Source: an uncultured Bacteroidaceae bacterium (GTDB lineage: Bacteria; Bacteroidota; Bacteroidia; Bacteroidales; GCA-2748055). From it: a stretch of DNA of 28,833 bases. Each line of letters opens with the position of its first letter. Position 1 is the stretch's first letter. The stretch is from positions 17,539 through 46,371 of the forward strand of contig CAZKMG010000001.1 of assembly GCA_964553465.1 (NCBI GenBank), written 5' to 3'. The notes below the pieces were generated by a model that was not told the DNA's origin, did not search any database, and saw only the letters and a list, made by a program, of their open reading frames with translations. Of this stretch, positions 1 through 28,833 are shown in pieces. The position numbers were made by a program, and so were the translations under genes.

Positions 1-1
1 A

Positions 2-499
2 GCATTTGATGGAATTGAAAAGAAAATCGGACAACGTCTTAATACACAGGTTGTGGGATACAAGGGAGGTAAATCAATAGACCAGATCGACCGGAAGAAT
101 TTATTACAGTATATATCCCCTCAGGATTTAAAAGCCTTTGGACTTATTCCGGAGATAATAGGCAGGTTGCCGATTCTATCTTACCTGAAGCCTCTTGACA
201 GAGATGCGCTTCGAAGAATTCTCACTGAACCCAGGAATGCTATAATCAAACAATATGAAAAGTTGTTTGAAATGGATAATATCAAACTGAATTGGGATGA
301 AAAAGTGCTAGACTATATTGTTGACAAAGCTATTGAGTTCAAGTTGGGAGCAAGAGGACTAAGATCCATTTGCGAGGTTATTATGATAGACGCTATGTTC
401 GAACTTCCTTCCAAAGAGGAGAAAGAAATTTCAGTAGGGATTTCTTATGCTAGAGAAAAACTGGAAAAGGCTGATCTTAAAAGGTTAAAAGCAGCATAG
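2..499 (+). CDS. clpX: ATP-dependent Clp protease ATP-binding subunit ClpX, C-terminal part (5'-truncated by window edge)
   Basis: The frame is open from nt 2 (AFDGIEKKIGQRLNTQVVGYK...). It carries ClpX motifs PQDLKAFGLIPEIIGRLP, LTEPRNAIIKQY and the sensor-2 GARGLRSI. Confidence 0.96.
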   Translation, partial: AFDGIEKKIGQRLNTQVVGYKGGKSIDQIDRKNLLQYISPQDLKAFGLIPEIIGRLPILSYLKPLDRDALRRILTEPRNAIIKQYEKLFEMDNIKLNWDEKVLDYIVDKAIEFKLGARGLRSICEVIMIDAMFELPSKEEKEISVGISYAREKLEKADLKRLKAA

Positions 500-546
500 T
501 GCAATGAGTTTCCTTGAATGTTACATTTATAATGGTCATGTGTAAT

Positions 547-583
547 AAAAAAAGAGTGCTTATTTTGAGCACTCTCTTTTTTT
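547..583. terminator. Bidirectional intrinsic terminator between convergent clpX and the lipoprotein gene
   Basis: 8-bp stem AGAGTGCT (553-560) / AGCACTCT (568-575) with a 7-nt loop, an A-tract on the left and a T-tract on the right. Confidence 0.85.
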
Positions 584-619
584 CTAATTAAATATATCCA
601 AACTACTCAACCATCAGCA

Positions 620-1465
620 TTATCTATGTAAAATAATAACTATTATTTTATCACCAATTGATATTGTCGCCTTCCGATCGCAGGTATCATCACCATAATC
701 CAGTGTTGCATCAGGGTAACCTGTTCCCGAAATAATAACGGATCCAGAGACAACCCAGGGGCAGTTGTTTTTTACGTGTAATGGGAGTACGATAAGTCTT
801 GAATAGGAATTACCGTTTCTGTTAATCCCTGATGAGGAACCAGTTACCATGTATTCGTCATCCCATCTGAACCTCGGAGTATCATAGCCCGTAATCCATT
901 CACGGGTGCGATTGTATTCTTTGGTAACAACTTTTCCCTCTGGAGAAGTGATCTTACCTTCAACAAGACTAATTGTAAATAAGGGATTTCCACTTTCAGT
1001 TTTGCCTGCTTTTGTAATAGTTTTGGTCCCTTCAATCTTAAAGTCATCAATGAAAAAATTATTAAAAGTAATAGTCCTGGAATATTCTGGGCTAGTTACT
1101 ATATTACTTACAACTACGATAATTTTGCCCTTCCTTACTCTTCCGTAAGGACCAATGCACCCATCTCCAAAATCAATAGTTATAGTTTTTGGCCATGTAA
1201 TTGTATCACCGGGAATATCAACAGTTATAGTTTTACAGGTTTCAAAAACTTCAGATTTACGAAGGTTGCCAAAAATCACATTCTCCATAATTGAAGTGCC
1301 TTCCTCCACCTCGGTGAAAACAGCATCGAACATTTCATCAGCAATGGCATCATCTTCAATGGCAATAACTTGTGGACTCTTTTCATCATCTTTTTGACAA
1401 CTAATTGCACCAGATGCAATTAAAGCTGTTCCTATGAAAATGTAAAGTAATTTTCTTGTTTTCAT
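620..1465 (-). CDS. Uncharacterised Bacteroidota surface lipoprotein
   Basis: 281-aa ORF with an SpII signal (MKTRK..hydrophobic..AISC) followed by QKDDE. The beta-rich body ends in LDYGDDTCDRKATI, a motif seen in a common Bacteroidota hypothetical lipoprotein family. Confidence 0.85.
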   Translation of the reverse strand: MKTRKLLYIFIGTALIASGAISCQKDDEKSPQVIAIEDDAIADEMFDAVFTEVEEGTSIMENVIFGNLRKSEVFETCKTITVDIPGDTITWPKTITIDFGDGCIGPYGRVRKGKIIVVVSNIVTSPEYSRTITFNNFFIDDFKIEGTKTITKAGKTESGNPLFTISLVEGKITSPEGKVVTKEYNRTREWITGYDTPRFRWDDEYMVTGSSSGINRNGNSYSRLIVLPLHVKNNCPWVVSGSVIISGTGYPDATLDYGDDTCDRKATISIGDKIIVIILHR

Positions 1466-1559
1466 ATCTGTTTAATTTTGTTTGACGTGATTTTTTTTTA
1501 TTGTTCAAATCTTTGATTTAAAAAAATCACGAAGGTTTAATTAAAACAGATTTTTTTAA

Positions 1560-3365
1560 TCATTTTTTTAGTATCGCCCAATTTCCTGAATAATATGCTT
1601 TATCTATCAATTTAATAAAATTACTATCATTCTTCACTTTGGCCATAAATCGTAAATCCTGGTATATATAAAAGTTAAGCCAGTAACCATAATCATATTT
1701 TTCCTGCTTGGTACGCGGACTCATATAGAAAGAATACCAATCGGGATTAATTTGGTAATCCCTTGCGATTAAAATTGCCTCCATGGCCCTGTTCCATATC
1801 TTTTCTGTAATCCTGGTAAACAAGTTTTGAAAATCGGTATAATTCATTCCGGAAGTTTGTATTAGCTCACATTTGTCATCTATTTCTAATTCTTTCAATG
1901 AGATTTTGTCTTCCATGATTTTATCTCCATCGAGATCATACTCAATAAGGTCAATAAAACCATTCAGGTCAGTATCAGTATATTTTACCACAGCAAACTT
2001 TTCGGGTTCGAGTTGAATCCGGCTACCTTTCCATCGGTCATAAATACCACCAAATTCCTGAAAGGAAAATGCAGTCTGATCGATTCTCCAGGCTCCCCAT
2101 TCAGCACCGAATAAATGTATCCGATCATCAAAAGTTCCTATATATAGCTGGGCCCTTCCTGAAAAGTCTGCATCCCACTCACCTCTGTCACCCATTTCAT
2201 CTGCCTGGGCATTATTATCAAGCCCCCCTTTATTTCTTCCAAACAGATACAGGTCTTTTGGATCGTAAAACTCAACTCTTTCCCAACGGTTACAATCATC
2301 ATCCTCATCAAATACCAAACAACAATCTGTCCATTGACCTTTATTAAAGATTAAGTCCCACGCAGTTTTCCGATCAGGATATATTAATTCTTCGATCTGC
2401 CTCCACCGGGCATCATAAAAAAATTTATTGGCTTCAGGAAGCCCACGTAAACTTTTGTATGGATGAACCTGATCCGAATAATCGAATCCAGGTCCTTTTA
2501 GCCGAAGACTCATATCAAAATCAAATTCATTCCCCTGGCCATTATCGTTATCCAAATCCCATGAGATCCTTACATCGTCTATTTTTTTTGTGAACAGAAC
2601 ATCGACTTCTTTGTCTACATTCAAAAATTCCTTGTCGATTTTATCCTTTTGTCTGAAATGTGGAGTGTCAACCAATCGGATTGTCCATTCCGATAAGTTA
2701 TCCTCATCTATATCGTAAAAAATAAAAGGATTTTCCCAGCTATAGCGCATGTCTCCTATACGAAAAGAAGAAGCATGCATCTTCAGAAATAAAGTATTTC
2801 CAAGATAATCCTCGAAAAAATTTGAATGTCCACTATGTTCCCAGGCTTGCATCCGGATGGCATTCCAGTTTACGTAATGCTTAATATTATCCTTCTCAAG
2901 ATCAATAAAAAACATAAAATCAGTATCCCAATCGAAAAAATATCGTTTACTTATATCTCCGTTTTGTACAACTAATTGTATATCAGCAATACCATCGCCA
3001 TTCTCATCACTCCAGTCGATACTCAGGTCATTTGGACCGGCAAATATATTATCACGGTTGCGATCGATAAGTAAACAATCATTATCAATATCACCTTCTA
3101 AATCACCTACCTTCATATCATCGTCGTCGTCAACCCAAAGGATAGGGATAGAATCATAGATGAAGGATTTAAGGATGTCAGGATCGGTATCATTATCGAG
3201 ATCAATATACTCAATTTTGGAAGGGTTATTTGCAAGAGGTAATCGCCATGGTGTCAGATATGTATTTCTATTCCAATAGTTTAATGATTGAGTATCCTGA
3301 CAAAAGGCTGAAATTATTAGCACTGAAAATGCTATTGCTGTAAGAAATCTTTTCATGTGTTTCAA
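1560..3365 (-). CDS. Exported Asp-rich hypothetical protein with many Dx[DN]xD-type putative Ca2+-binding loops
   Basis: 601-aa ORF with an N-terminal signal peptide (MKRFLTAIAFSVLIISAFC-Q). Repeated loops include DLDNDTDPD, DENGDGIAD, DIDEDNLSE, DLDNDNGQG, DTDLNGFID and DLDGDKIME. Confidence 0.8.
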   Translation of the reverse strand: MKHMKRFLTAIAFSVLIISAFCQDTQSLNYWNRNTYLTPWRLPLANNPSKIEYIDLDNDTDPDILKSFIYDSIPILWVDDDDDMKVGDLEGDIDNDCLLIDRNRDNIFAGPNDLSIDWSDENGDGIADIQLVVQNGDISKRYFFDWDTDFMFFIDLEKDNIKHYVNWNAIRMQAWEHSGHSNFFEDYLGNTLFLKMHASSFRIGDMRYSWENPFIFYDIDEDNLSEWTIRLVDTPHFRQKDKIDKEFLNVDKEVDVLFTKKIDDVRISWDLDNDNGQGNEFDFDMSLRLKGPGFDYSDQVHPYKSLRGLPEANKFFYDARWRQIEELIYPDRKTAWDLIFNKGQWTDCCLVFDEDDDCNRWERVEFYDPKDLYLFGRNKGGLDNNAQADEMGDRGEWDADFSGRAQLYIGTFDDRIHLFGAEWGAWRIDQTAFSFQEFGGIYDRWKGSRIQLEPEKFAVVKYTDTDLNGFIDLIEYDLDGDKIMEDKISLKELEIDDKCELIQTSGMNYTDFQNLFTRITEKIWNRAMEAILIARDYQINPDWYSFYMSPRTKQEKYDYGYWLNFYIYQDLRFMAKVKNDSNFIKLIDKAYYSGNWAILKK

Positions 3366-3722
3366 TTTTTATTTTTTAAAGTCACGAATATTGTTCCGCA
3401 TTTGCGGGAGATCTTGTGATAAATCCCGAAGGACTCGATGAAGTTCTTTGAATCATGTTAAATTGATGCTTATTTCAAATAAAACAATATATAGCTGAAT
3501 TAATATTTTGTTTGACATTTCAATCACTAAGGATCAAAATTTAATAATTATTTAAGGACAGCAGAATAAATTTAAAGATAATGACAATTCTGAAATACTA
3601 ATAGATTCATTTCTGGATTTTGTTTTCATCCAATAAATACAAATACGGACTTATCCAGTTTGCTCGAAAAATTCTATAATTAGGATTAAAAATTGTCATT
3701 ACATCGGCCAGTAAAAATATCT

Positions 3723-3730
3723 TATATTTG
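3723..3730 (+). promoter_or_regulatory. Bacteroidota primary-sigma -7 element (TAnnTTTG) upstream of the EamA gene
   Basis: TATATTTG ends 18 nt before the ATG at 3749. No clean -33 TTTG at canonical spacing. Confidence 0.5.
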
Positions 3731-3748
3731 TGCGCTTAATAATCTTTA

Positions 3749-4678
3749 ATGCGAACAAGATCAGGTGTTTTATATTCGGGATTAGTTATTTCCATGATGA
3801 TGTGGGGACTAACCTTTGTGTTTTTCAAGGTTGCGCTTGAATCCTATCGACCTATAACCATAATTTTTTTAAGACTCCTGGTATCGGCAATATTTCTTTT
3901 TCTTTTTGCTATGTTGCTCGGGAAACTGCAGCCTGTAAAGAAAAAAGATTATTCTTATATTATTTTATTATCTCTGTTCGAACCTTTTTTTTATTTTTTA
4001 GGTGAAAGTTTCGGCCTTACTTATGTTTCTTCCACCATGGGATCAGTGATTATTTCAACAATTCCATTAGTTGTAACGGTAGCTGCATTTTTTATTTATA
4101 AGGAAAAACTTACCGTTTTAAACTGGGCGGGACTGATCATTTCCTTCCTTGGTGTACTCATCGTTGTTTTATCAAGTGACACTGATATTTCTATGCGCCT
4201 TAAAGGAGTAATTCTCTTGTTTGTAGCAGTATTTTCAGCCGCGGGGTATGGATTGACAGTTCAAAAACTAGCACACAGTTATAATGGATTCACCATTACA
4301 GCTTATCAGAATACTCTGGGAATCATTTGGTTCTTACCTTTTTTCCTCATATTTGATTTTAATAAGTTTCTGGAAACAGTTCCATCTCAATCAGCTTTAT
4401 TGGCGGTCCTTTATCTGGCAATATTCGGGTCATCCATTACATTTATTATATTTACAATGGCCGTCAGAGAACTGGGCGCTTCAAGAGCGAATATTTTCAC
4501 TAATCTGATTCCTGTTTTTACGGCCATTTTTTCTTATTTTCTGTTGCAGGAACCTATGCCTGCACTAAAGGTACTTGGAATTGTAATTGTTTTAACCGGA
4601 TTGTTTATGTCACAGGTAAAGAGTATAAAATTCAAAAAACAAAATCTGCCAGCTGCAAATTACCAGTATCCAGCCTAA
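3749..4678 (+). CDS. DMT/EamA family transporter
   Basis: 309 aa with about 10 hydrophobic segments in two EamA repeats: MWGLTFVFFK..., and YLAIFGSSITF...LGASRANIFTNLIPVF. Confidence 0.92.
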   Translation: MRTRSGVLYSGLVISMMMWGLTFVFFKVALESYRPITIIFLRLLVSAIFLFLFAMLLGKLQPVKKKDYSYIILLSLFEPFFYFLGESFGLTYVSSTMGSVIISTIPLVVTVAAFFIYKEKLTVLNWAGLIISFLGVLIVVLSSDTDISMRLKGVILLFVAVFSAAGYGLTVQKLAHSYNGFTITAYQNTLGIIWFLPFFLIFDFNKFLETVPSQSALLAVLYLAIFGSSITFIIFTMAVRELGASRANIFTNLIPVFTAIFSYFLLQEPMPALKVLGIVIVLTGLFMSQVKSIKFKKQNLPAANYQYPA

Positions 4679-4681
4679 GAT

Positions 4682-5185
4682 ATGAAAGAAAACCTAAAAA
4701 CATTAAGAAGAAAAGCTGCTCAGGCTGAAAGATCTAACAGGGCGTTTTTTAAAAAGCTTTCAAAAAGACCATCAGGAGATCTTGATGATATAACTCATTT
4801 TTTTCATGAGTTAGTATTTAATAAAACAGACTGTCTTCAATGTGCAAACTGCTGCAGGATCCTAGGCCCCAGACTTACTGATCAAGATATTGATCGAGCA
4901 TCTAAATTTCTGAGGCTCAAGCCTTCATTTTTTACATCAGAATATTTGCGTATGGATGAAGACGGTGATTATGTTTTCACACAAATGCCTTGTCCATTTC
5001 TTTTGGAAGATAACAGTTGCTCAATATATAAAAAAAGGCCAAAAGCATGCAGGGAATTCCCACACACAAGCCGTAAAAAATTTTATCAGCTCATCCAAAT
5101 CTCGGTAAAGAATTCTTATATCTGCCCGGCAGTATATGAAATTATTGAAAAATTGAAATTACATTTTTCAAAAACAAAAATTTAA
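4682..5185 (+). CDS. YkgJ family cysteine-cluster (putative Fe-S/Zn) protein
   Basis: Cys pattern CxxCxxCC ... CPFL...CSIY..RPKAC.xFP. Starts 3 nt after the EamA stop. Confidence 0.9.
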   Translation: MKENLKTLRRKAAQAERSNRAFFKKLSKRPSGDLDDITHFFHELVFNKTDCLQCANCCRILGPRLTDQDIDRASKFLRLKPSFFTSEYLRMDEDGDYVFTQMPCPFLLEDNSCSIYKKRPKACREFPHTSRKKFYQLIQISVKNSYICPAVYEIIEKLKLHFSKTKI

Positions 5186-5216
5186 TAGTAAAAGATTTTT
5201 GACGAAATATAGAGAC

Positions 5217-6284
5217 ATGAAGTTTATTTTCATTATTCAGGGAGAGGGGAAGGGACATCATATGCAATCAGTTGCATTTCGGGAGATTCTTGAGGAGGAA
5301 GGTCATGAAATAATCAGAATCTTTTTCGGAAGGAGCCTGAAAAATTTAATTTCCTCTGAAGATAATACTATTCACTCATGGAATTCTGATTTTTTCATAA
5401 GCCCTTACTTTATTTCAACTAAGAAACACCAGGGCATTGATCTCGGGATTACATTTCTAATAAATTTATTGTTAATTCCATTATATCTTATTGAAATTTT
5501 GAGACTTGGAATGAAAATTCGTAATTCAAAACCGGATATTATCATAAATTTTTATGATATAATTGGGGGAATTGCCTGTTTATTTGCAGGTTCTTCAATC
5601 CGGAAATATGTAATTTCTCATCATTTTTTCTTTAGTCATCCGGATTTTAAATGGCCAAGGGATAGGAGGATTGAAAGAATCCTGTTACTTATTCATTCTT
5701 CTATTACTGCATTTTCTGCACAGAAAAAGCTTGCCATTTCTTTTTCGCCCTCCCAGGATATTCCAGAAAAAAAAATTTTTATTACACCACCCTTGATAAG
5801 AAAAAAAATTCTTAAAGCTGATCCCTCAGATGAAGGACATATTCATATTTATACATTATATCCGGGATATTATTTTGAATTGGAGGAATGGTGCAAGAAT
5901 CATCCTGAAATACATGTTAGAATGTTTTCACATTTCAACAAAGTGCCAGCAACAAAATTGAGTAATCTCCAGTATTTTTCTTTCAATACTGATACATTTC
6001 TTGATTCCTTGATTACCTGTTCCAGAACAGTCTGCACTGCAGGTTTTGAAACTCTTGCAGAAGCATCTTTTTTAGGTAAACATCTTGAAGTAGTTCCAAC
6101 TAAGAACCATTTTGAACAGTATTGCAACGCTATTGATCTTGAACGATCAAGATTAGGTAAGAAAAAAAATAGCTTATTACCTTTTCTGCCAATCACAGAC
6201 AGCCCACAGGATCAGCCTCATTTAAGCTTTAAAGAATGGACAGAGAAAGCAGGAAAGGTTTTACTTTCTCATTTAGAGATATGA
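5217..6284 (+). CDS. GT-B glycosyltransferase, MJ1255-like / GT28-related
   Basis: N-terminal MKFIFIIQGEGKGH, INFYD, and C-terminal AGFETLAEA...P..HFEQYCNA. ATG 5217 preferred over the track's TTG at 5199. Confidence 0.85.
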   Translation: MKFIFIIQGEGKGHHMQSVAFREILEEEGHEIIRIFFGRSLKNLISSEDNTIHSWNSDFFISPYFISTKKHQGIDLGITFLINLLLIPLYLIEILRLGMKIRNSKPDIIINFYDIIGGIACLFAGSSIRKYVISHHFFFSHPDFKWPRDRRIERILLLIHSSITAFSAQKKLAISFSPSQDIPEKKIFITPPLIRKKILKADPSDEGHIHIYTLYPGYYFELEEWCKNHPEIHVRMFSHFNKVPATKLSNLQYFSFNTDTFLDSLITCSRTVCTAGFETLAEASFLGKHLEVVPTKNHFEQYCNAIDLERSRLGKKKNSLLPFLPITDSPQDQPHLSFKEWTEKAGKVLLSHLEI

Positions 6285-6385
6285 AATAGTCCATAAATAA
6301 TAGTCTGATTCCTACTACTTGTATTCTTATTATTTGTACACTATTGCTCTTTTTTGTACGTTTATCAAGTGAAAAGTATCCTTTT

Positions 6386-7435
6386 ATGAGGCAGGCTTTA
6401 ATCCTATTTTTTTTTACAGCATTTATTTTCTTAAAAACTCACAGTCAAATAGGAGGGAATTACACCTATGCCTTCCTGAACCTTCCAAATTCTGCACGCG
6501 TTGCTTCTCTTGGAGGGAAATCAGTGGCCATTGTGAATGATGATCTCAATATGGCCTTCCATAATCCTTCTCTTTTGAGTCCTGAAATGGATAAGCAATT
6601 AGTTTTAAATTATGTTGGATATTTTGCAGGTATAAAATATGGATATGTTTCATATGCAAAGGATTATGATTCAAAAGGAACTCTTGCAGCAGGGATACAT
6701 TTTATTCATTATGGGGAATTTATTCGGGCAGACGAACTCGGTAATAAAACTGGCACTTTCACTGCTTCTGAATATGCTATAAACTTAATTTACTCCAAAA
6801 AGATAGATAGTATTTTCATGATCGGCATAACATTAAAACCTGTTTATTCTCATCTGGAGCGATACAATTCATTTGGAATTCTTGCCGATGGAGGAATTAC
6901 TTATTTTAATCCTGAAAATTTATTTACTGCTGCATTTGTATTAAAAAATGTCGGTGCACAGTTAGTCCATTATTACCCTGGAAATAGAGAATTGATGCCC
7001 TTTGAAATACAGGCGGGTGTTTCGCAAAAATTAATCCATGCCCCTTTTAGATTTTCTCTTCTTTTACAACACTTGCAGAAATTTGATATGAAATATAATA
7101 GTCAGATTGAGGAGAATAATGTTTTTAATACTTCTTCAACTACAAAAAATGAAAACAAGATTGAAAATTTCGGAGATCAATTGATGAGGCATGTTATTAT
7201 AGGAATGGAGTTTCTTCCAAGTAAAAATTTCTATATTAACATGGGGTACAATTATCAAAGACGACAGGAGTTAAAAATTCCAGGTAGGATTGGAATGGTT
7301 GGATTCTCATGGGGCTTTGGAATGAAAATAAATAAATATCAAATTAGTTATAGCAGGGCGACCTATCATGTTGCTGGTGCCTCAAATCATTTCTCTTTAA
7401 GCGTAAATTTATCCGAGTTTTACAGGGATAATTAG
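6386..7435 (+). CDS. porQ: Type IX secretion system outer-membrane protein PorQ
   Basis: Signal peptide followed by QIGGNYTYAFLNLPNSARVASLGG...NPSLL, a beta-barrel-like alternating pattern, and YNYQRRQEL...GFSWGFG. Located next to cmk-ispH as in other Bacteroidota. ATG 6386 preferred over 6344. Confidence 0.85.
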   Translation: MRQALILFFFTAFIFLKTHSQIGGNYTYAFLNLPNSARVASLGGKSVAIVNDDLNMAFHNPSLLSPEMDKQLVLNYVGYFAGIKYGYVSYAKDYDSKGTLAAGIHFIHYGEFIRADELGNKTGTFTASEYAINLIYSKKIDSIFMIGITLKPVYSHLERYNSFGILADGGITYFNPENLFTAAFVLKNVGAQLVHYYPGNRELMPFEIQAGVSQKLIHAPFRFSLLLQHLQKFDMKYNSQIEENNVFNTSSTTKNENKIENFGDQLMRHVIIGMEFLPSKNFYINMGYNYQRRQELKIPGRIGMVGFSWGFGMKINKYQISYSRATYHVAGASNHFSLSVNLSEFYRDN

Positions 7436-7438
7436 ATC

Positions 7439-8698
7439 CTACTGGAATGCTGAACACACTTCATCTAATCCTACCCCGAATATTTGTTCACATATTAAAT
7501 CCAGCTTTTTTTTGTCCCCGGAAAGATGAACTGTCCGGTGTATATGGGTAATTGAATTTCCTGGTTCAAGGAAAGCTGCAGGTGAAGAAGTCTCCAGTTC
7601 AAAGTACTCACCAAGTTGGGGCCCATTATCAACCGGACCATCATTGTATGAGTTCAAAACATCACCTGAAAACGGATTTTTTTGAATTTCAAGCATTGAA
7701 TTAACATATTCTGTTACATTTTTCTCCATGCTAATATTTACAATAGTGAGTACATTCGTTTTTTCATTGTAAGTCCCCATATAAGGTAAGGCTCTTTTTG
7801 GACCGATCCCCAGTTTGCTTTTATATTTCCCATCCCCCTTGAAAAACATCACCTGTTCTTTTATAATAAGCCTTTCAGGAGGGATCTTTCCAAAATAATG
7901 ATCATTCACCACCGGTCCTAAGTTCAAAGTATCACCTTGTTTAAAAGGTATAATAATGGTTGTGAACTCAGATGCCTGAAACATGCCAAGTATCCATACA
8001 GATAAAGCACCAGTTTCTCTGGTCCAGGATTTATTACCTGTATTCGTTATTTTATTTATACTCTCAAAAGCAACAAAATCAAGACCTGCCGAATTGACAC
8101 ATAAAACTTTACTTATCTCTTCGATATTCAATAGATTGATTTCACGCTCAACGAGAAGTGTAAATCTATGACCTGAATAATTGAGAAGAGATAAATTTCT
8201 TTTAAAACTTGCAGAAGTATTTGTATGTTGAATAAGATCGAAAGGTTCAATGTCAATTTCTTTGGGCACCTGCCAATTTGATGATTCAAAAGTTACCCCT
8301 GGTTTAAAAAATAATGAGAATTGCCCACCTTCTGGCCCGAGCCAGAAACGGTCCTCTCCTCCGAAAGGATTAATATTTGATTTTACTTCCCTACTATGAA
8401 TCAATTCATGATTTATCCAGCCCAGGCTTATTCCATTATTCCCATTAAAGGAACTTGTCATGACCCTTCCTTGCCATAAGGGACTCACAACTACCATTGA
8501 TTTATTCAGAGAATCATGAAGGATAACAATTTCATGGTGGTTTTTAAGTATTTCAAGATCAAATCCAAAGGAACCAGGCATGAATTCATTAATTATATTT
8601 GATGATGATATTCCAGGATCTTTCTCTTTCCCTGCCTGGTTTCTACATGCATTCAAAGATATGATCGATACGATGATGATAAAAGTTTTTATTTTCAT
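7439..8698 (-). CDS. Lipoprotein of unknown function, DUF6786-like (predicted galactose-mutarotase-like beta-sandwich)
   Basis: SpII signal ending LNAC. Motifs LGWIN, PFGGEDRFWLGPEGGQFSLFF, YNDGP and ELETSSPA. The family name is from recall, not a search. Confidence 0.7.
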   Translation of the reverse strand: MKIKTFIIIVSIISLNACRNQAGKEKDPGISSSNIINEFMPGSFGFDLEILKNHHEIVILHDSLNKSMVVVSPLWQGRVMTSSFNGNNGISLGWINHELIHSREVKSNINPFGGEDRFWLGPEGGQFSLFFKPGVTFESSNWQVPKEIDIEPFDLIQHTNTSASFKRNLSLLNYSGHRFTLLVEREINLLNIEEISKVLCVNSAGLDFVAFESINKITNTGNKSWTRETGALSVWILGMFQASEFTTIIIPFKQGDTLNLGPVVNDHYFGKIPPERLIIKEQVMFFKGDGKYKSKLGIGPKRALPYMGTYNEKTNVLTIVNISMEKNVTEYVNSMLEIQKNPFSGDVLNSYNDGPVDNGPQLGEYFELETSSPAAFLEPGNSITHIHRTVHLSGDKKKLDLICEQIFGVGLDEVCSAFQ

Positions 8699-8906
8699 TT
8701 TAAGTAAAGGAATTATCTTAAAAATAGTTTTTATGTATCTGGTTTACAACATATAATATTTTATAGAAATAAACATAAGAAACCAATCAGCTATAATACA
8801 GGGTACAAAAGAATGATGATAAAATTAAGGCTTATTTGAGTAATATGATAGCTACATTAAAATTTTTTTTGTTTAAAGAGATGCCGGTTTTGAGCATCAA
8901 GTTTAT

Positions 8907-8914
8907 TACATTTG
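8907..8914 (+). promoter_or_regulatory. Bacteroidota -7 promoter element upstream of cmk-ispH
   Basis: TACATTTG ends 18 nt before the cmk ATG. The nearest TTTG (8889-8892) has a short 14-nt spacer. Confidence 0.45.
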
Positions 8915-8932
8915 TAATCCATATCAAGCACT

Positions 8933-9643
8933 ATGAAGCATTCCATTCCCTCTTTGATCATTGCCATTGATGGTTTTTCATCCTCAGGTAAAAGCAGCTT
9001 TGCCAAAGCCATTGCCTCTTTGCTTAATTATCTTTATGTTGATAGTGGGGCCATGTACAGGGCTGTGACCCTTTTTGCTATCAGAGAAAAGATTTTACTG
9101 GATGATCTGGTAGATGAGAAAAGATTGAAAGATGAAATTCCGAAAATTGATCTCAGCTTTAAAATAAGTCCTGAAACCGGGAAAAATGAAATTTTTTTGC
9201 AGGGCAGGAATGTAGAAGAGGAGATAAGAGGAATTGAAGTTTCAGAGTATGTAAGTATTATTAGCAAAATTGCATTGGTTAGAAAGCAGATGGTTTCCAT
9301 GCAGAGAAAACTGGGTGAGAAGAAATCAATTGTTATGGATGGCAGGGATATCGGGACGATAGTATTTCCTTATGCCGACATCAAACTATTTATGACAGCT
9401 GAACCTTTCATAAGGGCAGAAAGAAGATATAATGAATTACTGCAAAAAGGTATTAAAACTACTTTAGATGAAGTGGAAACCAATATACGTGAACGTGATT
9501 TTATTGATCAGAACCGGCAGGAGAGCCCTCTTCGAAAAGCTGATGATGCCATTGTGCTTGATAACAGTTATATGACAATAGATGATCAGATAATATGGTT
9601 TGATAAAATACTAAAAGAAAAGTATAACTTTTCAGTTTTATGA
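8933..9643 (+). CDS. cmk: Cytidylate kinase
   Basis: IAIDGFSSSGKSS P-loop, YVDSGAMYRA, VMDGRDIGTIVFP, and RDFIDQNR..SPLRKADDA. Confidence 0.97.
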   Translation: MKHSIPSLIIAIDGFSSSGKSSFAKAIASLLNYLYVDSGAMYRAVTLFAIREKILLDDLVDEKRLKDEIPKIDLSFKISPETGKNEIFLQGRNVEEEIRGIEVSEYVSIISKIALVRKQMVSMQRKLGEKKSIVMDGRDIGTIVFPYADIKLFMTAEPFIRAERRYNELLQKGIKTTLDEVETNIRERDFIDQNRQESPLRKADDAIVLDNSYMTIDDQIIWFDKILKEKYNFSVL

Positions 9644-10500
9644 AAATTAGCATTGAAGAGAAATCCGGGTTTTGCGTTGGAGTGCTCAGGGTGGTTGAAC
9701 TTGCTGAAAACATTCTGGATCAAGGGGGTGAACTATATTGTTTAGGTCAAATAGTCCATAATGAATCGGAAGTGAAAAGGTTGGTTAATAAGGGCTTAAA
9801 ACTAATAACTCATAATGATCTTCCTCATTTGCACAACTGCAAACTCTTATTACGGGCTCATGGTGAACCACCTGAAACTTATGAGATTGCCAGGAAAAAC
9901 AACATTGAGATTATAGATGGCACCTGTTTTATTGTTAAAAAAATTCAAAACAGAATTAAAAAAGATGATGTTGGGCAAGAAAAAATAATTATTTACGGTA
10001 AGATCAATCATCCGGAAGTGAAGGGATTAAGGGCACAGGTTAAAGACAATGCAGAGATAATCGGAACTTTAGAGGAGGCTAAAAATATACCACTTTCCGG
10101 GAAGGTTCATTTATATGCACAAACTACAATGGATCCTGAAAAGTACAATAATATTGCTTCTTTATTAAAAATGAGGTTGAAAAATGAAGGTGGTGAATTA
10201 AAAATTAATCATACAATTTGCGGACAAGTATCTCACAGAAAACCCGGGCTGGTTAAATTTGCGAAGGAAAATGATTTGCTTATTTTCATGGCAGGAAGTA
10301 ACAGTTCAAATGGCAGAATGTTGTTTGAAGCATGTAAAGCTGAAAACGATCGGTGTTATTATATAACGGATCATCAGGAAATTAAAAAGGAATGGTTCAG
10401 TAATGTTGAAAGTGTAGGAATAACAGGAGCCACTTCAACACCACGATGGCAGATAAAAAATGCTTATGAAAGAGTAAAAAAATTGACAAAAAACGAATAA
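9640..10500 (+). CDS. ispH: 4-hydroxy-3-methylbut-2-enyl diphosphate reductase
   Basis: Three Fe-S Cys (GFCVGV, DGTCFIV, TICGQV), VHN, RAHGEPP, AQTT, SSNG and GITGATSTP. 4-nt ATGA overlap with cmk. Confidence 0.96.
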   Translation: MKISIEEKSGFCVGVLRVVELAENILDQGGELYCLGQIVHNESEVKRLVNKGLKLITHNDLPHLHNCKLLLRAHGEPPETYEIARKNNIEIIDGTCFIVKKIQNRIKKDDVGQEKIIIYGKINHPEVKGLRAQVKDNAEIIGTLEEAKNIPLSGKVHLYAQTTMDPEKYNNIASLLKMRLKNEGGELKINHTICGQVSHRKPGLVKFAKENDLLIFMAGSNSSNGRMLFEACKAENDRCYYITDHQEIKKEWFSNVESVGITGATSTPRWQIKNAYERVKKLTKNE

Positions 10501-10753
10501 TACACATACCTTATCCGATTAAATGAATAACCATTTGTTATTTAATAGATTGTAATTTAATGGATTATAAAATGTTGAGATAAGCAATTTTCTCAGAAGA
10601 AAAATATTTAAGAAAAAGTATTTTAAATATGGGATTGATTTTGCCTCAACTATATGAAGTTTCTGGAAAGTATTAATAAATGTTTATGTTAAATCCTTAG
10701 TGAGTGATTTAATAATAATTTTATTTTCAGTTTATTTTAGAAAATAACCTTTT

Positions 10754-11737
10754 ATGGGAAAAATTAAAAAAATAGGTGTATTAACATCAGGGGGTGATTC
10801 ACCTGGTATGAATGCCGCTATAAGGGGAGTAACCCGAGCGGCTATTTATAATAAAATGGAATTTATAGGAATACGTCATGGTTACCATGGTATGATAAAT
10901 GGTCATTTTAAGGAACTTAAAGCCCACAATGTAAGTGATATTTTACAACGTGGAGGCACTATTTTAAAAACAGCCAGAAGCGCTGAATTCCGGACCGTAG
11001 AAGGAAGGAAAATAGCCTATGAAAACCTTAAACGGGAAGGAATTGATGCTGTTGTAGTTATAGGTGGGGATGGCTCACTATCAGGTGCAAGAGTATTTTG
11101 TGACGAATATTTTGATATTACTTTCGTGGGTATTCCCGGTACAATTGATAATGATATATTTGGTACAGATTATAGCATAGGGTATGATACTGCATTAAAT
11201 ACCGTGGTTGAGGCCATCGACAAGATCAGGGACACTGCCAGCAGTCATGATCGTTTATTTTTCATTGAAGTTATGGGCAGAGATGCAGGTTTTATTGCGC
11301 TTGACAGCGGAATTGCCTGTGGAGCTGAGGCTATCTTTGTACCAGAGTTGAAAAATCAGGTTGCAGGACTTAAAGATTTTCTTGAGAAGGGATTTAAACG
11401 CAGAAAATCCAGCAATATTATCATTGTTGCTGAAGGAGATGATGAAGGTGGTGCCATGACTATTGCATCGAAAGTTAAGGAAGATTTTAAGGATTATGAT
11501 GTCAGGGTTTCCATCCTGGGTCATATCCAGCGGGGAGGGACCCCTTCAGCTTATGACCGTGTAATGGCCAGTAAGTTTGGATACTATGCGGTTGAAGCAT
11601 TAATTGAAGACCAGAAAAGTGTAATGATAGGTATTAAGGAGAATGAAATTGTTCTTATCCCTTTCAGTAAAGTGATTAAAACTCATAAATCGGTTGAAAT
11701 GTCTGCCCTTGAGATGGCAGAAATATTATCCTTATAA
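10754..11737 (+). CDS. pfkA: ATP-dependent 6-phosphofructokinase
   Basis: TSGGDSPGMNAAIR, GGDGS and PGTIDND (the Gly residues diagnostic of ATP rather than PPi use), EVMGRDAG, and LGHIQRGG. Confidence 0.97.
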   Translation: MGKIKKIGVLTSGGDSPGMNAAIRGVTRAAIYNKMEFIGIRHGYHGMINGHFKELKAHNVSDILQRGGTILKTARSAEFRTVEGRKIAYENLKREGIDAVVVIGGDGSLSGARVFCDEYFDITFVGIPGTIDNDIFGTDYSIGYDTALNTVVEAIDKIRDTASSHDRLFFIEVMGRDAGFIALDSGIACGAEAIFVPELKNQVAGLKDFLEKGFKRRKSSNIIIVAEGDDEGGAMTIASKVKEDFKDYDVRVSILGHIQRGGTPSAYDRVMASKFGYYAVEALIEDQKSVMIGIKENEIVLIPFSKVIKTHKSVEMSALEMAEILSL

Positions 11738-11990
11738 TAAAAGTGTATTTATAATATATCTTCAAAAGATACATTTATAGCTTAATAATTTCCCGGGGAT
11801 AACAATCCGTGAGATTTGTATTAATAAATCAATAAACAGGAAATAAAAATATACACAGCTTTCTTCTTAAGAAATATGGACTTTAAGTATGAAATATAAG
11901 ATCCATCTTTGCATATAAAACCATGAAAAGCTGTTTGAAAATATATATATCCAATCCTTTTAACATTTTTTATTTCTCATACCTTAATCC

Positions 11991-14462
11991 ATGATAAATC
12001 CTGAGATATACGCTGATATTATCCTTCCCATTCCGCTACCTCAGGAGTACACTTACTTTGTCCCGGCTGAAATGGAATCCCATATTACTCCGGGCAAGAG
12101 GGTGATCGTTCAGTTTGGATCCCGAAAGTTATATACAGGGATTATCCTGAAAATACATACAAATAATCCTGGTATTGCCGGCGTGAAAAGCATTATTTCC
12201 CTGTTAGATGAAAAACCTATTGTAAATGATATCCAACTTTTATTCTGGAGATGGATGTCAGATTATTATATGTGTTCCATCGGGGAGGTTTATAAGTCAG
12301 CCCTGCCTTCCGGCCTTAAACTTGAAAGTGAATCACATGTATTTCCAAATGATCATTTCAATTCGAATGAATTGGCTGGTACCGATCTGGATATTATTTA
12401 TAAAGCTATCCAGAAAAATCCCGGGATAAAATTAAGAGAGTTATCTAAAATCTTTCGTAATAAGAATTTATTTGTTCAGCTCAAGCAATTAATTTATCTT
12501 AATGCAACTTATTTAATGGAAAAGTTGCATGAGATCCGGAGCGTAAAAACCAGGGCAGTTCTCCTTCTTCATCCAAACCTGCAAACCGGAAAGGAATTAG
12601 ATAAAGCTTTTAGTACATTATCCGCGGCACCAAAACAAAAAGAAGCCCTTAAAAAGATTGTTAGCATTTCAACAAATAGCCGGAAAGAGATCCTTCCAGT
12701 AGAAATACCTGTATCTGATTTATCTAAATTATTCACTCAGGGAATATTGAAATCATTAATATTAAAAGGTTTTATAATAAAAGAAGAGAGGGAACTTAAT
12801 CCACCGAGTTACAGTTTTGATGAAATAAGAGATCTACAAGAACTAAGTGCTGCTCAGGATCATGCCCTTAAATCAATTAAAGATAAATTTCTTCATAAGG
12901 ATGTCGTCCTGTTACATGGAATAACCTCCAGCGGTAAAACTGAAATATATATTCATCTTATCCAAGATACTATAAAAGAGGGGAGACAGGTATTATATCT
13001 CTTGCCTGAAATTGCCATAACAACTCAAATTATCAACAGGTTAAGAAAAGTATTTGGAAATAAAGTCGGAATATATCACAGCAGATTTTCAGACAGTGAA
13101 AGGATCAGTGTATATAATAAGATGGCAGGGGTTAACAGGGAGGAGTACGACATTATTCTGGGCGTCAGGTCAGCGATATTTCTCCCATTCCGGGACCTGG
13201 GATTAATTATTGTTGATGAAGAACATGAGAATACCTATAAGCAATTTGATCCGGCCCCAAGATATCATGCCAGGGATTCTGCAATAATCCTTGCCTCATT
13301 TTGCAAAGCGAAAGTTCTTTTAGGGACAGCAACACCTTCCATAGAGACTTATTCTAATTGTCTCCGTGGTAAATATGAAAAAGTTATACTAAAGGAAAGG
13401 TATGGAAATATTAGGCTTCCAGAGATCCTCATTTCGGATATAATAGACGCAAGAAAAAGAAAAACAATGCAATCGTTTTTCACACCCTCCCTGGTGAAAG
13501 CAATGGAAAGTACTTTTAAAAAAGGGAAACAGGTCATCCTTTTTCAGAACCGTCGGGGATATTCATCCTTTATCGAATGCGATACATGTGGATGGATTCC
13601 ACGCTGCAAAACCTGTGATGTTAGCCTTATTTATCATAAATTCAATAATTCCCTTGTTTGTCATTATTGCGGATATACACAAAAAGTATCTGACAAATGT
13701 GGTAATTGTGAGAATACAAAGATGATAACCAAAGGTTTTGGTACAGAAAGAATTGAAGACGAAATAGGATTTATTTTTCCCGGAATTAAAGTAGCAAGAT
13801 TAGACCTTGATACAACAAGGGCAAAAAATTCATACGAGAAAATACTTGAGGATTTTGGGCAGGGACATATTGATGTTTTAGTCGGAACACAGATGATTTC
13901 CAAAGGTCTTGATTTTGAAAATGTTTTACTTGTAGGGATATTGGATGCTGATCAGATGCTTAATTATCCTGATTTCAGGGCATATGAACGAAGTTATCAA
14001 CTCATGGCGCAGGTTAGTGGAAGAGCAGGCAGAAAAGATGAAAGAGGAGAGGTAATCATACAAACCAAAGATCCGGCCAATTCAATCATAAGATTTGTTA
14101 AGGAAAATGACTTCAATTCCATGTTTGAACAACAATTGAAAGAAAGGCAGGCATTTAAATATCCCCCATTCGTAAGAATGATAAAAATCTCTCTTCGACA
14201 TAAAGACTTAATTTTTTTAACTAAAGCTGCCAGATCACTTTCAGATGAATTGAGGTTAATATTCGGAAATCGTGTATTAGGACCTCAAGCTCCACTGGTT
14301 GGGAGAGTCAGTAATTATTATATCATCGATATAATCCTGAAAATTGAAAAACAGTCATCTTTTCAAAAAGCAAAAGGATTGGTGAAAAAAATTTTATCAG
14401 ATGCGGACAATGTCTTCGGGACCAGAGGATTAAAATTTACGGTGGATGTTGATCCCTTTTAG
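11991..14462 (+). CDS. priA: Primosomal protein N' (replication restart helicase)
   Basis: GKRVIVQFG, Walker A HGITSSGKTEIY, DEEHE, ATPS, two CxxC pairs (CDTCG..CKTC, CHYCG..CGNC), QMISKGLDF and QVSGRAGR. Confidence 0.97.
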   Translation: MINPEIYADIILPIPLPQEYTYFVPAEMESHITPGKRVIVQFGSRKLYTGIILKIHTNNPGIAGVKSIISLLDEKPIVNDIQLLFWRWMSDYYMCSIGEVYKSALPSGLKLESESHVFPNDHFNSNELAGTDLDIIYKAIQKNPGIKLRELSKIFRNKNLFVQLKQLIYLNATYLMEKLHEIRSVKTRAVLLLHPNLQTGKELDKAFSTLSAAPKQKEALKKIVSISTNSRKEILPVEIPVSDLSKLFTQGILKSLILKGFIIKEERELNPPSYSFDEIRDLQELSAAQDHALKSIKDKFLHKDVVLLHGITSSGKTEIYIHLIQDTIKEGRQVLYLLPEIAITTQIINRLRKVFGNKVGIYHSRFSDSERISVYNKMAGVNREEYDIILGVRSAIFLPFRDLGLIIVDEEHENTYKQFDPAPRYHARDSAIILASFCKAKVLLGTATPSIETYSNCLRGKYEKVILKERYGNIRLPEILISDIIDARKRKTMQSFFTPSLVKAMESTFKKGKQVILFQNRRGYSSFIECDTCGWIPRCKTCDVSLIYHKFNNSLVCHYCGYTQKVSDKCGNCENTKMITKGFGTERIEDEIGFIFPGIKVARLDLDTTRAKNSYEKILEDFGQGHIDVLVGTQMISKGLDFENVLLVGILDADQMLNYPDFRAYERSYQLMAQVSGRAGRKDERGEVIIQTKDPANSIIRFVKENDFNSMFEQQLKERQAFKYPPFVRMIKISLRHKDLIFLTKAARSLSDELRLIFGNRVLGPQAPLVGRVSNYYIIDIILKIEKQSSFQKAKGLVKKILSDADNVFGTRGLKFTVDVDPF

Positions 14463-14641
14463 CCCTCATTCACTTTCCGATTTGGAGGAGGTTAAGTTTG
14501 GTAATCAACTCAGGATTATATTAAATGAATTAAATTTTTAATCCGGATTGCGCCACAATAAAGATCATCTTTGTCTTATATTTATTGACGATCGTGGATT
14601 AAAAAATGATATATTTGTTAAAAACTGTGAAAATTCCTTTT

Positions 14642-15655
14642 ATGTTTAAAAATATTGATCCTGATAAACTTTTTAAGAGATTTAAAAAGTTCAAAGTACT
14701 GATTATCGGGGATGTAATGATTGATACTTACTTATGGGGACGAGTTGACCGGGTATCTCCGGAAGCACCTGTTCCTATTGTTGGGAACGTACATGTTGAA
14801 AAACGATTAGGAGGGGCAGCCAATGTTGCTCTTAATGTTAAAGCGATGGGTGCTGTTCCTATCCTTTGTTCTGTTATTGGTAATGATAAGAGGGGTAAGG
14901 AACTTATTGATTTGTTAAATGTCCAGAACCTTACTGATGTTGGGATACAAATTGATAAAAAAAGAATTACAACCCAGAAAACCAGAGTCATCAGTGGAAA
15001 TCAACATTTATTAAGAGTAGATGAGGAAATGGATGCCTATATTAATTCAGTTTCTGAATTGAAGATGATAGAGTTTACTGAAAATATGGTATCCGAAGGC
15101 AAAATAGATTCGATCATTTTCCAGGATTATGACAAAGGTGTTATTACTCCCAAGCTGATTTTAGAGGTCATTAACATTGCCAATAAAAAGAACATTCCTG
15201 TTCTGGTTGATCCGAAAAAAAGGAATTTTATGTTGTATGAAAATGCCACACTTTTTAAACCTAATTTTAAGGAACTCGTTCAGGGGATTAAAGCAGACAT
15301 CGATAAGCACGATCTTGAAGGTATTGCAGGAGCGATGGAAAGCCTGCGAATGAAGAAAAATCATCAAATGATTATGGTAACACTTTCTGAAATGGGGATA
15401 ATGATTAACGATAAAGATGAGTACCATCATATTTCTTCTGAAATAAGAGATATTGCTGATGTTTCAGGTGCCGGAGACAGTGTTATCAGTTTGGCAAGTC
15501 TTTGTTTATCGGCCGAATTAAAACCGGTTGAGGTTGCAGCAATTTCGAATATTGCCGGAGGGCAGGTATGCGAAAGAGCCGGGGTGGTCCCTGTTGATAA
15601 GATCCAATTGATGGATGAGTTAAAGGCCTTAATCAGTGAAGATATCCTGGATTAA
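14642..15655 (+). CDS. rfaE1: Stand-alone RfaE/HldE domain-I D-glycero-D-manno-heptose-7-phosphate kinase (PfkB family)
   Basis: IGDVMID.Y.WG.V.RVSPEAPVP, GGAANVALN, DYDKG, LVDPK, FKPNFKE and DVSGAGDSV. No C-terminal adenylyltransferase domain. An alternative start exists at 14606. Confidence 0.85.
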   Translation: MFKNIDPDKLFKRFKKFKVLIIGDVMIDTYLWGRVDRVSPEAPVPIVGNVHVEKRLGGAANVALNVKAMGAVPILCSVIGNDKRGKELIDLLNVQNLTDVGIQIDKKRITTQKTRVISGNQHLLRVDEEMDAYINSVSELKMIEFTENMVSEGKIDSIIFQDYDKGVITPKLILEVINIANKKNIPVLVDPKKRNFMLYENATLFKPNFKELVQGIKADIDKHDLEGIAGAMESLRMKKNHQMIMVTLSEMGIMINDKDEYHHISSEIRDIADVSGAGDSVISLASLCLSAELKPVEVAAISNIAGGQVCERAGVVPVDKIQLMDELKALISEDILD

Positions 15656-15767
15656 TCGAGGGTATATGTTTTTATTCCAAAGGAAAAAAAATTCTCTTGA
15701 AAAATGAATAAGTAAGTACATAAGCATGACACGTTACCAACTACAACTTAAAATAAATCTTTAAGCC

Positions 15768-16379
15768 ATGAAAATTAAAAAAATATCTGCAATTTCATTT
15801 TTTGTTATTTTGTTTTCCTGTACAAGTACACCAGATAAAAATCCTCAGAACTGGACTTCGGACCAGCTTAACCAATGGTTTGATGCAGGAAAATGGCTTC
15901 AAGGATGGAATGTTTTACCTGATGAGTCAATTAACAGAAAAGAATTTGCCATTCAGTATTATAAGAATAAAGAGCGGTGGGATAAAGCATTTTCTTTTCT
16001 TAACTCATCAAACATTGATACAATTAATCCGGGAACAACTGAGCTTATGGGGAATGATCTTTTTGCAAGTGTAAGTGAATATACAACAAAAAATCCCGAG
16101 GATGCACGCTTTGAAGTTCACCGGTCCTATGCAGACATTCAGTATGTTTTGAAAGGAAAGGAATATATTAACATTATGAAGTTTGATAACACAGTTAAAT
16201 CAGGCCCTTATAACCAGGAGAAAGATATTGCTTTTATCCAGGCAGAGGGGGGGGCGCTGAGATTAGCAAACCCTGAACGTTTTTTCATATTTTTCCCTGA
16301 TGATGCTCATAGTCCTGGCATAAAAATAGACACAAATTCTTTTGTGAAGAAAATTGTTGTAAAGGTCAGAATTAATTAA
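15768..16379 (+). CDS. YhcH/YjgK/YiaL (NanQ/TabA-like) family protein with a lipoprotein signal peptide
   Basis: FEVHRSYADIQYVLKGKE and FFIFFPDDAHSP cupin-like motifs. SpII signal ending ILFSC. Its stop shares TTAA (16376-16379) with the metA stop. Confidence 0.88.
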   Translation: MKIKKISAISFFVILFSCTSTPDKNPQNWTSDQLNQWFDAGKWLQGWNVLPDESINRKEFAIQYYKNKERWDKAFSFLNSSNIDTINPGTTELMGNDLFASVSEYTTKNPEDARFEVHRSYADIQYVLKGKEYINIMKFDNTVKSGPYNQEKDIAFIQAEGGALRLANPERFFIFFPDDAHSPGIKIDTNSFVKKIVVKVRIN

Positions 16380-17284
16380 ACCCAGTCATAAGGAGTCTCC
16401 TGGTAAATGTAATAGTTCAGCCAGTTTGAAAAAAGCAGGCTGGCATGTGCCCGCCATCGAACAACAGGCTTTTCGTCAGGATTGTTGTGTAAAAAATAGT
16501 TTTCAGGGATGTCAATGGAAAGTCCTTTAGCTTTGTCTCGCTCGTACTCAGTTTTCAGAGTATCGTCATTGTATTCAAGATGACCTGAAACAAAAATCTG
16601 TTTTCCATCTTTTGATATAACAATATTTGCCCCCACTTTATCGGAATAAGCAACTAATATTAAGTCAGGATGATTTTTCAGGTCTTCAAGCCGATTTTCC
16701 GTATAACGTGAATGAGGGGCAGGGAAAATATCATCGAATCCGCGGACAAGTGGAATTTTAGGATCAGTAATGTAATGATCAAAAACTCCGAATGCTTTTT
16801 TGGGCAATGGGTATTTTCCGATTCCGTAATGATAGTATAATCCGGCTTGTGATCCCCAGCAAATATGCATTGTATTAGTGACATTTGTTCTACTCCAGGC
16901 CATCACTTCACATAAATCATCCCAATAATCTACTTCTTCAAATTCAAGCAATTCCACCGGAGCTCCGTTAATGATCAATCCATCGTATTTAAATTGCTTA
17001 ATCTGGTCGAAAGTTTTATAAAAAACTTCAAGATGCTCCCTGGGCGTGTTTTTAGAATGATGTTTGTCCATAAAAAACAATTCCAGTTCAACTTGTAATG
17101 AAGTGTTTGAAATGATTCTTATTAAGTCGGTTTCTGCCACAATTTTCACAGGCATCAGGTTACATAATGCTATTCGTAATGGCCGAATATCCTGATGTAT
17201 GGCTCGATTTTCCTCCATAATAAAGATATTCTCATTCTTCAGCACCTTTATTGCCGGTAAATTATTTGGAACATTTAATGGCAT
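16376..17284 (-). CDS. metA: Homoserine O-acyltransferase, MetA family (acetyl-CoA type predicted)
   Basis: DIRPLRIA..NLMP.K, YDGLIINGAPVE, catalytic ICWG and GHLEY, PHSRYT, and WRAHASLLFSNWLNY. Confidence 0.96.
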   Translation of the reverse strand: MPLNVPNNLPAIKVLKNENIFIMEENRAIHQDIRPLRIALCNLMPVKIVAETDLIRIISNTSLQVELELFFMDKHHSKNTPREHLEVFYKTFDQIKQFKYDGLIINGAPVELLEFEEVDYWDDLCEVMAWSRTNVTNTMHICWGSQAGLYYHYGIGKYPLPKKAFGVFDHYITDPKIPLVRGFDDIFPAPHSRYTENRLEDLKNHPDLILVAYSDKVGANIVISKDGKQIFVSGHLEYNDDTLKTEYERDKAKGLSIDIPENYFLHNNPDEKPVVRWRAHASLLFSNWLNYYIYQETPYDWV

Positions 17285-17369
17285 TATTATAAAATATTAT
17301 ATGGATAATAATACGAATTTCTTATCTAAAACAACAAACCGGACAATATTGTTTTATAGTGAGAAATAA

Positions 17370-17528
17370 TAAACGCAATCAACCTGCGGCTGACACCAGA
17401 TCGCAAAGTCTGAAAAATTTTCAATTGTGTTTATTATTTGCGCCATGGTGTCCCTGCCAGCCAATGTAATTTGAACGGCTTTGCTCCGCTGAAGCATTAC
17501 TAAAGGAATGCAAGCAGGATGGCGTTTA
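17370..17528 (-). ncRNA. Candidate structured RNA (leader or sRNA) upstream of metA
   Basis: GC-rich island with nested complementary segments (see findings). G-U pairing in one stem favours the minus strand. No family recognised. Confidence 0.4.
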
Positions 17529-17603
17529 AGTTTATTAATGATAAAAAGTAATTGGCAAATTGTTTTCAAACTCACGTTAATTATACTTGAAAAATGCACA
17601 TGA

Positions 17604-20600
17604 TTATTTTGAATAAAGGATCCTTAAAATGCTTGGAAATACGATCAGCAACAATGGCAGGGCACAAATAAATCCTCCAATTACAGCAATGGCAAGGGGT
17701 TGATGTAATTGAGCACCTGTCCCGATGCCAAAGGCAAGAGGTGAAAGGGCTATGATAGCCCCTAAAGCGGTCATCAATTTTGGTCTGAGACGTGTTGATA
17801 TGGCATAATTGATTGCGGAATCCCTGTCAGATCCAACACTCTCCAGATTAGCCATGAATTGCTGAAAAGTAAATATTGCGTTTTCAGCAATTATTCCAAC
17901 AATCATAATGACACCAGTATAACTGCCGACATTGAGGGGAGTATGAGTGATGAAAAGAGCGATCCATGATCCTCCAATACCCAGTACTGCCATAAAAAGT
18001 ATCAGAAAAGCAATTCTTAGTTTTCTGAAAAGAAAAAGTAAAACAAGCAGAACCAGGAGGGAAGCAAGTATAAGAATTGTAAGTAATTCTTTAAAAGATG
18101 CTCGCTGTTCGGCAAAGGAACCTCCATATATAACCCCATAACCTTTAGGGAAATGTATGTTTTTCTTTATTTCCTGCTGGATATCTCTCATCACACTCCC
18201 AAGATCCCTGTTATTTAACCGGGCAGTGACTGCTATAATTGGTTCCATGTTTTCCCTTTCCTGCTCAGATACTCCCTTATGGGTTTCAATATCGGCAATT
18301 TCAGTAAGTGGAACTTGTTTTCCTCCTGGCAGGAAAATATCAGATTTTGAAAGATCGGTAGTATTCATTTTCGGTCCTTTTGGAAAGATCATCCGAATGT
18401 CCGTAAGTTGTTCTTTTTCCTGAATCGTGCCAACAATAACACCTGCAAGTTGAGTTTGTAATTCAAATTGAAGATCTTCCGGAGAAAGACCATATTTGTA
18501 TAACTGGTCATTTTTAGGTTTAATATTTATATTAGGACCGGCAATCACTATTCCATCAAAAACATCGGCGGTGCCGGGAGTATTTTCAACTATCTGGGCT
18601 ATTTCTTTTGCATAAGGTTCGAGTTTATTCCGGTCGTTTCCAAATACTTTTATCTCCACAGGTTGAACCGAACTCATCAGATCACCCAGCATATCGCCGA
18701 TAACCTGGCCAAAATCAATTATCAGAGCAGGAAGCTTCTGTTCAACCTTAAGACGGATGTCATTAATAACCTCATCTGTGCTACGGTTGCGGTTATGTGT
18801 TAATTCGATAAGATAGTCACCTCTGCTGGGTTCAGTAATAAAAAATCCCATTTGAGTACCCGTACGTCTTGAATATGAAATCACTTCAGGGGTCTGGAGA
18901 ACAATGCTGTCTACTTTCACGAGCATCATTTCTGTTTCTTCAATAGATGTGCCGGGAGGAGAATCAAAGTCAAGAACAATTGATCCCTCATCCATCTCAG
19001 GAAGAAACCCGGTCTCGAGTTTCGGGTAAATGAATAATGACCCGGCAATTAGAACTAAAATAAAGATGATTGAAATAGCAGGTTTATGAATGAAAAAATT
19101 GACCCACTTCCTTGTATGTATGCTATGCTTTGTTTTTATCTTAATTTTAATATACTTTGACAAAAATGTGTAGAGTGCAGGTAAGCAAATTGCAGTAACA
19201 AGAAAAGAACAGCTAAGTGTTATAATCATTGTGTACGCAAGAACTTTAAAATATGCACCGGCCACCCCGCTCATTAATGAGAATGGTATAAAGATCACGA
19301 TAGTACTAAGGGAAGACCCAATCATAGCTGGCAAAAGGAACTTAATCGCCTTTCCGGTAATAACCGGAACAGGCTCATCCGGATTTTCCTCATGTGTCCT
19401 GTGCATCTGTTCAATTACAACTATGGCATCATCAATTATAAGGCCGATTGCGGCTGCTATGGCCCCAATTGTCATTATGTTTAGCGTGTAATGTAATACC
19501 AGGAGCACCAGTAGGGTCGAACATAGTGTAATCGGAATAATAAGCAGAAGTGTGAGGTTGGCATTGGTTGACCTGAGGAATAATATGGCTATAAAAACCG
19601 CAAGGAATAATCCTACTACCAGTGCATCAAACAGGCTCCGAATGCTTCTTCCAACAAATTCAGCCTGATCATAATAGGGTTTAAGTATTACCCCCTCAGG
19701 AAGGATGCTTTTTAATTCGATAATTTTAGTTTTAATCTGCTCTGATAAGGTGATGATATTAGTATTTGGCTGACGTAAAATATTTATCAGTACTCCCTCC
19801 CGGCCATTAGCATTCACTTTAATATATTCAACCTTTTCAGATACTTTAACCAAACCTATATCTTTAATTCTCAATACCCTCCCTCCCGAAAATTGAATAA
19901 CAGTATTCTCAATACTTTCCTGATCATATAAACCTGCATCGGTAATGGTTAAGTATAATCTGCGATAATCGCTCATATACCCGTTCGACTGAATAAAGCC
20001 GGTCTTTTGGAGAGAATTACTGATATCCAGCGGGGTAATAGCTAGTTCAGTGAGCTTAACGGGATTTATTTCAATCCAGAATTCCTTTGTTTTTCCTCCC
20101 AGGACCAGTACCGCAGAAATACCGGGTATCTGTGACAAATAGGGTTTAATCGTGTATTCCCCAAGTTTCTTAAGTTCTATAAGGCTTTTGTTATCAGACT
20201 CCAGAGAATAGCCGAAGGATGTTAAAGTAGTCGGATCCATTCTCTCTACTGTAATTTTTGTATCCGGAGGTAAAATATTCCTGATTTCGGAAATCCTTGC
20301 TTCTACCTGCTGTAAACTGTTGTAGATGTCAGAGTCCCATTTCAGGAATGCTGAAATTTCACAACTTCCCCTGCTTGTGGTGCTTCGGAGTGTATTTAGC
20401 TGAGGAACAAGTTTTAATGCATTTTCAAGGGGTTTTGTAACAGTAATCATCATTTTGTCAACCGGTTGTTCCCCGTTATCCGCAATAATCTTAATTTTAG
20501 GAAATGTAATTTCCGGGAAAAGCGATATCTGAATGTTCTTATAAGCAAATATACCCCCGGCCAATATCAGGATAAGGCCAAATAAAATGGGAGTTTGAAA

Positions 20601-20618
20601 TTTTTTAAAAAAATTCAT
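17604..20618 (-). CDS. RND efflux inner-membrane permease, CusA/CzcA (heavy-metal efflux)-like
   Basis: 1004 aa with two sets of TM helices: FPEITFP, GLIIDDAIVVIE, FLPEMDEG...PPGTS, GIIAENA and RLRPKLMT. Confidence 0.92.
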   Translation of the reverse strand: MNFFKKFQTPILFGLILILAGGIFAYKNIQISLFPEITFPKIKIIADNGEQPVDKMMITVTKPLENALKLVPQLNTLRSTTSRGSCEISAFLKWDSDIYNSLQQVEARISEIRNILPPDTKITVERMDPTTLTSFGYSLESDNKSLIELKKLGEYTIKPYLSQIPGISAVLVLGGKTKEFWIEINPVKLTELAITPLDISNSLQKTGFIQSNGYMSDYRRLYLTITDAGLYDQESIENTVIQFSGGRVLRIKDIGLVKVSEKVEYIKVNANGREGVLINILRQPNTNIITLSEQIKTKIIELKSILPEGVILKPYYDQAEFVGRSIRSLFDALVVGLFLAVFIAILFLRSTNANLTLLLIIPITLCSTLLVLLVLHYTLNIMTIGAIAAAIGLIIDDAIVVIEQMHRTHEENPDEPVPVITGKAIKFLLPAMIGSSLSTIVIFIPFSLMSGVAGAYFKVLAYTMIITLSCSFLVTAICLPALYTFLSKYIKIKIKTKHSIHTRKWVNFFIHKPAISIIFILVLIAGSLFIYPKLETGFLPEMDEGSIVLDFDSPPGTSIEETEMMLVKVDSIVLQTPEVISYSRRTGTQMGFFITEPSRGDYLIELTHNRNRSTDEVINDIRLKVEQKLPALIIDFGQVIGDMLGDLMSSVQPVEIKVFGNDRNKLEPYAKEIAQIVENTPGTADVFDGIVIAGPNINIKPKNDQLYKYGLSPEDLQFELQTQLAGVIVGTIQEKEQLTDIRMIFPKGPKMNTTDLSKSDIFLPGGKQVPLTEIADIETHKGVSEQERENMEPIIAVTARLNNRDLGSVMRDIQQEIKKNIHFPKGYGVIYGGSFAEQRASFKELLTILILASLLVLLVLLFLFRKLRIAFLILFMAVLGIGGSWIALFITHTPLNVGSYTGVIMIVGIIAENAIFTFQQFMANLESVGSDRDSAINYAISTRLRPKLMTALGAIIALSPLAFGIGTGAQLHQPLAIAVIGGFICALPLLLIVFPSILRILYSK

Positions 20619-21562
20619 TCCTGGTCAATTATCTGAACTTTTGTTGTATCCGGAAGTCCGTAATTACCTTCAATCAGGATTTTATCGGTTGGTTTAAAAA
20701 CCGGGTCGATAATCTGAACCATATTTCCTTTCCTGATACCTTTTTTCACAGGTATTTTGACAGCAAGACTATCCTGGATTATTTCCACAACCCAGAATTC
20801 ATCAAGCGTTTCGTTTGACAGAATAGCTGATACCGGTAACACCTGGCTGTCGGGCAACTTTCGGATCGGTAATTTAAAAATGGCATTAAGTCCTTCAGGA
20901 AGATTTATTTTATTTGCAGGTTTTATAAGTACCTGGATGGATTGCGATCCTGGCTCGACTGTATTTAGCGATTTATCAATTGTACATGGAATAACGGAGC
21001 TGTCTGGTAACATTATTCCGCAATTCAATCCGGTAATGATGAATTTTTTATACTTAAAAGGAACATAAGCAATGAAATACAAATTATCAGTTCTTGTGAA
21101 ATTACATAACAATGTCCCTTCAGTTACATAATCTCCGGATTGATGAAAAAGTTCCTTAATATACCCATTTCCAGGGGCATCTACCTTAAATATACCCAGG
21201 CTTGAAATATTCTGCTGCTTCATAAGGCTGTCGTTGCTAATTGCCTTGTGCTCCCTTGTCTCAAGACTAAACAGAAAATGACCAGCAGAAACATTTTCAC
21301 TCTGAACAGCACCAATCCTAATTATATAACCTGATGCAGGTGCATAAATTTCACTTTTATCAATATATGCGGTTGTAGCAATTAAATCTACTGATTCATA
21401 CAGATCAATCCTTTGAACATGAGCGACTTTTACTCTTGGTAACGATTCGGACTCAGTCACTATTTGAGGCATATTCATTGGACATCCTGTGAAAAATATC
21501 ATCAGGAGGATGGGGCTTACAAATCTTAATCCCCGTTTACCAGTTCCAGAAATTGTATGCAT
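20615..21562 (-). CDS. RND periplasmic adaptor (membrane fusion protein), probable lipoprotein
   Basis: Lipobox FTGC, lipoyl half-motifs APASGYI and APGNGYI..L..Q.GDYV.EG..L, C-terminal VPVSAI...V.KG...D.ILIEGNYGL. ATGA overlap with the RND gene. Confidence 0.88.
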   Translation of the reverse strand: MHTISGTGKRGLRFVSPILLMIFFTGCPMNMPQIVTESESLPRVKVAHVQRIDLYESVDLIATTAYIDKSEIYAPASGYIIRIGAVQSENVSAGHFLFSLETREHKAISNDSLMKQQNISSLGIFKVDAPGNGYIKELFHQSGDYVTEGTLLCNFTRTDNLYFIAYVPFKYKKFIITGLNCGIMLPDSSVIPCTIDKSLNTVEPGSQSIQVLIKPANKINLPEGLNAIFKLPIRKLPDSQVLPVSAILSNETLDEFWVVEIIQDSLAVKIPVKKGIRKGNMVQIIDPVFKPTDKILIEGNYGLPDTTKVQIIDQE

Positions 21563-22778
21563 TGATGAAAAGTAATTTTTGCATTTGATAATTCAGATAT
21601 TCGTCCTGTGTTTGTTGAAAGGTTCTGACCATCATAAGATAATCAGTGACTGACAAATCTCCCCGTTCGAGCTCTTTACGATATATTTCCTGTAATAATT
21701 TAAACTTACCTAATTGTTCCTCAGCTCGCAGGATCTGATCTTCAATGATATGTAGTTCGGTTCTCAGTTTACCCAGGTTCTGATTCTGCTCATTTTTAAA
21801 GTTTTCTTTGTAATTTTCAATCGTCATGAGGCTTATTTTTGATTGATCCTCGTTTATCCTGCGTTGCTTTCCATCAAATATAGTCATGGAAAAATTTAAT
21901 CCCGCACTGAATCCAATACGTTTCTCTATATTTTGGAGTTGTGTGGAGACGAGACCTGCATCGGCAAAAGCAGAGATCTGTGGTTCATACTTAAGATCGA
22001 AAACTTTACGTTTGCTGACTGTCAGTAGGCTGTCCAACCTGAATTGGGTTAAAAAATTAAAACCGGTGGGATTTGTTAAGTGAATTTGAAGGAAAGGCTT
22101 CTCAAACTTAACAAGGGTAGTGTCAAAAATACCAGAAAGAATATTCAAGGAAGAAAAATCTTCCCGAAGTTTATTATTCAGTTCACCGAATTTATTTCTG
22201 TTATTTCCAATTTCAATTTCCAGTAAAATAAGATCGGAAGTTTTGAGGATTCCAACCTGGGCCAATTTAATGCTTGCATTATACTGGTCTGAAATAAGGT
22301 TTAAAAAGCCGGAAAGAAAATTCAAATGCTCCTGGTCGTAGAAGCAAATGATATATTGATCGGTTATTTGTTTTTTAAGTTCACGTAAACTCAGCTGTCC
22401 GGAGAATAGTGATCGATCAGCTTCCCGCTCATTCTTTTCTTTTTCCGTCAGGAGATATTTTCCAGTGAATAAAGGTTGATTTATATTTGCCAGGGCTGAA
22501 TAATGAGCTCCGTCGCTCATGGCCACATCATATCCAATACCATTAAATACAGGCGCCTTCATGATATTTGAGGTGCCATATATTGTCGGCTTGTTATAAC
22601 CAGCTTTAAGCTTATCATTCTCAAGGCTTAATATCTTCGCCTGATTCATCACGTCCTTTACATAAGGACTGTTGGAAGCACCTTTTTCCAGGTAAAAATC
22701 AAGCGACCTGACCTGGGCTGTCATTTCCGGACTCAAAAAGTGCAATAACAAAAGGCAGCCAGGAATAATACGAAGCAT
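21537..22778 (-). CDS. TolC family outer-membrane efflux protein
   Basis: 413 aa with a signal peptide, helical/beta alternation (NQPLFTG, MTIFDG, YRKELERGDLSVTDYL) and position directly upstream of adaptor and RND genes. Overlaps the adaptor by 26 nt. Confidence 0.88.
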   Translation of the reverse strand: MLRIIPGCLLLLHFLSPEMTAQVRSLDFYLEKGASNSPYVKDVMNQAKILSLENDKLKAGYNKPTIYGTSNIMKAPVFNGIGYDVAMSDGAHYSALANINQPLFTGKYLLTEKEKNEREADRSLFSGQLSLRELKKQITDQYIICFYDQEHLNFLSGFLNLISDQYNASIKLAQVGILKTSDLILLEIEIGNNRNKFGELNNKLREDFSSLNILSGIFDTTLVKFEKPFLQIHLTNPTGFNFLTQFRLDSLLTVSKRKVFDLKYEPQISAFADAGLVSTQLQNIEKRIGFSAGLNFSMTIFDGKQRRINEDQSKISLMTIENYKENFKNEQNQNLGKLRTELHIIEDQILRAEEQLGKFKLLQEIYRKELERGDLSVTDYLMMVRTFQQTQDEYLNYQMQKLLFINAYNFWNW

Positions 22779-22815
22779 ACAAATTAATTTAAACCATAAA
22801 ACTAATGAAATGAAT

Positions 22816-23256
22816 TTAATGAGGATTAATCCTTTTCTTATCTAAAAGCTGACCATCAACCGTAAATATAACTTCCAATTTTTCTTTGTCTTTATTTATT
22901 CCAATTTCATATTTTAAACTCTTGCCGGGTTCCTCAACGGTAGTAGTTTCTTGTATTATATAATCTTTGAAGTGTATCAGAAGGGCAGCTTTTATAGTAT
23001 CCGGAAGCTGTTCTTCAGTAATTTCGGCTTCAGTTTCAAACCATATTCCTTTTTCATCAAAGTTTGCAGACATTTCTTTGCCATTCAGTTTGAATTCAGC
23101 CTCAAAAGTTGCAGAATCCTCTTTGGTCCACCGGACCTGATCTGCCAAAGGAAATTTTTTGCTAAAGGATTGTTTTACCATAGTAGGAACATTTTGACTA
23201 CAAGCCAGGATGAATAGGCTTGATAAAATCATTTTAATTAAAAGAATTTTTTTCAT
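22816..23256 (-). CDS. PepSY-like (beta-lactamase-inhibitor-like, DUF2874) periplasmic lipoprotein
   Basis: ILAC lipobox, VPTMVKQSFSKKFP...W.KE...FEAEF...FDEKG.W.ETE...LPDTIK, and a second repeat ending FTVDGQLL. Confidence 0.85.
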   Translation of the reverse strand: MKKILLIKMILSSLFILACSQNVPTMVKQSFSKKFPLADQVRWTKEDSATFEAEFKLNGKEMSANFDEKGIWFETEAEITEEQLPDTIKAALLIHFKDYIIQETTTVEEPGKSLKYEIGINKDKEKLEVIFTVDGQLLDKKRINPH

Positions 23257-23344
23257 TTCATTTTTTTATAAAGGTAAATCCAAATATTAAGCTTTAAAAA
23301 TGACACGTTACTTAATAAAAATGGCGTTCTATCATTCTGGTTAT

Positions 23345-24808
23345 TTATTGACTTTGGACTTCTTCAATAGTAAAAATTTTATTTCTGTCCCAATCCAGCC
23401 AATATTTCAGGGCGGACTGTCTTACCAACTTCCAGTATCCATCGTCCATTAACCCGAACTTTACTATACCTTCCATGATGTCAGCTTCTACCTGTTTCAG
23501 ATATTCATCTTTCAGACTGAGGCGGATAGTTCTGTTTTTATAGGAAAACTCTGCCATAGCCCTTGTTTCATTTACTGTGGCCACAGAAATCAACCCCATT
23601 CCAAGAGTAGCTCCTGTGCTTACCTGGATACCGTCGGTAAGACAACTGTAAGGAGGTTTAAGTCCAGCATAAGTCACAACTTTTAATACATCGGGACCAA
23701 CCCCGAAAATCTCCCTTGCCTTAATGCCCATTTTAGCCCCGACAATTGAATATACACCAAGATGCCCATGAAATTCATCAGTTATAACGCATGCTTTCCA
23801 TTCTTCGTCACCATACCTGGCAATTGCAGAATCCATAATCTGCCGGACGTCATAAGAAAAGAGTTCACGCTGTGCAGGAAATTTCGTAAACACAACATTC
23901 TTTTCAGGAAAATAAGTGCCCCGGATCATGTCCTTCATTACTTCCCTGATTGCAACCAGGTCATAAGCTGTTGAATATCGCAGCCTTGTTTTCCCGACCT
24001 CTGGGTTCATATCAAATAATGCCGGAATACAAAGATATAATGCGGCAAGCTCATCAAACAGGGTAAGTTGATTGCAAGTAAAGTTTTTCGGATGTATATT
24101 TTGATGATAAAAGTGACTTAATACTTCTGAAAGAGAGGTTTGTAAAACATTATTTTTAGATATCCATGTGGTATCAAAAACAGAATTAGGATACATGAGA
24201 TTGGATATTACATCCATCCTGATATGTGAGTTAATTACTCTTTTAACTGCAAGACTATCATACTCATAATTAAACCCTTTCAATGGATTTACAGAGTCAT
24301 TATACCATATTATCCGGTCAATTCCCTGCAGCATACCAGGTTTCTTTTCAATGAATTCACTGATGTCAGATAAAGGCCCCAGGCATACAAGAGTTATTTT
24401 CTGACCTGTTGGAGTAATTATTTCGGAAAGCAGATCCATGGAGGAAATATAGTTTACACCAGGATAGGGAATGGAGCTCCATTTCAAGGACTGAGTATAT
24501 TCTCTCCAGGCAGGTCCTTTTCCATGGATATTTTTTCCGCAACCTACAGGAATTGAATCTTTACCAATCTCCTGAAGAAAACCGGTTACTTTATTAAAAC
24601 CCTCTTCAGGCAAGATATTCCCATCGGTAACGATAATTCCTTTAACAGATATTTCAGGGCGTGCGAGTAAAATATTTATGGCACGATAGTCATCGGCACC
24701 ACAGTCAGTGTCGATGATAATATCATAATTCCTAGTAACTTGCAAAGGTTGTTGATACAATGAAGTAAGGCAAAAGAATAGAAGGATTAAAGGAAATAGA
24801 AATTTCAT
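23345..24808 (-). CDS. Exported nucleoside-hydrolase (IU-NH) domain fused to a C-terminal FmdE-like domain
   Basis: Signal peptide from ATG 24808 (track start 24832). IIIDTDCGADD Asp cluster, LGPLSD, FNYEYD and FDELAA. C-terminal EFHGHLG...GAKMG...SCLTDGIQVSTGATLG. Confidence 0.8.
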   Translation of the reverse strand: MKFLFPLILLFFCLTSLYQQPLQVTRNYDIIIDTDCGADDYRAINILLARPEISVKGIIVTDGNILPEEGFNKVTGFLQEIGKDSIPVGCGKNIHGKGPAWREYTQSLKWSSIPYPGVNYISSMDLLSEIITPTGQKITLVCLGPLSDISEFIEKKPGMLQGIDRIIWYNDSVNPLKGFNYEYDSLAVKRVINSHIRMDVISNLMYPNSVFDTTWISKNNVLQTSLSEVLSHFYHQNIHPKNFTCNQLTLFDELAALYLCIPALFDMNPEVGKTRLRYSTAYDLVAIREVMKDMIRGTYFPEKNVVFTKFPAQRELFSYDVRQIMDSAIARYGDEEWKACVITDEFHGHLGVYSIVGAKMGIKAREIFGVGPDVLKVVTYAGLKPPYSCLTDGIQVSTGATLGMGLISVATVNETRAMAEFSYKNRTIRLSLKDEYLKQVEADIMEGIVKFGLMDDGYWKLVRQSALKYWLDWDRNKIFTIEEVQSQ

Positions 24809-24869
24809 AAAATGGGAATGATTAAAATACAAAAATAATATTAAACGAGAATGAATTCTAATATTAAAC

Positions 24870-24899
24870 CAGGATAAATTTACCAGATAATTTATCCTG
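24870..24899. promoter_or_regulatory. Perfect 11-bp inverted repeat (terminator-like hairpin or operator)
   Basis: CAGGATAAATT (24870-24880) / AATTTATCCTG (24889-24899) with an 8-nt loop. Lies between GH116 and the NH-FmdE gene and has no strong U-tract. Confidence 0.45.
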
Positions 24900-25061
24900 T
24901 ATATTCATTTTCATACATTAGCTTTTAAAGGTTATTAATGATTGTAAACTTATCAAAAATCAATTTGATTATCATTTTTAAATTTAAATGCAAAGATTTA
25001 AATGAACATGGAGTTTTTGCATTATGATTTGTATGGATTTTGTCACTCCTCACCCACGTGC

Positions 25062-27614
25062 TTACTTTACCAATTCACTTTCAACTCCGGAAACCAGAAC
25101 CTTTTTAATGTCCAGGTTTCCATATGCCATCTTAATAAATGGTTTGTTGTTTTTAAGACCGACATTTCCAAATCCTGTTTCGGCAGATAGGAAGCTTGTA
25201 AAGTCTCCTATCCTGGAATCGATATACAGGATCTTGTCAACTGCATCGAAGCGAACCCCGGTCATACCCTCCAATAAGGCATAACTTGCCATTGCCCTCG
25301 CATACCAGTGCCCACACTCATATTCATCGAAAGGATTCCTTATACTTCCATCATAACGGTTACGGCAAATACGAACAATTTCCAATCCCTTTTCGATTTC
25401 TCCCATGAACATTAAATGGGAGGCCACCTGGTATTCAATACCGGTCCACACTTCATCGCTATACACAAAGGGGAGTGAAGGCTTTTCTCCTTTGGGCCAC
25501 GTACATAAAAGAAGCCCTCCCTCATGACCGAGAGCATAGGTCGAACGCTGTGGATTCGGATGATCGCTCAAATCGTTTTTAAGGTTGTTTTTATAAACTG
25601 ATAACACGTGAGATTTAATTTTATTGGCATCAATTGGATCTGGCAATCCACAAACTCTTGCCATCCAGCATCCAAGTACTCCATCGGAAAGGCATCCGTC
25701 ACCATACTGGTATTTTGGACCTTCTCTTTGCAGAACAGCGATAGCTTCGTTCGAATAATTCCCCCCTATGGATTTTTTCGATGCCTCAACCGGATCGGGA
25801 GCATTCAAATCAGTCCATTGAATTTTCTGAATGAAATACTCTCCATTAAACAATATATTTTCCATGAACTGTTTCCCATTTTGATAAAGTTGCTGATATA
25901 AAATCACATCCTCCGAAATGAACTTACCCATTTCGCAAATTGCGTTGAGCGCGCCCAGATAAATGCTTGTGATCATCCCATCAGATCCCCAGAATTCAAT
26001 ATCATATGTGTTATGATGAGGTTCCTCAATCACTCCCTTATGTCGGGGATCCCAGGTTTCGATGCAATAATCCATGCTTGATTTTATTTTAGGGAAAAGT
26101 TTTTTCATCCATGTATTATTCCCACTTATTTTCCAATCCCGGTAGATTTTCATTATTCCGCCCAATTGTCCGTCGGAAGCGGCATAAAATTGATGATCAA
26201 CCGGACGGATGGGAAGGGCAGACCTGAAAGTCTGATGGCCTTCCTTATTTTGACTTTCGTTAAACTCTGTCTCACGTAGTGTCCTTTCGAGTGATGGAAA
26301 CATATGGCACAAAGCCTGAGCATAATTCCACACATGGGTGCATGAACCTGCACAGCAACCGGAATTATCATTACATCCTTCCCATGCCCATATTTTCCCA
26401 TCACGCTGGCGCATAACAGTTGGAGATTTTAAAATGGTCAGATTGGCTGCGATGGCTTCCAATACTTCTGCAGGCAGAGAACTTGCGTAAAAAGCATCTG
26501 AAAAAAGCCGGGATTTGCTTTTCAGATCAGGATAATGAATCTTCCAATAGTTTGTAACCTCTCTTATATTGCTGAATTTTCCGGAATACCATGGTTGATA
26601 ATACGGAGAAATGCAACAGCCAGTTGAAGGATCGCATTTTGGAGCATCATAGGGGTCTTTTCCAGTCCGGATATCTGAATCAGGAACATACCATGAGAAC
26701 ATAAGGTGAATAGTCGTTTCTCCCCCGGGAGCAACTTTAATGGGAACAAAAAGGGAAGCACCAGGAGCGTCCTTTTCGATCGGAGGATTTGACTTAAGAT
26801 TCGCTTGTTCTACATTTTCCCAGACCATTGTAAGAGGATCATTCCATCCTCCCCGAAACCAGCAATGATCAGTAACCGTTGATAACTGATCAGTAAAAAC
26901 AACAAAATCCCCTTTTAATTGGGCAGCCTTGTCTGCTTTCATCTGGGAAAGAACAAAACCGTTTTTAACAGGCAGGATGGCATTGATCCCTTCTTTTTGA
27001 CTCATGAAATTCACTGAGTGAAAGGAAAATACTGCATCGATCATCTTATCCCCACGATTTATAAAGGAATATTCAACCGCCCCAACCGGTAAACTTGAAT
27101 TATCAGGATCGGTTGGAATAAATGGGCTCCATCCTGTCAAACGCACTTCAAGAGGGATGTCCTTATCGGAAAGTATTATATATGCGAAGGGAAACCGGCA
27201 GAGAAACTCAGCGTTTTCAAATCTGGGTAAACCATATGATGTGTGTCCACCTCCCCGCGCTGCATTGGGCCGGCCGAAATATTTCCATTCAGGAACAGGC
27301 CCCTCAAGAACTTTAGCTCCGTCTTTTAGCCCTTTAACTGCAAGTGCAGCAAACATCAATGGCTCGTTAAAGACATCCATAGAATTACGAACGGAAACAT
27401 GAGAAAACGCTCCTGTACCTTCGAGGCAAAACATCCCCGCACCAATACCTCCAATAGGGAAAGCAATCCGGTTGAGATCTTTCCCCTTATAAACTTCATT
27501 ATATTTTCGAGTACCTGATTCCTGATCCTTTGCATCCGTGAAATTCGATTGGTCACATGATTGAAATACTATATTTATAGTAATCAGTATTATAATATAT
27601 TTTGTTTGTTTCAT
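25062..27614 (-). CDS. GH116 family glycoside hydrolase (GBA2-like beta-glucosidase/glucosylceramidase), lipoprotein
   Basis: SpII signal ending FQSC. Motifs IAFPIGGIGAG, RFPFA, AWEG (nucleophile region), GSCTHVWNYAQ, DGQLGGI, HNTYD (acid/base region), EVWTGIEY and ECGHWYARAMAS. Confidence 0.92.
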   Translation of the reverse strand: MKQTKYIIILITINIVFQSCDQSNFTDAKDQESGTRKYNEVYKGKDLNRIAFPIGGIGAGMFCLEGTGAFSHVSVRNSMDVFNEPLMFAALAVKGLKDGAKVLEGPVPEWKYFGRPNAARGGGHTSYGLPRFENAEFLCRFPFAYIILSDKDIPLEVRLTGWSPFIPTDPDNSSLPVGAVEYSFINRGDKMIDAVFSFHSVNFMSQKEGINAILPVKNGFVLSQMKADKAAQLKGDFVVFTDQLSTVTDHCWFRGGWNDPLTMVWENVEQANLKSNPPIEKDAPGASLFVPIKVAPGGETTIHLMFSWYVPDSDIRTGKDPYDAPKCDPSTGCCISPYYQPWYSGKFSNIREVTNYWKIHYPDLKSKSRLFSDAFYASSLPAEVLEAIAANLTILKSPTVMRQRDGKIWAWEGCNDNSGCCAGSCTHVWNYAQALCHMFPSLERTLRETEFNESQNKEGHQTFRSALPIRPVDHQFYAASDGQLGGIMKIYRDWKISGNNTWMKKLFPKIKSSMDYCIETWDPRHKGVIEEPHHNTYDIEFWGSDGMITSIYLGALNAICEMGKFISEDVILYQQLYQNGKQFMENILFNGEYFIQKIQWTDLNAPDPVEASKKSIGGNYSNEAIAVLQREGPKYQYGDGCLSDGVLGCWMARVCGLPDPIDANKIKSHVLSVYKNNLKNDLSDHPNPQRSTYALGHEGGLLLCTWPKGEKPSLPFVYSDEVWTGIEYQVASHLMFMGEIEKGLEIVRICRNRYDGSIRNPFDEYECGHWYARAMASYALLEGMTGVRFDAVDKILYIDSRIGDFTSFLSAETGFGNVGLKNNKPFIKMAYGNLDIKKVLVSGVESELVK

Positions 27615-28185
27615 ACTGTGCGGACATTAAATGAATTTGATAAGTGAAGGTTTGGCACCATGGCGATTTTAATATTATATCATCATAAATTCCCTGAAGA
27701 ATTGCAGGTTAGAGAATAACATTTGACATGAGCAATAGGAGCTGATATTTATATCGATGCCGTTAAATCAAGACTGAGATAAACCATTTCCTATCAGAAT
27801 GCAAAATAATGAAAAAGCAAAAACTCTCATGGGTATCAGAATTAGTGTATATTTTAGAAATATTAAAACAAGATATTTAAAATTGTCAAATAAGCAAAAT
27901 TCAATTAAACTACAGATATCCAATCAAATGTATTAAATCGTTCAGGAATATAATAATATAAAAAGGATGATTAGTTTTAACATTTTTATTAATTCAAGCT
28001 GATTTTATAAAAATATTTGCATAAAGGTTAGAAGGGTGGGGGTTTAGCCATCCCCAACAATTGATTATATTATATTCTACGAAAGTGTTGGATAATAACA
28101 CAAAATAAATTTTTCATATTATTATATAATTATTCGTATCAGAATGAAAAATTCAAAGAATAAAAAATTTGATTTTTAATATCAT

Positions 28186-28214
28186 TTTGCCAAATGACTA
28201 TTTCATTATATTTG
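28186..28214 (+). promoter_or_regulatory. Bacteroidota -33/-7 promoter upstream of the tRNA-like repeat array
   Basis: TTTG (28186-28189), a 17-nt spacer, then TATATTTG(CA) (28207-28214), about 80 nt before repeat copy 1. Confidence 0.6.
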
Positions 28215-28293
28215 CATCGGAATTTTAGGATATCATAATTTCGTTATTTGCCTCCTCCGTTGGCAGGGCGTCAATAATGGGAAATAAAAAAAC

Positions 28294-28372
28294 CGGGGTG
28301 TAGCGCAGTTGGTAGCGCGTGGCGCTGAGGCGCCAAGACCGGAAGTTCGCTTAAAAAAGCAGGAGAAAATAA
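28294..28372 (+). repeat. tRNA-Pro-derived repeat, copy 1 (3'-truncated pseudo-tRNA plus A-rich tail)
   Basis: CGGGGTG-TA-GCGC-AGTTGGTA-GCGC-G-TGGCGC-TGAG-GCGCCA-AGACC-GGAAG-TTCG-CTTAAAAAAGCAGGAGAAAATAA. No 3' acceptor strand or CCA. Confidence 0.9.
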
Positions 28373-28614
28373 GATTTCACACTTACATATTATATAGTAA
28401 ATCACGGGATCTCTACTACATTGGCCATACAGAAGATATTTCAAGGAGATTGATAGAGCATAATAAAGGGTATTGCAGGTGGACCCGGTCAGGTGTTCCA
28501 TGGGAACTTTTTTATCAGGCAGAATTTTCAAGCAAAGGGGAGGCAATGAAATTAGAAAACAGGATCAAAAAACGAGGGGCATCGCGATATCTAAATGATA
28601 TAGGATTTACCTGA
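28309..28614 (+). CDS. Small GIY-YIG nuclease family protein (start codon uncertain)
   Basis: FHTYILYSKSRDLYYIGHT..ISRRLIEHN..Y.RWTRSGVPWELFY...EA.KLE..IKK shows the GIY/YIG, Arg, His and Glu motifs. The domain begins at about 28375. The only upstream in-frame starts are TTG at 28309 (inside the repeat) and ATA at 28369. Confidence 0.88.
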   Translation: MVARGAEAPRPEVRLKKQEKIRFHTYILYSKSRDLYYIGHTEDISRRLIEHNKGYCRWTRSGVPWELFYQAEFSSKGEAMKLENRIKKRGASRYLNDIGFT

Positions 28615-28666
28615 TAATCATTTTAATTTGCGATAAGAATACTTACTTTTATGATTCAAAAACAAT

Positions 28667-28745
28667 CGGGGTGTAGCGCAGTTGGTAGCGCGTGGCGCCA
28701 GGGCGCCAAGACCGGAAGTTCGCTTAAAAAAGCAGGAGAAAATAA
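28667..28745 (+). repeat. tRNA-Pro-derived repeat, copy 2
   Basis: Identical to copy 1 over 79 nt except the hairpin loop (CAGG instead of TGAG, 3 substitutions). Confidence 0.9.
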
Positions 28746-28791
28746 AATTAATTTGGGATAAGAATAATTACTTTTATAATTCAAAAACAAT

Positions 28792-28833
28792 CGGGGTGTA
28801 GCGCAGTTGGTAGCGCGTGGCGCCAGGGCGCCA
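28792..28833 (+). repeat. tRNA-Pro-derived repeat, copy 3 (cut by window end)
   Basis: The 42 visible nt are identical to copy 2, at a 125-nt period. Confidence 0.9.

Follow-up and report, generated by a model that had tools for sequence, protein, structure and literature searches.

A gene for a small GIY-YIG nuclease lies, in bacteria of several phyla, within the transcription unit of a tRNA, with a real tRNA gene on one side and defective copies of the same tRNA on the other. In these copies a GC-rich hairpin stands in place of one arm, the T arm has been destroyed, and the resulting units are tandemly duplicated, often with loss of the open reading frame (ORF). The case analyzed here occupies the 3' end of a 28,833-nucleotide stretch of DNA from an uncultured Bacteroidaceae bacterium (the window), where the tRNA concerned is tRNA-Pro; the arrangement extends beyond this isotype. 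The window locus is best explained as a GIY-YIG cassette residing in a tRNA unit, amplified in tandem and in part decayed. We found no description of such an arrangement in the literature searched, a body that leaves out most subscription journals, and no Rfam family describing it was found.

Pseudo-tRNA-Pro units and the nuclease gene of the window

The repeat unit is recognized by a 26-nt core, CGGGGTGTAGCGCAGTTGGTAGCGCG, present in three exact copies on the + strand of the window, at 28294, 28667, and 28792, against an expectation of 0 in 100 dinucleotide-preserving shuffles; the three tRNA-Pro-like copies reported in the initial annotation are therefore real. Their description as GC-rich units in an AT-rich region also holds, with 39 of 57 positions being G or C at 28294–28350 as compared with 185 of 679 (27%) in the upstream intergenic DNA and 36% over the entire window. 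From its 5' end, the unit comprises the acceptor 5' strand CGGGGTG, TA, the D arm GCGC-AGTTGGTA-GCGC, and a G, followed by the hairpin TGGCGC-(TGAG or CAGG)-GCGCCA, AGACC, and the 5' T arm GGAAG-TTCG, after which it runs into CTTAAAAAAGCAGGAGAAAATAA; the 3' T stem and the CACCCCG strand are absent, the break falling inside the T loop. This anatomy can be read in the sequence much as first described, except that the AAG-TTCG-CTT mini-hairpin proposed for the T loop is absent from the predicted minimum-energy fold, in which GCUU pairs with AAGC instead.

All features described below lie on the + strand. Copy 1 (28294–28349) is identical to real tRNA-Pro(CGG) over nt 1–26 and breaks after the T-loop TTCG; it retains the variable region and the 5' T stem, and its anticodon arm is exchanged for the hairpin TGGCGC-TGAG-GCGCCA (28320–28335), which stands in place of tRNA positions 27–43, where the real tRNA has CCACGTTCGGGACGTGG. 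An A-rich leader, CTTAAAAAAGCAGGAGAAA (28350–28368), separates the broken T loop from the nuclease core (28369–28614), and akin leaders of the TTGAAAA type sit 5' of the ORF in L003, L002, and L032. An AT-rich spacer (TAATTTGCGATAAGAATA..TTCAAAAACAAT, 28615–28666), which is common to all units and forms a repeat family (D1) of 93% identity, leads to copy 2 (28667–28722; hairpin 28693–28708, loop CAGG). A leader and spacer follow (28723–28791), the ORF being absent between GAAAATAA and AATTAATTTG, and then copy 3 (28792–28833), which is cut by the window end inside its hairpin (28818–28833). The repeat period is 125 nt (28667 to 28792), A-rich tail and AT-rich spacer included. Copy 1 has the same structure but with the ORF placed between GAAAATAA and TAATTTG, and only the 4-nt loop and a few bases of the spacer distinguish one unit from another. 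Copies 2 and 3 derive from the copy-1 unit by loss of the ORF, the deletion end points of the ORF-less unit bearing an imperfect direct repeat (GAAAATAA/GATAATCA).

No tRNA gene was called in the window by ARAGORN, in agreement with the pseudo or no call that had been predicted. The Rfam tRNA model RF00005 reached 16.3 bits against a 29-bit threshold, and only on the end-cut copy 3; no other Rfam family was matched. The window units do not form a complete cloverleaf, having no 3' acceptor strand and a loop of only 4 nt, and the whole unit displays no excess folding stability over shuffled sequences (z −0.5 and −0.2; single-sequence folding). A CRISPR-DR46 match at 27884–27940 was dismissed as chance (19 bits against a 50-bit threshold, E 6.8), and a functional split or permuted tRNA was rejected because the 3' half is absent from the units of both the window and L032. 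Upstream of the array, TATATTTG (28207–28214) matches TAnnTTTG, the −7 promoter element of Bacteroidota (consensus of Bacteroides promoters), with a TTTG 17 nt further upstream at 28186–28189. It is the single occurrence of TAnnTTTG on the + strand within 27600–28833, and the motif also lies closely 5' of the first pseudo-tRNA in L013, L009, L084, L056, L037, and L095; judged by motif and position, this candidate promoter likely serves the whole window array. Other neighbors in the window include a GH116 enzyme, a nucleoside hydrolase, an RND efflux system, and PriA.

The parentage of the repeats is revealed by L032, an independent metagenome contig carrying a 93%-identical relative, in which the same unit differs at 12 nucleotides in 321 nt. 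There, [pseudo-tRNA + ORF] occurs twice and is followed at the end by an intact tRNA-Pro(CGG), whose first 26 nt match the window units exactly. Because the L032 array ends in this intact gene, the window repeats are defective copies of a neighboring real tRNA, which bears out the tRNA-Pro origin initially suggested; by comparison with L032, the real gene of the window is most likely a tRNA-Pro(CGG) situated just past the window end. Since an independent contig presents the same unit with sequence differences, an assembly artifact, which had been named as a possible refutation, is unlikely. Exact and degenerate DNA patterns of the window unit gave 0 matches in the genome and metagenome contig collections, which apparently omit L032.

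The ORF located 3' of copy 1 and before copy 2 encodes, as had been recognized at the outset, a GIY-YIG protein; its core is 81 aa long, with a TGA stop at 28612–28614. Pfam PF01541 is matched at 55.5 bits (cut-off 22.6; E 7e-15), and Pfam matches are limited to GIY-YIG and the related T5orf172, with no HUH (Y1) transposase. The catalytic set that was checked (Tyr of GIY, Tyr of YIG, Arg, His, and the metal-binding Glu; Y6, Y17, R27, H31, and E63) is invariant across 37 aligned family sequences, including the window protein. The AlphaFold2 model (pLDDT 93.6) contains the beta-beta-alpha-beta-alpha GIY-YIG core (E3–10, E15–21, H24–33, E45–53, and H56–69) and resembles the catalytic domains of UPF0213, Slx1, UvrC-N, and I-TevI, the nearest being UPF0213 BH0048 and Slx1 (Foldseek, 1zg2 E 1.8e-4; Slx1 6seh, TM 0.70, rmsd 2.1 Å, 31% identity); sequence searches against solved structures returned 1zg2 (E 6e-6) and 1ywl (E 7e-4). 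The 81-aa core is the whole protein, without a separate DNA-binding domain, and an optional 22-aa N-terminal extension is translated pseudo-tRNA. The window protein is a minimal Slx1/UPF0213-like catalytic domain: UPF0213/YhbQ-like proteins (COG2827; ~80–100 aa) and the Slx1 domain are its best sequence and structure matches and have its single-domain size and catalytic residues in common with it. NCBIfam TIGR01453 (intron/Seg endonuclease) scores only 13.2 bits (cut-off 56; E 0.07), so that no relationship to SegB is detectable. Its first codon is ATA, where relatives have ATG, and the longest form of the ORF (101 aa) begins at TTG 28309 inside the D loop; lacking an ATG, the window ORF may be poorly translated or decaying. 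The dN/dS ratio against the L032 copies is about 0.25–0.45. A metagenome protein scan yielded no relative above 49% identity, and no relatives turned up in viral contigs. Representative clusters scoring at E<=1e-10 number about 5,000, only part of them belonging to the tRNA-linked branch, and the heterogeneous N-terminal extensions of database relatives look like gene-caller artifacts with no conserved domain.

Recurrence of the cassette at tRNA genes

The comparison sample comprised about 270 loci from Bacteroidota, Patescibacteria, and other phyla. Association with tRNA genes (ARAGORN, within 160 nt of the ORF) was scored in a diverse set of 60 loci and in 80 Flavobacteriaceae loci drawn from a narrower subfamily alignment. 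A same-strand tRNA was found in 40/60 and 74/80 cases, respectively (114/140 together), and an opposite-strand tRNA in 0/140. At least 13 isoacceptors adjoin nuclease genes, and the nuclease clades match the identity and the polarity of the tRNA (Val, Leu, Gly, Asn, Ala, Asp, Pro, and Patescibacteria Tyr/Ser/Thr). Members of the classical YhbQ-like branch in this data set (C-terminal ..KGWSRAKKEALI..) have no tRNA neighbor, and the tRNA-associated branch clusters apart from them. Such recurrence in many unrelated genomes strongly supports the initial suggestion that nuclease and repeats form one unit. That annotation had not extended to an origin from an adjacent real tRNA, to the ORF-less nature of copies 2 and 3, or to cases other than tRNA-Pro.

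The pseudo-tRNA always reproduces the local tRNA except for one exchanged arm. The anticodon arm has become a YCCCG..CGGGR hairpin in more than 25 loci, the T arm has become GTCACGC-N3-6-GCGTGAC in every examined Flavobacteriaceae cassette, and in Patescibacteria loci a hairpin is inserted exactly between nt 34 and 35. The stems are invariant at their base and covary in their distal pairs, and the loops are free at 3–6 nt. A search starting from the hairpins, which answers the proposal to examine co-occurrence of repeats and GIY-YIG genes, placed an ORF start within the next 45 nt at 110/169 sites; most of the remaining sites are mini-arrays, solo units beside tRNA-Pro, or ORF-deleted or internally deleted remnants. 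The 40-nt mini-arrays lie 3' of real tRNAs. We infer that the hairpins make the duplicate useless as a tRNA, and they probably have a further, specific structural role toward the nuclease or its mRNA.

The arrays are variable in copy number and content. Between 2 and 4 tandem ORF copies were present in 29/155 loci, ORF-less arrays reach 5–7 units (L013, L009, and L184), remnants with the ORF deleted, analogous to the window, occur in L161, L167, L207, and L267, and degenerate ORF stubs adjoin tRNAs in L029 and L152–154. In 51/151 loci, no more than 500 nt separate the cassette from a contig end. Truncated units of the 5' type break in the T loop, at GTTCG/CTT in the window, GTTC/TTTG in L003 and L009, and GTTC/TTAA in L013. 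Two expression layouts were observed, namely a tRNA with intrinsic terminator followed within a few nt by the ATG, and a pseudo-tRNA with A-rich leader followed by the ATG; in many lineages, the stop codon of the ORF is provided by a tRNA 5' end or D arm. In Flavobacteriaceae, the cassette occupies one syntenic site in hundreds of species (368 genome hits), and acceptor pairing in the pseudo-copies has decayed. Cultured carriers include Arenibacter, Maribacter, Gelidibacter, and Winogradskyella.

A proposed homing-type cassette and competing explanations

The reading that we favor, and to which we give an even chance of being right, is that the locus is a selfish, homing-type nuclease cassette for which the tRNA gene is target, homology arm, and promoter. 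The minimal Slx1-like nuclease would cut tRNA-gene DNA at whichever arm the decoys have swapped or broken or, alternatively, would cut folded or branched DNA made by the tRNA-like palindromes. The break would be repaired by recombination, with the identical tRNA segments flanking the ORF acting as homology arms, so that the ORF could be copied into unoccupied tRNA alleles; unequal repair would generate arrays in tandem as well as units without the ORF, window copies 2 and 3 among them. The ORF would have no promoter of its own and would be expressed at a low level from the tRNA promoter. This model is in agreement with the tRNA association, the isotype specificity, the local pseudo-copies, the outcome of the hairpin-side search, the array dynamics, the T-loop junctions, the expression layouts, and the precedent of phage SegB, and also with conserved catalytic residues, dN/dS below 1, and a model closest to UPF0213 and the structure-specific nuclease Slx1. 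Of the three mechanisms offered in the initial annotation, homing at tRNA loci is the one that fits best, whereas a REP/RAYT-like amplifying element is not supported in the form first stated and guide or decoy RNAs found no support. Adjacency to tRNA genes is overwhelming, and ORF-less or ORF-deleted units exist; a clean empty orthologous site was not recovered, a scan for tRNA-Ser(GCT) followed directly by an intact tRNA-Pro(TGG), a possible empty site, returning 0 matches, a result that carries little weight. Several observations weigh against homing. The protein is without a DNA-binding domain of the type giving SegB or I-TevI site specificity, the single syntenic Flavobacteriaceae site also fits long vertical inheritance or domestication, and destruction of the target site alone leaves the strong hairpin conservation unexplained. 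Furthermore, because the real tRNA beside the ORF keeps its unswapped arm, it would be open to an arm-recognizing nuclease.

The position of the hairpin 15–24 nt 5' of the ATG in 76 cases, with the A-rich leader between, raises the alternative that the main role of the arm-swapped pseudo-tRNA is to provide the nuclease mRNA with a structured leader or trailer, and that repeats exist since the ORF needs a leader, without any DNA cleavage. The arm swap would make RNase P, RNase Z, and the translation machinery ignore the pseudo-tRNA, so that the mRNA is kept intact, including a stop codon in U8-A9-G10 of the next tRNA, and translation would be set low. The covarying distal pairs and free loops, the promoter motif 5' of the first pseudo-tRNA, the stop codons supplied by tRNA 5' ends or D arms, and the Flavobacteriaceae leader, which is more stable than shuffled sequences (z −2.5), all point in this direction. 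However, such a role leaves the ORF-less arrays and the 40-nt mini-arrays unexplained, gives no reason for a new local tRNA duplicate at each new tRNA type, and sits uneasily with the window unit, which has no 3' acceptor strand and no folding signal, and with the decayed acceptor pairing in Flavobacteriaceae. We therefore consider it unlikely, if by no means negligible, as the main function; it can coexist with the homing model and is no true alternative to it. The same conserved hairpins could instead mean that the arm-swapped pseudo-tRNA is a specific nucleic-acid ligand of the minimal Slx1-like nuclease and not debris, a rather doubtful proposition in our assessment. In that case, the enzyme would recognize a tRNA-shaped branched fold, with YCCCG- or CACGC-type hairpins as the address tag; the fold could be RNA, or it could be a cloverleaf or hairpin formed by the displaced DNA strand where a tRNA gene is very actively transcribed. 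A related scheme, which takes in the REP/RAYT-like and the guide or decoy RNA options of the initial annotation and in which the hairpin or the whole tRNA-shaped ssDNA or RNA fold directs the nuclease and the units are the functional ends of an element or RNA cofactors, draws on the side-by-side occurrence of autonomous and ORF-less units and on the structure selectivity of GIY-YIG enzymes such as Slx1 and Hotaru, which cleaves cruciform stems (bioRxiv 10.64898/2026.03.19.713005). Because the stem base is invariant and the loops are free, at 3 to 6 nt, a folded hairpin would be favored over a duplex palindrome site. Yet the characteristic stems are not dispersed, with none in 340 kb of DNA flanking related loci and only three in the window, all at the locus, the units contain no variable guide segment, the 81-aa catalytic domain has no obvious RNA-binding module, and no Rfam family is matched, which makes this scheme very unlikely.

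A domesticated host nuclease is another candidate. Here, an Slx1-like enzyme would be kept in tRNA operons to resolve branched DNA, R-loops, or stalled forks at highly transcribed tRNA genes, and the pseudo-tRNAs and arrays would be collateral scars. The closest characterized structural relative being Slx1, a branched-DNA nuclease, is consistent with such a role, as are the one syntenic Flavobacteriaceae site, purifying selection on the protein, and the lack of relatives in the viral contigs searched. Frequent ORF deletions, truncations, and frameshifts, a copy number ranging from 0 to 4, the attachment of each clade to a single tRNA isotype and not to tRNA genes at large, and the conserved hairpins, which it leaves unexplained, make domestication quite improbable. 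That the repeats are a functionless, decayed tandem duplication of tRNA-Pro beside a coincidental nuclease gene, or an assembly artifact, might be argued from the just three visible copies, the third cut by the window end, and from the missing thermodynamic signal. This is already contradicted by the comparative data, since the same architecture is present with sequence differences on an independent contig and recurs at well over a hundred loci in many lineages and tRNA types, and replacement of an arm by a perfect hairpin is unlike neutral decay; its probability is close to nil.

Relation to known systems and biological significance

The closest parallel to the homing model is SegB, a GIY-YIG homing endonuclease encoded by a free-standing gene among the clustered tRNA genes of phages T4 and T6 (PMC2330249). 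The T6 enzyme is reported to cleave inside tRNA genes at RAWTSGAAC; its nuclease activity and homologous recombination are needed for tandem tRNA-Tyr/segB amplification, and its homologues show a statistical link to tRNAs of many isotypes (PMC13096335). By our own reading of the motif, this site corresponds to the reverse complement of the T-loop motif GTTCSAWTY. In both systems, a GIY-YIG gene sits among tRNA genes in tandem tRNA-plus-nuclease units. Unlike phage-borne SegB with its DNA-binding region, the window protein is an 81-aa catalytic domain encoded in a bacterial chromosome, with no significant link to the intron/Seg endonuclease model and no viral-contig relatives, and arm-swapped pseudo-tRNAs with conserved hairpins are not mentioned in the sections of the SegB papers that were consulted. 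Slx1 itself acts with Slx4 on branched repair intermediates, and we know of no link of YhbQ-like proteins or Slx1 to tRNA genes or pseudo-tRNA repeats.

Integrases of islands and prophages duplicate a short piece of the tRNA 3' end, the copy lying at the distal side of a large island. As in these duplications, partial tRNA copies flank inserted DNA beside a tRNA gene; unlike them, the insert is one gene of ~250 nt, 5' parts are repeated, arms are turned into hairpins, and the units are in tandem. No tyrosine or serine recombinase gene was present among the sampled window ORFs, and a prophage att site, with no integrase and the wrong tRNA end, was rejected. REP/RAYT and IS200/IS605 TnpA systems share the combination of an invariant-stem, free-loop hairpin with one nuclease gene, and of units with and without the ORF, but their enzymes are HUH/Y1 rather than GIY-YIG. 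Here, by contrast, the hairpins are built into a local tRNA copy and, over the 340 kb of flanks examined, confined to the tRNA locus, so that the REP/RAYT-like proposal is not supported as first stated. GIY-YIG enzymes are classic intron-encoded endonucleases. Group I introns with homing endonucleases are reported to insert at the anticodon loop of bacterial tRNAs (PMC3984707), which recalls the Patescibacteria hairpin insert at nt 34/35 within the tRNA copy. Unlike such introns, however, the inserts, hairpins of 16–40 nt, leave far too little room for a ribozyme, the copies they interrupt are truncated or otherwise defective, and the ORF lies outside the unit, so a tRNA intron was also rejected. 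Finally, in contrast to CRISPR and OMEGA/IscB-type arrays, the units have no variable guide segment and match no RNA family besides tRNA; a processed array of guide or decoy small RNAs, as once envisaged, is not borne out, since only the 3–6-nt loops vary and the window units show neither a 3' acceptor strand nor a structural signal.

If the homing model is true, the cassette would be a very compact selfish element in bacterial chromosomes of several phyla, consisting of one 80-aa nuclease and a decoy of a host tRNA, and resident in tRNA operons. Such an element would remodel these operons through pseudo-tRNAs, tandem arrays, and copy-number change, and would break short-read assemblies; it would also account for thousands of orphan "GIY-YIG family protein" annotations and spurious tRNA or pseudo-tRNA calls. 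The pseudo-tRNAs offer a natural series of tRNA-shaped substrates from which to learn how a minimal Slx1-like domain finds its target, and their conserved hairpins pose a concrete, testable puzzle. Should the nuclease instead recognize the arm-swapped pseudo-tRNA as its ligand, the cassettes would form a new class of mobile or regulatory elements addressed by structure and present in several phyla, a GIY-YIG counterpart of the hairpin-recognizing transposases. From the standpoint of the homing model, nuclease-driven amplification of tRNA segments of the SegB type would be extended from phage to cellular genomes.

Structure of the window array and its closest relative

Three occurrences of the 26-nt core CGGGGTGTAGCGCAGTTGGTAGCGCG, at 28294, 28667 and 28792, lie on the + strand of the window, where chance predicts none, and this count, together with direct reading, bears out the three GC-rich tRNA-Pro-like copies proposed in the initial annotation. 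The first 57 nt of the unit contain 39/57 G+C, compared with 27% G+C in the intergenic DNA around. Each unit opens with the 5' acceptor strand of tRNA-Pro and a D arm that is intact; a perfect hairpin of 6 bp (TGGCGC-N4-GCGCCA) stands where the anticodon arm would be, and AGACC, GGAAG, TTCG and CTTAAAAAAGCAGGAGAAAATAA follow, without the 3' T stem or the acceptor 3' strand. ARAGORN found no tRNA in the whole window, as had been anticipated, and the Rfam tRNA model scored below threshold. The actual repeat period, including an A-rich tail and an AT-rich spacer, is 125 nt. Copy 1 carries the GIY-YIG ORF (Pfam E 7e-15); the ORF is absent from copies 2 and 3, the last being cut by the window end, and the deletion end points carry an imperfect repeat, GAAAATAA/GATAATCA. 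Unit 2 contains a 39-codon ORF (28682-28801; LVARGARAPRPEVRLKKQEKIKLIWDKNNYFYNSKTIGV, then stop) that opens, like the nuclease ORF, at the D-loop TTG and ends on the GGG GTG TAG of the next unit, the same tRNA-supplied stop as in the Flavobacteriaceae nucleases (..FGV, stop); probably it is what is left of the deleted nuclease ORF.

The window nuclease has a single close homologue, P0001 (93% identity), encoded on a metagenome contig of 984 nt, L032, which carries, in order, an ORF lacking its start, a spacer, a pseudo-tRNA (a defective copy of the local tRNA with one arm swapped for a GC-rich hairpin, here TGGCGC-TGAG-GCGCCA, as in the window), a further ORF, a spacer, an intact tRNA-Pro(CGG) and a terminator. 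Nucleotides 1-26 are identical in this tRNA and the window repeats, the hairpin takes the place of tRNA positions 27-43 (CCACGTTCGGGACGTGG) in the repeats, and the leader that of all sequence beyond the T-loop TTCG. This match shows the window array to be a series of defective copies made from an adjacent tRNA gene, and the array most likely ends in an intact tRNA-Pro gene just past the window end. Since the window and L032 differ at 12 of 321 positions, the array is unlikely to be an assembly artefact, a concern raised initially. About 190 nt 3' of its intact tRNA-Pro(CGG), L032 also matches the fluoride riboswitch (crcB motif; 944-984, 31.6 bits, cut at the contig end), which hints at the sequence possibly following the window array.

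The window neighbours (GH116, nucleoside hydrolase, an RND efflux system and PriA) indicate ordinary chromosome, with no recombinase seen among them. Relatives of its PriA in uncultured Bacteroidales/Bacteroidota reach at most 58% identity (67% for the top match overall), and this distance places the host in a poorly sampled Bacteroidota lineage. Upstream of the first unit lies a Bacteroidota-type -7 motif, at 28207-28214 in the window. The AT-rich intergenic region 5' of the array also holds imperfect inverted repeats (27946-28127; 32-nt arms 75% and 17-nt arms 82% complementary) enclosing a small GC hairpin near 28036-28056, for which no link with the cassette was found, and an Rfam CRISPR-DR46 match in AT-rich sequence at 27884-27940 (19 bits, threshold 50 bits, E 6.8) was judged to be chance. 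The window ORFs 7439-8698 and 1560-3365 (- strand) both encode uncharacterised proteins, one with a strong DUF6786 match (E 3e-151) and the other, of 601 aa, without a Pfam match at E<=1e-5.

A minimal GIY-YIG nuclease

The codon aligned to the family start Met is ATA in both loci and all three ORF copies (window and L032), and the window frame is open back to TTG 28309, inside the D loop. The extension between TTG and ATA shows 3 synonymous and 1 non-synonymous differences between the window and L032, and core dN/dS between the window and L032 copies is ~0.25-0.45, both numbers being too small to be firm; the nuclease gene looks to be under constraint. The protein is a complete yet minimal GIY-YIG catalytic domain, in which Y6, Y17, R27, H31 and E63 are invariant in the family alignment. 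Its structure model is confident (pLDDT 93.6) and most closely resembles UPF0213 BH0048 and the Slx1 nuclease domain among solved structures (TM 0.64-0.71, 28-33% identity), the UvrC N-terminal and I-TevI catalytic domains being structurally farther. The window protein contains no DNA-binding domain and gave no significant match to the intron/Seg endonuclease model, and viral contigs yielded no relatives. When 1.84 billion representative proteins were searched with a profile, the count was 5,051 clusters at E<=1e-10, rising to 20,608 at E<=1e-3, not all tRNA-linked, so this superfamily branch is large. Two homologues, P0070 and P0071, are predicted proteins of 204-214 aa in which two GIY-YIG domains are fused via a translated pseudo-tRNA, that is, tandem cassettes read in frame.

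Association with tRNA genes and recurrent cassette anatomy

Homology-seeded searches of species-representative genomes and metagenomes provided 60 diverse loci with homologues of 35-55% identity, and a Flavobacteriaceae set comprised the best 80 of 368 genome matches. A same-strand ARAGORN tRNA lies within 160 nt of the ORF in 40 of the 60 diverse loci and in 74 of these best 80 Flavobacteriaceae loci, and an opposite-strand tRNA within that distance in none of the 60 + 80. At least 13 isoacceptors are involved. Protein clustering gives one tRNA identity and one polarity per clade (Val, Leu, Gly, two Asn, Ala, Asp, several Pro, and Patescibacteria Tyr/Ser/Thr); the classical YhbQ-like branch in the same clustering has no tRNA neighbour. 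Species genomes were also scanned from the hairpin side for GGTCGTCACGC-N3-6-GCGTGACCACC, giving at least 120 loci and at least 169 sites. Among the matches listed, a GIY-YIG start follows within 45 nt downstream at 110 of 169 sites, 14 fall within 40-nt mini-arrays, and ~6 are chance matches, in unrelated phyla, to GC-rich coding sequence. The other listed sites are mostly solo units directly 3' of real tRNA-Pro, ORF-deleted cassettes (L161, L167, L207, L267) or internally collapsed ORFs (L178, L193). The ORF-less window copies 2 and 3 are derivatives of this kind. Nuclease ORF and arm-swapped pseudo-tRNAs thus form a unit bound to tRNA genes, and the early proposal that nuclease and repeats belong together is upheld by this recurrence and by the hairpin-side scan. 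The mini-arrays (L184:1344-1610, also L172, L181, L168, L202 and L222) have up to 7 copies at a 40-nt period of a unit, [GAGGTC + GTCACGC-loop-GCGTGAC + CACCCCGAC + A-rich]. This unit is the 3' half of tRNA-Pro with its T arm swapped, and the mini-arrays stand immediately 3' of real tRNA-Pro genes without containing an ORF.

Cassettes of the 'down' type (window, L032, L002, L003, Flavobacteriaceae) read pseudo-tRNA, A-rich leader, ORF and real tRNA, and those of the 'up' type (L009-L024 and others) read real tRNA, intrinsic terminator, an ATG a few nt on, ORF and pseudo-tRNA. In both polarities, the ORF 3' end overlaps the 5' half of a tRNA or tRNA-like sequence, whose TAG often serves as stop: U8-A9-G10 in L003 and the Flavobacteriaceae family (..TTC GGG GTG TAG), the D-arm TAG in L009, L013 and L018. 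Without exception, the pseudo-tRNA copies the local tRNA but has an arm swapped for a perfect GC-rich hairpin. For example, YCCCG..CGGGR hairpins occupy the anticodon-arm place at over 25 loci spanning several phyla and eight isotypes, and GTCACGC-N3-6-GCGTGAC the T-arm place in every Flavobacteriaceae cassette inspected, including those mis-called by ARAGORN as tRNA-Pro; many Flavobacteriaceae pseudo-tRNAs have D or anticodon arms swapped too. Copies of tRNA-Tyr in Patescibacteria have their insert precisely between nt 34 and 35. Some of these (L002:2895-2990; L007:2887-2980 and 3241-3320) carry two separate GC hairpin inserts, CCCCGCC..GGCGGGG in the D loop and TGCCGCC-N3-GGCGGCA between anticodon nt 34/35, and are truncated, then followed by the ORF. 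In L036-L115 (e.g. L103, L048, L084), the last ~12 nt of the ORF (GATAACCAWTT) also occur 5' of the left-most pseudo-tRNA with no ORF upstream, being either the native tRNA-Pro 5' flank giving the ORF its C-terminus or a fixed remnant of the duplication boundary.

The cassette unit is duplicated, amplified and decaying: 29 of 155 loci have 2-4 tandem ORF copies (periods 317-360 nt), arrays lacking the ORF run to seven units in L184, to five in L013 and to no fewer than five in L009, and ORF stubs adjoin tRNAs in L029 and L152-154. Cassettes lie within 500 nt of a contig end in 51 of 151 loci, as expected because repeats break assemblies.

A simple perfect-stem finder, leaving out real tRNAs, ORFs and terminators, counted 321 GC-rich perfect hairpins in 150 kb near ORFs and 95 in 340 kb of flanks, a 7.6-fold higher density, and the flanks contained none of the characteristic stems. 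Among 32 distinct anticodon-position hairpins hand-picked from its output, stem positions 2-5 are all but invariant, position 1 is either T-A or C-G, changing on both sides, three to four Watson-Crick pair types occur at positions 6-7, and the loops are different in 30 of 32 cases. The Flavobacteriaceae T-arm hairpin, 15-24 nt 5' of the ATG in 76 cases, has an invariant stem and no fewer than 12 different loops, which vary in length. This variation in length favours a folded hairpin over a duplex palindrome site.

Possible roles of the nuclease and hairpins

We consider it an even bet that the cassette is a selfish homing-type element, with an ORF that, we infer, lacks its own promoter. A break in tRNA-gene DNA would be repaired with the identical tRNA segments flanking the ORF as homology arms, copying the ORF into unoccupied tRNA alleles, and unequal repair would yield tandem arrays and ORF-less units. 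An analogue that favours this reading is T6 SegB, a GIY-YIG enzyme that cuts within tRNA genes at RAWTSGAAC and whose activity, with homologous recombination, is needed for tandem amplification of the tRNA-Tyr/segB segment (PMC13096335). By our reading, RAWTSGAAC is the reverse complement of the T-loop motif GTTCSAWTY. Truncated 5'-type units end inside the T loop (window GTTCG/CTT; L003, L009 and L013 GTTC/TT.., the latter two by eye), which fits the SegB analogy. So does the arm invariably swapped in each clade (isotype-specific clades swap the anticodon arm, and the tRNA-Pro(TGG) clade swaps the T arm), as expected if the swapped arm marks the nuclease's site. On the other hand, the homing reading has weak points: the adjoining real tRNA is unprotected, the enzyme is Slx1-like without a recognition domain, and target destruction leaves the strong hairpin conservation unexplained. 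A scan for an empty site, tRNA-Ser directly followed by intact tRNA-Pro(TGG), recovered none.

Because GIY-YIG enzymes can be structure-selective, as Slx1 is, the hairpins or the entire tRNA-shaped fold may be the nuclease's own ligand. Another such enzyme, Hotaru, cuts cruciform stems (bioRxiv 10.64898/2026.03.19.713005). Alternatively, the hairpins may act in RNA, where blocked RNase P / RNase Z processing would let the mRNA retain its leader and stop codon. These roles are not mutually exclusive, and it is from sequence that we infer each function suggested for the cassette. The locus fails the defining features of a tRNA gene (no ARAGORN call, Rfam score below threshold, no 3' acceptor strand), of the REP/RAYT system suggested initially, of a guide-RNA array and of an integrase att duplication (no recombinase seen). 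We found no description of arm-swapped pseudo-tRNAs with minimal GIY-YIG genes in Rfam or in an incomplete coverage of the literature, where an earlier description is possible. Among known systems, the SegB-type free-standing GIY-YIG gene of phage tRNA clusters comes closest, and among protein families UPF0213/Slx1 does. We rate the locus as a tRNA-associated free-standing GIY-YIG element, of which the new part is the conserved structural component.
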